From Promethearchaeota archaeon (GTDB taxonomy: Archaea; Asgardarchaeota; Lokiarchaeia; Sigyniarchaeales; SOKP01), in NCBI GenBank assembly GCA_048940925.1, contig JBHLOC010000016.1, positions 16,989-80,988 on the forward strand: a DNA stretch of 64,000 nucleotides. The letters are read 5' to 3'. The notes under the pieces are model-generated. The model saw only the letters and a list, made by a program, of their open reading frames with translations. It did no database searches and was not told the DNA's origin. Shown piece after piece: positions 1-64,000 of this stretch. The translations under genes were made by a program, and so were the position numbers. Numbering within the stretch: the first letter of the stretch is position 1; every line of letters starts with the position of its first letter.

Positions 1-1794
1 GAAGAAAACAAAGATAGAAACACGATTATAAACGAAAGAAAAAAAGAAATTGAAAGTTTAGATATTGAAATTGAAAAGTTAATAGAGCTTAAAGATAAAT
101 ATTGGGATAATATATCTCAAATCCAAGATGATATCGAGAAAAAACAAACAGAATTAGAGACTTTAAGAATAAAGTTACAAGAATTACATGGAATTCAGAA
201 CTTATTCGAAAATATTACTGAAATTGATGAAAATATACAAAAATTAAATAGTGCAATAGATGATAAAAAGAATTTGATTATTAATACTGAAAATAGTATT
301 AATAAAATTCAAGAAGAGCAAAATTCTATTCAAAATGAAATTGATACTTATACTATACAAAAAGAAAAATTTTGGGAGATAACAGAAAAAATCCAGAAGC
401 AAATTGAAGATAAAAATAAGGAATTAGAAGAAACTATGGATCGTCTTAGGGCACTGGAAAATGTAATGAGAATTATCAATTCAATTGAGGATATTAAAAA
501 GGAAAATATTGATGCCAATAATAGTATTGAACAGTGTTTGAAAGATGTTGAAGTTTTCAACTCTCAAGTTGATGAAATTCAAAAAAATGTTGATCAAAGA
601 CAAGAAATAATAGATTCTCTTAGAAATGAAAAAAGTAAAGAATTGGAATTACAAAAAAAAGCCCAAAAGCAATTGAACAAGCTGAATAAAGATTTACAGA
701 AACACCAAGGAAAATTAAATGAATTAAATAAAAATAAAGAAAGAGAACAGAAAATTATAGAATTAGGTGTAGAGATACAAGACACTGAAAAACAAGTAGA
801 ATCCACTTTAAACGAATTAGAGAATTTTAAAGAAGAATTAAATAATGAAAATGAGAAAAAGGACAATAAGCAAAATGAAATTGATAATTATGTCCAAGAA
901 AAAGATCAATCATGGAAAAAACAAAAACAATTCCAAAAAATAATTACAGATTTGAAATCAGATCTGTCGATGGAAAATTCAAAAAAAAATAACTTTGAAT
1001 CTAAGAAAATTATATGCGCAGATCAAATAGAGACTTTGTTTCAACGATCCAAGGAATTTGGCTCATTACCAAGGGTAACCGAAGATTTATCAGAACCAGG
1101 GTTACAATCTGAAATAGTGGAAGCAACAAAGAAGAAGAAAGCTCTCGAACCTGTGAATTTAAAGGCAATTGAACAGTACGATGCAGTTAAAGAAAGATTT
1201 GATGAAATTGACATGCGTAGACAGACAATACAGAGAGAAAGAAAATCGATTTTAGATGCAATAGATAAAATAGAACTTGAAAAAACAAGAACATTTATGA
1301 AAGCATATCATGAGATTAACCGAGAATTTAGTATGATTTTTCAAAAACTCAGCCCTGGTGGTTCGGCCAAAATGATTTTAGATCGTCCTGATAAACCTTT
1401 TGAGGGTGGAATTAGTATTGAAGCTAGACCTCGAGGTAAAAAAATATCTAGCCTTGAAATTCTAAGTGGAGGCGAAAAAACACTCGTAGCACTCTCGTTT
1501 ATCTTTGCTGTTCAGGAATTTTATCCAGCACCATTTTATGTTATGGATGAGATTGATGCAGCCCTTGATGGTCCTAATGTGCATAGAGTAAGCACAGTAA
1601 TTCAAGAATTTTCAAAACAAGCACAATTCCTTGTAATAAGTCATAGGGAAGAAAATATTGTGAATGCAGACCGCATATATGGAGTTTCAATGCAGCAAAG
1701 TGGAATTACTGATATTTTTAGCGTAGATTTAGAGGAGGAGGCTAAACGACTCTTAGAGCTTGAAGATATTGAGCCTACAATTACAGAAAATTAA
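1..1794 (+). CDS. smc: Chromosome segregation protein SMC, C-terminal part (truncated by the window edge)
   Basis: The frame is open from base 1 (EENKDRNTII...) into ORF 274..1794. Long coiled coil, then PVNLKAIEQY, ABC signature LSGGEKT, Walker B/D-loop VMDEIDAALD and H-loop ISHR. Followed by scpA and scpB. Confidence 0.97.
   Translation, partial: EENKDRNTIINERKKEIESLDIEIEKLIELKDKYWDNISQIQDDIEKKQTELETLRIKLQELHGIQNLFENITEIDENIQKLNSAIDDKKNLIINTENSINKIQEEQNSIQNEIDTYTIQKEKFWEITEKIQKQIEDKNKELEETMDRLRALENVMRIINSIEDIKKENIDANNSIEQCLKDVEVFNSQVDEIQKNVDQRQEIIDSLRNEKSKELELQKKAQKQLNKLNKDLQKHQGKLNELNKNKEREQKIIELGVEIQDTEKQVESTLNELENFKEELNNENEKKDNKQNEIDNYVQEKDQSWKKQKQFQKIITDLKSDLSMENSKKNNFESKKIICADQIETLFQRSKEFGSLPRVTEDLSEPGLQSEIVEATKKKKALEPVNLKAIEQYDAVKERFDEIDMRRQTIQRERKSILDAIDKIELEKTRTFMKAYHEINREFSMIFQKLSPGGSAKMILDRPDKPFEGGISIEARPRGKKISSLEILSGGEKTLVALSFIFAVQEFYPAPFYVMDEIDAALDGPNVHRVSTVIQEFSKQAQFLVISHREENIVNADRIYGVSMQQSGITDIFSVDLEEEAKRLLELEDIEPTITEN
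52..1005 (+). repeat. About 3.5 tandem 90-aa (270-nt) repeats within the SMC coiled-coil arm
   Basis: Units start at 52, 322, 592 and 862: ESLDIEIEKLIELKDKYWDNISQIQDDIEKKQTEL / NSIQNEIDTYTIQKEKFWEITEKIQKQIEDKNKEL / DQRQEIIDSLRNEKSKELELQKKAQKQLNKLNKDL / DNKQNEIDNYVQEKDQSWKKQKQFQKIITDLKSDL. An identical 16-mer caaaatgaaattgata occurs at 331 and 871, 540 nt apart. Confidence 0.8.
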
Positions 1795-1807
1795 ATATTG
1801 TTGAAAT

Positions 1808-1813
1808 GGTGAT
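1808..1813 (+). promoter_or_regulatory. Shine-Dalgarno motif GGTGAT upstream of the proposed ATA start of scpA
   Basis: GGTGA at 1808-1812, a 6-nt spacer, then ATA at 1819. The same geometry precedes the ATG starts at 25216 and 26400. Confidence 0.65.
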
Positions 1814-1818
1814 TAATA

Positions 1819-2817
1819 ATATCAGAAGACCAAAAGCCAGAAAAAAAGTATAATTTTAGCCAGTGGATAGTAAAAGATTTAAGAGAATTTGCCTCCAAGA
1901 ATAATATAAAAATTCCATCAAAATCTAAAAAGAAAGATATCATAGAATTGTTAGAAAAAATTGTATCACATCCAGAATTTGTTGATCGATCTGAAGAACC
2001 AGAAGAATTGGAGGAAGAGCTAATAGCAGATTTTGATGACGAGGATGATCTTGCTTTATTAAGGAAAGAAAAAATGGATCTAAAATTTTGGCAGCAACCC
2101 CCATTTTCCAGTTTATTGGATACAGAATTAGCTAAAGAATCAGATATAGCTTTTTATGATTTAGCTAGTCTAGTTGATGAATTTTTCGATAATATGCTTC
2201 ACGAAGATTTAATTAACTATAAGATCTCCGGAATTGCATTAAAGACTTCAGCATCATTACATCATTATAAAATTACTAGTATAATAAAAGAAGAAGAACA
2301 AATTCAAAAAAAAGAAGAATTAGAACGATATCGACAAAGACATAGCAGATCAATACCAAAAGCTCTACCCCAACCAATACAACCTAAAATGCAAATTGCT
2401 ACAAAGGAGGAATTGTTTGATGCTATGAGATCTGCTATAATAGAAGTAATGCAAAGTAAAGAAAAATTAAAAAGAAGGAGGATGCGAAAAGAAGAATTAA
2501 AACAACAAAGAATACAATTGAGATCAAAAGCTCAATTACCAAAAGAACTTTTAAAACACATTAGTGGAAAAGATCAGACAATTGAAGAGTTACATGAATC
2601 ATGGTATAACAGGATAAAAGCTACAATTAATTTAGATGATAAAGAAACGAGTTTTTTTGATTTGACAAAAATTATTAAAGATGAAGAAGAAACTAGCATA
2701 GGTAGGAAATTTATTTTAGTAAGGATGTTTTTAGCTTTAATGTTTTTATCCACAGGAGGTAAATTGAATTTATCTCAAGATGAAGATTTTAAGAATATAT
2801 CTATAGATTTAAAATAA
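1819..2817 (+). CDS. scpA: Segregation and condensation protein A (kleisin ScpA) with N-terminal HeH/Rho-N/SAP-like module; ORF track start 1948, proposed true start ATA 1819
   Basis: Kleisin N-domain (PPFSSLL...YDLASLVDEF...SGIALKTSASLHHYK) and C-terminal winged helix (FLALMFLSTGGKLNLSQDEDFKNISI). Lies between smc and scpB. The frame is open upstream to the TGA at 1810. Confidence 0.88.
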   Translation: MSEDQKPEKKYNFSQWIVKDLREFASKNNIKIPSKSKKKDIIELLEKIVSHPEFVDRSEEPEELEEELIADFDDEDDLALLRKEKMDLKFWQQPPFSSLLDTELAKESDIAFYDLASLVDEFFDNMLHEDLINYKISGIALKTSASLHHYKITSIIKEEEQIQKKEELERYRQRHSRSIPKALPQPIQPKMQIATKEELFDAMRSAIIEVMQSKEKLKRRRMRKEELKQQRIQLRSKAQLPKELLKHISGKDQTIEELHESWYNRIKATINLDDKETSFFDLTKIIKDEEETSIGRKFILVRMFLALMFLSTGGKLNLSQDEDFKNISIDLK

Positions 2818-2843
2818 AATAATTATAGACAAATTAAAATCTC

Positions 2844-3749
2844 ATGAATAATTTAAACAAAAATTTAAAGGAAAATCCAGAGGAAGAACCTCTCGAAAAT
2901 ATTGAAGAAATCTCTGAAGTAGTTTCAAATGAAGGGAATGAAGCAGAAGAAATTAAAGAGAGTGATCAACAGGTTAAAGAAGTTTCTATTGATGAAGTCA
3001 GTAAAGATGAATTCGGTATCGATGAGAAAGGAGATACTATAGAAGAAAAATATGGGGATATTGAAGATGAGTATATAGAACGTGAAAATTTAGAAAATCT
3101 TGATGAGAGTGTTGAACTTAAACCTTTAGAGAGTGAACCGCTAGAAGAAGTATCATTAGAAGTACAACTCAGAGAATTTCATAGGAACTTAATTGAAGCT
3201 TCATTATATGCTGCAGGCAGGCCTCTGAGCATCGAAGAAATTTCGAATAAGTTAGAAATATCTAAAAAAGAAGTAGAAGAATTAATTAATTTGGTTGCTT
3301 TTGATTATATGGAACGATCGACAGCATTAGTTATAGCTCAAATTGGGGATAGATACCAAATGCAGATTAAACCAGAATATACAGAAAAAGTTTCTAAATT
3401 TGCTAAAGGAGGAGCTATTGCAGAGCGATATTTAAGAACCTTGACTATTATAGCTTTAAAACAACCAATTTTAAAATCAACCGTGGTAAAATTAAGAGGA
3501 TCTGGAGCATATGAACATGTAAAATATCTAATTGATAATGGATTTATAGATGCTGTCAAAAAAGGAAGAACTCATGAGTTAACTACAACAGATAAATATT
3601 CTGATATGTTCGGATTGCCGAAAGATAAAATTGAATTGAAACGTGTTATGATTAAACAATTAGGGGTAGAAGAAGTTACAAGTAGCGAACAACCAGAAGA
3701 AATTGAAGATGAACAGAACATAGATCAAGAAAAATTAGACAAAGAATAA
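2844..3749 (+). CDS. scpB: Segregation and condensation protein B (ScpB) with long acidic N-terminal extension
   Basis: IEASLYAAGRPLS...YQMQIKPEY...LRTLTIIALKQPI...LRG...TTDKYSDMFGL are typical ScpB tandem winged-helix motifs. The first ~110 aa are Glu/Asp-rich. Confidence 0.93.
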   Translation: MNNLNKNLKENPEEEPLENIEEISEVVSNEGNEAEEIKESDQQVKEVSIDEVSKDEFGIDEKGDTIEEKYGDIEDEYIERENLENLDESVELKPLESEPLEEVSLEVQLREFHRNLIEASLYAAGRPLSIEEISNKLEISKKEVEELINLVAFDYMERSTALVIAQIGDRYQMQIKPEYTEKVSKFAKGGAIAERYLRTLTIIALKQPILKSTVVKLRGSGAYEHVKYLIDNGFIDAVKKGRTHELTTTDKYSDMFGLPKDKIELKRVMIKQLGVEEVTSSEQPEEIEDEQNIDQEKLDKE

Positions 3750-3766
3750 ATCCAATTGTTAACAAT

Positions 3767-6367
3767 TTATTTGAAAAAATAAATTTTTATATCAAGATCT
3801 TCGATATTCTGCTTCAAATCTGATTCAACTTCAATAGATTTCTCTTCAGACTTATCAATAACTTCTATATTTGATATTCTATTTGTATTCATTATATCTT
3901 CTCTTGAGTCTATAATTTTATCCATTTGATTTTTATCAGTTATAAAGATCACTCTCTCAATCTCTTGATTTAAGGGTATTTGAAGCTGTGATTTGAGCAT
4001 TCTCAGATGTTTTATTAATTCAATAGCAAATTTACCTTTTTTAGAAAATTCCTCAGAAATGTTTTCATAGTTCATAGGCCACTTCTCTAAATGAATTGAT
4101 TTCAGATTTCTAAATTTTTTATAAATGACATGATATATTTCCTCAGAAATAAAAGGCATAATTATCGCTAAAATGTTCAATATTTTGTAAAATAAATTTA
4201 GAGCATGTTTCAATGAGGTTTTTCTAATGTTTGGATCTTCTATATAAAACTTATACTTTATTGCTTCGATGTATTGATCGCAAATATCATTCCAGAAAAA
4301 AGAACGTAAAAGCATTGTGGCTTCGTGCCAATTGTATGCGTCAAAATATTTAGTAATCAGCTCTAAGTTATTGTTAAATTCTGAATAGAAGAAACAATCA
4401 ATTGGAGATAAATCTTTAGGATTTATATTTAGGTCATTAATATCGACTTTATTTAAACTTAAAAATAAAAATCTATACGCGTTCCATATTTTAGTAATAA
4501 ATCTTGAAGCACCAACCAATTGTTCATACCTTATCCCATACTTTTTATTAAATTTATCTTCTGTAAGCTTGTTCTTTTCCTTTAAGATCTTTTCAATGGA
4601 GATTGGCTGATTAGATTGAAGATTAATCCAAGAAAATTCGAATGGATAATCATCACCAAGTGAACCCATTGCTGCCCAATACCTAAGAGTATCTGCTCCA
4701 AAATCAGGCATAACTTCATCTGGTGATACAGAATTACCAAGACTTTTAGACATATGCCGACCATCTGGACCAGCGACCATCCCATTTATCATTGCTTCAT
4801 AAAATGGAGATTTTCCAGTTAATTTTTTACATCGAAATAATGTATAAAATAACCAAGTTCGGATAATTTCATAGCCTTGAGGTCGATGAACTTTAGCATT
4901 CAAATAAATTTTTTCAAAAAAGGCATCATCTTCTTCCCATTTTGCTATTACTAAAGGAGTTATGCTTGAATCAATCCAACAATCACATATATCTTTTTCT
5001 CCTACAATCTTATTACTCTTACATTTAGGGCATTCCTCAACAGGTGGAGAAACTTTAACTGGATCTAATGGTAAATCCCCTTTATCTGGAGGTATTACAT
5101 AATCACAATCTTTACAATACCAAAAGGGTATAGGAGTTCCGAAAACTCGTTGTCGGGAAATAACCCAATTCCAATCCAGACCTTCAGCCCAATCGAGTAA
5201 TCTTTGTTTTTGTTTTTCTGGATACCATCTCATATTTTTTGCTGAATCAATAATCTCCTGAGTAAAATCTTTTACATTAATAAACCACTGATAAACTGGC
5301 AAATATTCAATGGGCTTGCGACAAGATGATCGTTCAGTATGGACAATAATACTATGTTCATAATCTTCTATTTTCTCAATTAGCCCCATCTTATCAAGAT
5401 CTTTGACAATTTGCTCTCTAGCTTCCATTATCGTTAATCCTTGATATTTAGAGTTCTTATTCATATGACCATCTTCAGTAAATATTTGGATCTCATCTAA
5501 ATTATATTCGATTTTCCATTTAATATCCATCTCATCTCCATATGTGCAAACATAGACAACACCAGTGCCAAAATTCATATCAACTGTGCTATCCATATAA
5601 ACTCGAACAGTACGGTTCGTAAAAGGAATTTCTATTTCAGCAGCAGATAGGTCATAATAACGATCATCATTTGGATTTACCATTACTGCAACACATGCTT
5701 CCATATATTCTGGACGTGTTGTAGCTATAGACACAAATTCATTGTCTCTACCTACGATTGGTAATTTTAAATACCATAATTTTCCTTTCTCTTCCTGATA
5801 TCCCACTTCTGCTTTAGCAACAGAAGTCTCGCAGTTAACACAAAAATGAGTTGGAAATTTTTCACGATATAACCATCCTTTTTCATAGAAATAAAGAAGT
5901 GATAATTGAACTTTATATTTATAATCATCATTCATAGTACGATACGTAAAATTCCAATCAGAAGAATATCCTAACTCATCAAATTGCCTTCTCATATTTT
6001 TAATATTGGCATCTACCCATTCAACACATTTTTCTAAGAAATCATCTCGTTGATGTTGAGAGATTCCATATTCTCTTTGTACGGCTAATTCCACAGGAAG
6101 ACCATGACAATCAAAACCTTGGGGGAAATAAACATTATCACCTTTCATTTTATGATATCTTGCTACGAAATCAATCCATGAATGATTTAAAATATGCCCC
6201 ATATGGAGATCTCCACTTACGAAAGGAGGTGGTGTATCAATGGTAAATACTTCATCCTTACAGTCTTCATCAAATGCATATATCTTATTTTCTTTCCAAA
6301 ATTTCATCCATTTTTTTTGAACTTCTTTAAAGTTAAACCGTTTTGGATAAATTGTTTCTTGTGCCAT
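3767..6367 (-). CDS. valS: Valine--tRNA ligase, archaeal-type
   Basis: FTIDTPPPFVSGDLHMGH, GFDCHGLP, ATTRPE, WVISRQRVFGTPIP, RPQGYEIIRTW and the KMSKS variant HMSKS. Lacks the bacterial C-terminal coiled coil. Confidence 0.93.
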   Translation of the reverse strand: MAQETIYPKRFNFKEVQKKWMKFWKENKIYAFDEDCKDEVFTIDTPPPFVSGDLHMGHILNHSWIDFVARYHKMKGDNVYFPQGFDCHGLPVELAVQREYGISQHQRDDFLEKCVEWVDANIKNMRRQFDELGYSSDWNFTYRTMNDDYKYKVQLSLLYFYEKGWLYREKFPTHFCVNCETSVAKAEVGYQEEKGKLWYLKLPIVGRDNEFVSIATTRPEYMEACVAVMVNPNDDRYYDLSAAEIEIPFTNRTVRVYMDSTVDMNFGTGVVYVCTYGDEMDIKWKIEYNLDEIQIFTEDGHMNKNSKYQGLTIMEAREQIVKDLDKMGLIEKIEDYEHSIIVHTERSSCRKPIEYLPVYQWFINVKDFTQEIIDSAKNMRWYPEKQKQRLLDWAEGLDWNWVISRQRVFGTPIPFWYCKDCDYVIPPDKGDLPLDPVKVSPPVEECPKCKSNKIVGEKDICDCWIDSSITPLVIAKWEEDDAFFEKIYLNAKVHRPQGYEIIRTWLFYTLFRCKKLTGKSPFYEAMINGMVAGPDGRHMSKSLGNSVSPDEVMPDFGADTLRYWAAMGSLGDDYPFEFSWINLQSNQPISIEKILKEKNKLTEDKFNKKYGIRYEQLVGASRFITKIWNAYRFLFLSLNKVDINDLNINPKDLSPIDCFFYSEFNNNLELITKYFDAYNWHEATMLLRSFFWNDICDQYIEAIKYKFYIEDPNIRKTSLKHALNLFYKILNILAIIMPFISEEIYHVIYKKFRNLKSIHLEKWPMNYENISEEFSKKGKFAIELIKHLRMLKSQLQIPLNQEIERVIFITDKNQMDKIIDSREDIMNTNRISNIEVIDKSEEKSIEVESDLKQNIEDLDIKIYFFK

Positions 6368-6549
6368 TTTAGACTCTAGCTAGAAGAATAATAAATATAA
6401 AAATACATAATATTTGATAACTTTATAAGATTTATTTAAATCTAATCTAAAAACTTCAAGAAATTAATTACAGGTTAAAAAATGAATAAGTAAAAGAGAA
6501 CTCAAATCTTAAATTTTTAATAGCTTTTTCATTTCTGATCTACTTTCCT

Positions 6550-9297
6550 TCAGCGTAGAATTTCAAGTTGTTCTTCGAGCATTTCCATTCTTTTTTTTAA
6601 TTGTTCTCGGTTTTCTCGCTCCCTTTGAACTATTTCTGGATTAGCTCGTATTGCAAAAGGTCCATTCAATTTTATTTCGCTCTTTTGTATTTGTTCAGCA
6701 ATAGATTCAATTTGTTTTGAAATACGTACAATTTCCATTTTTATGTCAATTATTTCTTCTAATGGAAGATATATTGCTATCCCTTGAAGAACGAATCGAG
6801 CAGAATGTCTTGGTACATTGGTTACATCAATTTTAAATTTATTTTTATCTATACGAGATAAAGTGATTATTTCTGAAGTGACACTCTCAATTAATCCCCT
6901 TTTTTCTCCAGTTTGTATAATCAATGGTATTTTCAAACCAGATTCTATATTGAACTCCCTTCTTGTTCGTCGAATTTCATGAATTATTGAAGTGATTAAA
7001 TCAAAATCCTTCTCGAGTGTGTTCTCTATTAATGATTCATCTGGTTCTGGCCATTTTGCTACAATTAAGGCAGGACCATCTTTTACCTCTTCTGGTAATG
7101 CCTGCCATAAAGTCTCTGTCAGAAAAGGTATGATAGGATGGAGAAGACGTAGTGATGTTTCTAAAACATACAGCAAAATTGATATTGGTATAATTTTATC
7201 TCGCTCTTTTTCATCATAAATCCGGATTTTAGAAATTTCAATATACCAATCACAAAATTGATCCCAATAAAACGACCTTATCGAACGAGCAGCGTTTAAA
7301 TAATCATATTCTTTATAAAAGTTATTAACTTGTTTTATCATTTTATTTAATCGAGAAACAATCCATCGGTCTCCAATATGAAGCTTTTCCATTAGATTTA
7401 AAGCTGAAAACCTTTCGATCTTTTCTGTTTTATCAAGGGTGCTAAGAATATAGTTTACAGATTGCCAGATCTTATTACAAAAATTTTTTGAGGCTCTAAG
7501 AAGCCCCTCTCCAAGATTTAAGTCTTTACCAGGCACCGTGTTTGCAATAAATGTAAATCGTAATGAGTCTGCCCCATATTTTTCAATAATCTTTAATGGA
7601 TCATATTCTTCAATGTTTTCCATTGATTTACTTATCTTCTTACCTTCTTCATTGCGAATCATTCCATGAAAATAACATAATCGATAAGGAGATTGTTTAG
7701 TTAATTCTAATCCTAACATCATTTCTCGAGCGACCCAGAAAAATAGAATATCATATCCTGTTTCACGTATGTCATTGGGATAAAATCTTTTTAAATCTTC
7801 ACTCTCCATATTTGGCCAACCTAAAGTTGCGAATGGCCATAACCCGGAAGAAAACCAAGTATCTAAAATATCCTCATCTTGCTTCAGATTTTTATCATTA
7901 CAAATAGGACAGTGAGCAGGTTCTTCCATTTCACAGATTTCATGCCCATTTGAGCAATACCATACTGGAATTTGATGTCCCCACCATAATTGACGACTGA
8001 TACACCAATCTCTTATATTCTCCATCCATTGATAAAATCGTAATTCTTCTCTTTCTGGTATCATCATAGTTATTCCACTTCTGACGGCATCAATGGCTTC
8101 TCTAGCAAGATTTTTCGTTCTAACAAACCATTGAGTTGAAATTCTTGGTTCAATAACAGTGTTACATCGTTGACAATGAGCGACAGTATGAGTATAAGGT
8201 TCAATTTTATCTAATAAGCCTTCTTTTTTCAAATCCCTGACTATTTCTTCTCGACATTTAAATCGATCTATATTTGCATATTTTCCAGAATATTTTGGAA
8301 CCATCTTTCCAGTTTCATCTATGACGGTTATAGCCTCTAAATCATACTTAATTCCAATTTCATAATCATTTGGATCATGTGCGGGAGTAATTTTTAGAGC
8401 TCCTGTTCCAAATTCAGGATCGACATATTTATCTTCAAAAACAGGGATTTCACGTCCAAGAACTGGTAATAAAGCGGTTTTTCCCTTATATTTAGAGTAT
8501 TGTGGATGGTTTATAGCAATAGCAATTGCGGTGTCACCTAATAATGTTTCGGGACGAGTTGTTGCTAGTATTATAAAATCTGTGGCACCTTCCGCCCATT
8601 TACCGGATGCCCATTCCGCTTTTGGTCCTTTCCATTTATCTGTTAAAATAGGATATTTCAAATACCATAAGTTACTCATGTGTTCTTCATTTTCGGCTTC
8701 TAAATTTGAGATCGCAGAGGTGCACCTTCCAGGACACCAATTTACCATATATGTTCCTCTATATATTAAACCTTTATCATAAAGGTGTTTAAATGCTGTT
8801 AACACAGCTTTATGATATTTCTCATCCAAAGTAAATCTATTGCGAGTCCAATCGCATGAAGCACCCATTCTTCTAGATTGGTCTAATATTATATCCTGAT
8901 GTTTATTAGTCCAATCCCATGCTATTTCAATAAATTTTTTTCGTCCAATATCTTTTCTATTAATCCCTTTTTTTGCTAATTCTCTTTCCACAACATTATG
9001 GGTAGCTATACTGGCATGGTCAGTCCCCGGAAGAAATAGAGTTTCTTTTTGGTTCATACGTTCATAACGAGTCATAAGATCTTCAAGTGTAATGACAATC
9101 GCATGTCCTAGATGAAGAACACCAGTTACATTCGGAGGTGGAAATGTTATACAAAAACGGGGTCCTTTCTCTTTTACTAATCCTAATTCTCGTTGTTTTT
9201 CAGGGCGAAAATATCCTTCTGATTCCCACCATTCATAGATACTTTTTTCAATTTTCTGTGGATCATGTACTTTTGATAAATTGTTGAAATCTAACAT
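6550..9297 (-). CDS. valS: Valine--tRNA ligase, bacterial-type
   Basis: PPPNVTGVLHLGHA, PGTDHA, FGTGALKITPAHDPND, RDWCISRQLWWGHQIP, DTWFSSGLWPF, ETGYDILFFWVAR and KISKS, plus a C-terminal coiled-coil tRNA arm (...ANPEIVQRER...). Confidence 0.95.
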   Translation of the reverse strand: MLDFNNLSKVHDPQKIEKSIYEWWESEGYFRPEKQRELGLVKEKGPRFCITFPPPNVTGVLHLGHAIVITLEDLMTRYERMNQKETLFLPGTDHASIATHNVVERELAKKGINRKDIGRKKFIEIAWDWTNKHQDIILDQSRRMGASCDWTRNRFTLDEKYHKAVLTAFKHLYDKGLIYRGTYMVNWCPGRCTSAISNLEAENEEHMSNLWYLKYPILTDKWKGPKAEWASGKWAEGATDFIILATTRPETLLGDTAIAIAINHPQYSKYKGKTALLPVLGREIPVFEDKYVDPEFGTGALKITPAHDPNDYEIGIKYDLEAITVIDETGKMVPKYSGKYANIDRFKCREEIVRDLKKEGLLDKIEPYTHTVAHCQRCNTVIEPRISTQWFVRTKNLAREAIDAVRSGITMMIPEREELRFYQWMENIRDWCISRQLWWGHQIPVWYCSNGHEICEMEEPAHCPICNDKNLKQDEDILDTWFSSGLWPFATLGWPNMESEDLKRFYPNDIRETGYDILFFWVAREMMLGLELTKQSPYRLCYFHGMIRNEEGKKISKSMENIEEYDPLKIIEKYGADSLRFTFIANTVPGKDLNLGEGLLRASKNFCNKIWQSVNYILSTLDKTEKIERFSALNLMEKLHIGDRWIVSRLNKMIKQVNNFYKEYDYLNAARSIRSFYWDQFCDWYIEISKIRIYDEKERDKIIPISILLYVLETSLRLLHPIIPFLTETLWQALPEEVKDGPALIVAKWPEPDESLIENTLEKDFDLITSIIHEIRRTRREFNIESGLKIPLIIQTGEKRGLIESVTSEIITLSRIDKNKFKIDVTNVPRHSARFVLQGIAIYLPLEEIIDIKMEIVRISKQIESIAEQIQKSEIKLNGPFAIRANPEIVQRERENREQLKKRMEMLEEQLEILR

Positions 9298-9385
9298 TTT
9301 TAATCAAATATAATGAAATTCTTAATGTGAAACTAATACTCTGATTGATTTTGAAATTAAATATTGGTTGTTTTTTATCTATAAA

Positions 9386-9457
9386 TGGACCTGACGGGAA
9401 TTGAACCCGTGACCTCTTGAATGCGAATCAAGCGATCTTCCACTGATCTACAGGCCC
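9386..9457 (-). tRNA. tRNA-Ala (anticodon CGC), intron-less, CCA not encoded
   Basis: Reverse complement GGGCCTGTAGATCAGTGGAAGATCGCTTGATTCGCATTCAAGAGGTCACGGGTTCAATTCCCGTCAGGTCCA. Acceptor stem with the G3:U70 Ala identity pair, anticodon stem CTTGA/TCAAG with loop TT-CGC-AT, and T-loop TTCAATT. Confidence 0.96.
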
Positions 9458-9543
9458 AACTATAATTTTTAATATATATATTCTTTAAAACAAAATACCT
9501 AAAATTTTTTATTATTTTTCAAGGATCATTTGAAAATAAGAGA

Positions 9544-11922
9544 TTAATACTCGGTTCGGGCTATAATTTCATCCTGTGCGTTTTTTGATAATTCTGTAAA
9601 ATATACCGAGTATCCTGCAATCCTTACAACCAAACCTCTATAATCATTAGGATTTTTTTGAGCTTCACATAGAGTTTCTTTCCCCACAACATTAAATTGG
9701 ACTTGATAACCCCCTTTAGGTTCAAAAAACGTTCGAATCAGTGGAATCAACACTTCTGTTTTTAACGTATTTGGGTGAAAAGATAAAATCAATGAATTAC
9801 CATTTGTCATCAACTCATTTTTAAGTTTTTTTATAGAATTAAGAATAGCAGTAGGACCTTTTTTATCCATCCCACTTGTAGGACCCAGACCATTCGAAAG
9901 TGGTTCTGACTTTCTTCTACCGTCTGCTGAAGCCGCGGTAAAAACACCAAATGCTAAATGAAATGTTGTGGAATAAATTCCAGGATTAAATTTCCCTCCT
10001 CGATAATTTGTATGCTTTACAATTTCTTCACAATAAAATCGTGCAACATCAATTGCTATTTGATCAACGTAATTGTCATCGTTTCCAAATTTTGGAACTT
10101 TATTTACAAAAATTTCACGCCACTCATTTCCTTTTCTTCCTTTATAAGTACCCTTGAAATTCTTTACTAGCAACTGAACTAAATCTTCAAATTGCAGGAG
10201 TTTATCTTCAAAAACAACCTTTTTAATTACAGCAAGACTGTCTGCAACTGTAGCTAGACCAATTAGTTGAGGACCTGTAAAATTGTAAATTGCCCCACCT
10301 TTTGTTATATCTAATCCCCGTTCTATACAAGCGTCTATAGTTGCAGATAAAAATGGTTGAGGAGTAAGTTCAGCAATTGCTTTATCAAGAAAATACATTG
10401 TTTTAACCATCTTTTCAATGAAATATTTTATTTGCTTCTTAAAGTTATCCCAAAGATCTCCATAAGAAGTAATCTCTTTAGAAATTTTAAGTCCGTATTC
10501 TCTTCTAGTTAACATGTCGACTCCATTGTTCAATACTAATTCTAAACATTTCACTATATTGAATTGGTTTGCATTTGTTGATCCAAATGATTTATATGGA
10601 TGTTGAGGTTCAACACATCCTATTGGTGCGTATTCTCGCGCATCTTCAAGAGTAAAACCTCGATTAATAAGACCAGGGATCATTACATGATCATTAAATA
10701 AGGCAATGCTAGTACCACTTTTTATAGATTCTCCCACTTTATTAAGATAATCTTCTGAAGTATTTTTGTGAATTCTCACACAAAAAGTTGGTTGAACTGT
10801 TTTAATATGAGTGTATGAATCTAAAATAATCATAGATAATTTATTTGTAGCGTCTTTTCCCTCAAAATCTAATCCCCCAATTACTACGTTTTCAGCAATA
10901 GGAGGACCCTCAACAGCCACCACTCCTTTTGATATAACATAGTTCCATAAAGTAGAAAGCTTTATGAAAAAGCATTCAATAAGAAACTGAACTTTTTCGT
11001 CTGTAATCTTCCCTTTTTCTATATCTTCTAAATAATAAGGATATAAATATTGATCTAATCGCCCAACAGAAATAGCAAAGCCGCCATCTTCTAAGCCACA
11101 TATTAGATGAGTAAAGTAGATTAGCTGTAGTGCCTCTTCAAAACTACTTGGTGGATTTCCAGAGATATTATTGCAAATTTCAGAGATATCAAAGAGTTCT
11201 TTTTGACGTTCGAGATTCTGCTCATTTTCAGCCATTTCTCTCGCTAAATTTGAAAACCTTTGCATGAATTTTATAGCTGCTTTCAATTCAATGATTACTG
11301 ATTCTAAAAAAATTTTTTTATTTTTATCATTAGAAAACTTTTCCAAACTCTCACTTGTTTTTTGAATTAAACCCTTGATCCCGTATTTTAATATATTTTC
11401 ATGTCCTGGAAAGAAATGACCAATTCCACTAGATAATTCCACATCAACAGTATATACAAGTTTTTCCATAATATATCTTAAATCTGAATTTAAATATGAT
11501 TGAAACCTTTCTTGAACAGTCTCTTCTTCATTTTTCCAATAAGGAATAATCTTTTCTTTTATTAGTTCTCTTTCTTCATTTGTTAAGAAAAGCTTTTGGA
11601 TAGGACGAGTATCATAATTATCAATATCTTGCTCTATTGTATCTATTCGAGCTTCAGGATATAGAGGAGTTCCTACAAACTTTGTACATCTATTTCCGAT
11701 AATATATTCATCATTCCAAATTTTAATTGTCATATTTGTCAAATAATAATCCATAGCTTTTGCAAATCTTATGATTGGATTTTCCCCTTTAGTCATTTTA
11801 TATGACTCTGTAAAAAGCTTAGCTCTTTCGATACAAATTTCATGTGGAGCTTTTACAAGCTTATCTTTCATATTTAAGACACGATCATTGTAAACTGCAA
11901 AAATATTTTGTTCTACCTGCAT
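9544..11922 (-). CDS. Glycyl radical enzyme (PFL2/eliminase-like), substrate unknown
   Basis: SVGRLDQYLYPYY, Cys loop PIGCVEP, KFGNDD, ASADGR, QFNVV and the C-terminal glycyl radical motif VRIAGYS. Confidence 0.93.
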   Translation of the reverse strand: MQVEQNIFAVYNDRVLNMKDKLVKAPHEICIERAKLFTESYKMTKGENPIIRFAKAMDYYLTNMTIKIWNDEYIIGNRCTKFVGTPLYPEARIDTIEQDIDNYDTRPIQKLFLTNEERELIKEKIIPYWKNEEETVQERFQSYLNSDLRYIMEKLVYTVDVELSSGIGHFFPGHENILKYGIKGLIQKTSESLEKFSNDKNKKIFLESVIIELKAAIKFMQRFSNLAREMAENEQNLERQKELFDISEICNNISGNPPSSFEEALQLIYFTHLICGLEDGGFAISVGRLDQYLYPYYLEDIEKGKITDEKVQFLIECFFIKLSTLWNYVISKGVVAVEGPPIAENVVIGGLDFEGKDATNKLSMIILDSYTHIKTVQPTFCVRIHKNTSEDYLNKVGESIKSGTSIALFNDHVMIPGLINRGFTLEDAREYAPIGCVEPQHPYKSFGSTNANQFNIVKCLELVLNNGVDMLTRREYGLKISKEITSYGDLWDNFKKQIKYFIEKMVKTMYFLDKAIAELTPQPFLSATIDACIERGLDITKGGAIYNFTGPQLIGLATVADSLAVIKKVVFEDKLLQFEDLVQLLVKNFKGTYKGRKGNEWREIFVNKVPKFGNDDNYVDQIAIDVARFYCEEIVKHTNYRGGKFNPGIYSTTFHLAFGVFTAASADGRRKSEPLSNGLGPTSGMDKKGPTAILNSIKKLKNELMTNGNSLILSFHPNTLKTEVLIPLIRTFFEPKGGYQVQFNVVGKETLCEAQKNPNDYRGLVVRIAGYSVYFTELSKNAQDEIIARTEY

Positions 11923-12041
11923 TGATATCCCAAAAAATCATCAATTTCTATTAATTTGTGCGTATTAATTAAAATTATTATTATGAATTTTAAAAAAGAT
12001 TATGTCTATAAAAAATACTTAGATCTTCCAATTAAATATGA

Positions 12042-12878
12042 TTATAGAAATTTTGTTAATTCATGCTCTTTTCTTGAAGAGTATAAAAGATTTTTCTTTC
12101 TATTACTTTTATACCTTTTAATTGCTAAATCAAGATAATCTTTATTTATATCAATTCCAATGAATTTTCTATTTAAAATGGTGCATACAATTCCAGTTGT
12201 ACCAGAACCCATAAAAGGATCTAATACCCAATCTCCTTCTTTTGATGAGGCTACAATTATTCGATTTAAGAGTTCTAAAGGTTTTTGAGTAGGATGTTTA
12301 CCAAATTCTTTCTCATCCTTTGGAATTAATGGGATAGACCATACACTTCTCATTTGTTTATCTTTATTCTTTAATTTGTCTTTCGGATTATTCCAAAATT
12401 TCATTTTTTCGTAATTAAATCTATGTTTAGCTGTCTTTGATTTACGTGCCCATATTACGATTTCATGACTATGTGTGAAATATTTACATGACAAATTTGG
12501 AGGAGCATTTGGTTTATACCATATTATATCGTTAATTAAATCGAAATTATTTTTTTCAAGCAAATATCCAATCTTATAAATAATGTGTAAAGTACCAGAA
12601 ATCCAAATAGTACCATTTTCTTTCATTAATCTCTTACACCCCTTTAACCAAGCATCAATAAATTTAACATCTTCTTCAAATCCCATTGATTTGTCCCATT
12701 CTCCCTTATTTACAGAGACCATTTTCCCAGAAGAACATGTAACACCATCATTTGATAAAAAATAAGGGGGATCAGCATAAATTAAATCAAATTTATTAAT
12801 TTCAAATTGTTCTAAGATTTTTAGTGCATCTCCATGATATAAGATGAAACTGTTTTCTTGAAAATAAGGCTCTATCAT
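12042..12878 (-). CDS. Site-specific DNA adenine methyltransferase, beta class, DpnA-like; orphan
   Basis: Catalytic DPPY followed by FLSNDGVTCSSGKMVSVNKGEWDK, which resembles DpnA-type enzymes. HPTQKP and SAM-binding VLDPFMGSGTT are in beta order. No adjacent nuclease gene recognised. Confidence 0.92.
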   Translation of the reverse strand: MIEPYFQENSFILYHGDALKILEQFEINKFDLIYADPPYFLSNDGVTCSSGKMVSVNKGEWDKSMGFEEDVKFIDAWLKGCKRLMKENGTIWISGTLHIIYKIGYLLEKNNFDLINDIIWYKPNAPPNLSCKYFTHSHEIVIWARKSKTAKHRFNYEKMKFWNNPKDKLKNKDKQMRSVWSIPLIPKDEKEFGKHPTQKPLELLNRIIVASSKEGDWVLDPFMGSGTTGIVCTILNRKFIGIDINKDYLDLAIKRYKSNRKKNLLYSSRKEHELTKFL

Positions 12879-13036
12879 TATAAGAAAAAATAAAAGATAT
12901 ATCTATAATCCTTATGGAATAGATTAAGAAATTATAATATCTTTTAATTATTAACTTTAAAGTTTTATATTATCTAGCACTTAATATTCATGTAATAAAA
13001 ACATCAAAATTATCTACAAGTATTAAAATCTTAGAT

Positions 13037-13978
13037 ATGATTAACAAACAAAAATTTGAAGAATTGTTTAGTCGACAGCTTATCAAAGATATTTCTCAAG
13101 AAGATATTGATATAGTCCTTTCTGGTCAATATGGTAAAGCACTTGAACTATTAAGAGATGCAGAGGCAACAGGTCTCTTTCCAGCTTTAGTTGGACCACC
13201 AGGAGTTGGAAAAACAATTTTATGCCGATATTTTGCTAGTTTACGGGCTCGTGAGAGTAAATCTAAAAATTTTTACTGGCTTACGATGGATGAGAGCATT
13301 AAACCATCTCATTTTATAGGTTCATTTGACCCTGCAATTACATTAAAGGAAGGTTTTATATTAGAGGCATTTAATCCCGGCCCTTTATTAAGTGCTATGT
13401 TAGAGGGAGGCACATTCTTAGCGAATGAGATTAATCGAGCCACAGAATATTCGCAAAATACATTATTAGAGCCTTTAGAAGAAGCTTCAATTGGAATTCC
13501 TCATTTAGGTAGGATTAAAGCTCAAGAGGATTTTTTCTTTATATGCGCTATGAATCCTGAGGAATTATCCGGAACTCATCGTTTATCTGAAGCATTAAAA
13601 GATAGGATAAAAGTGTGGATCAAATTAACTTATCCTGATAAATCAACAGAATTAGATATAATAAGAATCAATTTACCCGAACATTTTCATATCGAAGAAT
13701 CTGAATTAGAGTTAATTTATTCTGTTATTAAAGAAACACGACAAAATAAAATTGATGTTGAAATTCCTGCTTCAATAAGAGCTGGAATTGCAATGGCTAA
13801 ATTATTAGGAAGAAAAAGACTTTTAGAAAAAGAAAACAAAGTAAGAGAAAAAGAATCTATTTATGTATTTTTATCCGAAATAGCAAGAAATGTGTTATTA
13901 GGAAGTATAAAACCTAAACCGGGAGTAAAGGTTGAAAATGTCATAGAAAGTATTATTCAAAAAACTTTAGGAGGATAA
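13037..13978 (+). CDS. MoxR-family AAA+ ATPase
   Basis: Walker A GPPGVGKT, GPLLSAM, variant Walker B FLANEINRA, CAMNP, LSEALKDR and lid motif PASIRAGI. Confidence 0.9.
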   Translation: MINKQKFEELFSRQLIKDISQEDIDIVLSGQYGKALELLRDAEATGLFPALVGPPGVGKTILCRYFASLRARESKSKNFYWLTMDESIKPSHFIGSFDPAITLKEGFILEAFNPGPLLSAMLEGGTFLANEINRATEYSQNTLLEPLEEASIGIPHLGRIKAQEDFFFICAMNPEELSGTHRLSEALKDRIKVWIKLTYPDKSTELDIIRINLPEHFHIEESELELIYSVIKETRQNKIDVEIPASIRAGIAMAKLLGRKRLLEKENKVREKESIYVFLSEIARNVLLGSIKPKPGVKVENVIESIIQKTLGG

Positions 13979-13982
13979 TTCT

Positions 13983-16472
13983 ATGGGGGTATTTCCTGAA
14001 AATCCGTGTGAATTTGCTGTTGAATTCATTCGACGGATGAGGATCCATCCAGATATAATTCAAATACCTTCCTCACGTCAAGTACTATCGATCCCTAAAT
14101 TAATTGTATCGAGATATTACCGGAAGGGATCTGTGACTCCAAGTGATTTCATTGAGATTAGTAAAGTAACCTCTTTTCCAGATAATCAACAATTAGCGAA
14201 GGAGATAGCTTTTGAAATATTATTTCCCAATTATAAAAAGAATATAATGAAATCATTTTTTGAAGGTAATGAATTTGATGAAATCGAAGATGATTTGATT
14301 CCTAGGGAGATTAAATCAGAATTAGATGAATTACAAGAATTAATAGATGAAATTGAAGTTACAAAATCGATTGATTCTGATTTTATCAAACAAATGGAAC
14401 AATTTATGGATGAACTAAATCAGAAAAGAAATGAAGAGCCGTTTAAGTCTGCTCTTAACTTTTTTGATGATGATTCTGAATTATATAAAGAACAAATTAC
14501 ATCTTTAGAAGAATTATTAAAAGAAGCTAAGAACAGAATGCTACAAAAAATTAATTCTTTAGATCCAAAAGACCTTAAAGCTGGTACTAATTTAGGCTTA
14601 AATAGTCTAATTTCAGAAAAATCCTTAAGAGAATGGGAAAAAGTTACAAGTAAAGCTTTAAATAATCAATCTATTGATTCTGATTTAAATAAATTATTAA
14701 AATCAGGCAGTTTAGAAGATCTTCTGCAATCTATGAAATTCTTAAAAGACACAGACGCCATTTCTAAAAAAAAATTCGAGAATCTGAGAAATGAACTTCA
14801 AAATAAAATAGATAATTTAGATCAATTATTTCAAGCAGCAAAACATTTAGGAGAAACTCCCAATTTTAATCAAGATAAAATACTGAATAATTCCTTGGAA
14901 AAATCTTCATTCGAGCATAATTTTAATTTAGCAAATTCCCTTGATCAATTTTTTGGTACTAACCTTAGAACCTCATTATTAGACAAATTTGATCAACAGA
15001 TAAAAAATTCCCAAATGAATATTTCACTTGAAACTTTAACTAAAACAGCATTTGCTAATAAGTCATGGAATTCACTATTTAATAAGGCTCTTCAAAATGC
15101 TATTAACGAAGCTATGAATCAAAGTAAAAAATACGAAGCTCTCAAAACTTTAACACATCAAATGCAACAATTAGCAAATAGTTGCCCAAATATGCATTGT
15201 GGTCAAAAAATGGCTCAAACTATTCCAAATCTAATTTCCCAAACATTAGATTCATGTGATAATCCTTTTCAATTAAAAAATGCAGTTGAATTCTTAAGAA
15301 AACTTGGGTTGAATCCAGCACCAGAAGATATAAAGAAATCCGGAGAGAGGATTGGAATGCCAGAGGAAGATATTTTTGAATTAATAGAACCAAATTATCA
15401 ATTATTAAAAAAATTAGTTGATAAAAAGACAGCTGATTTTCAACGTATAAGCAATTTAATGAATCAACTTAAAGATCAATTAAATTATGAAAGAATTAAA
15501 GAATTAATAACAAGTGCTTTGGCTTCAGATAATAGAGATGCTTTAGGAGCTTTAGGAAACTTTAATCTGAGTGAAGCTTTAAGAGGTGCTCAGCAAATTG
15601 GTGGTAAAGAAGCACAAAATAAAATGATCTCTTGTCTAACTGCAGGAGGTGGCGAAAATCTTCTAAAACAATGGTTTATTCATCGAAGTACCTTACCAGA
15701 GAATGCAAAACAAAAAGTAAAGGAATTAGCAAAAAAAGTTTTAATCGAACTTGGTATCTATTATTCACGTGCTCGTTTAGGTAGCTCCACTACAGGACCA
15801 ATACCTATTAATATAGTTAGACCCTATTCAATAGGAGATGATTTTGAAAATATTGATCTAGAAGAAACAATTTTTAATATTTTAGAGAAAGGAAAAAAAT
15901 TAGAGCATATAGAATATGATGATTTTTTCGTTTTTGAAACAGCTAAAGGTCTTAGAACTGCTTGTTTTGAATTAGATATTTCTGGAAGTATGTCGGGAGA
16001 CAAACTAGCATATATGGGAATCTGTGTAACGATGTTGTGCTATGGGATGCGAAAAGATGAACTTGGAATAACTTTCTTTGAGTCAGATACTCACGTTTTG
16101 AAATCTTTAGATGAAAAAGTAGATTTAGACAAATTAGCAGAGGAGTTATTATCTGTTTCTGCTCGAGGTGGTACAAAACTACAAAGTGCTGTTGAATGGG
16201 CAAATAAGCAATTTAAAGACCATTCAAATTCACGTGAAAAATTAAATGTATTATTTACTGATGCTGAAATTTTTGATCTTAAGGAAGCTATGATAGAATT
16301 TAGAAAAATGCGATCATTAGGGGTAGATTTCATCTTAGTTTGTCCAGAATCTTCCTATAATTTAAAAGAGGCTAATAAAATGGTTAAAGTTGCTGGAGGA
16401 CAACTTTTAACAATTAAGGATTGGAATGAATTTCCCAAATTAATTTCAGAGATAATAAAATCAAGGTTCTAA
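13983..16472 (+). CDS. Large helical protein with C-terminal vWA domain (MoxR partner)
   Basis: RPYSIGDDFENIDLEET pre-vWA motif, MIDAS LDISGSMSG, GGT and FTDA. Starts 4 nt after the MoxR stop. Confidence 0.88.
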   Translation: MGVFPENPCEFAVEFIRRMRIHPDIIQIPSSRQVLSIPKLIVSRYYRKGSVTPSDFIEISKVTSFPDNQQLAKEIAFEILFPNYKKNIMKSFFEGNEFDEIEDDLIPREIKSELDELQELIDEIEVTKSIDSDFIKQMEQFMDELNQKRNEEPFKSALNFFDDDSELYKEQITSLEELLKEAKNRMLQKINSLDPKDLKAGTNLGLNSLISEKSLREWEKVTSKALNNQSIDSDLNKLLKSGSLEDLLQSMKFLKDTDAISKKKFENLRNELQNKIDNLDQLFQAAKHLGETPNFNQDKILNNSLEKSSFEHNFNLANSLDQFFGTNLRTSLLDKFDQQIKNSQMNISLETLTKTAFANKSWNSLFNKALQNAINEAMNQSKKYEALKTLTHQMQQLANSCPNMHCGQKMAQTIPNLISQTLDSCDNPFQLKNAVEFLRKLGLNPAPEDIKKSGERIGMPEEDIFELIEPNYQLLKKLVDKKTADFQRISNLMNQLKDQLNYERIKELITSALASDNRDALGALGNFNLSEALRGAQQIGGKEAQNKMISCLTAGGGENLLKQWFIHRSTLPENAKQKVKELAKKVLIELGIYYSRARLGSSTTGPIPINIVRPYSIGDDFENIDLEETIFNILEKGKKLEHIEYDDFFVFETAKGLRTACFELDISGSMSGDKLAYMGICVTMLCYGMRKDELGITFFESDTHVLKSLDEKVDLDKLAEELLSVSARGGTKLQSAVEWANKQFKDHSNSREKLNVLFTDAEIFDLKEAMIEFRKMRSLGVDFILVCPESSYNLKEANKMVKVAGGQLLTIKDWNEFPKLISEIIKSRF

Positions 16473-16480
16473 ATGATAAG

Positions 16481-18829
16481 ATGGAAAAAAAATCAATATC
16501 AAGTCTAATAATAAATAAATTCGGCTTAAACCTTTACCAAAAGAGTCTTAAATTCCTTAGTAATAAAATAAATATTTTTTACTTACGAGAAGAACCATTA
16601 AAAATTAGATGTATTATATTGGACAATGAACGTGAATATCATCTCATAATTGATGAAGTCAAATCTGAAATATACCATGACTGTCCTTCTTTTTTGATTC
16701 ACTCTGAAAGAGATAAGAAAATATGTGTTCATCTTATTAAACTTTTTCTAATTATCAAAAATCAACTCTCTCAAAAGATATTGAAAAATCTAAAAACTTA
16801 TAATTTAACTTCAGAAGATTTAGGTTCAAAAAGAAAAAGCAAAAACTTTTTATTACTATCTAATAGTTGCTTTGAAAGAGAAAATTGTGTTGAAGCACTG
16901 AATTATTTAAATAAAGCAATAATTAACCAACACGAGAGAGAACCGATTATTCAGACTTATATTAGAACAGCAATAAACAACAATTTATACGTTGAATTCT
17001 TTGAATTTTTACAATATGGATATGAAAATGAGTTAGGAGATTATTTTATAAAAAATTTTGAACTTGTAGAAAAAGGTTTTAAAAAATTTTTAGACATAAT
17101 ACCTCAGTACTCTTTCTACAATTTGCTTAAAATAATTGAATCCATAGATATAATTTTTAATTTTATAGATATTTCTCTTCTTGTTTCAGATATAAATAAA
17201 ATAAATATTTTAGTTGAAAGCACTAATTTTAATAACAACTACTTCTCAATTTATTTGATTAAGAAAAATTATGAAAAACTTGTTAAAGCAAATCCAAATC
17301 TCAAAGTGATCCTCAAGCAGGAAAAATTAAATTTATTAAAAAAAGATATTCTGAATTATTTTTATTCTGAAATTGATAATTTTTGTATTATTGATAAATT
17401 AAAGTTGCTAAAAAAACAATTCAAAGTAATAGATATACCTAAAGAAAAATTTTATGTTAAATATAAAAATTACAAGACAGAAATTAAAGAACTTGAAAGA
17501 AAAGTATACTTGAAAAAGTTTTCATTTTTAAAATTTTTGATAGAAAAATATAAGATAATTAAATCTAAAGGAGAATTCAGAAAAAAAAGAAATGCATATA
17601 TTGTACAACATAATATAGATAATATAAAAAATCCTGTTTATCACTACATAATTTCTCGTATTGGCTTTTTTGGATTGAATGAACAAACAATTAAATCATC
17701 AGAAATCGGTACTAATTACTTTATAATGAAAGAATTATTTTTAGATGATTTGAGTTCCTTTCAAGATGTTGATTATTATAGAAAACAATTCTGGGGAGAA
17801 AATGAATATGATATTAGATCAATGAACGGTTTTTCTTTGTTAAGCAAAAATATAGAATACAGTTATGAGGGTGAACAAAAATATTCAGATGAAGTTATGA
17901 TTATTGAATGGGATCTAGCAAACAAACCCATTCAAGGAAGTATTGTGAATGCTTATGGCTCTCAAATTATTATTCCAGATCAAAATAATCCATTATTTCA
18001 TGATATAAAGCCTTTTGATCTTTGTTATTGTAAAAAGACTCCTGTAAAAATAGAAGGTATTATTAAGACAATTAATATTATTACAAAGTGCTCATTTAAA
18101 GATGCTATTAAAAGTATTTCTAAAGGAATGGATTTTATTGAAGGTTATTATCCATTATCACTTGTAAAAGCTGTTTTAACCAAAGAGCTAAGTCCCTTTC
18201 AAGCAAATGAAATAGTAATAACTAATCCTAATAAATTGTTTATACCGAATTACTCTCACTTCATCAGAGCTTTTAAGAAATATTTGTTTGACTTTATTTA
18301 TAAACACAGGGATTATATTTTTCAAGAATTAAAAACACACCCTAAAGAGAGATCACTTCAAATCCTTACATTATTAGATTTGAGGAATGAATTAAATGGA
18401 TTAAATTTGCCTTTTTTTGAAATTATGAAAGATATTCTTTACTCTAATATTAATTTAAAAGATTTTAAAATAAGATTTTTAAATGAAATACATTCATATA
18501 TAAAGGAATTGTTGTTAAAAAGAGATATTGGGAGTACCATCGTATTTGATTTGAAAAAATTACGAAATACTTCTTTTTCAAAATATTCTTATCAAATCTT
18601 AAATATTAGGAAGGAGGAGTTTGAATCATCGAAGATCTATAAATTACATAGTAGAAATGAAGTTAATTATAACATTTCGGAAATAAATGAAACTTTTTAT
18701 GGTTCTAAAATTTTAAATATTTTAGATTTAGAAGATAAATTCACTCTTAGACCAGAAAAATTCAAGAAGCTCTCAGATTTTGCTTTAAAATTAAATCTAA
18801 AATTGAATATCGAAAACACCTTTAAATGA
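16481..18829 (+). CDS. Hypothetical protein with N-terminal SWIM-like zinc finger
   Basis: REYHLII...HDCPSF-x9-ICVHLIKL fits a SWIM-like HxC...CxH pattern. Starts 8 nt after the vWA gene. Confidence 0.7.
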   Translation: MEKKSISSLIINKFGLNLYQKSLKFLSNKINIFYLREEPLKIRCIILDNEREYHLIIDEVKSEIYHDCPSFLIHSERDKKICVHLIKLFLIIKNQLSQKILKNLKTYNLTSEDLGSKRKSKNFLLLSNSCFERENCVEALNYLNKAIINQHEREPIIQTYIRTAINNNLYVEFFEFLQYGYENELGDYFIKNFELVEKGFKKFLDIIPQYSFYNLLKIIESIDIIFNFIDISLLVSDINKINILVESTNFNNNYFSIYLIKKNYEKLVKANPNLKVILKQEKLNLLKKDILNYFYSEIDNFCIIDKLKLLKKQFKVIDIPKEKFYVKYKNYKTEIKELERKVYLKKFSFLKFLIEKYKIIKSKGEFRKKRNAYIVQHNIDNIKNPVYHYIISRIGFFGLNEQTIKSSEIGTNYFIMKELFLDDLSSFQDVDYYRKQFWGENEYDIRSMNGFSLLSKNIEYSYEGEQKYSDEVMIIEWDLANKPIQGSIVNAYGSQIIIPDQNNPLFHDIKPFDLCYCKKTPVKIEGIIKTINIITKCSFKDAIKSISKGMDFIEGYYPLSLVKAVLTKELSPFQANEIVITNPNKLFIPNYSHFIRAFKKYLFDFIYKHRDYIFQELKTHPKERSLQILTLLDLRNELNGLNLPFFEIMKDILYSNINLKDFKIRFLNEIHSYIKELLLKRDIGSTIVFDLKKLRNTSFSKYSYQILNIRKEEFESSKIYKLHSRNEVNYNISEINETFYGSKILNILDLEDKFTLRPEKFKKLSDFALKLNLKLNIENTFK

Positions 18830-18838
18830 GTTATAAAA

Positions 18839-20029
18839 TTAAGCATCAAATTGTAATTTACCGTATGTTGCATCATGACCTGGTATAAACCAGAAATTTC
18901 CTTTTCTTACTTTATCAATCGCATCAATTAATTCTTCAGGAAATCCATCAAAATTGCTTTTTCCTTCCCAAATATTAAATTCCCCTCCGTTTTTGGTAAC
19001 TAAATCTTGATATAGAGAGATATTTTTTTTACTATATTCGGTACCCCCTAAAATGAGGGCAATTAAATTTAATAGTGGAACAATATATTGAAAATTAAGT
19101 GATATAGGATTCTTGTGATCACTTAATTCATATACTCTAGATAAGACTCCTTTTGTTAATTTTTTACCACAATAAGGACATTTTATTTTATTAAGCTTAG
19201 GACTACAAAAGTAATCTTCACCATGTATATGACGGTCTTCTCTATGTCCATCATAATAATATTTACCTGCTGAAGGTTTGAATTCATAAGTTTTAATGAT
19301 TCTATTCTTCCTGATGGAATCAATTAAATTTCTATAGTTTAAATTATTAATCTTCAGTATTGTAGCCTCTCTACCTAATCTATGATAATTTGTAGAATGG
19401 CTGTCTGAATTAGAAATAATTGAAATATTATCTAAATCTGAAATACTTCTTATCATTAGTGGATCTGCACTTAAACCCGTTTCTACAGCGTTAACATATT
19501 TCGAACCATCTCCTAAAGCTTCTCTTAAATTATTAAATTGCGAGTTCTCTCCAAAAATACCAAAAAAAGGTGTGAAAATATGAGCTGGTATTATTTCAAT
19601 ATCATTATCAATTGAGTTTAATCCAAAGATTATTTTCTCAGGTGTGTTATATAATTTAGCTCTTCCTTCTTTTCTTAAATTACCAAATTTTGATAAATAT
19701 TCCACAGATTCTTCTAATTTTTCAAAATTAGGGAATAATATGATGAAATGGACTTTTTTCATATTCGAGTTATAATTCCAAATAACTTCAATTTCAGTTT
19801 GTATAATAAAATTTACATTCGGTACTTTAGGGGAATAAAAAACTCCTTCTGAATATTCAAGTAACTCGTTTTTTAATTCATTTAACCAAAGGGGATGAAA
19901 ACAATCTCCTGTGGCTACTATTTCGATCCCTTTTTTCTTACAATTGAATGCAATTTTAGAAATATTTATACTTTTGCTTGCTCCTCCAGAATACTTACTA
20001 TGTAAATGAAGATCACATATTTTTTGCAT
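18839..20029 (-). CDS. PHP-family endonuclease Q-like DNA repair protein
   Basis: DLHLHSKYS, TGD, PAHIFTP, ETGLSADP, SNSDSHS, LGREAT, GKYYYDGHR, CPYCGKKLTKGV and PGHDATYG. Confidence 0.88.
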   Translation of the reverse strand: MQKICDLHLHSKYSGGASKSINISKIAFNCKKKGIEIVATGDCFHPLWLNELKNELLEYSEGVFYSPKVPNVNFIIQTEIEVIWNYNSNMKKVHFIILFPNFEKLEESVEYLSKFGNLRKEGRAKLYNTPEKIIFGLNSIDNDIEIIPAHIFTPFFGIFGENSQFNNLREALGDGSKYVNAVETGLSADPLMIRSISDLDNISIISNSDSHSTNYHRLGREATILKINNLNYRNLIDSIRKNRIIKTYEFKPSAGKYYYDGHREDRHIHGEDYFCSPKLNKIKCPYCGKKLTKGVLSRVYELSDHKNPISLNFQYIVPLLNLIALILGGTEYSKKNISLYQDLVTKNGGEFNIWEGKSNFDGFPEELIDAIDKVRKGNFWFIPGHDATYGKLQFDA

Positions 20030-20275
20030 TTTATTTTAATTGGGTTTATAATAACTTGTAATAAATTTAAGTACAAATTATTTAAAAACCACAAAAATTA
20101 TTTAAATTACAAATATTAAGAGAAAAAGTTGGATTTACTATTCATTTTCGAGGTTTTATAAAGAAATATCATAAAGACGGACTTTATAATAACAATATTT
20201 TTTTATTTTGGATATATTTTATTTTAAATAGGATCTATAAATTTATTTAATAAAATCTAATTAAATGGTCAAGAT

Positions 20276-21556
20276 ATGAAAAACACTTCATTCCAACATC
20301 CCTCAAAAGATATTGTCGAAAGTAAAGGAACTATTTTAAGAGGAAAAACAATTTGTTTGTGCTTAACGGGTTCAGTAGCTGTAATCTCTTCTCCTATTGT
20401 TGCTCGAGAACTTATGAGATTAGGAGCCGAAGTAATAAGTGTAATGTCTAAAGCCGCTACAAAATTAATTAATCCTGCTCTAATGGAATGGGCAACAGGA
20501 AATAAAGTAATCACTAAGTTAACTGGGGCTGTAGAACATGTTTATCTAGCGGGAGAAAGACCTAGAAGTGTTGGAAAAGCTGATTTAATTTTGATTTGTC
20601 CTGCCACTGCAAATACCATTTCAAAAATCGCATGCGGAATCGACGATACCTCAGTTACTACTGTTGTATCAACAGCATTTGGATCATCTATTCCCATAGT
20701 TATTGTACCTGCAATGCATGAAAGCATGTATAGACATCCTATTTTAGAGAAAAATGAAGAAAAGTTAAAAGAATGGGGGATCGAAATTTTAGGACCGAGA
20801 TTATCAGAGGGAAAAGCCAAAATTGCTAGAGTAGATGATATAATTGATAGGGTTATAGATTTATTAATTTCTGAGAAAAATTTAGAAGGCAAGAAAATCC
20901 TTATTACGGCAGGACCCACAAGAGAAGCAATAGATTCTGTTAGATTTGTTTCAAATAAGTCATCTGGAAAAATGGGAATAGAATTAGCAAAAGAAGCGGC
21001 AGCTAGAGGTGCTAATGTCTTGTTAATTGCTGGAGAGTGCATGGCAAAACTTCCAGATTATATAAACACTAAACACGTTGTATCTACTGATGATTTTATA
21101 AAGGCTGTTAAAGAAGAAATTTCATACAATCATTATGATTTATTCATTTCAGCTGCAGCAGTAAGTGATTATAAACCAATCGAATGTATTAACGGAAAAA
21201 TATCTTCTGATAGTGTAGAAGAATTACATCTTGATATGAAACTGACTCCAAAAATTATAAATGTTGCTAGAAAAAAGGATTACAATTTATTTATTGTTGC
21301 CTTTAAAGCAGAGACGAATGTTTCTAAAACTGAGTTAATTGAAAGAGCGTACAATAGACTCGTTAAATCTGAAGCAGATTTAGTTGTAGCAAATGATATT
21401 GGTAGAGATGATATTGGATTTAGTAGCAAATACAATGAAGTATTCATTATAGATAAGAAAAAACATATAACTCATGTTGAAAGAAATACTAAAAGGTTTA
21501 TAGCATCAAAAATACTTGATGTAGCTTTAGATGTTTATAAAAAAAGGGATCTTTAG
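20276..21556 (+). CDS. coaBC: Phosphopantothenoylcysteine decarboxylase/synthetase CoaBC
   Basis: TGSVAV, PATANTISKIACGIDD, PAMHESM, TAGPTREAIDSVRFVSNKSSGKMG, AAAVSDY, FKAET and VAND. Confidence 0.96.
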   Translation: MKNTSFQHPSKDIVESKGTILRGKTICLCLTGSVAVISSPIVARELMRLGAEVISVMSKAATKLINPALMEWATGNKVITKLTGAVEHVYLAGERPRSVGKADLILICPATANTISKIACGIDDTSVTTVVSTAFGSSIPIVIVPAMHESMYRHPILEKNEEKLKEWGIEILGPRLSEGKAKIARVDDIIDRVIDLLISEKNLEGKKILITAGPTREAIDSVRFVSNKSSGKMGIELAKEAAARGANVLLIAGECMAKLPDYINTKHVVSTDDFIKAVKEEISYNHYDLFISAAAVSDYKPIECINGKISSDSVEELHLDMKLTPKIINVARKKDYNLFIVAFKAETNVSKTELIERAYNRLVKSEADLVVANDIGRDDIGFSSKYNEVFIIDKKKHITHVERNTKRFIASKILDVALDVYKKRDL

Positions 21557-21825
21557 AGGTTAATTTTAATAAAAACTGTTAAATTTCTTTTTTCTTAACT
21601 CTCCTAAAATTTTAAAAATTAAGATCCCAATCAAAATATTTAAATAATAATTTACTTACTGTAAGAAGTGAAGAAATTAGTAATAGATAAGCTAATAATT
21701 GTTAGACAATAAGACCAATAGATTATTGTTTTATTATATAATTATTAAACAATAATAATTAGGAATATTTAAGTAAAAGTTTATAATTTGTTTAAAGCAT
21801 TAATAAAATTGAAAAGCAAAAGAGT

Positions 21826-24800
21826 GTGTCTAAAATTTCATCTAAAGAAGAAGGCAAGATAAAACAAGGTACCATCGCAGAATATATGCGAAAAAGAACA
21901 CAGCTTGTAGGTTTTGAGTTTGGATATTGGAAACATGTTCAATATTGTGCAGAATTTATAGATAACGCGCTTGATGCTATTGAAAGTTTTCAATGGAAGG
22001 AATTAAAAAGAACTGATTCAAAAGTAAAATTCTCCTTAGATCAAGAATTATTTTTAGAGAAATTCTCTATAGTAGAAGAAGCAAAAGAAGAAAAAAAATC
22101 TCAACACCTAGATGAGGAAGCAAAACATACCTTAATGCAAGAATTTGGTATTGAAACTACTGAAGTGCAACGGTCTACAGTCCAAGAATTAGAAGTAGAA
22201 GAAGAAGAATCTGGAGAAATTACAGATAAAGAAGAATTGGAAGTAGAAGAGGAGGTAAAAAGAATTATTGACGATATGCAGGAACTTATTAAACCTGTTG
22301 AATATATTATTGATGTTGAACCAATTTGTATAGTTCGTATAAGAGAATTTGAAGCGCCCTCGTTTTTAACATCTGAAATAAGTCAAAAAAATGTTATGAG
22401 TTTTACTTTCGAAATTTTTGATAATGGAACTGGAATGTCAAAGATAGATTTAAGAAAATTTGGAAGATACTTAGCTTCATCAAAATCTATAGAACTTAAA
22501 CAAACACGCGGAAGTCAAGGATTTGGTGCTCCTAGTGCATTTAGTGACGCTCAAAACACTACTGGCAGGCCTATTATCACTGTTTCAAAGACTGTTGATA
22601 ATGTTTATGCAACAGTAACCGAATTTTTCACAACTTCCAAAAATGAGAAAAAGTATTTAATTCACCCCTCAGAGATAGACAGTCCATTTCTTCATGGAAC
22701 ATACATCAAGTTAAATTATCTTAATGTAAAATACGTCAGGGGTTATGTTGAAAAATATATTGAAGAAACCGCATTTATGAACCCTCATATAACTATTATT
22801 TATATTGATCCGGAAGGAAAGGAAAAGATTTATCGAAGATTAGCTTCTTCTTTTCCCAAAGAACCCAAATACGCCAAACCACATCCTTCGTCTGTTAACA
22901 TTGGAGATTTGCAGGATTTAATAACGAAGTCAGATAACAAAAATATTACCGCTTTCTTAAAAGAAAATTTTGTTAGAATTAGTTCTAGAACAGCCAAAGA
23001 AATTGTAGAATTAGCAGAAAAATTTCTTCAAGATAAATTAAACCTCTTGATTCTTGAAAAGGGTTTTGTAACTAAAGTTCAAAAAAAAATTGATAAAATA
23101 TATTTCCTAAAATTTGAAAAACGAGTATTTGGACGATCAAATAAACCAAGAGATAAATTAATTATATATGAAATTGAATCTTTAGATTTGAAAGAAGATT
23201 TTTGGAAATTTATGGATGAATATAATAAAATTGATAAGAAACAGGAAAAGATTAATAAAGAGATAAGAAAACATAATAATCGAATTGAAAAATCTGAAAC
23301 CCAAAGAGAAATCAAAAACATTGAAAAAGAAGTAAAAAAGTTAATGAAAAATATAGATAATATTAAAAAAGAAAAAGAAAAATTAAAACTTCAAGTGAGT
23401 AATCTTTTTGAAACTAAAAAAGATGGTTTAATTGAATTAAAAAAAATTAAAAATCGAAGTGATTTCGAAGATTTAGTTAATGAAGTTCAAATTTCTAAAG
23501 TCAAACCAATTGATTTAACCAAAGAACAATTTAATTCTCTTTTTCTTGCTTTTAAATCTATAAAATACCTAGCACCACCTACAGACACAGCTATTCCTGT
23601 AGGTGATTCTATCTTAGAGAACACACTAATTAAGGAAATTGGACTAAAAATCTCAGAAAATCTGGATGATTTTGATTTACCACTAGATAACATAAAACAA
23701 ACAACTGAAATCTTATTAAAAGAAAAACACAAACTATTAAAAAATGAAGATCCTAAGATAAGGGAGAACATGATAAATAATATATCTATTGATTCTGATG
23801 AAATCATTAATATAAGCTCTGAAATATTAGGAAGTATCGAAATTGTAGAGGGAAAAGAAGATGATGAACAATACACACAATATATTGATGATATTCTTAC
23901 TTTTTCTGAATTAGAACCTATTGAAAGTTATACGAATTTATTTGAATATTTTATTGAGAATTATACTAGAGATGATGATTTTGTCGCTGCTGAAACAAGA
24001 GCTCCGACAAGTGGAAAAGGTTTAGCTTATGTTGTTGAAGCTGTATTGGCTTATTCTAGAAATATTGAAATACCAAAACGTTCTAGAGATGTTTTATCAA
24101 GATTTGTAAACAGAACTCCTAAACTTAGAGATAGCGCAGATTGTGCTATAACTAAAGCAGTTCAATCAGTAAATTGGAAAAATTATAATTTAGATACATA
24201 TGATAATGGACTCCCAAAGGGACCAATTAAATTATTGGTTAATGTTTCTGGTCCTTTTGTTCATTTAATGTTTAAATCTCAATCAAAAAACGCTTTAGCT
24301 GATGACGAAGATTTAATTAAAGAAATTAAATATTGTCTTGAAGCAATTGGGAGAAGATTACGTGTCTATCTTAATAGAAAAGCGAGTCTTCGTAAAACTG
24401 AGAAAAGAGCTAGTTTAATTGACAAATATATACCTATTTTCGTTGAAAGCATTTATAATATTGCAACACAGGGTAATAGCATATATAAAGCGAAGATTAA
24501 TGTAAAAGAATTAGAAGATTTAATGAGAGGGGCAATTGGTAAAAAACCTGCACCTAAAGCTTTAAAAGAGCCAGAATTACCTTCTAAAACCGAAACCATA
24601 GAGAAAGAACTAAAAAAAGAAGAAATCAAGCCAGAAGAACCTAAAGAAACTGAAGTAATTAGTGCAGTAAAACCAATAAAAGAAAAAATACATATTGAAA
24701 AACCCCAAATTTCCAAGAAAACTCTGTTGAATTGGAATGTAAAAGAACTTAGAGATTATTGTAATGAAAGCAATATTTATGTTCCATCTAAAGCTAGAAA

Positions 24801-25200
24801 GGCTGAAATCATAGAAAAAATATTAAAATCATTTGCTGAAGAAAGAGTAATAGAAAAACCAGAAATAATACCTGTAGAAAAACAAATAGTCTCCAAGAAG
24901 ATTGCTGTAATGAAACCCTCAAAAAAACCTGCAATTGCTCAAGAAATAATAAAGCCAAAACCTAAACCAAAACTAGCCAAAACACAACCAACTCAAACAA
25001 CATTACCAGTCATAACAACTGATAAAATACTAGAAGCATTATCAGATGAGTGGCAAACCATTAAACATCTTATATTTAAATTAAAAATTAAGGATATGAT
25101 GGATGCTAGATATCTTCAACTCAAACTCAAAGAATTAGAACGTAAAGGAGAAGTTTTAGTAGAAATTAAGATGGGTAGAAAGCATTGGAAATTAAAATAG
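21826..25200 (+). CDS. top6B: DNA topoisomerase VI subunit B, greatly expanded (1124 aa)
   Basis: GHKL motifs EFIDNALDA, DNGTGM, QTRGSQGFG and HGT; KPHP; transducer RFVNRTP and FKSQSK. Carries several insertions and a C-terminal tail. Adjacent to subunit A. Confidence 0.93.
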   Translation: MSKISSKEEGKIKQGTIAEYMRKRTQLVGFEFGYWKHVQYCAEFIDNALDAIESFQWKELKRTDSKVKFSLDQELFLEKFSIVEEAKEEKKSQHLDEEAKHTLMQEFGIETTEVQRSTVQELEVEEEESGEITDKEELEVEEEVKRIIDDMQELIKPVEYIIDVEPICIVRIREFEAPSFLTSEISQKNVMSFTFEIFDNGTGMSKIDLRKFGRYLASSKSIELKQTRGSQGFGAPSAFSDAQNTTGRPIITVSKTVDNVYATVTEFFTTSKNEKKYLIHPSEIDSPFLHGTYIKLNYLNVKYVRGYVEKYIEETAFMNPHITIIYIDPEGKEKIYRRLASSFPKEPKYAKPHPSSVNIGDLQDLITKSDNKNITAFLKENFVRISSRTAKEIVELAEKFLQDKLNLLILEKGFVTKVQKKIDKIYFLKFEKRVFGRSNKPRDKLIIYEIESLDLKEDFWKFMDEYNKIDKKQEKINKEIRKHNNRIEKSETQREIKNIEKEVKKLMKNIDNIKKEKEKLKLQVSNLFETKKDGLIELKKIKNRSDFEDLVNEVQISKVKPIDLTKEQFNSLFLAFKSIKYLAPPTDTAIPVGDSILENTLIKEIGLKISENLDDFDLPLDNIKQTTEILLKEKHKLLKNEDPKIRENMINNISIDSDEIINISSEILGSIEIVEGKEDDEQYTQYIDDILTFSELEPIESYTNLFEYFIENYTRDDDFVAAETRAPTSGKGLAYVVEAVLAYSRNIEIPKRSRDVLSRFVNRTPKLRDSADCAITKAVQSVNWKNYNLDTYDNGLPKGPIKLLVNVSGPFVHLMFKSQSKNALADDEDLIKEIKYCLEAIGRRLRVYLNRKASLRKTEKRASLIDKYIPIFVESIYNIATQGNSIYKAKINVKELEDLMRGAIGKKPAPKALKEPELPSKTETIEKELKKEEIKPEEPKETEVISAVKPIKEKIHIEKPQISKKTLLNWNVKELRDYCNESNIYVPSKARKAEIIEKILKSFAEERVIEKPEIIPVEKQIVSKKIAVMKPSKKPAIAQEIIKPKPKPKLAKTQPTQTTLPVITTDKILEALSDEWQTIKHLIFKLKIKDMMDARYLQLKLKELERKGEVLVEIKMGRKHWKLK

Positions 25201-25204
25201 AAAG

Positions 25205-25209
25205 GGTGA
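25205..25209 (+). promoter_or_regulatory. Shine-Dalgarno motif GGTGA of top6A
   Basis: GGTGA, a 6-nt spacer, then ATG at 25216. Confidence 0.7.
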
Positions 25210-25215
25210 ATAATT

Positions 25216-26403
25216 ATGAGTGAAAAAGCAAAAAGTAAAGAATGGGATTTAAAGGCTGCTAAAAGTTTGTTTAATGAATATTTAGAGAAAGGAAGTGAAG
25301 ATAAACCTATTGAACTCCCTCCTGATACCGTTAAAATAGATGATCTTAAAAGAAAAGAAGCTCTTGAAAGATTATATTTATTGATTGATGATGTGTTAAA
25401 AAAAATATATGATACAGGTCGTCCATCTATACAACTTCCTTCAAGAACAAGTTCAAATATTATTTGGGATGAAGAAAATGATTTATTACTTCTTGGTAAG
25501 CAAATAATGGAAAAACAGTTTCACTCACTTACAAGTGTGGCAGACATTACACGGTTAATAAAAGTGTTAGAAAAGGTTAATGAGTTATTGATAAAAGATT
25601 TACATGCTACCAAAAGAGAAATTTTTTATTCTGATGTTAAATTATTCCAAGATCAAAAAAACAGTGATAAGAGCATTGAAGATGTTGCTACTATGCTTTA
25701 TACTACTAGAAACGCTACTCACATTGTAGCTTCAGCCAAGGGTTCCTGTATTGGCAGACTTAGAATTAGAGATAAAAATGATATTATCGATTTAGAAGGA
25801 TTGGGCAGTGGAGGGTGGACAATAAGCCCAATGCTCGATAATATTGAAATAATTGAATCAGATGCGGAGTTCATAATTGTTGTAGAGAAAGATGCAGCTA
25901 TGATAAGGTTATCAGAAGCTCGCTTTTGGCGAAAATATCCATGTATTATATTGACGGCAAAGGGTGCCGCTGATATTGCAACCAGAATGTTTTTAAGAAA
26001 ATTAAGTAAAGATTTAAATCTCCCAGTTTTTAGTTTAGTTGATAGTGATCCATATGGTCATTATATTCATTCAGTTTATCTAAGAGGATCAAAACGATTA
26101 AGTTATGAATCTCCATTTCTAGCTACGCCAGATATTAAATTATTAGGAGTTTTAACCAGAGATTTAGATAAATATAATGTACCAAATGATTGTAGACTTT
26201 CAATGAACAAAATGGATATTAAAAGGACAAAAGAACTTCTTAAGGAAGATTTTGTCATAAAAAATAAACAGTGGGAACAAGATCTTAAATTAGCACTTAA
26301 TTTAAAGATTAAAGCAGAAATTCAAGCGTTATCGTCACATGGATTTGAATTCTTAACTGATGAATATTTACCAGAAAAATTAACCACGGGTGATTGGATA
26401 TGA
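25216..26403 (+). CDS. top6A: DNA topoisomerase VI subunit A (Spo11 family)
   Basis: TKREIFY with the catalytic Tyr, Toprim VVEKDA, DSDPYG and KAEIQAL. Confidence 0.96.
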   Translation: MSEKAKSKEWDLKAAKSLFNEYLEKGSEDKPIELPPDTVKIDDLKRKEALERLYLLIDDVLKKIYDTGRPSIQLPSRTSSNIIWDEENDLLLLGKQIMEKQFHSLTSVADITRLIKVLEKVNELLIKDLHATKREIFYSDVKLFQDQKNSDKSIEDVATMLYTTRNATHIVASAKGSCIGRLRIRDKNDIIDLEGLGSGGWTISPMLDNIEIIESDAEFIIVVEKDAAMIRLSEARFWRKYPCIILTAKGAADIATRMFLRKLSKDLNLPVFSLVDSDPYGHYIHSVYLRGSKRLSYESPFLATPDIKLLGVLTRDLDKYNVPNDCRLSMNKMDIKRTKELLKEDFVIKNKQWEQDLKLALNLKIKAEIQALSSHGFEFLTDEYLPEKLTTGDWI

Positions 26404-26918
26404 AAATTTTTCTTAAAAAAGATGGTGGAGCTGTTCAATTAATTGATAAAGAAAAAATGCAAGAATGGCCTGTTGAACTTCCCTTAATTTTTATTGAATA
26501 CATTCGAAATAATCAATTAAAAAATTATGATGATGCGAAAGTAAGAGTAGAATTAGAGAAGTACCTTGATGAAATTTTAAAAGACGTGGCAATACCTAGA
26601 TTGATAGGCGTCTTAGAAGGAAACAATATAGAAGAAATCATTTTAGCTCTAACGAGAATTGAAGAAATTTCAAAAAATAAAATTGAAATGGTTAAACCAA
26701 TTAAACCTTATTTGGAAAAATTATCGGAGATGAAAAATACTCAAATTATTAAATTAACCCAAAAGATTTCAAATAATTTTCAAAAAGCAGAGAGAAGAAA
26801 AGAGTTAATAAAAAAAAGAAAAATAATGCGCGAGAAAGAGAAATTATTCTTAGAAGGAAAAATAAATGGACAAGAATATGCAAATGCTAGAAAGGAATAT
26901 TTAACATTGAAAGATTAA
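26400..26918 (+). CDS. Hypothetical helical protein translationally coupled to top6A (start ATG 26400)
   Basis: ATGA overlap with the top6A stop, and GGTGA at 26389-26393 lies 6 nt upstream. Short HEAT-like stretch and an SHOCT-like C-terminus (EGKINGQEYANARKEYL). Confidence 0.75.
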   Translation: MKIFLKKDGGAVQLIDKEKMQEWPVELPLIFIEYIRNNQLKNYDDAKVRVELEKYLDEILKDVAIPRLIGVLEGNNIEEIILALTRIEEISKNKIEMVKPIKPYLEKLSEMKNTQIIKLTQKISNNFQKAERRKELIKKRKIMREKEKLFLEGKINGQEYANARKEYLTLKD

Positions 26919-26929
26919 TTTTAATTCAT

Positions 26930-27610
26930 ATGAATTGGGAAAAAGAAAAAATAAATTATAATAATTTTATTATTGAAAACAAAGTAATTGGTTTATTTAA
27001 GGAACCAATAGTATTGAAATCAGGTAGAGAATCATACTGGTATGTTAATTGGAGAAATATAGCTTCTGATGTCTATTTACTTGATAAATTAACTGATTAT
27101 TTACTGTCCTATACAGATTACTTAGATCTTAAACCTAATTGTTTTTATGGAGTACCAGAAGGGGCAAGTAAATTAGGAATTATAACCCAATATAAGTGGG
27201 CAAAAAGGCATAAGATTTACAATGCTGGACTTTATACTTTATCAATGGGGAGAGGGCTAAAAAAAGAGCATGGTGACCCGAAAGATAGAGTTTTTTTAGG
27301 AACCCCCAATGGTAAAGTTATAATTTTAGAAGATGTGGTGACAACTGGTGATTCACTGGTTGGAACTATTAAAGAATTAAAGAAAATAGGTATTAACCCT
27401 GTCGCTGCTCTTGTATTGACTGATAGAAACGAGTTACGAGATGATGGCAAGAGTGTAGAAGAAATTATCCTAGAACAAGATGTTAAATATTATGCGATGA
27501 GTAATGCTAAAGAATTACTACCAAAACTTAAATTAGATAAAGAAATAGCGAAAAAAATAGAAGGATACTATAAAAAATATGGCTCTGAAGAGATTATACT
27601 AACCAATTAA
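26930..27610 (+). CDS. pyrE: Orotate phosphoribosyltransferase
   Basis: LKSGRESYWY, KKEHG and the PRPP-binding loop VIILEDVVTTGDS. Confidence 0.88.
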   Translation: MNWEKEKINYNNFIIENKVIGLFKEPIVLKSGRESYWYVNWRNIASDVYLLDKLTDYLLSYTDYLDLKPNCFYGVPEGASKLGIITQYKWAKRHKIYNAGLYTLSMGRGLKKEHGDPKDRVFLGTPNGKVIILEDVVTTGDSLVGTIKELKKIGINPVAALVLTDRNELRDDGKSVEEIILEQDVKYYAMSNAKELLPKLKLDKEIAKKIEGYYKKYGSEEIILTN

Positions 27611-27634
27611 CTATAAGAGAGATATTAATACCAT

Positions 27635-28207
27635 TTATGTGTTTGTTAAAAAAAAATCTCGCCAGATTTTTATCAAATTATAAATAAATTTATAAAGTAA
27701 CTTTTCAGATATTGTTAACCTTCTCTCATCTTCCAATGATAATTCTGCTTTGGATAACTTCAATAATTTAAGTAATCTTGTATCAATTACGCTTGCTGTA
27801 TATGAATTAAATCTATCAAGATCAATTACTGGCTTTTTTTTGAGTTTAATATCATTTTCTATAAATATTTTGAACTCCTTAATTTTGGTCAATAAGTAAT
27901 TATTATCCAATCTAATCAATTTAGGGTCATCTTTTTCCCTTATAGCATATCGTTGAACATCAACACTATCACATTTATCAGACTCATCTACTTTTAAGAT
28001 CTCATCTTCAATAAAAGGAATAGCAGAAAACATTTTTAGCTTATATTTTTTTCCTTTTTCAAAAGGACCAAAAGATTCCCCTAATAAAGTAAACCCGTTA
28101 TGACTTTTAATACAATCTGTATTAATTTTTTCATTTTTAAAACTAAATTTAATTCTATTTAGTGAACTTGCTAATTGGTCTTCGAACTTTTCCAATAATT
28201 CTCTCAC
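27635..28207 (-). CDS. Probable DNA replication complex GINS subunit, GINS23 (Psf2/Psf3-type BA order)
   Basis: N-terminal beta B-domain (FGPFEKGKKYKLKMFSAIPFIE) followed by a helical A-domain (RLLKLLKLS...LTISEKLLYKFIYNLIKIWRDFF). Close to mcm. Confidence 0.68.
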   Translation of the reverse strand: MRELLEKFEDQLASSLNRIKFSFKNEKINTDCIKSHNGFTLLGESFGPFEKGKKYKLKMFSAIPFIEDEILKVDESDKCDSVDVQRYAIREKDDPKLIRLDNNYLLTKIKEFKIFIENDIKLKKKPVIDLDRFNSYTASVIDTRLLKLLKLSKAELSLEDERRLTISEKLLYKFIYNLIKIWRDFFLTNT

Positions 28208-28302
28208 CAGATTTAATAAATTAAAAAATCTTTATATAATATACAGAAGTATTTCAAGAGAATTAAATATCATATTAAATTATTAATATTCTACCGATTT
28301 GA

Positions 28303-31300
28303 GTGATATTATTGATTTTAGAAATAATTTTACTTATAATATTTATTGCCTTTTTCATTTTTGGTTTTTATATAATTTTCAGACAAGTTTCATTAGTTAA
28401 GAAAGGCGAATTCAATATAAAAGATCGTCTTCAATGTGTGGTTTATGGAATCATTTTTAGTATGGCAGTTATGGTTGTAATTACAGTTGCCTTTATATTC
28501 ACCGTAAAAACACCCGAATTTTGGGAAACAACGCCCCCCGAAGTACATCCATTAGCATTACTTATACCTTTTACATTCTGTTTAGTTTATATTTCATTAT
28601 ACCCCCTTGTCGATTTTCTTTATATTGCTTTAAGTAAAGAGTCAGATGAGGGTTTAACACCCTTTCATAAATTTATTAGTGAACATATAATTAATAGATT
28701 TAAGAAAAAATCTCTTGCAATCATATTTGCTATAATCTTTTTTGCTTTAGTTTTTTTTCTAACTCCTCTTCTTTTAGTACTTATTGGATTGCCTTTTATA
28801 ATTGGATGGTTAACTTTTGTGCTTATATACCCTTTAATGATATTAACATATTATGGTTCTAAGGGATATATTGCTGGAATTTCAAATGTTTATTATCATA
28901 TTCCCGATATAAGAAGGTCTATATTTCTTAATTTTGAAGATAGTAAGAGAGGAATGAAGCAATTTGCTTCTAATCCAGGACCATATATTGTTTTTGGATT
29001 AATGTTATTTGTTTTTATATGGGCATGGTTTTCTTTAATCCAAACAATTGCTTTCTTTTTTACAAAATCTCTAGCAATATCAACAATGTCTTCCATATTT
29101 GTATTTGTAACCCTTTTTTTTGGAATAATGGGATATTTCACCCGTTTTTGGGGAAGAAAGATAAAATATCGAGGAATAGATATTTATTTTGCTGCTTATC
29201 TTATGGCAGCGATAGGAATTAATGTTTTAGTCAATTTTTTAATAGTAAATCCAAATAAATTATTTTATACTTTTAATTTATGGAATTTAACGAACCAAAT
29301 AGTACCCAATTATTATTTATTAGCTTGGGCAGCAGCAATTGAAGAAATAGTATTAGTTATTTTCACATCATATTACTTTTTAGCTAAAAAAAATGAATTT
29401 TTAAGAAATATTCGTTATTCCAGTATCACTAAAAGTGGTCAAACCTTTGATCCAATCCCATTATTTAACCTTATCAAAAATCAAGATCTTAAAATAAGAA
29501 AACATGCAGAAGAAACTCTAATTTTAATGTTTGAAAGAATTCCTCTTAAATCTGATATAAATCTAAATGAATGGAAATATAAATATTTAATATTTGATGG
29601 GTTATGTGATTCTGATCCAAATTCAAGAAGAATATCTTACAAAATTTTGACCCAATTAGAGGAAGATGTTCCAGATATTATATTACCTTGGATAATTGAA
29701 TCATTAAAATCTCCAAATTATGATAAAAGTATCCCAATATTAAGATCTTTATTAACAATAGATATAAATCTTTTAGAAAAATTACCAAATGATTTGATCC
29801 TTAGTCTTATTGAAGATACTGAATGGAGAACTCGAATATTAGGATTGAAAGTAATATCTCGATTACTTGATAAAAATAAAGATTTAATTGAATATTTAAA
29901 TATTATAAAATTAATAAATGACCCCAATAGTAAAGTTCAAGTAGAAATTCTTAAAATCATTTCTAATTCTTCTTTGATACTCCCTATTGAAATAATATTT
30001 GATAAAATTAATCATTCAAATAAGGAAATTAGCTCAATAGCTATTAAAAGCTTAAAAAATCTTGAAATAAAGGAATTTGATCCTAAATTAGTTCCACAAA
30101 TCGTTCCATTAATGAAAGATCCTTCTAGTTTAATTAGATCATCCATATTTGGTGTATTTGCCAAAATTGGAAATTTTAAAAAGTATAAAATTCCAATTTT
30201 ACCATTTTTAGAAGGATTAACTGATTCTAATGAAAATGTTAGAAATTCTGCAGTATTAGCACTTGAAAAATATTATACCGAACAACCTTCTTCCTTAGAT
30301 CTAGATTTAATAATAAATAAAATTGATCCAAATAATTATGATCAGTTGAACAGTATTATAATTTTACTTGGTAAACTATGGGAATTTAATCCGGAAAAAA
30401 TATTAATGACATTATTAAATTACATAAAAATTGAAAGTGAAAAATTACAAGAAGATATTTCTAAAATCCTAATTGAAAAATATATCAAAAATCCCGATTT
30501 GATAATTGGAAATTTAATTAAAGTTCCCGATATTTCTAAACATATTACTAAGGGTATAATATCAAGAACAATAATTAATATTGGTAAAAGATATCCTAAT
30601 AAAGTAATTCAAAAGTTACTCTCTTATCTGCAAAATGAAAATGACAACATAAGACTAAATGCTATTATCTCACTAGAAGGATTAGTTGATGAGTTCAATA
30701 TAATTATTGAAATAAAACCAATAATAGCATTATTACAAACCGATAAAAATAATCAAATAAAGAAGGAAGCTTCAAAAGTTATATCGGAAATTGCTAAGAA
30801 TGATCCTTCTTTAATAAAACCATTTATTTCTGAATTTATTCAAGCATTTAATAAACAAGAATTATCAGTAAAGATCGTTCTTTCTAAATCATTATTAGAT
30901 ATAGCAAAAGTTTCTCCAGAAATTATTCCTATTAGTAATATTATTAACTTTATTTCAGATTCAGATTCTTTCATTCGTGAGACAAATACAAAAATTTTAG
31001 GATTAATAGGATATAAACTTCCTTTACCTGTTATAGACGTTTTAATAAATCAAGCTTTAAAAGATGAAGAATGGATTGTCAGAGAAGCAGCCATTTCAAG
31101 TTTAGGAAAAATAATTGAACATGTAGAGAAAAAGGAACATATTATTAAGAAACTTATTCCCTTACTTAAAGATGATCAAAATTGGGTCCGTAGAACTACA
31201 ATGAACATTTTATCAAATATTAAGGAAGTCAATGAAAAACAAATACCGTTTGAGATCATACTTCAAAATCTATCCAGCGAAGACTCTAAAGTTAGGGAAG

Positions 31301-31650
31301 CAGCAGCAAACTTAATTAAAATATATTGGAATCAAATTAATGATATATTCGATCACCTAGTTCTATTATTAGATGACTCCTCTAAAGAAGTAAGATCAAG
31401 TATAATCAATAGTTTTGTAGAGATAATTCAAAAGTTAGGACTTAATCAAATATTGTCAAATTTATTAAAGAATCTTAGTGATGAAGGTTCCCTAGAAAGT
31501 CAACGTTCAATAGCAATAATTCTTGGTAGAACTGTGAAATATGAAGATGAAAAAATTAAGAAAAGAGTTATATCTTTATTAAAAATAAGATGTGAAATGA
31601 GTCAAGATCCAGTAATTTGTGGAATTCTTCAACAATTAAAAGAAAATTGA
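28303..31650 (+). CDS. Polytopic membrane protein with long C-terminal HEAT-repeat solenoid
   Basis: About 8-9 hydrophobic segments in the first ~360 aa, then many HEAT units (LTDSNENVRNSAVLAL, LKDEEWIVREAAISSLG, LKDDQNWVRRTTMNIL, EDSKVREAAANLI). Confidence 0.85.
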   Translation: MILLILEIILLIIFIAFFIFGFYIIFRQVSLVKKGEFNIKDRLQCVVYGIIFSMAVMVVITVAFIFTVKTPEFWETTPPEVHPLALLIPFTFCLVYISLYPLVDFLYIALSKESDEGLTPFHKFISEHIINRFKKKSLAIIFAIIFFALVFFLTPLLLVLIGLPFIIGWLTFVLIYPLMILTYYGSKGYIAGISNVYYHIPDIRRSIFLNFEDSKRGMKQFASNPGPYIVFGLMLFVFIWAWFSLIQTIAFFFTKSLAISTMSSIFVFVTLFFGIMGYFTRFWGRKIKYRGIDIYFAAYLMAAIGINVLVNFLIVNPNKLFYTFNLWNLTNQIVPNYYLLAWAAAIEEIVLVIFTSYYFLAKKNEFLRNIRYSSITKSGQTFDPIPLFNLIKNQDLKIRKHAEETLILMFERIPLKSDINLNEWKYKYLIFDGLCDSDPNSRRISYKILTQLEEDVPDIILPWIIESLKSPNYDKSIPILRSLLTIDINLLEKLPNDLILSLIEDTEWRTRILGLKVISRLLDKNKDLIEYLNIIKLINDPNSKVQVEILKIISNSSLILPIEIIFDKINHSNKEISSIAIKSLKNLEIKEFDPKLVPQIVPLMKDPSSLIRSSIFGVFAKIGNFKKYKIPILPFLEGLTDSNENVRNSAVLALEKYYTEQPSSLDLDLIINKIDPNNYDQLNSIIILLGKLWEFNPEKILMTLLNYIKIESEKLQEDISKILIEKYIKNPDLIIGNLIKVPDISKHITKGIISRTIINIGKRYPNKVIQKLLSYLQNENDNIRLNAIISLEGLVDEFNIIIEIKPIIALLQTDKNNQIKKEASKVISEIAKNDPSLIKPFISEFIQAFNKQELSVKIVLSKSLLDIAKVSPEIIPISNIINFISDSDSFIRETNTKILGLIGYKLPLPVIDVLINQALKDEEWIVREAAISSLGKIIEHVEKKEHIIKKLIPLLKDDQNWVRRTTMNILSNIKEVNEKQIPFEIILQNLSSEDSKVREAAANLIKIYWNQINDIFDHLVLLLDDSSKEVRSSIINSFVEIIQKLGLNQILSNLLKNLSDEGSLESQRSIAIILGRTVKYEDEKIKKRVISLLKIRCEMSQDPVICGILQQLKEN

Positions 31651-31823
31651 GACCAAATTTATTTTTAGTAAGTAGAAAAACTAAAAATCAATAAATCCTC
31701 CACCTGTCTTTTGGTTTATATAATTATTTATTTACACTTTAATAAAATTATGTGATTAATACTAAGGATTATAAAATTATCAAAATTAATTTAGGCAAAT
31801 TGAAAAAAGTGATATGATTATTA

Positions 31824-33947
31824 ATGACGACACCTATTTCAACCTCTACTCAACCAATTAATAAAATTCAACGCTTTGAAGATTTTTATCGTTTATTTCA
31901 AGAAAGACCAGGAGTATATAAATATCAGGATCAAATAAATGATATCGTCTCAAAAGGAGGAAATTCACTGATTATTCTTTATGAAGATATACTCGCTTTT
32001 GATCCTCAAATTGCTGAAATGCTGAAAAATGATCCTGAATCTTTATTAGAAGATGCGATAGATGCATTTAAAAATATTTTAAAATTTCAGGGTGCATCAA
32101 TAAATGATCAAAGATTTTTTGTTAGACTAACAACTAAAGATAAAAAATCTCCTCTGTTAGTTCATTTAAGAATGCTAAGAGCAAAGCATATTGATAAAAT
32201 GACTTGGTCTAAAGGAATTTTAGTTAGAAGTTCTGCGATTAGACCAAAACTAGTAAATGCTACATTCGAGTGCAATTTATGTGGCGCCCAATTTGAAGTA
32301 ATTCAATTAACATCGAAGATAAGATGGCCAAAATTTTGCACTAACAAACGATGTAAAGCAAAAACCCAATCAGACTTCCGACTGATATCAAAAAAATCTG
32401 AGTTTATTGACTGGCAAAGCGTTATGATCCAAGAAATCCCTGAAGATTTGCCTCCTGGGAGAATTCCTAGATCCATTCAAGCATTATTAACATATGATTT
32501 AGTAGATTCTGTCAAACCGGGAGATAGAGTTAATGTGATGGGAATTTATAAATCTGTTTTAGCTCAGTCAACTAAAAGTATCAATTCAACTTTATTCAAG
32601 ACTTATATAAATGTTAATTTTATTGATCCAGAAGATAAAAGCGATGATACTATTGAACTTTCTAAAGAAGATAAAGAAAAAATCGAAAAATTATCAAAAG
32701 AACCAATGATCCAAAAAAAGATAGCACGTTCAATTGCTCCAAGTATTTATGGTAGAGACAAATTAAAAATGGCGTGTGCCTTAAGTTTATTTGGAGGAAC
32801 AAGAAGAAAAAAACCAGGTGGAGGATATAAGCGGGGAGATATTCATTTCCTTATGGTAGGGGACCCTGGTACAGGAAAGTCTGTCATTTTAAAAGGTGCA
32901 ATAGAAGTTTCTCCTAGAGGATTATATACTTCAGGTAAAGGTTCCACTGGAGTAGGATTAACTGCTGCTGTAATAAAAGAAGCAGAAACAGGTCAAATGA
33001 GCCTTGAAGCGGGTGTTGTTGTGCTGGCTAATGGAGGTGTTGCTGCAATTGATGAATTTGATAAAATGGACACAGCAGATCGCTCAGCGCTGCACGAAGC
33101 AATGGAACAACAAACTGTAAGCATTGCTAAAGCCGGAATAGTAGCCACATTAAAAGCTCAAACAGCAATTATTGCTGCTGCGAATCCTTATTCTGGTAGA
33201 TATGACAGATATAAAACTCCTACACAAAATATCCGTTTGCCACCTTCTCTTTTATCTCGTTTTGATTTGATTTTCGTTGTTGTAGACAGACCTAATCCTT
33301 CTGAGGATGCACAAATGGCTGAATTTATTTTAAATAATTCCATGGTTGGACCAGAAGATACCTTTGAAGAAGAAGATCTTATCTCTCCAATTGATAAAGA
33401 TATTCTTAAAAAATATGTTAAACATGCAAGAAGAACATGTTTTCCTACTTTAACTGATGAGGCAAAAGAAAGAATAAAAGAATTTTACTTAGAATTACGT
33501 GGTCAATATGAAAGTGAAGATGCAATTATTTCCATTTTAGCTAGAAATCTGGATGCTCTTGTTAGATTGTGTGAATCTCATGCAAAAATGGCATTAAGAG
33601 ATAATGTAATAAAAGAGGATGTAGAAGAAATTATAAAATTATTTAAAAAATATCTTAAGGATACTGGTTATGATGAAACGACTGGAAAGATTGATATGGA
33701 TAGAATTTTTGTTGGACAATCTAGAAGTAACCTTAATAAACTTGAAACGTTAATGAATAGATTAAAAGAAATTTTTGAAGAAAATAATTGGAAATCAATA
33801 GAGAAAAATAATATAGTTCAAATCTTAGAATTAGAAGAAAACTTAGATAAAAAGTTTATTGAAAATGCACTTGAAGAATTGATTAAAGAGGGAACAATAT
33901 ATGAACCCAGGAATGGATTTATCAGATTTACAAATAAAACAGAATAA
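31824..33947 (+). CDS. mcm: Replicative helicase MCM
   Basis: Zn motif CNLC...C...C, QEIPEDLPPGRIPR, RGDIHFLMVGDPGTGKS, IDEFDKM, LHEAMEQQTVSIAKAG, LLSRFDL and a C-terminal winged helix. Confidence 0.98.
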   Translation: MTTPISTSTQPINKIQRFEDFYRLFQERPGVYKYQDQINDIVSKGGNSLIILYEDILAFDPQIAEMLKNDPESLLEDAIDAFKNILKFQGASINDQRFFVRLTTKDKKSPLLVHLRMLRAKHIDKMTWSKGILVRSSAIRPKLVNATFECNLCGAQFEVIQLTSKIRWPKFCTNKRCKAKTQSDFRLISKKSEFIDWQSVMIQEIPEDLPPGRIPRSIQALLTYDLVDSVKPGDRVNVMGIYKSVLAQSTKSINSTLFKTYINVNFIDPEDKSDDTIELSKEDKEKIEKLSKEPMIQKKIARSIAPSIYGRDKLKMACALSLFGGTRRKKPGGGYKRGDIHFLMVGDPGTGKSVILKGAIEVSPRGLYTSGKGSTGVGLTAAVIKEAETGQMSLEAGVVVLANGGVAAIDEFDKMDTADRSALHEAMEQQTVSIAKAGIVATLKAQTAIIAAANPYSGRYDRYKTPTQNIRLPPSLLSRFDLIFVVVDRPNPSEDAQMAEFILNNSMVGPEDTFEEEDLISPIDKDILKKYVKHARRTCFPTLTDEAKERIKEFYLELRGQYESEDAIISILARNLDALVRLCESHAKMALRDNVIKEDVEEIIKLFKKYLKDTGYDETTGKIDMDRIFVGQSRSNLNKLETLMNRLKEIFEENNWKSIEKNNIVQILELEENLDKKFIENALEELIKEGTIYEPRNGFIRFTNKTE

Positions 33948-34042
33948 TTTTTTGTATCTTTTATGATTGATTTGATTATATAGAAATTTACTTTTTTTAA
34001 AATTCATACTTTATTAATTAATTTAAGTACTCTAATAGAATC

Positions 34043-34573
34043 TCAATTATCATGAAAATATTTAATTGCTCCCTCCGAAATTGTTTTAAATGCTAATTCT
34101 ACATTATCCCCTGTTTTTGCTGAAGTATAAAAAGTTGAAATTGAATTTATTCGTCTGCCTAAAGAAGTGATTTCTTGTTCAGTTAATTCTTTTACCAAAT
34201 CATTTTTATTAGCAAGTAATGATATTGGAGCAGAAGGACAATAGTGTTTCATATCTGGAAACCAGAAGTCTTCAATCTGAATAAATGTATTTTTTCTTGT
34301 TAAATCTCCAACTAAGAGTATACCTTTAGCTCCAGCATAATACGCATTCCTCATTTTAGTCCAACGTTCTTGCCCAGCAATATCCCATATTTGAAGCGTT
34401 ACTTTAACATTGTTGTTTAAGATAATATTTTTAATATATATATTTGTACCAATACTTGAACGATAATCTCTTGAAAATTGACCCGAAACAAATTTCTTAA
34501 CTAAACTTGTCTTACCAACTGCGGGATCTCCAATTAAAATGATTTTTAGTGTAAATTTCTTGATGTTGCTCAT
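34043..34573 (-). CDS. Ras-superfamily small GTPase, Rab-like
   Basis: G1 GDPAVGKTS, G2 YRSSIG, G3 WDIAGQERW, YYAGA, G4 NKND and G5 TSAKT. No C-terminal prenylation Cys. Confidence 0.95.
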   Translation of the reverse strand: MSNIKKFTLKIILIGDPAVGKTSLVKKFVSGQFSRDYRSSIGTNIYIKNIILNNNVKVTLQIWDIAGQERWTKMRNAYYAGAKGILLVGDLTRKNTFIQIEDFWFPDMKHYCPSAPISLLANKNDLVKELTEQEITSLGRRINSISTFYTSAKTGDNVELAFKTISEGAIKYFHDN

Positions 34574-34691
34574 ATATAATATATTTTATGAAGAAAGTTT
34601 TTTAAGTTTATATGTAAATAATAAAATAATTAAATTCTAAAAATAAATCAACGAAGTTTGAATTTAAAAAATGGGAAAGTGATTATTTTTT

Positions 34692-35786
34692 ATGACTACA
34701 GGTATAGTATATGATGATATTTATCTTGAACACAGAATTGGAACCCATGTTGAAAGTCATTATAGACTCATTGAAATTATGGAATTCTTAAAAAGTAAAA
34801 AGATATTTGAAAATCCAAACTTTAAATTAATTAAACCCAGACCCGCTACCCTAGATCAAATTAGATATGTGCATGAAGAAAGATTAATTAATGAAGTTCG
34901 AGAAATCAGTGATTTAGCAGAAAAAACGGGTCGTATTCAAAGTCTTGATATGGACACTGATGTGTCTTCCAAAACATATGAAGCATCCTTGTACTCTGTC
35001 GGAGGTAACTTACAAGCCGTAGATGAGATTTTGAGTCAAAATATAAAAAACGCCTTCGCATTAGTAAGACCTCCTGGACACCATTCCAATTCTTATAAAT
35101 GTGCTGGTTTCTGTATATTCAATAATATCGCTATCACGGCAGAATATCTCTTTAGAGAAAAGAATGTAAACAAAGTCGCAATAATAGATTGGGATTGTCA
35201 TCATGGTAATGGAACACAAGATATTTTTTATCATGGTTCGAAATCTAAAAATGGGCAATTAATTATGTTTAACTCTCATCAGGATGGTAGAACACTATAC
35301 CCTGGAAGTGGTTATATTGGAGAAATAGGTTCAGGAAAAGGAGAAGGCAAAATAATTAACTACCCTATGCCCCCTAACTCAGCTGATGATGCAATCATTA
35401 TTTATTTTGATGAAATTATTTTACCGATCTTATCAGAATTTAAACCTGAATTTATTCTTATTTCTGCAGGTTTTGATACCCATTGGACAGATGATCTCAC
35501 AAATATGGGTTGGACAATTCAAGGACCAGCAAATTATTTAAAAAGGATCAAAAAAATCGCAGAAGAATATTCAAATGATCAAATATTAATCACTCTAGAG
35601 GGAGGATACCAAATTGATAAACAAGCAAGAGCAGTATATAATTGTTTAAGAGTACTTAATAATGAAGAAGAAAACTTAGTTCTTGAAAAACCTAGATTAT
35701 CAGAACAAGCACTATTAGATTATTTAAAAAAGAAACTAATTCCTGCATTAAAGGATAGATTAAGTCCTTATTGGAAATGCTTTTAA
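34692..35786 (+). CDS. Histone deacetylase family (Zn-dependent) protein
   Basis: RPPGHH, GFCIFNN, DWDCHHGNGTQ, YPGSG, SAGFDTH and LEGGY. Confidence 0.95.
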   Translation: MTTGIVYDDIYLEHRIGTHVESHYRLIEIMEFLKSKKIFENPNFKLIKPRPATLDQIRYVHEERLINEVREISDLAEKTGRIQSLDMDTDVSSKTYEASLYSVGGNLQAVDEILSQNIKNAFALVRPPGHHSNSYKCAGFCIFNNIAITAEYLFREKNVNKVAIIDWDCHHGNGTQDIFYHGSKSKNGQLIMFNSHQDGRTLYPGSGYIGEIGSGKGEGKIINYPMPPNSADDAIIIYFDEIILPILSEFKPEFILISAGFDTHWTDDLTNMGWTIQGPANYLKRIKKIAEEYSNDQILITLEGGYQIDKQARAVYNCLRVLNNEEENLVLEKPRLSEQALLDYLKKKLIPALKDRLSPYWKCF

Positions 35787-35901
35787 ATTCATTATTCAGA
35801 ACTATTTTATGTTATAATTTTGGTATAATTTTATAAACTTACATACCATATTTATGTTAGATAAATATTATATAAATTATTTTAAAAATGAGGAGATAAT
35901 T

Positions 35902-36789
35902 ATGACGAATGATGATAAAAAAAAGAAAAAGAAAGAAATCACACCCCCTCAAATACCACCACCCTCAGTCACTCCACTAACACCTCCTCCTTCAATGCCC
36001 CCTCCTTCAGAAACACCTCCGATGACACCCCCACCATCTCGACCTCCATCAATTGAAGCACCACCTCCCCCCATTACTGAAACTTTTTCTCCAACTTCAA
36101 TAGAACCTGCATCAACTAGTCCAATAGGTCCCTCACAACAAGATTATGATTCCGTATTAACCCAACTCCAAGAAAAAAGTACCAATATAAATCAATTACA
36201 AAATCAAGTTAGCAATTTAAATATACAATTATCTCAATTAAATGCTCAACTAAAAGAGAAAGATAACCAAGTGACTCGGTTAACAAACCAAATGCAATCT
36301 CTTCAAAGTTCCGCTGAAGCATATCAACAACAGGTAAACCAACTTACAAGTGAAAATGCTCAATTACAAGCACATATTCCCGGATTACAACAACAAGTAC
36401 AAGAATTGCAGCAACACAACTCGATGTTACAACAACAAATTGGACCACTACAAGCTCAAATCGCTAAATTGCAAGAAGAAATTGTTTATAAAGAGAAACG
36501 AATTGAAGAGTTAAAAGAACCAAAAGCAGTTATGCCCTCTAGTTTAGCTCAAGGGATCACATCCCAAACAACAACTAGCTTTGGAACTACTCCTTCTTAT
36601 ACAACCTCACCAACAACAACTCCTAGCCCATCCGTACAGACCGGAACTGGACGTAGAATCTGTCCAAATTGTGGAGCATCTGGTTTTGCTGTAAAAGAAG
36701 TTGAAGACAAAACTAAAATAATTAGTTACATTCCTAAACCTATTTACGCGAAAAAATCTGTATGTACTAAATGTGGATTTGAATTTTAA
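35902..36789 (+). CDS. Proline-rich / coiled-coil / C-terminal zinc-ribbon protein (ORF track start 35854; ATG 35902 follows GAGGAG)
   Basis: Poly-Lys, then multiple PPP tracts, a ~125-aa Gln-rich heptad coiled coil, a Thr/Ser/Pro linker and CPNC...CTKC. Confidence 0.8.
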   Translation: MTNDDKKKKKKEITPPQIPPPSVTPLTPPPSMPPPSETPPMTPPPSRPPSIEAPPPPITETFSPTSIEPASTSPIGPSQQDYDSVLTQLQEKSTNINQLQNQVSNLNIQLSQLNAQLKEKDNQVTRLTNQMQSLQSSAEAYQQQVNQLTSENAQLQAHIPGLQQQVQELQQHNSMLQQQIGPLQAQIAKLQEEIVYKEKRIEELKEPKAVMPSSLAQGITSQTTTSFGTTPSYTTSPTTTPSPSVQTGTGRRICPNCGASGFAVKEVEDKTKIISYIPKPIYAKKSVCTKCGFEF

Positions 36790-37035
36790 TAGATCAAATC
36801 TGTAATTTTTATACTTTTTAAGAGAATTTTTCCTTAACTTGAGTTTTAATTGTTAAGGTTAATCTAATTCACAAATCCATTTTTAAAATCAATCATTCAC
36901 CTAATATAATTACAATTTTCGTTTAAAATATAATAGTTAAAAAAATAATAACTTAATATGATATGTGGAAAATTATATATATAATAATTTAAATTAATAT
37001 TCTAAGCTTATTTCGATAAATAGATAAGTTCGTCA

Positions 37036-40000
37036 TTGTTTCAGATGTCAGAATTAAGAGAGGAGTTATTAGCAGGGGGGATTAATAAAAAGAGAATAAT
37101 CGCACTTTTGTTAGTTACCATCATATTAATCTCCTTATTTACCTTTTCTGTAGTAGTTGTTAGTTTGTTATTCGGAACTCAGAGAATAGAACCTAACAAG
37201 GAAAAAGCAATTACTCCACCTGAAGATGTGATACTAGTAGCACCTCCCCTTCCTCTTGATTTTTTAGAACAATTATTGAAATATTTTCAGAATGATCCAG
37301 AAGCATTACAACAACTTACTGAATTTTTAAATGAAATGTTTGATGGTGACATTGATAATTTTGATTTAAGCGATTATTCTCAAGCTCTTCTCCTAATGGG
37401 AGCCTTAGCTGGTGGTGCCGCAGCTGAGCAAGAAGTTTTCAGATTTTATAATGCTACTGATCCTTATTATACCGATATTAATAGTAATAAATTATCAGGC
37501 GTTTTATGGAAAATGGAATGTTTTAATGAATTTACTGGTGATGAGTGGCAGTCAACAGCAAATAAAGGATTTAATGATTTTTATCCTTATGATGATTATC
37601 GTTCTAAGTATTACTATTTAGATTTATTTAGAATGAAGATGGCAATGTCCCCTACTCCCGGAATAGCTAATTCTATGGTAATACCTACACTCTTTCCGAC
37701 TCCATTTATTATGGAAGATAGTCTTTCTGCCCCCAATTTAATCCCTGAGTCAACAGTGTTGTATAAAGATGATTTTAATTGTAGCATTGTCGACCTTGAA
37801 TTTACAAGTGATGAATCCGTTAATATGACTTATGAACAATTTGGATTAGATTTACCATCTAATAATGATATTAATAATAGTGCAATTCATTCATCTTATA
37901 CTCCCGATGTCATAAAAGATTTATATTTACAATTACCACCTTCTATTAATGAATATCTCAACTCACATCCTCTATTTAAATCTCATTATGATGCTTTAAA
38001 CACAATAATAGATGAAAATGATAATGCTTTTGTGGTAGCCAACAAAATTAGAAATTATCTTCAAGCCAACTTTGCGGTAGGATATGATGCATTAATGAAC
38101 GATCCTCAAGAAGATGAAGAGGATATTGTAGATTGGTTCTTAGAACACGGAGAGGGTTTATGGGCTGAATGGGCTTCTACTTTTTGTGCTTTTACAAGAG
38201 CTTTTAATGTACCAAGTCGTTTTGTGGATGGATTTAAAACTGACTTTTTAGGAGAAGTTGATGAAATTTATGATGCCAATGAAGGTAGAAATTCTGTATT
38301 AATAAAATATAAACACTTATACAATTGGGCCGAAGTTTTTGTACCTACAGACGTCTCTGGCAATGGTCAATGGGTCCAAATGGATGTTATTTTTGATAAT
38401 TTTGGAGGAGGTCCTATTGAGCCTCCAATAAGTCTTTTCAATATAGATGTAATCTCAAATTTTACGGCTGGTTATCGACCCCAAGTAGCTGAATTAACCG
38501 CTACATTAAGCTCTCCAACAGGAGGTTCTGTTGAGAATAAAAATATTAATTTCTATGATCATACCTCAGAAATTTCTCTTGGGAGTGCATTAACAGATCA
38601 ATATGGTAATGCGTCAATTATAGTTGATATTGATAATTCTCAAGTTGTTGGTCCTCACTTTATTAGTGCCTCTTATCAACTATCTACTAACTATACTTAT
38701 TATGTAGTATACGGAGATATTGATGTAACTCTTACGAGTGTAAATCCAACAATGATTAATCGTTCAATTAGTAATACAACCAGAATTCAGGGATTTGTTA
38801 ATGATCCTATAGCTAATCAAAGAGTGAAAAATGCTACTGTCGAATTCGTTTTATTAGAAAAAATCTCACAGAATATAATGCCTTGGCCCTTTGATATTAC
38901 ATACACTGATACAGATGATAATGGCGATTTTGATGAATATGTGAATGTAAACTCTTGGATTCCAAAGGGATTTTACGAAATTCGGGTTGATTTTAATGGC
39001 TCCTGGAGTGGTTGGCCCGTAGCTCTGGGTATTATGAATGACTCAAGTAATAAAATAGATTTTAATATAACTGAAGAATCTACTTTTAATGTATTATTTT
39101 ACATTAACAATTTTGAAGCAGATTATTATGAAAATCCTCGCGTTTCAAGGTATTCAACACTTAAACTAAAAGCTCGTATACTTAATGAAACTGGAGATCC
39201 TGTTCCTGGTGAAATTGTTGAATTTTACGATCATTCTCTTAATACATTTATTGGAAGTAATACTACGGATGTAAATGGTATTACGATTTTTGATTACTAT
39301 GTAGATAGTAATACTGCTGGCCCTAATTTATTATATGCGAAATTAGGAAAAGTAAAGAATTATTCCTATTTCATTCTAGACGCTCCAATTAGTATCAATC
39401 TTGATATATGGCCACAAAATCGGAATGTTAGTAAAACTGGGTCATTAGATAGAACCTTTTCTATCCATGGATTTCTACAAGATGCACAAAATTTACAACC
39501 AATTAAAAATAGTGGAATCTCTATTCATCTGTTCGAGGTTCCTACCAAAACTGAAATATTAAATGGGCTAATTTTAGAAAGTGGTTCTTATCAATCTGAT
39601 GTGAATGGAGAGATTGATGCAGTATTTAGTGTTGCTAGTTTTGTTGATACTGACAATTATACCTTAGAAGTATGGTTTAATGGAACTTTTTTTACCCCTC
39701 CTCCAAAACCATATGCTTTCTATTTATCTTATGTTAGTAACTTTTCAGTTGCGGCTTATGCTGATTATCAGTTAAAAATTTATGATCCAGAGGAAGTTAT
39801 AATTATTTTTAAGATTGAAGGAACTCATAGATCACTGTTTTATAATGATGGTAATCCTCCAGAAACGTATAAGAGAGGTGAAATTGCTGATTTTGAAGTT
39901 TGGATAAATCAAAGTGGATTACCTGCTCCTCTAGGTTCAACAGTGAGACTTAGAGATATATATACAAATGATATTTTAGATTTTCATGATTACGATGGCA

Positions 40001-40860
40001 CAGAGGGTGGAAATGCTCAATTTACTGTTGACACTACCACTCTTCATGCGGGATTACATTATATTGAGGTAGAATATGAATATAATTCCATTGTTTATCC
40101 TTATAATTCAACTTATATCATTATAAATGAGACAGTTAGTATTAGTGGTAGTTCGACTGATTATATTATTTTAAGAAATAATGATATTTTTACCATTTCA
40201 GGAACCTTATCTGATCTTTCAGAAAATCTTAGAGGATTACAAGTAGAAATAATACTCCTCGATAGTGCAGGAACAGATGTTTCAGTTCATCTCGATTTAT
40301 TTGATCCTAAAATTCAATTTATCAATGATGCTGGATATTACTCATATACCAGCAGGATTTTCCAAAATTGTATACAAGGAGCATATGATATTTTGATTAA
40401 TTTCACGGGGAGAATAGAACATTCTGATGGAATCCTTTTCATTTCTCTATTAACACCTTATATGGTAAGTTCAAATCATTCCATCCCTATAAACATTACC
40501 GCAGGTACTCAACTTACTGACCTTTTCTATTATACAGAATATCAGGATGATTATCCATATATATGGGTTGGTGGAGACACTATATATGTGAATGGAACTT
40601 TAAACTGGGATAACAATACGGGAGTATCTGGAATGATTATAAATGTCACTGTCGAATTGCTTGATGGTACAGTTATATCTTATAACGATACAGTGTATAC
40701 AGATCTAAATGGTTATTTTGATGTCTCAATATATATTGATCCTTCTAATCCACTCTGGCCAACAGAAAGAAGTTTAGCTTTAATAAGAATCACTTTTGAT
40801 CCAATTACTAATAATATAGACAATGTTGTAGGTAGTGAAGGTATATTATACCCACCTTAA
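37036..40860 (+). CDS. Membrane-anchored surface protein: transglutaminase-like domain (catalytic residues substituted) plus Ig-like beta-sandwich repeats
   Basis: N-terminal TM; TGase-like core DWFLEHGEGLWAEWASTF...RAFNVPSRFVDGF...YNWAEVF...WVQMD; repeated TDxxG motifs; many N-x-S/T sequons. Confidence 0.82.
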   Translation: MFQMSELREELLAGGINKKRIIALLLVTIILISLFTFSVVVVSLLFGTQRIEPNKEKAITPPEDVILVAPPLPLDFLEQLLKYFQNDPEALQQLTEFLNEMFDGDIDNFDLSDYSQALLLMGALAGGAAAEQEVFRFYNATDPYYTDINSNKLSGVLWKMECFNEFTGDEWQSTANKGFNDFYPYDDYRSKYYYLDLFRMKMAMSPTPGIANSMVIPTLFPTPFIMEDSLSAPNLIPESTVLYKDDFNCSIVDLEFTSDESVNMTYEQFGLDLPSNNDINNSAIHSSYTPDVIKDLYLQLPPSINEYLNSHPLFKSHYDALNTIIDENDNAFVVANKIRNYLQANFAVGYDALMNDPQEDEEDIVDWFLEHGEGLWAEWASTFCAFTRAFNVPSRFVDGFKTDFLGEVDEIYDANEGRNSVLIKYKHLYNWAEVFVPTDVSGNGQWVQMDVIFDNFGGGPIEPPISLFNIDVISNFTAGYRPQVAELTATLSSPTGGSVENKNINFYDHTSEISLGSALTDQYGNASIIVDIDNSQVVGPHFISASYQLSTNYTYYVVYGDIDVTLTSVNPTMINRSISNTTRIQGFVNDPIANQRVKNATVEFVLLEKISQNIMPWPFDITYTDTDDNGDFDEYVNVNSWIPKGFYEIRVDFNGSWSGWPVALGIMNDSSNKIDFNITEESTFNVLFYINNFEADYYENPRVSRYSTLKLKARILNETGDPVPGEIVEFYDHSLNTFIGSNTTDVNGITIFDYYVDSNTAGPNLLYAKLGKVKNYSYFILDAPISINLDIWPQNRNVSKTGSLDRTFSIHGFLQDAQNLQPIKNSGISIHLFEVPTKTEILNGLILESGSYQSDVNGEIDAVFSVASFVDTDNYTLEVWFNGTFFTPPPKPYAFYLSYVSNFSVAAYADYQLKIYDPEEVIIIFKIEGTHRSLFYNDGNPPETYKRGEIADFEVWINQSGLPAPLGSTVRLRDIYTNDILDFHDYDGTEGGNAQFTVDTTTLHAGLHYIEVEYEYNSIVYPYNSTYIIINETVSISGSSTDYIILRNNDIFTISGTLSDLSENLRGLQVEIILLDSAGTDVSVHLDLFDPKIQFINDAGYYSYTSRIFQNCIQGAYDILINFTGRIEHSDGILFISLLTPYMVSSNHSIPINITAGTQLTDLFYYTEYQDDYPYIWVGGDTIYVNGTLNWDNNTGVSGMIINVTVELLDGTVISYNDTVYTDLNGYFDVSIYIDPSNPLWPTERSLALIRITFDPITNNIDNVVGSEGILYPP

Positions 40861-40903
40861 ATTATACAAAAAATAACATTGAATACTAGAAAAAAAATTA
40901 ATC

Positions 40904-42514
40904 ATGATGGATAGAAAAAAGAAATTAAATAGATGCTTAATTGGAATCTTTTTATTTCTTTTAATATCTTCTTTTTTAACAATTTCTATTAGACATAATA
41001 TTATGCTAAATAGGAAAAATAATGATAATGAATTAGATGTTGATGTTAAAAAAACTCCGAAACTTTCAAAATTAATTGGAGAAATAAATTTAACAAATTA
41101 TTGGATTAATGAAACTACTCATCCTCATGATTCAATTATCCCAATTGAAGGGAAGATATACAAACCAGTACCCCCTCCTCCTCCATATGATAACTTATCG
41201 GGTGTTAACGTTGCTATTGTTGTTGATGGTAATTTAGATACTAATTACACTGCTCAATCTAATGGAGATGGGGAATTTCAAATTAACTATAGAATTCCCT
41301 TTAAATTAGATATTTATTTAAGTCATAAGATTGAGGTAGAGTGTATTGATGATTTAGGTAATGATGATATTTTTCCAATCAATTTCTTTATTATTTATGT
41401 TAATGCTACTTCCATTTTCGATATAAGTTATAGAGAGAATATTCCTAAACTACCTGGAGAAGATTTTAGAATTGAAGGTTTTTTAAGGTATGATAATATG
41501 GATGGGGATGGTATTCCAGATGCTCAAATAAATTATAATTGGTATAATGGTTCACATAAATGGCCTATGGGGTCATTTTTCACAAATTCTTTTGGATCTC
41601 TTTTAACTAATTTACCAATCCCTTTCGATGCCTATTCACAAATAATTAATTTAAATTTAAGTTATCCTGGAATTCTATACCTTATTGGTAACTCAGAAAT
41701 AGCTATCCCAAAAATTCAATTATTTACAGGTGTAATATGGCAAAATATAGAGATACCAACTAGAGCTTCTGAAGGGGACAACATCACAATCTCAGGACAA
41801 ATCATTTCAAGAGATAATACAACTCTTAAATTATACAATAGAACCGTTCTTATCTCCTATGAAGGAACTCAAGTTGACACTATTGAGACTGATTCAGATG
41901 GATATTTTACTACCACATATACAATTCGATCGGGGGCAGGCAATAGGACTATTCGAATTAGTTTAGACAATACCGCAGGATTAGATATTTCCATTGAACA
42001 TTACATAAATGTTACAGCAGCTATTTATGTTCCTATACCCTCATCTGGTCAACCACCTTTTTTCCTCTTTTCTGTAATATTTTTTCCCATTTTAGCAGTT
42101 ATAATGGGGGTTTTAATTGTATATGGAATACGATATTATAAAAAACAGGAAAAAGGATCTCGTGTAGTTAATTTGCCTCTTGAATCAAAGCTCATTAATC
42201 TTAAAATCCTTAAAGATACGGGAAGATTAGAAGAATCATTATCATATTTGTTTAATGCTATTTTCATGGATTTAATAAATGCAAAATATGGTAGAACTAG
42301 GAAAGAAACTGAGACAATTAGAGATTTTGCAATTATATCTGTAAAAGAATTAAAATTAACTCCTGCCGCAATATACCCATTTATTCAAAAAGTTGAAGAA
42401 GTAATTTATGCAAAACCTTTCAAAATAACTGAAAACGATTTTTATGAGACATGCGGGTTGTTTTCACCAATATATTTTCAATTAACAGGATATAATTTCG
42501 TATTAAATTTTTAA
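40904..42514 (+). CDS. Ig-like repeat membrane protein with C-terminal cytoplasmic DUF4129-like helical domain
   Basis: N-terminal hydrophobic segment, SNGDGEF/TDSDGYF repeats, TM FFLFSVIFFPILAVIMGVLIVYGI, then ETIRDFA...VEEVIYA. Confidence 0.78.
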   Translation: MMDRKKKLNRCLIGIFLFLLISSFLTISIRHNIMLNRKNNDNELDVDVKKTPKLSKLIGEINLTNYWINETTHPHDSIIPIEGKIYKPVPPPPPYDNLSGVNVAIVVDGNLDTNYTAQSNGDGEFQINYRIPFKLDIYLSHKIEVECIDDLGNDDIFPINFFIIYVNATSIFDISYRENIPKLPGEDFRIEGFLRYDNMDGDGIPDAQINYNWYNGSHKWPMGSFFTNSFGSLLTNLPIPFDAYSQIINLNLSYPGILYLIGNSEIAIPKIQLFTGVIWQNIEIPTRASEGDNITISGQIISRDNTTLKLYNRTVLISYEGTQVDTIETDSDGYFTTTYTIRSGAGNRTIRISLDNTAGLDISIEHYINVTAAIYVPIPSSGQPPFFLFSVIFFPILAVIMGVLIVYGIRYYKKQEKGSRVVNLPLESKLINLKILKDTGRLEESLSYLFNAIFMDLINAKYGRTRKETETIRDFAIISVKELKLTPAAIYPFIQKVEEVIYAKPFKITENDFYETCGLFSPIYFQLTGYNFVLNF

Positions 42515-42625
42515 ATTCAAGTTAATCAAAGTACAATAAAAATGAAAAGAAGTACAAAAAATTATAAATTCAAAAAAAATTATTAAATAAATTGTTTAAA
42601 AAAATAACAGAAATAGGTAAAAAAT

Positions 42626-43003
42626 ATGGCGAAAAAGAAGAAAAAGAAACCAGAACCAGAGATTGACATCAAACAGAGACTTGATAATGTCAAAGTATTA
42701 GTAGAATCTAATAGACCCAAGGAAGCTATTGCTTACATATATCTCGTTTATGATGATCTTATCAACATTAAATTTAAAAAACCTAGATTAGCTCATCAGA
42801 CTATTAGAGAATTTGCTATTAACTGTGTAAATGAGTTAGAAAAAAAATTAAAACCAGAATCCGTGTATCCGTTTATTAAAAAAATAGAAGATATCATTTA
42901 TGGTGGAGTCGAACCCACTAATAAAGAATTAAACTTTGCTATCGATTTATTCTCAAATCTTTATAACGAAATTACTGGTAAAACAATCTCGTTTAAAATA
43001 TAA
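42626..43003 (+). CDS. Stand-alone DUF4129-like helical protein, paralog of the preceding gene's C-terminal domain
   Basis: QTIREFAINCVNEL...VYPFIKKIEDIIYG aligns with ETIRDFAIISVKEL...IYPFIQKVEEVIYA. Confidence 0.78.
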   Translation: MAKKKKKKPEPEIDIKQRLDNVKVLVESNRPKEAIAYIYLVYDDLINIKFKKPRLAHQTIREFAINCVNELEKKLKPESVYPFIKKIEDIIYGGVEPTNKELNFAIDLFSNLYNEITGKTISFKI

Positions 43004-43056
43004 AATTATATGAAGAAATACTTTAATAATTTAAGTTTTAAATAATAAAGTTAAGT

Positions 43057-44826
43057 TTGAAAAAAATGGTAAAAGCAGCAAAAGCAACAGAAAAAAGTCT
43101 AAATATTTCAAAAGGGATAGTCTTTACTTTTTTCACTTTTTATCTCATATTCTTTGGGATTTTTATTAGTATTTACTTTAATTCTCCTACAGGTGGAATA
43201 CCGCTTTTTGTAAGTTATTTACCGCTTTTATGTTATGTTGGTGCTGCTTTTTGCGGAATTGCTTTAATTATTTTTATCAGGAATGTAACAACCCATAAAG
43301 TACGTCAAACCCAATCTCGCAAAAAAATAAAAGCAGGATCAGTTTATAAACAAGCCCTCTTCTTAATAATTTTTATTTTTGCATTTATCCCTTTACTATC
43401 TCCTATTATTGACAGAGGAGTTAATAATCAAAACTTCTCAGTCTATAATAATAGATGGAATGGTTGTTCAGAGTTTAAACGAACTATAGAACAAGCAGGA
43501 TATAATGTAATGACTGTACAATCAAGTTTAAGTACTACTCAACGACTAAATCAATCAATTTTATTAATTTTAATGGGTCCTAATATGTTTTATGACCCAG
43601 TTTTTGAAATACCATACTTTATAGATTTCTTTAATGGTAGAAATTCTTTATTGTTATGTCACGACCATGGATCTACAAGTACTTTACTATGGGAGATCTT
43701 TGTTGCTAATATGCTTAATTTCGGGAATCAAAATTCCACAGGAATATTCCCTGTAACCATTTTTCCCAATGGTATTTTACGTGATAATGCTTCTTATGAT
43801 ACTACACCCGAATTTCCCGTTATTAGAACATTTGATTATTCCCATCCTACAACATCTGGAATTGATGAAGTTATTCTTTCAGTTGCATCTTGTGCTGCAG
43901 GAGGACCCCTCGTAGAATTTTTTGGATGGGATGTTGTAGGATCTGCTAGTGAATTATACAGCTGGGTAGATAAAAAACCTTTCAATGGAAAGGTAGATCC
44001 TGAAATTGATGTTCTTGACCTGGGATTCATCGGTGAAACGCTCACAGGTTTTCCTAGTGAATTATTAAAGCTACCACTCTATAGTCCATTTACCCCTCAT
44101 GTATTCTTAGCGAAGGAATTCGGAAACTCTAGGGTGTTCGTGTCAGCAGATGCTAGTCTTTTTAATAACGAATTAATTGATGAAAATCTTGGATATGATA
44201 ATAAGCAATTTGGCATAAATATAGTAGAATGGCTAACATATACGGATCTTGGAGTTGATAAAGATAATTGGGTTGTGGTTTTTGATGAGGCTCATATTCG
44301 TCCCGAAAAGTCGAGAGATTTGTCTTCAGCTGGTATATATGGATTTATAATGCAATACATAGTACATCTTTCAACAAATCCTATTACTGCATGGATCTAT
44401 CCACTCCTCGCAGTCTATACTTTAAAAAGATATCTTCCTAAAAAAGATAAACAGAAAGAACAAGAAAAAGTTGCAGAAGAAGAAGAAAAGAAAGAAGAAA
44501 AAGCACGATTTAGAACATCTTCATTTTTTGCACAAAAAATTGAAGAATTTAAAGACAAAGCGAAATATGGTGAAGCATTGCTATTACTCTATAGAAGACT
44601 GGAAAGAAAATTACATGCATTATTACGAGGTGAAAAAATTTCAACAAAAAGGGTAATTGATATGGTGATTGCTAAAGATCCATCATCAACTAAACTAAAA
44701 ATAAGAAGATTATCCAGATTTATGGATAGAATTTTAGCTATTAAAGAAGGTAAATACAAAGTTAGAACTGAAGACGATTTTGAAGAAATATTTTTCGAAA
44801 TGAGTTGGGCAGTGAATAATATATAA
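43057..44826 (+). CDS. DUF4350-like membrane protein
   Basis: Three N-terminal TMs, FSVYNNRWNGCSEF, GNSRVFVSADASLFNNE, DNKQF, VVFDEAH, a TM and a charged helical tail. Confidence 0.78.
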   Translation: MKKMVKAAKATEKSLNISKGIVFTFFTFYLIFFGIFISIYFNSPTGGIPLFVSYLPLLCYVGAAFCGIALIIFIRNVTTHKVRQTQSRKKIKAGSVYKQALFLIIFIFAFIPLLSPIIDRGVNNQNFSVYNNRWNGCSEFKRTIEQAGYNVMTVQSSLSTTQRLNQSILLILMGPNMFYDPVFEIPYFIDFFNGRNSLLLCHDHGSTSTLLWEIFVANMLNFGNQNSTGIFPVTIFPNGILRDNASYDTTPEFPVIRTFDYSHPTTSGIDEVILSVASCAAGGPLVEFFGWDVVGSASELYSWVDKKPFNGKVDPEIDVLDLGFIGETLTGFPSELLKLPLYSPFTPHVFLAKEFGNSRVFVSADASLFNNELIDENLGYDNKQFGINIVEWLTYTDLGVDKDNWVVVFDEAHIRPEKSRDLSSAGIYGFIMQYIVHLSTNPITAWIYPLLAVYTLKRYLPKKDKQKEQEKVAEEEEKKEEKARFRTSSFFAQKIEEFKDKAKYGEALLLLYRRLERKLHALLRGEKISTKRVIDMVIAKDPSSTKLKIRRLSRFMDRILAIKEGKYKVRTEDDFEEIFFEMSWAVNNI

Positions 44827-44909
44827 ATAAATTAAATAAAAAATTTAAAATTCAAATAAAATTGTAAAAAACATTAAAAATAAAATAAAAAATAAGAGGT
44901 TATAAAAGT

Positions 44910-45890
44910 ATGGAAACACAGGATAAAGCAAAATACTATGAAAGAGAAGAAATTGATGTAACACCAATTCGTGAAATAGCACAAGAAGTTCTGAGCGAAG
45001 TTTCAAGAGTTATTGTTGGTTATGGAGAAATCCTTCAACAGCTTTTTGTTGCTTTGTTAGTTAATGGTCATGTTCTCCTCGAAGGTGTACCAGGTTTAGG
45101 TAAAACTGTCATGGCCAAAACATTTGCCGCTACGTTAGGAATTAGTTTTAGAAGAGTTCAGTTTACACCTGACTTACTCCCTGCAGATATAACTGGTACT
45201 AAAATATTTGATCAAAATGAAGGTGCTTTTGTACTTCAAAAAGGACCTATATTTGCAAATGTAGTACTTGCTGATGAAATTAATAGGAGTGCACCTAAAA
45301 CTCAAGCTGCTTTACTTGAAGCTATGGCTGAAAGACAGGTAACTATAGAAGGTCAAACCCTCGCACTTGAAAAACCATTTATCGTCATAGCTACAGAAAA
45401 TCCTGTAGAAATGGAAGGAACTTACCCATTGCCAGAAGCACAAGTGGATCGATTTTTGTTTAAACTTTGGTTAGATTATCCAGAAGATACTGAAGAGGTG
45501 GAAATTATGAGACGACAATTATCAGGTGAATCTCCTTCAGTTGAAGCAATAACTGCAGGAGAGGAAATATTAGCAGCACAAAAAATTATGAATCTAGTTT
45601 ATATTGATGATAGAATTCTAAAATATATCCGAGATATCACAATTAAAACGCGAAACCATCCTCAAATCGCTCTAGGATGTGGACCCAGAGCTTCACTCAC
45701 TTTAATGAAATGTGCTAAAGCACGTGCTGCAATACTTGGTCGAACTTATGTTACTCCTGATGATGTGCGTGCATTAATCATACCTGCATTGAATCATAGA
45801 GTTCTTTTAAAACCCGAAGCAGAATTAGAAGGTTTAGATACTCAGAGTGTATTAAAATCGATCATAGAAGAAATTCCAGTACCCATCTAA
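44910..45890 (+). CDS. moxR: MoxR-proper AAA+ ATPase
   Basis: GHVLLEGVPGLGKT, RVQFTPDLLPADITG, LADEINRSAPKTQAALLEAM, NPVEMEGTYPLPEAQVDRF and LNHR. Confidence 0.96.
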   Translation: METQDKAKYYEREEIDVTPIREIAQEVLSEVSRVIVGYGEILQQLFVALLVNGHVLLEGVPGLGKTVMAKTFAATLGISFRRVQFTPDLLPADITGTKIFDQNEGAFVLQKGPIFANVVLADEINRSAPKTQAALLEAMAERQVTIEGQTLALEKPFIVIATENPVEMEGTYPLPEAQVDRFLFKLWLDYPEDTEEVEIMRRQLSGESPSVEAITAGEEILAAQKIMNLVYIDDRILKYIRDITIKTRNHPQIALGCGPRASLTLMKCAKARAAILGRTYVTPDDVRALIIPALNHRVLLKPEAELEGLDTQSVLKSIIEEIPVPI

Positions 45891-45941
45891 TTCACGAATT
45901 TTTTTAATTTTTTATAAAATGATTAAATATAATGAAGAGAC

Positions 45942-45946
45942 GGTGA
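45942..45946 (+). promoter_or_regulatory. Shine-Dalgarno motif GGTGA upstream of the proposed ATT start of the DUF58 gene
   Basis: GGTGA, a 6-nt spacer, then ATT at 45953, in frame with ORF 46100..47281. Confidence 0.62.
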
Positions 45947-45952
45947 AACAAT

Positions 45953-47281
45953 ATTTTAGGTGGAAAAGGTAGAAGTTTAATTTTATTCGCAGTTTTTTTT
46001 CTTACAGCTGGATTTGCTTTTGAAAATTACTTTCTAGTATACTTTGCTGTATTATTACTTTTTAGTACTATTATCAGCTTACCGGTTTTCCACTATAAAA
46101 TGAACGTTGAAGAATTATTAGTCCATCGAGAATTAGAAAAAGAGAAAGTATTTAAAGATGATTTTGTCCATGTAAAAGTAATCATTGAAAATATTGGGAA
46201 TGCCAGTTTTGATTTTCTTGAAATCAGAGATAGTTTTAACCCCCAGCTGTTTAGATTAATTTTAGGTGAAAATTTTATTTCAACTCGAATCGGTCCCAAA
46301 GAAATAGTTAAATTTTCATATGTTCTTGAACCAAGAGTTAGGGGAGAATATGCGCTTGGACCATTGTCTGTAATAGTTAAAGATAGATTAGGTTTTAATT
46401 CATTAGAACGAATAGTTCCTGATAGTGTAACTGATATATTAATATATCCCCCATATGAAGATATTAAAAGAATTGAAATATTAGGTTCCAAAAGATCTTT
46501 ACAATTAAACTATGGTTTACAGAGATCAAAGCAAAAGGGTCTTGGATCAGAATTTTATGGCATGAGAAAATATGTTTTTGGGGACCAATTTAGATTAATA
46601 GATTGGAAAGCAAGTGCTCGAGCTCAAACCTTAATAGTAAAAGAATTTGAGAGTGAAAGAGATGTAACTGTTATGATTTTAGTAGATTCTTCAGAAACTA
46701 TGGCGGGAGGGGCAATTGAAAATACTAAATTTGAATATGCAATTAGATCATGCATGCTTTTAACTAAAGTAGCTTTAACACGAAGAGATAACGTTGGAGT
46801 GTTTACGTTTTCTGATAAGAAGAATTTCAATTTCTTAAAACCAAATAGTGGCGAGGAACATTTTTATCAAGTGTTAGATTTTGTTGCTCGAGTAAAACCA
46901 GAAGGAAAATGTAGAATTGTAGAAGCCCTTGATTATTTCACACGAAGATTTCAGAAACGAAGTTTAGTTTTCATTATATCTGATTTAGAAGCAAATCCCA
47001 AAGAAATCAGTCAAGCAGTAAAAAAGCTTATACCCTTCAATCATTCTGTAATAATAATCAATCCCTTTAGTCCTTGGTTTGAAATTCATGAGATTGATCT
47101 ATCATCAACAGATAAAGCGTTAGCAGAAGCGATAAGCGAGGCAATGATGGAACATGTTTTAACAATTAAACAAGAACTTCGAAATCTAGGTATAAATATT
47201 ATAACGTGTGGACCCGATGATATGATGAATCAAGTCTTAGGTAATTACATGGAAGCGAAAAAGAAAGGGAGGGCGTTTTAA
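45953..47281 (+). CDS. DUF58 / vWA-like membrane protein (ORF track start 46100, proposed true start ATT 45953)
   Basis: RGEYALGP, GSEFYGMRKYVFGDQFRLIDWKASAR, VKEFESE, DSSETM and ISDL. The upstream in-frame extension LGGKGRSLILFAVFFLTAGFAFENYFLVYFAVLLLFSTIISLP supplies the expected two TMs. Confidence 0.88.
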   Translation: MLGGKGRSLILFAVFFLTAGFAFENYFLVYFAVLLLFSTIISLPVFHYKMNVEELLVHRELEKEKVFKDDFVHVKVIIENIGNASFDFLEIRDSFNPQLFRLILGENFISTRIGPKEIVKFSYVLEPRVRGEYALGPLSVIVKDRLGFNSLERIVPDSVTDILIYPPYEDIKRIEILGSKRSLQLNYGLQRSKQKGLGSEFYGMRKYVFGDQFRLIDWKASARAQTLIVKEFESERDVTVMILVDSSETMAGGAIENTKFEYAIRSCMLLTKVALTRRDNVGVFTFSDKKNFNFLKPNSGEEHFYQVLDFVARVKPEGKCRIVEALDYFTRRFQKRSLVFIISDLEANPKEISQAVKKLIPFNHSVIIINPFSPWFEIHEIDLSSTDKALAEAISEAMMEHVLTIKQELRNLGINIITCGPDDMMNQVLGNYMEAKKKGRAF

Positions 47282-47284
47282 AGC

Positions 47285-48727
47285 ATGGTGCGAAGTTATT
47301 TATTGACGTTAAAAATTATTAATGTGGTAGTGTATATTTGGCTATTCTTGATATTTCTCATATCAATTTTTCATTTTGATGTGGTAATAAGAACTGCAGA
47401 TGACGAATTCGTCATATTGGCATTCTTTGAAGCGATTAGAAATGTATTTTCTTACTTGATATATGGAGTAGGTCTAGCTATTGCCTATGCTTGCGCTTTC
47501 TTCACTGCGGGTATGTATAGTGCCGATTTATTTGAATTTGTTAATTTATTCTTTCAGAAATATTTAAGCTCATGGTTTATGATTGAAGCACCAAATTTAC
47601 AAGACATTCCTAATCTAATTTCAAGCGAATTGGGAATATTATTTAATGATTTTTATTTATTTGCATTTCAATTGTTATTTGTAATTTCTATTGTTTATGC
47701 CATTAGAGCATTTTTCAAAAGCGATCCAAAAACTTATCTTATCTCTCTTGGTTCGATAATTCTTATGATTATCCTCCCACTCATGATAATTGGTTTGAAA
47801 GATTTGTTAGATTTGTTAAATTTTCGATTTCAATATATAGATCAAATGGCAAGCGCAAACCCGCTTGATCAAAGTTTATTTGAAATCCCAATAGATAATT
47901 TCTTTCTATTTATATCAAGTCCAGTTATTCTTTTTGCCATTATCTCTTATATATATTTAGAGTTAGCATTTCAAATTGATTATACAGAAATTGTTACTAA
48001 ACCTTCTTTAGAAAGGAGTGATAGGTTAGAAGCACAATTAAATATTTTAGAACGAGAATCACATTTCGTAATAGCAAATGTTGATAAAATTAAAGAAGAG
48101 GCTAAGAAAAGAAGAGAAGAAATTGAAGCAGAACAAAAGGAAGGTTTAGCAATAACAAAATTCTTTGCAAAAACCGGTAAGCGATTCTCATATGTCAAAG
48201 AAATGATAGAAAGAAGGAAATTAGAAGAAGAAGAAAAAAAATTAGTAACTGCTGCTTCTAAAACGAGAAGGCTTGGACGATATATCGAACGACTTTTTAG
48301 GGAGGATTTAGAAGCTAGAGATACTTTAACCGCAAGGTCTTCAGCACCTCGGGCTATAAATTTAATAACATCAACTGCAATTAATTTTACATATCGAGTA
48401 GGTTTACTCTTGATAATAAGTTTTATTATCATCCATCCTCTTTGGTTTTTTAAAACGATTATTCAGTTACCAGATTCAATTACTGAAAGTGTTGCGATGT
48501 ATTCCCCAGAGGTAATCATAATACTATTACTTCCAATTATGCTTCTCTTCCCTGTAATTTCTCAATTGATATCATTTATTAAACATCGTAATTTAATAAT
48601 TAGATTGCAACAGGAGGGGCGTATCAAGGAGATTCTTGCATCTGTTGGGGATTATGTTAAAGTTGAGGAGGAAAAAGTAGAAGATCAAAAAGTAGGAACT
48701 GAAGAAGTCGTTACAGAAACAACTTAG
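47285..48727 (+). CDS. Hypothetical polytopic membrane protein with charged coiled-coil loop
   Basis: About 7 hydrophobic segments flanking a ~130-aa charged helical region. Starts 3 nt after the DUF58 stop. Confidence 0.75.
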   Translation: MVRSYLLTLKIINVVVYIWLFLIFLISIFHFDVVIRTADDEFVILAFFEAIRNVFSYLIYGVGLAIAYACAFFTAGMYSADLFEFVNLFFQKYLSSWFMIEAPNLQDIPNLISSELGILFNDFYLFAFQLLFVISIVYAIRAFFKSDPKTYLISLGSIILMIILPLMIIGLKDLLDLLNFRFQYIDQMASANPLDQSLFEIPIDNFFLFISSPVILFAIISYIYLELAFQIDYTEIVTKPSLERSDRLEAQLNILERESHFVIANVDKIKEEAKKRREEIEAEQKEGLAITKFFAKTGKRFSYVKEMIERRKLEEEEKKLVTAASKTRRLGRYIERLFREDLEARDTLTARSSAPRAINLITSTAINFTYRVGLLLIISFIIIHPLWFFKTIIQLPDSITESVAMYSPEVIIILLLPIMLLFPVISQLISFIKHRNLIIRLQQEGRIKEILASVGDYVKVEEEKVEDQKVGTEEVVTETT

Positions 48728-48744
48728 TTTCATTTTTTTTTTAT

Positions 48745-49677
48745 TTAAGGTAAATTGATCATAAACTGAGCCAATTGAATTTTCTTTTCTATATTTGTCA
48801 TGAGAGTATCATAACAATAAGTTCTAATTCCTAATTTCTCAATTTCTGGTTTTAATTCACAATCTTTATTATCTATTATAAAATGACCAATAATGTTCCT
48901 ATAAAAGTTTGCTACTCCTACACAAGAAACTTCTAAACCTAAAGATTTCATTAGTTTATCAGCAGGACCTTTAACAGTCGTTCCTTTTATTATTGGGCTA
49001 ATCGCATAAACTTTTTTCTTAACTTTTAAAAGAATATCTTTAATTCCCTTTACTTTTAGTATGGTATCGATTGACACAATCGGATTAGATGGACAAATGA
49101 TAATTCTTTTCGCCTTATTGATATATTCTAATATTCCCTTAACAGGTTTAGCTTCTTTGATTCCTCTTAATTCTACTCCTAAAACTTCTGGTTTACATTG
49201 ATATTTTATATAATATTTTTCAAAATGCATAGATTCTATACTAGTTTTAATATATGTTTCAACTGGTTCATTAGACATAGGAATTATCTGAGACTTAACT
49301 CCAAAACATTTGCAAATCTTAGCTGTGATCTCTGCTTTACTAAAACCTTTTCTATACAAGTCTGTTCGATAGATATGAGTTGCTAAATCCTTATCACCAG
49401 CATTAAACCATCCTGTATTATAAAATTTTCTTAGAATACTTAAACAATTAAATGTTTCTTCAGCAAATCCCCATCCCTTTTCCTTATCAACTAAATTTGA
49501 TAGTGTATAAATTATTATATCCAAATCAGGACAAATTTTCAAACCGAATAAATCAATATCATCACCTGTATTCACAATAATTTTTAACAGTTCAGGACTT
49601 ACTACATTTGCCAATCCTTCAATAAATTTGGCAGCACCAACACCTCCAGCTAGGAGTAAATAGAAGTCTCTATTCAT
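48745..49677 (-). CDS. cofD: 2-phospho-L-lactate transferase CofD/FbiA (F420 biosynthesis)
   Basis: LAGGVGAAKF, NTGDD, ICPDLD, GDKDLATH, CPSNPIVSI and VKGPADKLM. Confidence 0.95.
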   Translation of the reverse strand: MNRDFYLLLAGGVGAAKFIEGLANVVSPELLKIIVNTGDDIDLFGLKICPDLDIIIYTLSNLVDKEKGWGFAEETFNCLSILRKFYNTGWFNAGDKDLATHIYRTDLYRKGFSKAEITAKICKCFGVKSQIIPMSNEPVETYIKTSIESMHFEKYYIKYQCKPEVLGVELRGIKEAKPVKGILEYINKAKRIIICPSNPIVSIDTILKVKGIKDILLKVKKKVYAISPIIKGTTVKGPADKLMKSLGLEVSCVGVANFYRNIIGHFIIDNKDCELKPEIEKLGIRTYCYDTLMTNIEKKIQLAQFMINLP

Positions 49678-49688
49678 GATTTTTGGTA

Positions 49689-51104
49689 CTAATTAGTTTT
49701 AATATTAAATATAATTTTTTTCAATTGTCTGCGTGGTGGTGCATCAACTGATTTTGAAGAATACCCCACAGTAAAAAATGCCATTGGAATATAAGATTCA
49801 GGGAGTTTTAGGGTTTTTTTGATTAGATCTTTAGCGAAAAGGGGTGCACAATACCAACATGCTGCTAAATTCTTCATCTCAAGCGCAATAAGAAAATAAA
49901 TTCCTGAACAACTTACGCTTTGGACACCCAATATAAATTCATTTTGTGTTCGTTCATTATCAGGATATTTTTCTAAGTCTTTTGTGTCTAAACACAGAAG
50001 GACAAGAATAGGTGCCTGCAAAAAATTCGTTTTAGTCTTGTTTACTTTAAATTCTATAAAGTCATTAGATTTTCCATTATTCTGTAAATCATTTTTTAAT
50101 TTTTCGTTCATATTGTCTATTAATTGTTCGCGCATGATGCCTTTTTCCATTATACAATACCTCCAAAATTGCCCATTATGTGCACTTGGTGCCCATCTTG
50201 CAAGTTCAATGCACTCTTCGATTAAATTCTTATCTACTTTTTTATTTTCAAACGATAATTTATAACTTCTTCGATTTCTCAGAATTTTTTCTAATTTTAT
50301 ACTTTCATTATCAACAAATAAATCAAGTTCTTTCTTTCTTATGATTGGTTTAATAGTAGCGTTTTCATTTAATTCAAACTTATAACCCTTTATTAACACT
50401 ACTGGAATTCCCTCATCAGCTTCTCCCATAACCAATTGCGCTGCTGAAGCAAGGCTATCAACTTGACCCATAATTGTGCTTTGTAGTTCATAACCAAATA
50501 AATCTTTCTCACCTCTTTTATCCAATATAGGATCTATCCCTGAAACTCCTACTGCAATCCCTACAGCACCTACCCTAAAAGCTCTTCCGAAAGAATCAGA
50601 AATGATAATTGCAATATCTATATTGAATTTACTTTTTAAATCTTTTCTTATCTTTTCAGCATCGTGATCAGGATTTTTTGGTAATAATGATATATTTCCC
50701 TCACCTTCAACATTGGACTTATCTATTCCTGCATCAGCACAAATAAACCCATGATTAGTTTCAGTAATTAGTACATGCTCAGCTCTTATTATATTTTTGG
50801 ATTCCTCTATAATTGCTTGGATTAATCTTGGATCTTTTATTGGAATTCCTTGTTTCTTTGCTTTTGGAGTTACTTTTTCATAAATCTCCAAAGCTTTCCC
50901 ACTTGGTTTGAAATCACTAAGATTTCTAACTCTTCCGTTGCTTTTTGATATCAAAGATTGAGCAATTACAATAATATCACCATTTTCTAAAGTTAATTTT
51001 TGTTTTTCTAAAGCATTGATAATAACTTGAGAGATATTATCTCCTTTTTTAACTATTGGAATACTTTTTAGCCCTATTAATTGAATTTCATTTTCTAAAT
51101 TCAT
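49689..51104 (-). CDS. cofE: F420-0:gamma-glutamyl ligase CofE fused to C-terminal nitroreductase domain (FbiB-like)
   Basis: ICADAGIDKSN, LLPKNPD, ISDSFGRAFRVG, DLFGYEL and LVMGEADEGIP, then RRSYK, ARWAPSAHNGQFWR and ACWYCAPLF. Confidence 0.93.
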   Translation of the reverse strand: MNLENEIQLIGLKSIPIVKKGDNISQVIINALEKQKLTLENGDIIVIAQSLISKSNGRVRNLSDFKPSGKALEIYEKVTPKAKKQGIPIKDPRLIQAIIEESKNIIRAEHVLITETNHGFICADAGIDKSNVEGEGNISLLPKNPDHDAEKIRKDLKSKFNIDIAIIISDSFGRAFRVGAVGIAVGVSGIDPILDKRGEKDLFGYELQSTIMGQVDSLASAAQLVMGEADEGIPVVLIKGYKFELNENATIKPIIRKKELDLFVDNESIKLEKILRNRRSYKLSFENKKVDKNLIEECIELARWAPSAHNGQFWRYCIMEKGIMREQLIDNMNEKLKNDLQNNGKSNDFIEFKVNKTKTNFLQAPILVLLCLDTKDLEKYPDNERTQNEFILGVQSVSCSGIYFLIALEMKNLAACWYCAPLFAKDLIKKTLKLPESYIPMAFFTVGYSSKSVDAPPRRQLKKIIFNIKTN

Positions 51105-51116
51105 AATATATCAAAT

Positions 51117-52172
51117 TTAGATATTTAAATATCTTTTAATATCCATATCTTTACTTTTAGCTAATATTTCATATTTTTCTGGAATTGCACAACATGCAGA
51201 AAAAAATTTAAATTGAATTTTAGAGTTATGATTCTTTAACCATATTAACGTATCTTTTGATGGAATTTCAATTCTAGTAATCCCTGCGCTTAAGGCATAT
51301 TTTTCAATTTCTTTCTTTAATTTGACTTTAGGTCTCATACAACCTAATGATATTTCAGTATTAGGAAAAACAAATCTTATCAGAGCTATTACTTTTGCGA
51401 TATCTATAGGTTGGGGAATCTCAAATTTTATTTTAGAATCTTTTGGAGGAATTAATACAATTACAACAATTAAAGATGGATCTATTTTAGTCTCTTGAAT
51501 AAATTTTATACAATCTAACTCTTTATGGAGGCGTCCATAATATAAACCAATGCAAATATGAGGAACTATATTTAAATTATATTTTTTTAATAAGGCAATT
51601 GCCCTGCTATATTCTTTTAATTCAATATTTAAATGGTAAATATTTCTTATTATTTCCTCATCCATAGTAATATCAAAAGATACAATATCTACTTGAGCCT
51701 CCGAAAGTTTCTTAGCAGTCTCTTCATTTAGTAAGCCTGTATGAGCATTAATTATTAGATTTGTTTGAGCTTTTATTTTTTTAATGGTTTCTAAAAAACT
51801 TAATAAAGGTACTGATCCATCCACCTCACTTCCACCAGAAATCAATGCTCCAACTCCATTTTCTTCTGAAAGATCTATTAGGAAATCCTCTAAATCGCTA
51901 TTCTCAGTAATTTGTTTCATATTGTTTAAATATTTCCTATCACAATGTTCACATCTTAAAGCACATTTGTTCCCTGTTATACTAACCGCAGGAAATCTCT
52001 TATTAGGAATATATATTTTTAAAATATTACCAAAATTTTTTTTAGTGATATTTTGAGCTAATTTTAAGAACGGCTTTAATTCATCAGCCTTCAAATTTAA
52101 GAAAGCTGAATAATCTGACCAAGAAGCAGACCCAGATTCGATTTTTTCAACCAATTCTTGAGTATTACTCAT
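51117..52172 (-). CDS. Radical SAM protein, archaeal lipoyl synthase subunit LipS1-like
   Basis: CALRCEHC (CxxxCxxC) plus the LipS1-type motifs GCMR and C-terminal CC. Adjacent to a lipoate ligase. Confidence 0.82.
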   Translation of the reverse strand: MSNTQELVEKIESGSASWSDYSAFLNLKADELKPFLKLAQNITKKNFGNILKIYIPNKRFPAVSITGNKCALRCEHCDRKYLNNMKQITENSDLEDFLIDLSEENGVGALISGGSEVDGSVPLLSFLETIKKIKAQTNLIINAHTGLLNEETAKKLSEAQVDIVSFDITMDEEIIRNIYHLNIELKEYSRAIALLKKYNLNIVPHICIGLYYGRLHKELDCIKFIQETKIDPSLIVVIVLIPPKDSKIKFEIPQPIDIAKVIALIRFVFPNTEISLGCMRPKVKLKKEIEKYALSAGITRIEIPSKDTLIWLKNHNSKIQFKFFSACCAIPEKYEILAKSKDMDIKRYLNI

Positions 52173-52944
52173 ATTTCTTTAACCATTTCAAATTTGAGTA
52201 TTTTTCTTTTACCAACTGTTCAGCTAAAATTAATTCTTCCTTAGTGAAAGCTCCATTTACTAGTTTAAATCCTAATATTTTTTCAAATCCTCTCTTAAGT
52301 GAATTAATTAATTTATTTTCGTTATAATTTTGAATATATTCCTTAATTCCAATACATTTAGCACGGACAGATTTCACCATTTTAGTTTTACTAACATTTT
52401 CAGGTGCTTTTAAAACTGAATACATCAAATTAGGATCAAGATCTAATAAAATTGTACCATGTTGGAGAATATAACCTTTCTTCCTCACCTGTGCATTTCC
52501 AGAAAATTTTTTCCCCTCTATTGTAATTGCAGGACAATGAATTACATCTTTTTCAGGTTCCAATCCAAAAATCATAAGTCCCGCAATAATTCCTTGTGTA
52601 ATAATTTCAAATTGGTCTAGCACTTTTTTACAACCAAGATGTTCTAAAAATTTTGTTGGACAAATAATTGAATAAGTCAGCTCCCGATCTTCGTCATGAA
52701 ATACAGCACCCCCTCCTGTAATACGCCTAACAACATTAAACCCCTTTTGGTTAGCGAAATTCATATCTATTTCTGCCGATAAACTTTGATTTCTTCCTAT
52801 ACTCGCTGTTGAGGGACTCCACTTGTAAAATCTCAGAGTATTTGGTGATTTTTTTAGGATCACCATTCTTAATATGGCTTCGTCTAAAGCCATGTTCCAA
52901 AATCCATTTCTAACTGTTAATGGTATAAACCGAAATGAATTCAT
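52165..52944 (-). CDS. Lipoate--protein ligase / octanoyltransferase family protein
   Basis: NMALDEA, SIGRNQ, VRRITGGGAVFHD, KKFSGNAQ and LQHGTIL. Confidence 0.93.
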   Translation of the reverse strand: MNSFRFIPLTVRNGFWNMALDEAILRMVILKKSPNTLRFYKWSPSTASIGRNQSLSAEIDMNFANQKGFNVVRRITGGGAVFHDEDRELTYSIICPTKFLEHLGCKKVLDQFEIITQGIIAGLMIFGLEPEKDVIHCPAITIEGKKFSGNAQVRKKGYILQHGTILLDLDPNLMYSVLKAPENVSKTKMVKSVRAKCIGIKEYIQNYNENKLINSLKRGFEKILGFKLVNGAFTKEELILAEQLVKEKYSNLKWLKKYE

Positions 52945-52960
52945 TTTGCTTAATAAATTA

Positions 52961-53962
52961 CTAGTTTGTAAATTTAACTAATATATTATAGATTTCTTCT
53001 TTCTCAATTTCATTTAATTTTCGTGGATAGTTATAAATAGGACCTGATGGCTTTGAAGTATAATAAGGGCGATTACATCCGGGACATCCAGATGTTAAGA
53101 AAGCATCACTATTATTTAAGATGTTTTTTAAGTCTCCTTTACTGATATTGATATTTACAATATTACCCTTCATGTTAAATGTAAAATCTTCCAGATGTTT
53201 TTCCATATTCAAGATTACATATCTACCTAACTGCAGTTTTCTAAAACTTAATAGGTTAGGTTGATTCATATTTTCATATCTAGTACCTTTTATTGGAGTA
53301 AAAGCAAATAGAGCCACTGTTATCTTTAAATTGTTTAGTTTTTCAATGAGTTTCATTACATCTTCTTCAATTTCTCCCAAACCTATGATCACATGGGTAC
53401 TTACAGCCTCTTCTCCAAAAACTTCTAATGCTTCATTCAATTTTTGAAAATGATTATCCCAGGTATAAGGTCCCTCCACTTTAAATCCTTTAATTTCATC
53501 AAAAATCTCTGGTGTTGCGCCATCTAAAGCAATACCCACTCTTTGAACTCCTTTATTTTTTAATTCACGCAATTTATCTATTGACATAGGAGGGATTGCA
53601 ATAGATATTGGAGTATTTGAATTAATTTTGATTTGAGCAACAATTTTTGTTAAATCATTAAAATTATCAGAATAATTCAACGTTTGAATGCAAATTCTTT
53701 TGAATTTTCTTGAAGGGGGTAAATATTTTAATTTTGTTAAAAATTCCTTGAACGAAAAAACAGGCCAGGTAATCCGAGAAAGTTTTTCCTTCGAGCTTTT
53801 TGAACTTCTTGCTTGTGGGCAAAAACCGCAATTTGCTGAACAATTCCCCTCTTTAAAAGTCATAATATAGCAAGTTGTTGGATCATCTTTGAATTTTCTT
53901 TTTGAAATTAATCCTAAAACAGAAGCACTTCCTACAGATACCCTTATTTTTTCTATATCCAT
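52961..53962 (-). CDS. Radical SAM protein, archaeal lipoyl synthase subunit LipS2-like
   Basis: CSANCGFCPQAR and the LipS2-type motif TSGCPGCNRP. Confidence 0.84.
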   Translation of the reverse strand: MDIEKIRVSVGSASVLGLISKRKFKDDPTTCYIMTFKEGNCSANCGFCPQARSSKSSKEKLSRITWPVFSFKEFLTKLKYLPPSRKFKRICIQTLNYSDNFNDLTKIVAQIKINSNTPISIAIPPMSIDKLRELKNKGVQRVGIALDGATPEIFDEIKGFKVEGPYTWDNHFQKLNEALEVFGEEAVSTHVIIGLGEIEEDVMKLIEKLNNLKITVALFAFTPIKGTRYENMNQPNLLSFRKLQLGRYVILNMEKHLEDFTFNMKGNIVNINISKGDLKNILNNSDAFLTSGCPGCNRPYYTSKPSGPIYNYPRKLNEIEKEEIYNILVKFTN

Positions 53963-54161
53963 TGATCTCTCTAGTAAATCTGTAATATTAAGTTTTTTTC
54001 CTTCAAATTATATTTTTATCTTGATCTAATAAAAATTGTTCTCTAAAGTGATATCAGAACTTATAGAATATATTAGTCTACATAAAAATTTTATTGATGC
54101 AATAATTTAAATACTAAAGATATGAACTATCCCCGAATTTTAAAAAAATTGGTAGAGTCTT

Positions 54162-56951
54162 ATGGTTGCATATAATGCGCAAAAAATAGAAAAGAAATGG
54201 CAAGAAAGGTGGGAAAAAGATAAAATTTTTGAAGTAAAATTGGATCCTAAGAAGGAAAAATATTATGTATTAGAGATGTATCCATATCCTTCAGGTAAAC
54301 TTCATATGGGACATCTTAGGAATTATACTATCGGGGATTGTTATGCAAGATATAAAAGAATGAACGATTTTAATGTTCTTTATCCTATGGGCTATGATTC
54401 ATTTGGTATGCCAGCAGAAAATGCTGCAATTAACCATGGCGCCAATCCTGAAGAATGGACTAATAAAAATATAGATACAATGAAGAACCAACAGAAAAGG
54501 ATCGGACTCTCTTATGACTGGTCCAGAGAAATTTGTAGTCATAATCCTCACTTCTATAAATGGGATCAATGGTTCTTTCTCAAAATGCTTGAGAAAGGTT
54601 TAGCATACAAGCAAGAAAGTTATGTGAATTGGTGCCCCAAATGTATGACCGTGTTAGCTAACGAACAGGCACAAGGAGGAAGATGTTGGCGTTGTACCAG
54701 TACTGTGGATCAAAAATTTCTTCCACAATGGTTCTTAAAGATTAGAGATTACGCTGAAGAGTTATTAGAAGGATTAAATATTGTAGAATGGCCAGAAAGA
54801 GTTAAAATAATGCAAACAAACTGGATAGGACGCTCAGAAGGTTCGATTATCAAATTCCCAATTGTAGGTGAAAAGCGTACTATAGATATATTTACTACAA
54901 GACCTGATACTTTATATGGAGTTACATTCATGGTATTTGCACCTGAACATCCCTGGGTTTATGAGTGGGTTAAAGATACAGAATATGAAGCGGATTTTAA
55001 GAAACTTTATGATGAAGTTATGCATCAAGACAAATTTGAAAGAACTGATATCGAGATCGAGAAAAAAGGATTGTTTATTGGAAAGTATGCTATCAACCCG
55101 ATCACTAATAAAGAAGTCCCAATATATATTGGAAATTTTGTAATTTACGAATATGGAGCGGGTGCAGTTATGGCTGTACCTGCTCATGACCAACGAGATT
55201 TCGAGTTTGCCCGAGAATATGGGATTCCTATTAGAATTGTAATTCAACCTCATGATTATGATTTAAATGTAGATAAAATGACTCGGGCTTATGAGAGTGA
55301 TGGGGTTCTAGTTAATTCAGAAGAGTTTAATGGTATGGAGAATAGAAGTGCTATAGATGCGATCACCCAGAAATTAGTTGAAATGGGAATGGGTAATGCA
55401 ACTATCAATTATAAATTAAGAGATTGGGGAATTTCACGTCAGAGATATTGGGGCTGTCCTATACCGGTAATTTATTGCGATGAATGTGGTATTGTACCAG
55501 TACCCTATGATGATTTGCCAGTTTATTTACCAAAAGATGTTAAATTCACTGGCGCTGGTAACCCCTTAGAAACGAGCAATAGTTTTATAAATACTAAATG
55601 TCCTAATTGTGGTAAAGATGCTAAACGTGAAACTGACACAATGGACACTTTTATTGATAGTTCTTGGTATTTCTTCGCCTTCTGCGATCCACCATCCATA
55701 GAAGCAAAGGTTCCATATAATAAAGAAATCGTAAACTATTGGGGTAATGTTGATCAGTATATTGGAGGTATAGAGCATGCTATTATGCACTTAATTTATG
55801 CTAGATTTTTTACAAAAGTAACAAGAGATTTAGGGCTTCATAAATTTGACGAACCCTTCCAATCTCTTTTAACCCAAGGAATGATAAATAAAGCCCATCC
55901 TTATTGTCCCAACTGTAATGTATTTCTTATGAAAGCCGATTTGACCCAAATGAAGTGTAAAATATGTGGTAGCGTAGATCTTATTCAAAAGTCTGTAAAA
56001 ATGAGCAAAAGTTATGGAAACACTGTAGATCCTGGAGAAATTATTGAAAAGTACGGAGCAGACGCAGCAAGGTTTTTTATATTATTCGGAGCAAGTCCCA
56101 CATCAGGATTAGAATGGGCAGATGAAGGTGTTGATTACGCATATAGATTTATAAAAAGCACCTTCAATTTAGTTTCTGAACCTCCAGAACATATAAGAGA
56201 TGATCTAAATATAAGAGATACATTAATCCAATACTATTTAAATAAGACCATTAAAGATTTTACTATATACATGAGGAAGATCGCTATAAGAAATGCTGTT
56301 AATAACCTTATACAATTTACATCAGAACTTAGTAAATATAAGAATGAAGGAGTTAATGAAGCAATTTATAATGAATGTGTAGAGAATTTAGTATTGTTGC
56401 TTCATCCAATAGCTCCTCACATGACTGAAGAAATCTGGGAAAGTCTTGGCAAGAAGGGATATGCAAGTCTAGCAACTTGGCCATCTTACAATGAAGAATT
56501 GCTAAGTGAAGAATCAGAGTATAAATGGAAATTAATGAATAGTATCATAGAAGATATTAATAACATAAAAACTCTAATGAAAAAAGAAAATTTGGAATCT
56601 ATTTCATTGATTATTGCTGATCCATGGAAAATGAAAATTTATGACTCTCTAATGCTGATCTTAGAAAAAACTAAAAATAAAGGGGAAATAATGAAAGATT
56701 TGATGCAAAATAAAAATTTTCAAAAGTATAGTAAACAAATTAATAAATTAGTCGATAGAATATTAAAGAATGTTGGGAAATATCCAAAATCTTTACTATC
56801 TTCAAATGAAGAATATCAATTTTTTAATGAAATTAGGATTATTATTGAACAGAAATATAAATGTGATGTTAAAATTATCTTTGAAATAGAATCTACCGAA
56901 CAAAAAGCCTCTCAAGCTCTACCAGGTAAACCCGCTATTGTTGTATCATAA
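54162..56951 (+). CDS. leuS: Leucine--tRNA ligase (bacterial-like core, archaeal-like C-terminus)
   Basis: LEMYPYPSGKLHMGH, NWIGRSEG, FTTRPDT, MAVPAHDQRD, RDWGISRQRYWGCPIP, GGIEHAIMHL and KMSKS. Ends ALPGKPAIVVS. Confidence 0.96.
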   Translation: MVAYNAQKIEKKWQERWEKDKIFEVKLDPKKEKYYVLEMYPYPSGKLHMGHLRNYTIGDCYARYKRMNDFNVLYPMGYDSFGMPAENAAINHGANPEEWTNKNIDTMKNQQKRIGLSYDWSREICSHNPHFYKWDQWFFLKMLEKGLAYKQESYVNWCPKCMTVLANEQAQGGRCWRCTSTVDQKFLPQWFLKIRDYAEELLEGLNIVEWPERVKIMQTNWIGRSEGSIIKFPIVGEKRTIDIFTTRPDTLYGVTFMVFAPEHPWVYEWVKDTEYEADFKKLYDEVMHQDKFERTDIEIEKKGLFIGKYAINPITNKEVPIYIGNFVIYEYGAGAVMAVPAHDQRDFEFAREYGIPIRIVIQPHDYDLNVDKMTRAYESDGVLVNSEEFNGMENRSAIDAITQKLVEMGMGNATINYKLRDWGISRQRYWGCPIPVIYCDECGIVPVPYDDLPVYLPKDVKFTGAGNPLETSNSFINTKCPNCGKDAKRETDTMDTFIDSSWYFFAFCDPPSIEAKVPYNKEIVNYWGNVDQYIGGIEHAIMHLIYARFFTKVTRDLGLHKFDEPFQSLLTQGMINKAHPYCPNCNVFLMKADLTQMKCKICGSVDLIQKSVKMSKSYGNTVDPGEIIEKYGADAARFFILFGASPTSGLEWADEGVDYAYRFIKSTFNLVSEPPEHIRDDLNIRDTLIQYYLNKTIKDFTIYMRKIAIRNAVNNLIQFTSELSKYKNEGVNEAIYNECVENLVLLLHPIAPHMTEEIWESLGKKGYASLATWPSYNEELLSEESEYKWKLMNSIIEDINNIKTLMKKENLESISLIIADPWKMKIYDSLMLILEKTKNKGEIMKDLMQNKNFQKYSKQINKLVDRILKNVGKYPKSLLSSNEEYQFFNEIRIIIEQKYKCDVKIIFEIESTEQKASQALPGKPAIVVS

Positions 56952-57113
56952 TATAGTTATAAGTGTACTTTAATTATCTTTTTAATTAAATAACTTTTAA
57001 TAGAAATTTATTAATTTACAATTAAATAAAATATTTTTATACTGAAAATATTAAAATTAATAAAAAAATGGCTTTAATTAAAATCTTAGAAAAAATCAAG
57101 TAATCTATTAAAA

Positions 57114-57983
57114 ATGACGATATATGAACTCAGTATCATCTCAACCACAGGTTTTCCATACTACTCCAAAATTATAAAACCGATACCTGAAGGTGTGAAA
57201 ATTTTTCTAAGATTTTTTGATTTTTCTAAAGATAAGTCAACAGTTCATGAAAAATTGGAACCAAATTCAAAATTTGATCTCACAGCAGGTTTAATTTCCG
57301 CTTTATATGAATTTGCCCGTAATATAGATAAAAGAATCCATGTTTTAGAATTTAAACCCACAAAGACTATTAAATCTTCGAAAAATGTTGAAGAGAAAGC
57401 AAAGTATCAAGGAGATGTATTGATTACAACCCAAACCGAATCTTTTTTACTCCATAAATCAGTTCAAGAAAAAGTAAAACTAATATATAATAATTTTATA
57501 AATTCTAAAATACCTCTGGATTCTTCAGAAGAAATTATGAAAAGCGAACAAAATAAAATAGTTGAAATTTTAACAGATTCAAAAGCTAGAAATATAATAA
57601 AAGAGCGCCAAAATGAATTAAAACGCTCTGCAAATGACTTTCTGAGTGAGATGAAAGATTATGGTTTATGGGGAATCTGCATAACTTCGTTTGATCTTTC
57701 ACCCATAATTGCGTTTGGAAAAAAATATTCATTGAAACATATAAATGAGATTTTAAGGCGTATTGGATATATTCCCGAAATAACTCCTTTAGATTGGATT
57801 TATAGGACATCATTTTTTTCTGAAGAACAAATTCAGGTATGTATTATAAAATCAGGAGTCGGGCCTACTGTTGAGGAAGTTCTGTTTGAACCATTTTTTT
57901 ACTTACTTTTTGCCGATCCACAAAGTTTCTTTGCAGAATTCCCTGGAAAACTAACAACTTCATTTAATAAAATTCTTGATTGA
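57114..57983 (+). CDS. Hypothetical protein, probable longin-like N-terminal domain plus second alpha/beta domain
   Basis: IYELSIISTTGFPYY (beta hairpin) and DLTAGLISALYEFARNI (longin-like helix 1). Confidence 0.55.
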   Translation: MTIYELSIISTTGFPYYSKIIKPIPEGVKIFLRFFDFSKDKSTVHEKLEPNSKFDLTAGLISALYEFARNIDKRIHVLEFKPTKTIKSSKNVEEKAKYQGDVLITTQTESFLLHKSVQEKVKLIYNNFINSKIPLDSSEEIMKSEQNKIVEILTDSKARNIIKERQNELKRSANDFLSEMKDYGLWGICITSFDLSPIIAFGKKYSLKHINEILRRIGYIPEITPLDWIYRTSFFSEEQIQVCIIKSGVGPTVEEVLFEPFFYLLFADPQSFFAEFPGKLTTSFNKILD

Positions 57984-58029
57984 AATAAAGGCAAATAAAT
58001 CCTTAAATCCTAAGTACTACTCAAACTAA

Positions 58030-58797
58030 TTAATCCATTTTAGATGCAGCCTTTATTATTTGATAGAAAGAATCTGTTTCAAGTGATGCTCCTCCAACAA
58101 GACCCCCATCGATATTTTCTTTTCTAAATAATTCTATTGCATTCGTAGGTTTAATAGATCCCCCATATTGAATTCTTATTAAATTTGCTGTCTCTTTATC
58201 GTATTTTTGGGATAATAATTTTCGAATATAAATGTGAACTTCTTCTGCTTGTTCTGGAGTTGCTGTTTTACCTGTACCTATCGCCCAAATAGGTTCATAT
58301 GCTATAATAACTTTTAATATTTGTTCTCTCGTTAAATCTTTAAATGTTTCATTCATTTGATATTTAATGATTTGGTGTGTTTTACCACCTTCTCTTTCTT
58401 CTAAATGTTCTCCTATACAAACAATAGGAACTAAGTCATTAGACAATGCCTTTTTTAATTTTTTATTAATTAAGGCATCTGATTCATTAAAAATATTTCG
58501 TCTTTCACTATGGCCAAGAATTACATATTCGACACCTACTTTTTTTAAGAACGTTGGTGAAATTTCACCTGTAAAAGCACCTTTCTCTTCAAAATGCATG
58601 TTTTGGGCACCTAATCTGATATTTGTATCTTTTAATATCTCATATGCACTAGTTAAAACAGTGAAAGGTGGAGCAATAACAATATCAACTGTATAAATTT
58701 CCTCTACTAAAGGTATTAATTTTTTTAACATGTTTATACAATCTTCGGGAATTCCCAAATTCATTTTCCAATTCCCACCAATTATTGGTTTCCTCAA
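58030..58797 (-). CDS. tpiA: Triosephosphate isomerase, bacterial/eukaryote-type
   Basis: GNWKMN, GAFTGEIS, GHSERR, AYEPIWAIGTG, YGGS and LVGGASL; 255 aa. Confidence 0.97.
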   Translation of the reverse strand: MRKPIIGGNWKMNLGIPEDCINMLKKLIPLVEEIYTVDIVIAPPFTVLTSAYEILKDTNIRLGAQNMHFEEKGAFTGEISPTFLKKVGVEYVILGHSERRNIFNESDALINKKLKKALSNDLVPIVCIGEHLEEREGGKTHQIIKYQMNETFKDLTREQILKVIIAYEPIWAIGTGKTATPEQAEEVHIYIRKLLSQKYDKETANLIRIQYGGSIKPTNAIELFRKENIDGGLVGGASLETDSFYQIIKAASKMD

Positions 58798-58928
58798 TTT
58801 TTCTTACCTCTTTATATAAGTTAATCTTAATATAATTTAATTTCGCAATAATAGTTGTAAGTTTTAAATTCTATAAAATTCTACCTAAAATTTCTGGAAA
58901 TAACAAATCATTAAGAGAAAATAAAAAG

Positions 58929-59432
58929 TTATTCTTGTTTTGGGAGTTTTTCAGATAATTTTGTTGCTTTTAAAATCTTCTTTACCTCATCTACATCAGG
59001 CGTTATTATTTCTGGTAAACCCAGCTGTGAACGTCTCCTTTCTATTGCAGGTTGCATTGGTATTGCTTTACCATGCTCTAAAATAGTAGCAGCTTGGCCA
59101 CTATAATGTGTTGGGGCTTCACCCCTTTCCACGCTCATATTCTTTAAGATAATAAAGATTTCTGTTAACTCAACTTTTTGGGGACATACTTCATCACATG
59201 TATCACACATTGTACAACCCCAAATATTGAATGCATTTTCAGCCCCAAATATTTTTTCTTTCAGCCCTAATAGAGCATCTAATATTAATCTCCTAGGATT
59301 ATATTTACCTTCTGTAACTTGTGCTACTGGACAAGCACCGCTACAAGTAGCACATTGATAACAATATGCTAATGTAGTGCCGATATCATTACCAAGAATT
59401 TGGTTCCTAAAATCAAAATCTATAGTTGCCAT
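58929..59432 (-). CDS. hdrC: Heterodisulfide reductase subunit C-like 2x[4Fe-4S] protein
   Basis: CYQCATCSGACP, YNPRR, WGCTMCDTCDEVCPQ and RRRSQLGLP. Confidence 0.88.
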   Translation of the reverse strand: MATIDFDFRNQILGNDIGTTLAYCYQCATCSGACPVAQVTEGKYNPRRLILDALLGLKEKIFGAENAFNIWGCTMCDTCDEVCPQKVELTEIFIILKNMSVERGEAPTHYSGQAATILEHGKAIPMQPAIERRRSQLGLPEIITPDVDEVKKILKATKLSEKLPKQE

Positions 59433-59673
59433 TTATATCGATCAGTATATCTTGATATTATGTAATATAACTTTTAGTTGATTTTAAAATTAATTCTTTT
59501 AAGAAATGGTTTTTAAACATGAAATAAATCTATTTTATTTTCATTGTCTAAAAATTATTATTAAAATCCTCATTTTATGTGGTAATTGAAATTAATATAA
59601 GTAATTAAATATTTATTCTCCCAATTATTTAACAATATATTCTGAATGGCAAATATTTTATAATTGAGATATA

Positions 59674-60030
59674 ATGACAAATATCGAAGAATTAGAGGAA
59701 TATGGTTTTAAAATCACAGGAGATTTGAAAAAAGGAAAAGTAGTTGTCGATATCTATACAGAATGGTGTGGACCCTGCCGTTTTTTAAGCCCTATCTTAG
59801 AAAAATTGAAAGGTGAAGGAATAATTCATTTGTTAAAAGAGGATCTAGATAAAAATAGACCACTTGGTGAAAGATTTGGAATTACAGCCATTCCAACTCT
59901 TCTCTTTTTCAACAATGGGGAACTTTTAAATCATCCCATAGAAGTTCAAGGACAGATATTAGTGAACAACGGGATAATGATCGGTGCTGCAGGAGAACAA
60001 GTTATTCGTGAAATCATTGAAAAAATGTAA
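59674..60030 (+). CDS. Thioredoxin
   Basis: WCGPC active site and AIPTLLFF. Confidence 0.92.
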   Translation: MTNIEELEEYGFKITGDLKKGKVVVDIYTEWCGPCRFLSPILEKLKGEGIIHLLKEDLDKNRPLGERFGITAIPTLLFFNNGELLNHPIEVQGQILVNNGIMIGAAGEQVIREIIEKM

Positions 60031-60274
60031 TTATCGTAAAACAAAACTGTCATAATAGAAAAAAATTATTTTTTATTTTTCTAAAATACAATTTCTAAAA
60101 CAGAATTAATATTAGAATAATATAGAATAAAAATTGTAATAATTCCTTAAGGAACTAAAATTATCCCAATAATCCAATTCAATGAGATAATGAGAAATCA
60201 TATAAATAATCTATTATTCAAATTATAAATTTTTTATTTAATGAAAGTTTTACAATATTTAATTTGATAAAATA

Positions 60275-60802
60275 TTGGAAAACAGCAATATGAATTATTC
60301 AAGAAAAGAAGTAATACAAACAGACGCAACTATGAATCAAATGAGAAATGCCATTTATGGTTTAGCTCGATTTATGGAGAAAAATGGAGTAACTGATATG
60401 AAGCATAAATTGAGGAAGATGGGAAAAAATATTGCGAAGACTTATATTCAATACTGGAAGCCTACTAATTTAGTTAATATCTCTAATATAAAAGACGTGA
60501 TTACAACAATTTATCAAAAAATTTTCAATAGTAGTATATCAATTGAAATAAATCAGGCGGAAAATTTAATAAAAATTCAAGATTATAAATGTGCTTTATG
60601 TAAATATCATTATGATAACTTAGAAATAGCTGGTTGTGAGATTATACTAGGTTTGGTTTCTGAAATAATTTCTCTTATAAACCAAGAATTTCAAGATCCT
60701 TCTTCCATATTTTTATTACCGTACAAGATAAAAGAATCTCGAGCATATGGAAATAAAGCATGTATTCAATTATATAAATACCGAATAGGGGAGAAAGGTT
60801 AG
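60275..60802 (+). CDS. V4R/Bet3(TRAPP)-fold small protein (alternative start ATG 60290)
   Basis: LRKMGKNIAK...IYQKIFN...CALC...GCEIILGLV...ESRAYGNKAC fits the V4R/Bet3-like pattern. Confidence 0.68.
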   Translation: MENSNMNYSRKEVIQTDATMNQMRNAIYGLARFMEKNGVTDMKHKLRKMGKNIAKTYIQYWKPTNLVNISNIKDVITTIYQKIFNSSISIEINQAENLIKIQDYKCALCKYHYDNLEIAGCEIILGLVSEIISLINQEFQDPSSIFLLPYKIKESRAYGNKACIQLYKYRIGEKG

Positions 60803-60804
60803 AA

Positions 60805-62277
60805 ATGGGAGCTTTTCAGTGGTTAATGAAAAAAATAACAAAAGCATTCGGTCGGTCTACAAATGCTCTATTTTATACCTTACTTTATAGAGAATTACTT
60901 AAGGAAATTAACGACATCACCAAAAAAGAAGAAGAAAGTCTTTTAGTTCTTAGAGAGATTGGAAAGAGAGCCGCCATCGAATCTTGTGAGCGACATTCAA
61001 GTATTTTTAAATTTATGCCAGGATCTCCAAAAAAAGTTTTAGATTATTTCGAGATTCTCTGGGTTGTTGTATTTGGTAGAGAATTAGATGATTATACATA
61101 TGAAGAAATTCCCAAAGCAGATTCAAAATATAATGATTATGTTTTAAACATAAAAAAATGCCCTATTTGTGCTGGTTATGGCAAGGATGACGAGGATTCG
61201 TTTGATTTCAATAACCTGAAAAGTAAAGAGACAGAAGGACTAGCTTGCGGTCTCTGTGGAATGTTAGAAACTGTTGCTAATTTTATATTAAAGGTAAAAA
61301 GGAATGATTACAGAATCCAAATAATAGAGCAAGATTGCATCGCCAAAGGAGGAAATTCCTTGCAATTTATCTGCAAAATACATGATATTAATGAATGGAA
61401 AGAATTGATGGCTTCGAGAGTTCAAGAAAAAGCAATATTAAGAACATATTTTGAAGAAGATTTAGAAGAAGAAGAGATTATTCAAGAAACAAAAATTGAT
61501 GTTATAGACAGACTCCAAGATGTTATCTCAATCGATAAATTAGAGGCATATCTTGATGAACCCTTGGAAAGTATAAAAGATAGTGTTGCTGATATTATTA
61601 GAGATAAATTGAATATGGAACCTGAGCATTTTTTTGATTATTTTAGAAATTATGAAGATGATATGATAAGAATAATTGGATATTTAGGCACACATCTCTT
61701 AAATGAATATGGAGGATTAGTGGAGAAATCTCTTAAAAATGAATGGTTTGCGAAAGTTCTAGGTTATATTTTTAAACAACTTAAAGAAATGACTTTGTTA
61801 TTTATTCCATTAGATGTAATTCGTGATTATAATGAATTATTAGTTAATTTTCTTGAAGGTTTAGCTCCTACTGAAATGATTGATAATGTTAGACAATTTT
61901 CAGGAAAAGATACGATTAATTACCTTTTTGAAGGGGCTCAAATGGCACTTGAAAACTTAGGGATTGATTTCTCTGAATTAAAGGATAATGTGTGGGAAGA
62001 ATTAAAAAAAGAACGTGAAAATGGATTAATAACTGCAGAAGCTTCTGCAGTTGAGAAAACACGTGAGAAAATGCCACAAATTATAAACTTAATTCAACAG
62101 TTTTTAATGATAATCAATGAGATTCTTACTTTGCCTATTAGAGTATTAATATCTGAAAGTCATTATGGTTTAAAAACAGCTATAAATTCAGTAGTTTCAG
62201 AAGAAGAGGGGTTATACGGTTCAATTCGAGAGCGTTTTGACAATATCTTTGATCAAATCGAAGAGATAAGAAAATAA
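60805..62277 (+). CDS. Protein with N-terminal V4R/Bet3-like domain and acidic helical C-terminal region
   Basis: LREIGKRAA...FEILWVVVFGRELD...CPIC...ACGLCGMLE...CIAKGG. Starts 2 nt after the preceding gene. Confidence 0.68.
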   Translation: MGAFQWLMKKITKAFGRSTNALFYTLLYRELLKEINDITKKEEESLLVLREIGKRAAIESCERHSSIFKFMPGSPKKVLDYFEILWVVVFGRELDDYTYEEIPKADSKYNDYVLNIKKCPICAGYGKDDEDSFDFNNLKSKETEGLACGLCGMLETVANFILKVKRNDYRIQIIEQDCIAKGGNSLQFICKIHDINEWKELMASRVQEKAILRTYFEEDLEEEEIIQETKIDVIDRLQDVISIDKLEAYLDEPLESIKDSVADIIRDKLNMEPEHFFDYFRNYEDDMIRIIGYLGTHLLNEYGGLVEKSLKNEWFAKVLGYIFKQLKEMTLLFIPLDVIRDYNELLVNFLEGLAPTEMIDNVRQFSGKDTINYLFEGAQMALENLGIDFSELKDNVWEELKKERENGLITAEASAVEKTREKMPQIINLIQQFLMIINEILTLPIRVLISESHYGLKTAINSVVSEEEGLYGSIRERFDNIFDQIEEIRK

Positions 62278-62348
62278 TGATATTTGTTAAATAAAATCAA
62301 TACTTTTTTCACATCTAAATTTTCATGGTTAGTGAAAATTATTTTCGA

Positions 62349-63794
62349 TTAAGTACCAATTTTTTGTTCAACACTGTAAATATCATATACCCAATCTACA
62401 ATATACTGAAAGAAAAAACGCTCTCGCAATACATCATAATGAGATTTTCCTCTTAAACTTGTTAATTTAGCAATATCCTCTGATTTGATTTTATTCTTAG
62501 CAACTAAATCCATCCGTGCCATAAATTGGTCTTTAAGCTTAATTCTCCGAAATATGATTGAAATCGCTTGCGAAATCTTTCTTATTATCTCTTCCAATTC
62601 GATTTTGTAATCTTGTTGAAATTCTTCAATGTTGTTCAAGAATTTCTTTATCTTTTTCAAAATTGAATTTTTATCATAATAATTTACAAGTTCTTCTGGA
62701 TTTAGAATTTCTGATAAAAACTCAATAATCTTATTTCTAATATCAATATCAATTTTAAAATTGACTAATTCATTTTCTAATTTACTTAAAAATTTTCTTT
62801 TTAGATATTGCTTGAATTTTATAATAATAGCTTCAGTTTCTTTTTGATCAGAGCATATTTCTATAATTTCTCCCTTGGGAGTGGAATATGTGAACCCTAA
62901 ACCTTGTGGTCCTAACCCACCAAGTAGAACCATTGATATGCTATAAAATTTATAATTATTACTTTTCAAGATATTATCTATGTTTTTTATTATATTTTCT
63001 GGTGATACAAGATGTTTTTTAATTTCACGAAATTCACGATTTTCCTCAATTCCATAATAAAATGTTCTATAAATTACATTAAATTCCATAAATTCTTTAC
63101 TGTTATTATATAAATTTACTTTTTCTTTCGCTTCTTCATTTTTCAAAAAATTGAAATTCTTATTGAAAATATCAATAAATCTCCTTATGGAACTCAAATA
63201 TCTTACACTAAGACCATATATAGTATATTGATTGAAAAAATTATTCTTAATATAATGAATTAAAGCATCTTTATCTTGGAAATTTAAATTCGGTCTACTT
63301 ATTATATGTTTATAAAGTTCTCGTGGAAAATTAAAATATACATAATATAAAAATGAATCTGATACCTGACCATACAAATCATTTAGATTAGCTAATAATA
63401 ACTTGTCTTTTTTAATTTTTTTTATTGAATTTTTTTCTGCTTCAGTTAATTCCTTTTCCAATAAACCATATTCATTACAAAATCTTAAAATATCAATTTG
63501 ATCTCCCAATGCTGAAGTTCGATATTCGGTAGAAATCTTATCTGTAAAATTCATAAGTAATTTAGATATAAATTCAAATCGTCTATTTATTTTTTTTACA
63601 TCAATAAAAATATCAAAATCAATAGAGGCACTAAATAACTTCTTAAAGTTTTTAATTTGTCCAATTTTAAGACATTTACCCAATTCCTTATAGTAAATTC
63701 TTTCAAAAATTTGCTTATCTCTGATATTTGAAGTTTTCATTTTAAATTGTTTAATATAATGATTTGACGACATAATATGAATCATAAGAAGCAA
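62349..63794 (-). CDS. Hypothetical protein (start may be ATG at 63740)
   Basis: Long ORF with one low-charge, motif-like block VLLGGLGPQGLGFTYSTPKGEIIEICSDQKE. No family recognised. Confidence 0.7.
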   Translation of the reverse strand: MLLMIHIMSSNHYIKQFKMKTSNIRDKQIFERIYYKELGKCLKIGQIKNFKKLFSASIDFDIFIDVKKINRRFEFISKLLMNFTDKISTEYRTSALGDQIDILRFCNEYGLLEKELTEAEKNSIKKIKKDKLLLANLNDLYGQVSDSFLYYVYFNFPRELYKHIISRPNLNFQDKDALIHYIKNNFFNQYTIYGLSVRYLSSIRRFIDIFNKNFNFLKNEEAKEKVNLYNNSKEFMEFNVIYRTFYYGIEENREFREIKKHLVSPENIIKNIDNILKSNNYKFYSISMVLLGGLGPQGLGFTYSTPKGEIIEICSDQKETEAIIIKFKQYLKRKFLSKLENELVNFKIDIDIRNKIIEFLSEILNPEELVNYYDKNSILKKIKKFLNNIEEFQQDYKIELEEIIRKISQAISIIFRRIKLKDQFMARMDLVAKNKIKSEDIAKLTSLRGKSHYDVLRERFFFQYIVDWVYDIYSVEQKIGT

Positions 63795-63841
63795 GATTAT
63801 AATAAATTCTTAACAAATATTACTGCTTAGATATTAGCAAA

Positions 63842-64000
63842 TTAATCCAAAAGCTCAGCTATTTTTTTAGAAACACTTTGGATATTTAAGAAAACCATGC
63901 CTAATGAGGCATCACTTCGAGCTAAAGTGCATAAAATTGCATTTTCTCCTGCTTTTGATAAAATAATTATCCCATCAAGGCCTTCAATGAGAATTCGTTT
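63842..64000 (-). CDS. Roadblock/LC7 (MglB-like) domain protein, C-terminal part (truncated by the window edge; not in ORF track)
   Basis: Reverse strand reads KRILIEGLDGIIILSKAGENAILCTLARSDASLGMVFLNIQSVSKKIAELLD*, the typical roadblock three strands plus LG helix. Confidence 0.85.
   Translation of the reverse strand, partial: KRILIEGLDGIIILSKAGENAILCTLARSDASLGMVFLNIQSVSKKIAELLD

Follow-up and report, generated by a model that had tools for sequence, protein, structure and literature searches.

How SMC arms relay the movements of the ATPase over ~50 nm, and why the length of these arms is so conserved, are open questions; the hinge at the far end of the arm is commonly considered indispensable for dimerising and for handling DNA. 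The locus described here raises the question of whether an archaeal Smc has lengthened its arm naturally by whole units of about 90 residues, as was proposed in an earlier note made from the DNA letters alone. The stretch of DNA that was analysed, hereafter the window, comprises 64,000 nucleotides from a Promethearchaeota archaeon (assembly GCA_048940925.1, contig JBHLOC010000016.1; G000:C63:16989-80988).

In Bacillus subtilis, where Smc arms have been resized, viability follows a period of 91 aa and the superhelical period is ~99 aa (Bürmann et al. 2017; PMC5344682). The lengths of natural Smc arms have modes at 238, 341 and 515 aa and minor modes at 163 and 423 aa, ~100 aa apart (PMC5344682).

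The Smc protein and its locus

The window opens inside the smc gene, at residue 888 of its product. The full gene spans G000:C63:14328-18782 (L001:5328-9782), with a TTG start at C63:14328, and encodes a protein of 1484 aa, of which the last 597 aa are contained in window nt 1-1794; residue numbers below are those of the full protein (window residue plus 887) unless stated otherwise. The expectation that the protein would exceed the ordinary ~1150-1200 aa is thus met. Pfam SMC_N covers residues 3-1457 (E = 1e-36), and the split ABC ATPase head has all of its motifs intact, including GPNGAGKS, LSGGEK and VMDEID. The C-terminal half of this head extends from the PVNL motif as far as the stop codon (window nt 1150..1794, + strand), carries LSGGEK and Walker B (VMDEID), and is recognised by SMC_N, by TIGR02168 and by the solved structure 5xei; PVNL starts at window residue 384, with no hinge upstream of it, just as had been reported. 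The full protein scores 593.1 bits against TIGR02168, above the cut-off of 567, and 621.4 bits against the archaeal-type model TIGR02169, whose cut-off of 729 it does not reach. Among solved structures, the heads of Pyrococcus Smc match it best (5xei, 409 bits), and the named homologues come from Lokiarchaeia/Promethearchaeota. Identity as a Rad50 was considered and rejected, the Rad50 models giving only 90-108 bits against cut-offs of 700-1087.

Two genes follow on the same strand. The first, at 1948..2817 (+), is the longest ATG/GTG/TTG open reading frame there and is scpA-like, i.e. a putative kleisin gene, as judged by its place between smc and scpB and by a weak match to the C-terminal Rad21_Rec8 domain (E = 0.039); the second, at 2844..3749 (+), is scpB, the kite subunit (Pfam SMC_ScpB, E = 9.6e-34). 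Another SMC-like gene of the genome, of 1159 aa and on contig C7, does have a hinge; apart from the 1484-aa protein, the genome yielded no condensin-type Smc. As far as sequence comparison can establish it, the window protein is a condensin-type Smc of a Lokiarchaeia archaeon, with ScpB encoded adjacently.

Tandem units in the C-terminal strand

The C-terminal strand of the arm consists of four ungapped units of 90 aa: C1 (residues 869-958), C2 (959-1048), C3 (1049-1138) and C4 (1139-1228). Only the last 71 of the 90 residues of C1 (888-958; window nt 1..213, +) fall inside the window, the unit starting at residue 869, before its first letter; C2 occupies nt 214..483 (+), C3 nt 484..753 (+) and C4 nt 754..1023 (+). 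A non-repeat, head-proximal coiled coil (residues 1229-1270; nt 1024..1149, +) separates C4 from the PVNL motif; it is common to canonical Smc, as seen from segment HMM matches, and AlphaFold2 places a helix break in it at 1238-1251. The 90-aa repeat described in the earlier note is therefore real, and its copies starting at nt 52, 322, 592 and 862 align as claimed; its count of ~3.5 copies has to be corrected to four full units, the first of which starts ~18 residues before the window.

The repeat was evaluated by computing the mean BLOSUM62 score at each lag and comparing it with shuffles in which every heptad position retains its composition. Within the C arm, z is 9.0-9.8 at lag 90 and 7.1-7.4 at lag 180; the maximum z of the shuffles is 3.9 at its 99th percentile, and the next-best lags (7, 83 and 97) attain only z 5-6. 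Lag 90 is in this way stronger than the other heptad-compatible lags, an outcome on which the original proposal depended. The top diagonal of the whole protein is likewise at lag 90, pairing 869-1133 with 959-1223 without a gap and with 69 of 265 positions identical. Profile-profile comparison by hhalign, the profiles drawing on 123 family members, gives E = 2e-9 for C2 against C1 and E = 8e-7 for C4 against C3, both as full-length alignments offset by exactly 90 residues, and E = 1e-4 for C2 against C3. The units have common border motifs and a common Trp position, occupied by Trp at 922, 1012 and 1192 and by Leu at 1102 (window residues 35, 125, 305 and 215), which agrees with the earlier reading. 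A scan of the family profile finds the heptad frame unbroken inside each unit, with slips of one residue at 949-952, 1040-1041 and 1135; each C unit amounts to 13 heptads minus one residue, and the internal frame is the same in all four.

At the DNA level, neither Tandem Repeats Finder nor a nucleotide repeat finder detects a 270-nt array. A trace of the repeat persists in the nucleotides as a slight rise in identity, lags 270 and 540 being the two best in-frame lags, and the 16-nt identity at nt 331 and 871 is exact; any repeated 16-mer occurs in only 4% of codon shuffles. Because no repeat is found at the DNA level by Tandem Repeats Finder, the C-arm repeat is ancient.

Units in the N-terminal strand and the predicted hairpin

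The matching extension that had been predicted for the N-terminal arm is found there as four units of 96-98 aa, N1 (237-334), N2 (335-430), N3 (431-527) and N4 (528-624). Lag 195 gives a diagonal with a score of 220 (z = 8.0), lags 97 and 98 are also prominent, and hhalign gives E = 1.4e-9 for N3 against N2, 8e-8 for N3 against N4 and 7e-6 for N3 against N1. Some N-unit profiles match C-unit profiles down to E = 1e-5 through coiled-coil bias, and for this reason we regard the weaker unit pairs (C2 with C4, N4 with N1) as not independently convincing on profile scores.

In an AlphaFold2 model of residues 170-1290 (93-sequence alignment, pLDDT 77) the arm is predicted to form a single long all-helical hairpin with its turn, the apex loop, at 741-747. 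Three loops interrupt the N helix, at 335-343, 436-441 and 535-538; they coincide with the unit borders and account for the ~7 residues by which the N units exceed the C units. Within the arm the C helix is continuous but for a kink at 951. From the symmetry of the hairpin and the positions of the breaks, without coordinates having been read from the model, we infer that N4 would pair with C1, N3 with C2, N2 with C3 and N1 with C4.

The cross-strand matches call for caution, since they allow that the 90-residue period does not reflect common descent at all and was imposed instead by a convergent constraint, or by coiled-coil composition, once per superhelical turn. The failure to see the repeat in the DNA and the lack of homology between the units and canonical arms (below) would both suit such an origin. 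We consider it very improbable nonetheless: convergence would have to produce full-length, ungapped, in-register matches at E = 2e-9 and 1.4e-9 together with common border motifs and a common Trp position, a lag of 90 that far exceeds every heptad-compatible lag, and a 16-nt identity spaced by exactly two periods. Two further arguments against it, from sister families and from canonical Smc, emerge from the comparison that follows.

Module number and length conservation among Asgard Smc proteins

With the C-terminal head as query, 300 of 400 Asgard genomes gave a match, and we retrieved representatives. Three length classes of Smc occur among the matched genomes: 1175-1234, 1297 and 1473-1495 aa. 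The longest class comprises the window's family and the family of Promethearchaeum syntrophicum MK-D1 (f3; record DSAG12_01461), a cultured strain that thus has the same long form of Smc as the window. The 1297-aa form belongs to a third family of the same order, whose representative is named 'Sigynarchaeota'; outside this order, in the same class as well as in other classes, the Smc proteins measure 1175-1234 aa. Aligned with the window protein, the 1297-aa form shows exactly two gaps, one of 97 aa at 528-624 and one of 90 aa at 873-962, i.e. N4 and C1, the tip-proximal pair. On each strand of the 1297-aa form the unit HMMs detect three copies in register, and the repeat signal is the top or near-top self-diagonal both there and in the long forms of f3. 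Five canonical Asgard Smc proteins lack it, their top self-diagonals lying merely at multiples of seven or pairing N with C.

These comparisons speak again to convergence, which would not predict that sister families differ by a clean indel of one unit per strand, and which would leave unexplained why canonical Smc arms, under the same physical constraints, give no such signal. They also qualify the suggestion that Asgard arm lengths would be quantised in steps of ~90 aa: the sampled genomes contain one quantised step inside one order, and no ladder.

The units are held to their length with great precision. Each unit has the same length in 123 of 123 long-form sequences (90 aa for C2, C3 and C4), save for a 2-residue deletion variant of C1 in 41, and the apex loop varies from 16 to 23 residues among the same sequences. 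This constancy accompanies extensive divergence, unit identity between the two long-form families being 12-44%, against 79-84% in the C-terminal head.

In which direction the module number changed is less clear. In a tree of the heads with a canonical outgroup, the two four-module families group together to the exclusion of the three-module family (67% support), and in unit trees, which rest on only 90-100 columns, N4 clusters with the N3 units of the four-module families while the three-module N3 branches outside them. On these trees we hold, with moderate confidence, that the tip-proximal module was gained after the split from the three-module family; the polarity of the difference remains weakly resolved, the key node of the head tree having 67% support. 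Were four modules instead ancestral for the order, the 'Sigynarchaeota' family would have deleted one module pair, and the event would be a shortening, not an extension. With the three-module family as sister, a single loss is as parsimonious as a single gain, and the C-unit tree leaves C1 outside the C2 clade of the four-module families. That history is opposed by the N-unit tree, with N4 among the four-module N3 units and the three-module N3 outside, and by the mid-arm of the canonical outgroup, which at ~260-268 aa is near three units; we regard a loss as unlikely, though it keeps an appreciable claim. Whether by gain or by loss, the change is of one whole module on both strands.

Relation to canonical arms and size of the rod

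Canonical Asgard Smc recognisably shares the two head-proximal segments, 171-236 and 1229-1290, and an HMM of residues 1229-1290 matches those proteins at the corresponding place with 22-39 bits. The unit HMMs, run against five canonical Asgard Smc proteins, give no arm match but one weak one of 16.7 bits. In a canonical relative, the two strands of the arm between the head-proximal segments and the hinge measure ~268 and ~260 aa, i.e. ~2.8-2.9 units. Because the canonical strands span this many units, three modules correspond, in length, to an ordinary mid-arm, and only the fourth module and the helical tip are a demonstrable extension. The claim that the arm was extended by whole units consequently survives for the fourth module, which is missing from the sister family as gaps of 97 aa and 90 aa, and is not demonstrable for the other three. 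We cannot say from the sequences whether the three-module arm arose from one amplified module or whether canonical arms are themselves cryptically modular, because canonical arms escape detection by the unit HMMs.

Taking the predicted helical residues 171-740 minus the loops at ~0.148 nm per residue, we infer a rod of roughly 80 nm from head to apex, as compared with ~47-50 nm in canonical Smc; a three-module rod would measure ~68 nm.

An apex without a hinge

The SMC hinge domain (PF06470) has no match in the window protein at E <= 0.1 and none at E <= 0.01 in the tested relatives from f3 and f4, and a precomputed hinge match accompanies 0 of the 120 homologue matches listed. The hinge match is weak in sister orders (26-43 bits) and strong in other classes (113-131 bits), and the sole PF06470 match in the genome is in the separate SMC-like gene on contig C7. 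The region that occupies the apex, 684-850, is the best-conserved part of the arm; its content of large hydrophobic residues is 0.33-0.40, as against 0.22-0.30, and its charge is about half. No cysteine occurs at residues 684-850 of the family alignment, so there is no CxxC.

Modelled alone, residues 640-900 are predicted by AlphaFold2 to form a plain helical hairpin (pLDDT 84) with a turn at 744-747. The apex is duplicated internally, 684-737 matching 755-808 at E = 5.8e-9. A Foldseek search of the tip model against the PDB returned nothing at E <= 0.001, the top rows being generic hairpins such as Smc arm fragments and chemoreceptors, and a profile search with residues 640-900 against PDB sequences found only designed or generic coiled coils. 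According to the domain searches and the model, then, the canonical hinge is absent and a duplicated, hydrophobic, conserved helical hairpin sits in its place. We infer that this tip hairpin is a dimerisation element that forms a four-helix bundle. Dimerisation itself has not been demonstrated; a complex prediction with two copies of tip residues 650-850 gave a score of 0.01, which is no verdict either way.

A second, unrelated family, which has a Lys-rich tail, carries the tip domain as well. When the window's genome was searched for such a second tip-bearing family, the Smc tip itself was the only match.

Without its hinge, the protein might no longer be a loop-extruding condensin at all, and could serve as a Rad50- or RecN-like tether or a structural rod in which the modular arm is a spacer, with a length governed by something else than the phase between head and tip. 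Besides the missing hinge, this reading can draw on the presence of the tip domain in the Lys-rich-tailed family and on the second, hinge-bearing SMC-like gene of the genome. The heads tell otherwise: they score as Smc (TIGR02168 above its cut-off; Pyrococcus at 409 bits) and far below the Rad50 cut-offs, their ATPase motifs are all intact, the smc-scpA-scpB order is retained, and the genome has yielded no further condensin-type Smc. Nor is a passive spacer what one sees in unit lengths that are fixed to the residue at 12-44% identity, which argue for a tuned mechanical element. A change of function to tether or rod thus seems to us improbable.

A probable modular arm

The reading that we prefer, with a probability of about 0.8, is that the arm of this Smc is a chain of homologous modules whose length changes in whole modules, and that its hinge has been replaced by a helical hairpin. 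Each module would consist of one N unit (96-98 aa, that is, 90 aa plus a short loop) paired with one C unit (90 aa), giving ~87 residues of regular coiled coil ended by a discontinuity that lies level on both strands. Because the modules share homology, they are taken to have originated by tandem duplication on both strands. The families of the window and of MK-D1 have four modules, and the earlier-branching 'Sigynarchaeota' family three, without N4 and C1.

One module would correspond to about one superhelical period, an inference that has only a numerical match behind it (90 against 91 and 99 aa). If it is right, the gain or loss of a whole module would change the length of the rod but neither turn the tip against the heads nor shift the two strands out of register. 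A step that keeps both the tip-head phase and the register would explain why unit lengths are otherwise fixed to the residue. The proposal had been worded in terms of hinge-head phase; with no hinge present, it is to be read as tip-head phase. The apex hairpin would, in addition, have taken over dimerisation from the lost hinge, which we infer and have not shown.

Discussion

The window Smc resembles the Smc-ScpAB of B. subtilis and Pyrococcus in having both head halves with all motifs, a head-proximal coiled coil, an antiparallel arm, and adjacent scpA and scpB; it differs from them in lacking a hinge, in an arm that is ~1.6 times longer from head to apex, in its tandem modules, and in falling below the TIGR02169 cut-off (621 vs 729). 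As to the arms engineered in B. subtilis, the earlier note was right about the step of ~91 aa in that work, and the natural step found here, of 90 aa in the C strand and 97 aa in the N strand, matches it numerically (PMC5344682). There, however, steps were inferred from length distributions and chimeras, whereas in these archaea one can see it as a homologous module, which one sister clade has and the other lacks (PMC5344682). The sequence set of that study was seeded with hinge alignments, and we infer that it would probably miss hinge-less forms (PMC5344682).

Other proteins offer partial parallels. Rad50/SbcC with its zinc hook, RecN, and a 'hinge-less SMC' cluster of oceanic actinobacteria (PMC12153180) all combine an ABC-type head and a fold-back coiled coil with an apex that is not a hinge; the Asgard protein is set apart from them by a tip without CxxC or any cysteine, by condensin-type heads and by the retention of ScpA and ScpB. 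The form in the window also belongs to a different lineage, being Asgard and order-wide. Tropomyosin, too, is a long coiled coil made of near-equal repeats in which only whole-repeat deletions are tolerated (PMC5344682), but it is a parallel two-chain molecule whose period is matched to actin subunits. The Asgard Smc arm is an antiparallel intramolecular hairpin, and each step in its length therefore requires a matched change in two distant parts of the gene. In the literature that was searched on archaeal and Asgard SMC proteins, hinges and coiled coils, we found no published account of a modular, repeat-built SMC arm or of a hinge-less Lokiarchaeial Smc.

The best prior evidence for a periodic rule of arm length is that of B. 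subtilis proteins with engineered arms; in the Asgard Smc, evolution displays the same rule. The hinge-less Smc occurs in the archaeal group nearest to eukaryotes, with a cultured strain that carries it, and it offers defined module borders for arm-length grafts as well as a natural hinge-less Smc for purification and imaging. A more ambitious reading, in which the order as a whole, P. syntrophicum included, has a hinge-less Smc-ScpAB motor that dimerises through a four-helix bundle at its tip and has arms of ~80 nm grown by matched whole-period modules, is one that we offer only tentatively and at somewhat less than even odds. If it is true, the hinge fold and a fixed arm length would be dispensable for SMC function, and whole-period geometry would suffice.

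Origin of the Smc apex

The helical hairpin that stands in place of the hinge in the long-form Smc lies upstream of the window (L001:7377-7877 of the locus sequence carrying the full gene; residues 684-850 of the 1484-aa protein) and is an internal duplication: hhalign matches residues 755-808 to residues 684-737 at a lag of 71 with E = 5.8e-9. Members of the long-form family differ in the length of the loop that separates these copies. Within the same class, sister orders have Smc proteins of canonical length, 1186-1189 aa (L013:1222-4788 and L014:1568-5125), which score only weakly against the hinge model, with 43 and 26 bits as compared with 113-131 bits in other Asgard classes; these weak scores suggest that degeneration of the hinge was already under way before its replacement.

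Related genes and proteins

The sole SMC_hinge match in the genome of the window, at 32 bits, falls outside the window in a second SMC-like gene, a 1159-aa open frame on the plus strand of another contig (C7:48645-52121) with a divergent Walker A motif, GPNWSGKTS; this gene is probably an SMC5/6-related paralogue. Tip-like domains also occur in a second protein family of 921-1179 aa (P0132, P0137, P0138, P0144, which is DSAG12_01461 of Promethearchaeum syntrophicum, and P0146), matched by the tip profile with E = 3e-33 to 3e-18 without any Pfam match, and absent from the genome of the window. In this family the tip-like domains are close to the N terminus (about 78-237), with a further copy around 330-480 in the two sequences inspected; in P0137 and P0132 they are followed by a middle region that looks non-helical and then by a Lys-rich tail, most marked in P0137.

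Between smc and scpB lies a kleisin-sized gene (window 1948-2817) for which Pfam returns no significant ScpA match, the only match being to the Rad21_Rec8 C-terminal domain at E = 0.039.

The tryptophan column of the C-terminal repeats

Position 54 is Trp in most of the four 90-aa C-terminal coiled-coil units, as Trp 922, 1012 and 1192 (window 103-105, 373-375 and 913-915), and is invariant or nearly invariant across the family. If the unit corresponds to one superhelical turn, these three residues would share one face of the rod, and, speculatively, this face could then form a stripe along which the partner arm makes contact.

Follow-up and report, generated by a model that had tools for sequence, protein, structure and literature searches.

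The locus between smc and scpB raises the question of where its kleisin gene begins, and what is encoded by the reading frame that continues upstream of the called start. A second question follows from a proposal made for the same DNA, that the upstream segment carries a small domain shared with the tail of topoisomerase VI subunit B (Top6B), and that this domain brings condensin and topoisomerase to a common target. The window (the whole stretch of 64,000 nucleotides that was analyzed, from genome G000) contains the following features:

1..1794, + strand: smc, 3' part, running off the window start (Pfam SMC_N, 5.2e-23; stop codon TAA at 1792-1794)
1808..1812, + strand: Shine-Dalgarno (SD) sequence GGTGA of scpA, its TGA being the in-frame stop that opens the scpA frame
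1819..1821, + strand: proposed ATA start codon of scpA, at the conserved ATH (ATA, ATT or ATC) position 6 nt after GGTGA
1819..2817, + strand: scpA (kleisin), full length as proposed, 332 codons plus stop (start given by the ORF finder, TTG 1948)
1864..1965, + strand: HeH module of ScpA (helix 1, 1870-1899; loop IKIPSKSKKK; helix 2, 1930-1965)
1966..2082, + strand: acidic low-complexity linker between HeH module and kleisin N-domain, read from the translation, ~40 residues
2844..3749, + strand: scpB (Pfam SMC_ScpB PF04079, 9.6e-34)
21826..25200, + strand: top6B, 1124 aa, with a long C-terminal tail (Pfam Topo-VIb_trans PF09239, 1.2e-28), adjoined by top6A
24733..24843, + strand: HeH module in the Top6B tail (helix 1, 24739-24768; loop; helix 2, 24799-24843)
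25006..25197, + strand: C-terminal domain of Top6B, ~64 aa, conserved in the Top6B tails of all four families examined
25216..26403, + strand: top6A (Pfam TOP6A-Spo11 Toprim, 7.6e-58; TP6A_N, 1e-16)

The scpA reading frame and its start codon

The gene identities that had been assumed for SMC, ScpB and Top6A are confirmed by clear Pfam matches, and Top6B has the transducer domain, together with a weak HATPase_c_3 match (22.1 bits against a cut-off of 25). The position of scpA between smc and scpB was read from the ORF list and Pfam. An NCBIfam search of ScpA gave no match; a profile built from its orthologues (A3) matches the ScpA N-domain (6ivh_A, E 1.3e-4) from profile position 85 onward and, at its C-terminus, gives a weak match to the ScpA/Scc1 C-terminal winged helix (E 0.04-0.09). 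The gene order smc-scpA-scpB and these orthologue-profile matches together identify the middle gene as the kleisin.

The scpA frame is open from 1813, immediately after the TGA at 1810-1812, and the peptide originally predicted for the extension is encoded exactly in this frame from ATA 1819. The range first given for it, 1819-1956, needs a small correction: it spans 46 codons, and the last K of the peptide lies at 1957-1959. The extension is kept in all the same-genus scpA loci examined in which the locus is intact, with open frames of 334-340 aa and ~80% identity. Across 190 pairwise comparisons of 38 module codons from 20 same-genus orthologues, pN is 0.126 and pS 0.649, with dN/dS ~0.1 wherever synonymous change has not reached saturation. 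Strong purifying selection acts on codons 1819-1947, and the expectation that the extension would be conserved in orthologous loci is thus borne out.

A Shine-Dalgarno sequence (GGTGA, or the variants GAGTGA, GGTGG and GGTAG) stands 6 nt before the ATH codon in 21/21 orthologous loci, separated from it by two A/T-rich, unconserved spacer codons. The start position itself is ATT, ATA or ATC in 19 of the 21, usually followed by a Ser codon. Three relatives have an ATG at or beside this position: in L008 at the very ATH position, in L004 one codon later and in L012 two codons earlier. Translation of ScpA most likely starts at ATA 1819, that is, from a near-cognate ATA/ATT/ATC codon that would be served by a perfect GGTGA ribosome-binding site 6 nt in front of it. 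This start would be the reason why gene finders miss the domain encoded behind it. Standard gene calls shorten the kleisin, and the public annotation of ScpA orthologues is inconsistent, with some proteins annotated from ATG and including the HeH domain and others truncated inside it, so that the extra domain is missing or unevenly represented.

The alternative, that the extension is not part of the protein (with translation from TTG 1948 and the upstream frame a relic) or is entered in another way (by a +1 frameshift in the A7 run after initiation at ATG 1806, or by read-through of the TGA from TTG 1801), is very improbable. It has on its side that 1813-1947 holds no ATG, GTG or TTG and, for the frameshift version, that ATG 1806 and the A7 run at 1841-1847 are present. 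However, the strong purifying selection on the extension speaks against a relic, there is no Shine-Dalgarno sequence in front of 1948, and the relatives with ATG at or beside the ATH position encode the same ScpA N-terminus. The frameshift and read-through versions were ruled out, as the ATG of ATGGTGA, the A-run and TTG 1801 are all unconserved in the orthologues, whereas the Shine-Dalgarno sequence, the 6-nt distance and the ATH codon are conserved.

Near-cognate starts of this kind look common in G000 rather than exceptional. The whole genome contains 100 sites at which a frame of at least 150 open codons follows GGTGA by 6 nt, and the codon at that position is ATA, ATT or ATC in 39 of them, ATG in 18 and GTG or TTG in 18; the ATH share exceeds its background of 12.9% with p = 5e-11. 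No ATH enrichment was found after GGTAA or AGTGA in the same genome. In several of the G000 genes with ATH at GGTGA+6, the segment ahead of any canonical start encodes a P-loop, Rossmann or receiver motif. Bacterial infC and pcnB (AUU, AUA or AUC after a Shine-Dalgarno sequence; NCBI table 11 initiators) likewise combine a near-cognate Ile codon with optimal Shine-Dalgarno spacing, but they differ in that near-cognate starts are common in G000 (39/100) and that the ATH codon of scpA is conserved across a genus. Another candidate ATH start lies within the window, an ATT at 45953 (C63:62941).

Fold and kinship of the modules on ScpA and Top6B

The extension is predicted, from models and sequence matches, to carry an HeH-type (SAP/Rho-N/HeH) domain of ~35 aa. 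The AF2 model of the ScpA module, based on 21 orthologues, has a pLDDT of 87.7 and two helices (H8-17 and H28-39) joined by a ten-residue extended loop; the model of the Top6B module, based on 20 modules, has a pLDDT of 85.4 and the same helix-loop-helix layout (H9-18 and H29-43). Pfam HeH and Ish1 match 21/21 ScpA modules (E <= 0.01) and Rho_N matches 20/21, while Rho_N, SAP or SAP_new25 match 13-14 of the 20 Top6B modules. For the two copies in the window, the Top6B module exceeds the Rho_N cut-off (28.4 bits against 24.9), and the ScpA module falls below the cut-offs of both Rho_N (24.4 against 24.9) and HeH (20.6 against 28.9).

Structural comparison points to the same fold class. The ScpA module aligns to SAP, Rho-N and LEM structures with VIA-align Z scores of 5-6.5, which are not individually significant at this size, and its nearest solved structures are almost all SAP (CDNF/MANF, Tho1, SLX4, E1B-AP5, Hcc-1), Rho-N (1a62/1a8v) or LEM (emerin/LAP2) domains, the emerin and LAP2 LEM domains being middling neighbors (Z 4.0-5.5). 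Foldseek, run on both modules, also returned SAP, Rho-N and LEM domains as top matches, with E-values that are not significant (E > 0.7, as expected for 45-residue models, so that only the identities of the top matches are informative); for the Top6B module the best was the Rho N-domain 1a8v (TM 0.80, 31% identity). A sequence search of the PDB with the ScpA and Top6B module profiles returned nothing meaningful. The AF2 layout, the Pfam matches to Rho_N, HeH, Ish1 and SAP and the structural neighbors agree with the SAP/LEM/Rho-N-type fold named in the original prediction: the domain is real and conserved, and HeH-type in its predicted fold.

Compared with the known SAP, HeH, LEM-like and Rho-N families (PF02037, PF12949, PF10281 and PF07498), the modules have the same ~35 residues, two helices and ~10-residue extended loop, the same hydrophobic pattern and basic start of helix 2, and the same placement at termini on flexible linkers. 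Unlike known members of the HeH clan, they form a tight, lineage-specific subfamily in which copies on different host proteins are closely alike, and they are borne by a kleisin, Top6B and gelsolin-domain proteins.

The resemblance first reported between the two modules was reproduced: the 28 residues from the W of the ScpA extension align without gaps to Top6B nt 24733-24816 with 14/28 identical. A phmmer comparison of the 56-aa extension with all six-frame ORFs of the 4.8-Mb genome, 56,611 in number, matched three and no more: scpA, Top6B (E 1.5e-6) and, ahead of the latter, a 309-aa ORF on contig C4 (E 1.9e-7). The orthologue-built profiles of the ScpA and Top6B modules match each other in hhalign with 98.5% probability and E 2.7e-15. 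By these sequence comparisons the two modules are homologous, their likeness lying beyond chance, and the claim of a shared module stands.

The two copies have nevertheless followed different courses. When 60 modules were placed in a maximum-likelihood tree, the Top6B copies separated as a clade of their own (100/93), whereas the ScpA copies group with gelsolin and other copies; the ScpA copy is thus nearer to the gelsolin than to the Top6B copies, and the phmmer ranking agrees. The net charge of the 30-aa core is +4.2 in ScpA (range +3 to +7), against +0.8 in most Top6B copies and +0.2 in a diverged Top6B subclade (Top6B range -1 to +3). The diverged Top6B copy (NWTKNELIEYC...SKDTKTVII) occurs in eight species (G003, G006, G007, G009, G011, G015, G017 and G023), has lost basic residues and retains 42-47% identity to that of G000, while the ScpA copies of the same eight species retain 71-78%. 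In G013 the HeH module is missing from the Top6B tail (C49:82678-83631). The Top6B tail of G022 (C112:2294-3632) contains in-frame TAA and TGA stops, marking either a broken gene or an assembly error.

Carriers of the module and fillers of the same slots

The module extends well beyond the two proteins in which it was first noticed. In the genome of the window, jackhmmer finds three close copies, on ScpA, Top6B and a gelsolin protein. A scan with the ScpA profile covered 151 genomes of the order, with 150 of its 362 matches listed; the module occurs in 123/131 genomes of the window's family, in 12 of its 13 genera, and in 1/19 genomes of three other families. At least five architectures carry it, namely ScpA, Top6B, two gelsolin-domain paralogues, a GIFT-domain protein and a large acidic protein. 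The scan of the genome and of Asgard relatives proposed as a check on the original prediction thus shows a family-wide module on several unrelated host proteins. Its presence on ScpA and on Top6B coincides by genus: both have it in 12/13 genera, and both lack it in the remaining genus of the family (g13) and in the other families.

The carriers differ widely in size and composition. ScpA carriers are ~335 aa long, with two tandem HeH copies in some relatives, and Top6B carriers are ~1100-1156 aa. Among the gelsolin-domain carriers there are two paralogues, one of ~310 aa and one of ~360-400 aa, and some of these proteins bear tandem copies at the C-terminus. Their family has at least 349 database members, all annotated as hypothetical, and the N-terminus of the carrier matches the Thor and Loki gelsolins (7c2h, 9.6e-7; 7c2f, 1.5e-6; also 7whg). 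The GIFT/GldG-like carrier has 446 aa, and the acidic carrier, of 750-780 aa, holds the module between poly-Glu runs.

Two of these carriers merit description in their own right. The gelsolin protein of G000 (C4:11527-12453) and its relatives (L036-L040) consist of an N-terminal gelsolin domain, a central domain whose fold is unknown and, at the C-terminus, either one HeH copy or two, and some species have two paralogues of the family per genome. The Thor protein '1DGelX' has an unexplained 'domain X' and localized to the nuclear-membrane/ER region in human cells (PMC7444086). In the acidic carrier (L076:374-2617 and L077:819-3170, from G131 and G122) an HeH of net charge -5 is followed by a large domain, with no other Pfam match.

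Where the module is absent from ScpA, the N-terminus is filled in other ways. In families f2-f4 there is no HeH; the protein begins with Lys/Ser/Thr-rich, basic, low-complexity tails followed by an acidic linker. In genus g13 of the window's own family, and in one f2 genus, it begins with a small zinc finger (CPYCG..F.RL..HKC) of the C2HC type, which gives weak matches to zf-C2H2/C2HC. Across the order (L021-L032, L080-L083) the ScpA N-termini thus comprise basic tails, a zinc finger, or one or two HeH copies, each followed by an acidic linker. On comparison of the sequences, this points to the ScpA N-terminus as a slot for small nucleic-acid-binding appendages, of which HeH would be one filler.

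In Top6B, the tails across the order share a low-complexity linker and the conserved C-terminal domain, and the HeH module is an insertion in the linker that was observed in no family but the window's; genus g13 and the remaining families are without it. Where HeH is absent, the linker is rich in Pro, Ser, Thr or Ala, and several of these linkers, among them those of G037, G039 and g13, also have Lys-rich stretches. The absence of HeH from both ScpA and Top6B in the other families of the order is in line with the earlier statement that the two proteins normally lack the module.

Possible roles of the module and further domains of its carriers

We consider the module on ScpA to be, with somewhat better than even probability, a generic, mobile HeH tether that is translated from the ATH start and acts as a non-specific DNA anchor, and its likeness to the Top6B copy to reflect domain shuffling. 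In this Loki-type Asgard family the first ~50 residues of ScpA would form a small, strongly basic HeH domain, joined by the ~40-residue acidic linker to the kleisin body. The module family would be young, lineage-specific and mobile, having been copied onto the flexible tails of several unrelated proteins. On ScpA the module lies at the end of a probably flexible linker, beside the N-domain through which the kleisin binds the SMC neck. There it would most likely serve as a non-specific DNA-binding anchor, comparable to the Lys-rich tails or the C2HC zinc finger that occupy the same ScpA slot in sister lineages. It would add a DNA contact near the SMC heads, and the acidic linker might mask it. 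We infer this role from the family to which the fold belongs, from the basic character of the loop and of the start of helix 2, and from what fills the slot in other lineages. In Top6B the copy occupies a tail linker that is of low complexity in the other lineages examined and, in several of them, Lys-rich. The two copies would then be alike because a generic nucleic-acid tether was shuffled between proteins, and not because the two machines are paired in a dedicated way. An extra DNA contact on or beside the kleisin near the SMC heads, and with it a possible anchor for loop extrusion, is also provided in eukaryotic SMC complexes by the Ycg1-Brn1 'safety belt' and by Scc3-Scc1; here, however, a tiny autonomous domain at the extreme N-terminus would take the place of a HEAT-repeat groove.

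Several observations count against this reading. The Top6B copies are near neutral and those of the acidic protein carry a charge of -5, so not all copies resemble DNA binders; with its poly-Glu flanks, the acidic-carrier copy is hard to square with DNA binding. A protein-contact SAP domain, that of MANF, is among the top structural matches, and the co-presence of the module on ScpA and Top6B by genus is also predicted by a functional link between the two.

Such a link was the substance of the original prediction, in which the shared module recruits kleisin and Topo VI alike to a common target, be it a DNA structure, a chromatin protein or a membrane anchor. On this reading, loop extrusion would take place together with decatenation. 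The module proved real, conserved, HeH-type by fold prediction and homologous on both proteins; the dedicated connection did not hold up, and we now regard it as unlikely. Beyond the homology and the matching distribution over genera, it is favored by the position of both modules on flexible linkers of chromosome enzymes and by the fact that two of the three close copies in the window's genome are on chromosome proteins. However, the module is neither exclusive to nor specifically shared by condensin and Topo VI: it is also found on gelsolin-domain, GIFT-domain and acidic proteins, and is thus in part scattered over unrelated, non-chromosomal hosts, with which the ScpA copy groups in preference to that of Top6B. 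The core charges of the two copies are unlike, and the co-occurrence may stem from a single evolutionary event, at a time when the module was spreading within that clade. The Top6B copy has diverged in eight species and been deleted in G013, whereas the ScpA copy has remained steady, and this unequal drift argues against a shared target because a specific target should constrain both copies alike. MukB-ParC (Topo IV) and condensin-Topo II similarly place a condensin and a type II topoisomerase on the same chromosome, but by direct contact or functional interplay, whereas the present case offers no more than an accessory domain in common, which further proteins carry as well. Co-targeting is only partly supported, and it survives only in a general form in which all carriers are addressed to the nucleoid.

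A comparably small chance attaches to the module being a protein-protein adaptor that plugs all of its carriers into one abundant hub, such as a nucleoid protein or actin. The HeH fold is known to mediate protein contacts as well, in LEM-BAF and in MANF SAP-BiP, and protein-binding SAP domains are among the best structural neighbors of the modules. The positions that are invariant across carriers (W-T-V-K-x-L ... S-x-x-[RK]-K-x-x-I-I) exceed what the hydrophobic core accounts for, and some copies are acidic, which would also suit an adaptor. No candidate partner was identified, however; a basic loop and helix-2 N-terminus, as in the ScpA copy, are typical of DNA-binding SAP domains, and the Lys-rich tails and zinc finger that alternatively fill the ScpA slot point to nucleic acid.

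In a broader version, to which we assign only a low probability, the module would be a lineage-specific nucleoid address tag by which condensin, Topo VI and actin-regulating proteins with gelsolin domains reach the chromosome. If so, chromosome folding and decatenation would be coupled to the actin cytoskeleton, and the module would be a prokaryotic precursor of the SAP/HeH/LEM domains that tether chromatin in eukaryotic nuclei. Domains of the HeH, SAP and LEM types are hallmark chromatin and nuclear-envelope tethers in eukaryotes.

Returning to the favored reading of a generic tether, a domain of this type at the start of a kleisin suggests a way in which SMC complexes of archaea could acquire an anchor on DNA. 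Among archaea, the closest relatives of eukaryotes here show an expanding HeH family, borne by condensin, by Topo VI and by proteins with gelsolin domains. Domains of the HeH, SAP and Rho-N types are well known in themselves. Our searches of the searchable literature found no description of HeH, SAP, Rho-N or LEM domains on Asgard ScpA, Top6B or gelsolin-domain proteins, or of N-terminal DNA-binding extensions on archaeal kleisins; the carrier proteins are already in public databases as hypothetical, with precomputed HeH or Ish1 matches. The domains are small and easily expressed, and provide concrete objects for tests of DNA-, chromatin- or actin-linked function.

Two further domains were encountered on the way. 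Beyond the close copies, a genome scan with Pfam Rho_N gave three weak matches and a distant Rho_N at the N-terminus of a protein with a SWIM motif. In this protein, a 310-aa frame (C77:66020-66949), the Rho_N match (36.6 bits in hmmscan, 39.5 bits in the genome scan) is followed by a SWIM-like CxC...CxH motif, and by its sequence this Rho_N is a more distant member of the same fold class as the ScpA and Top6B modules. For the C-terminal domain of Top6B, no Pfam family was found; its sequence pattern can be read as winged-helix-like, and it also matches stand-alone ORFs of 81-94 aa in relatives (G003:C7:93176-93397, G018:C1:3163-3354 and G011:C166:36641-36856).
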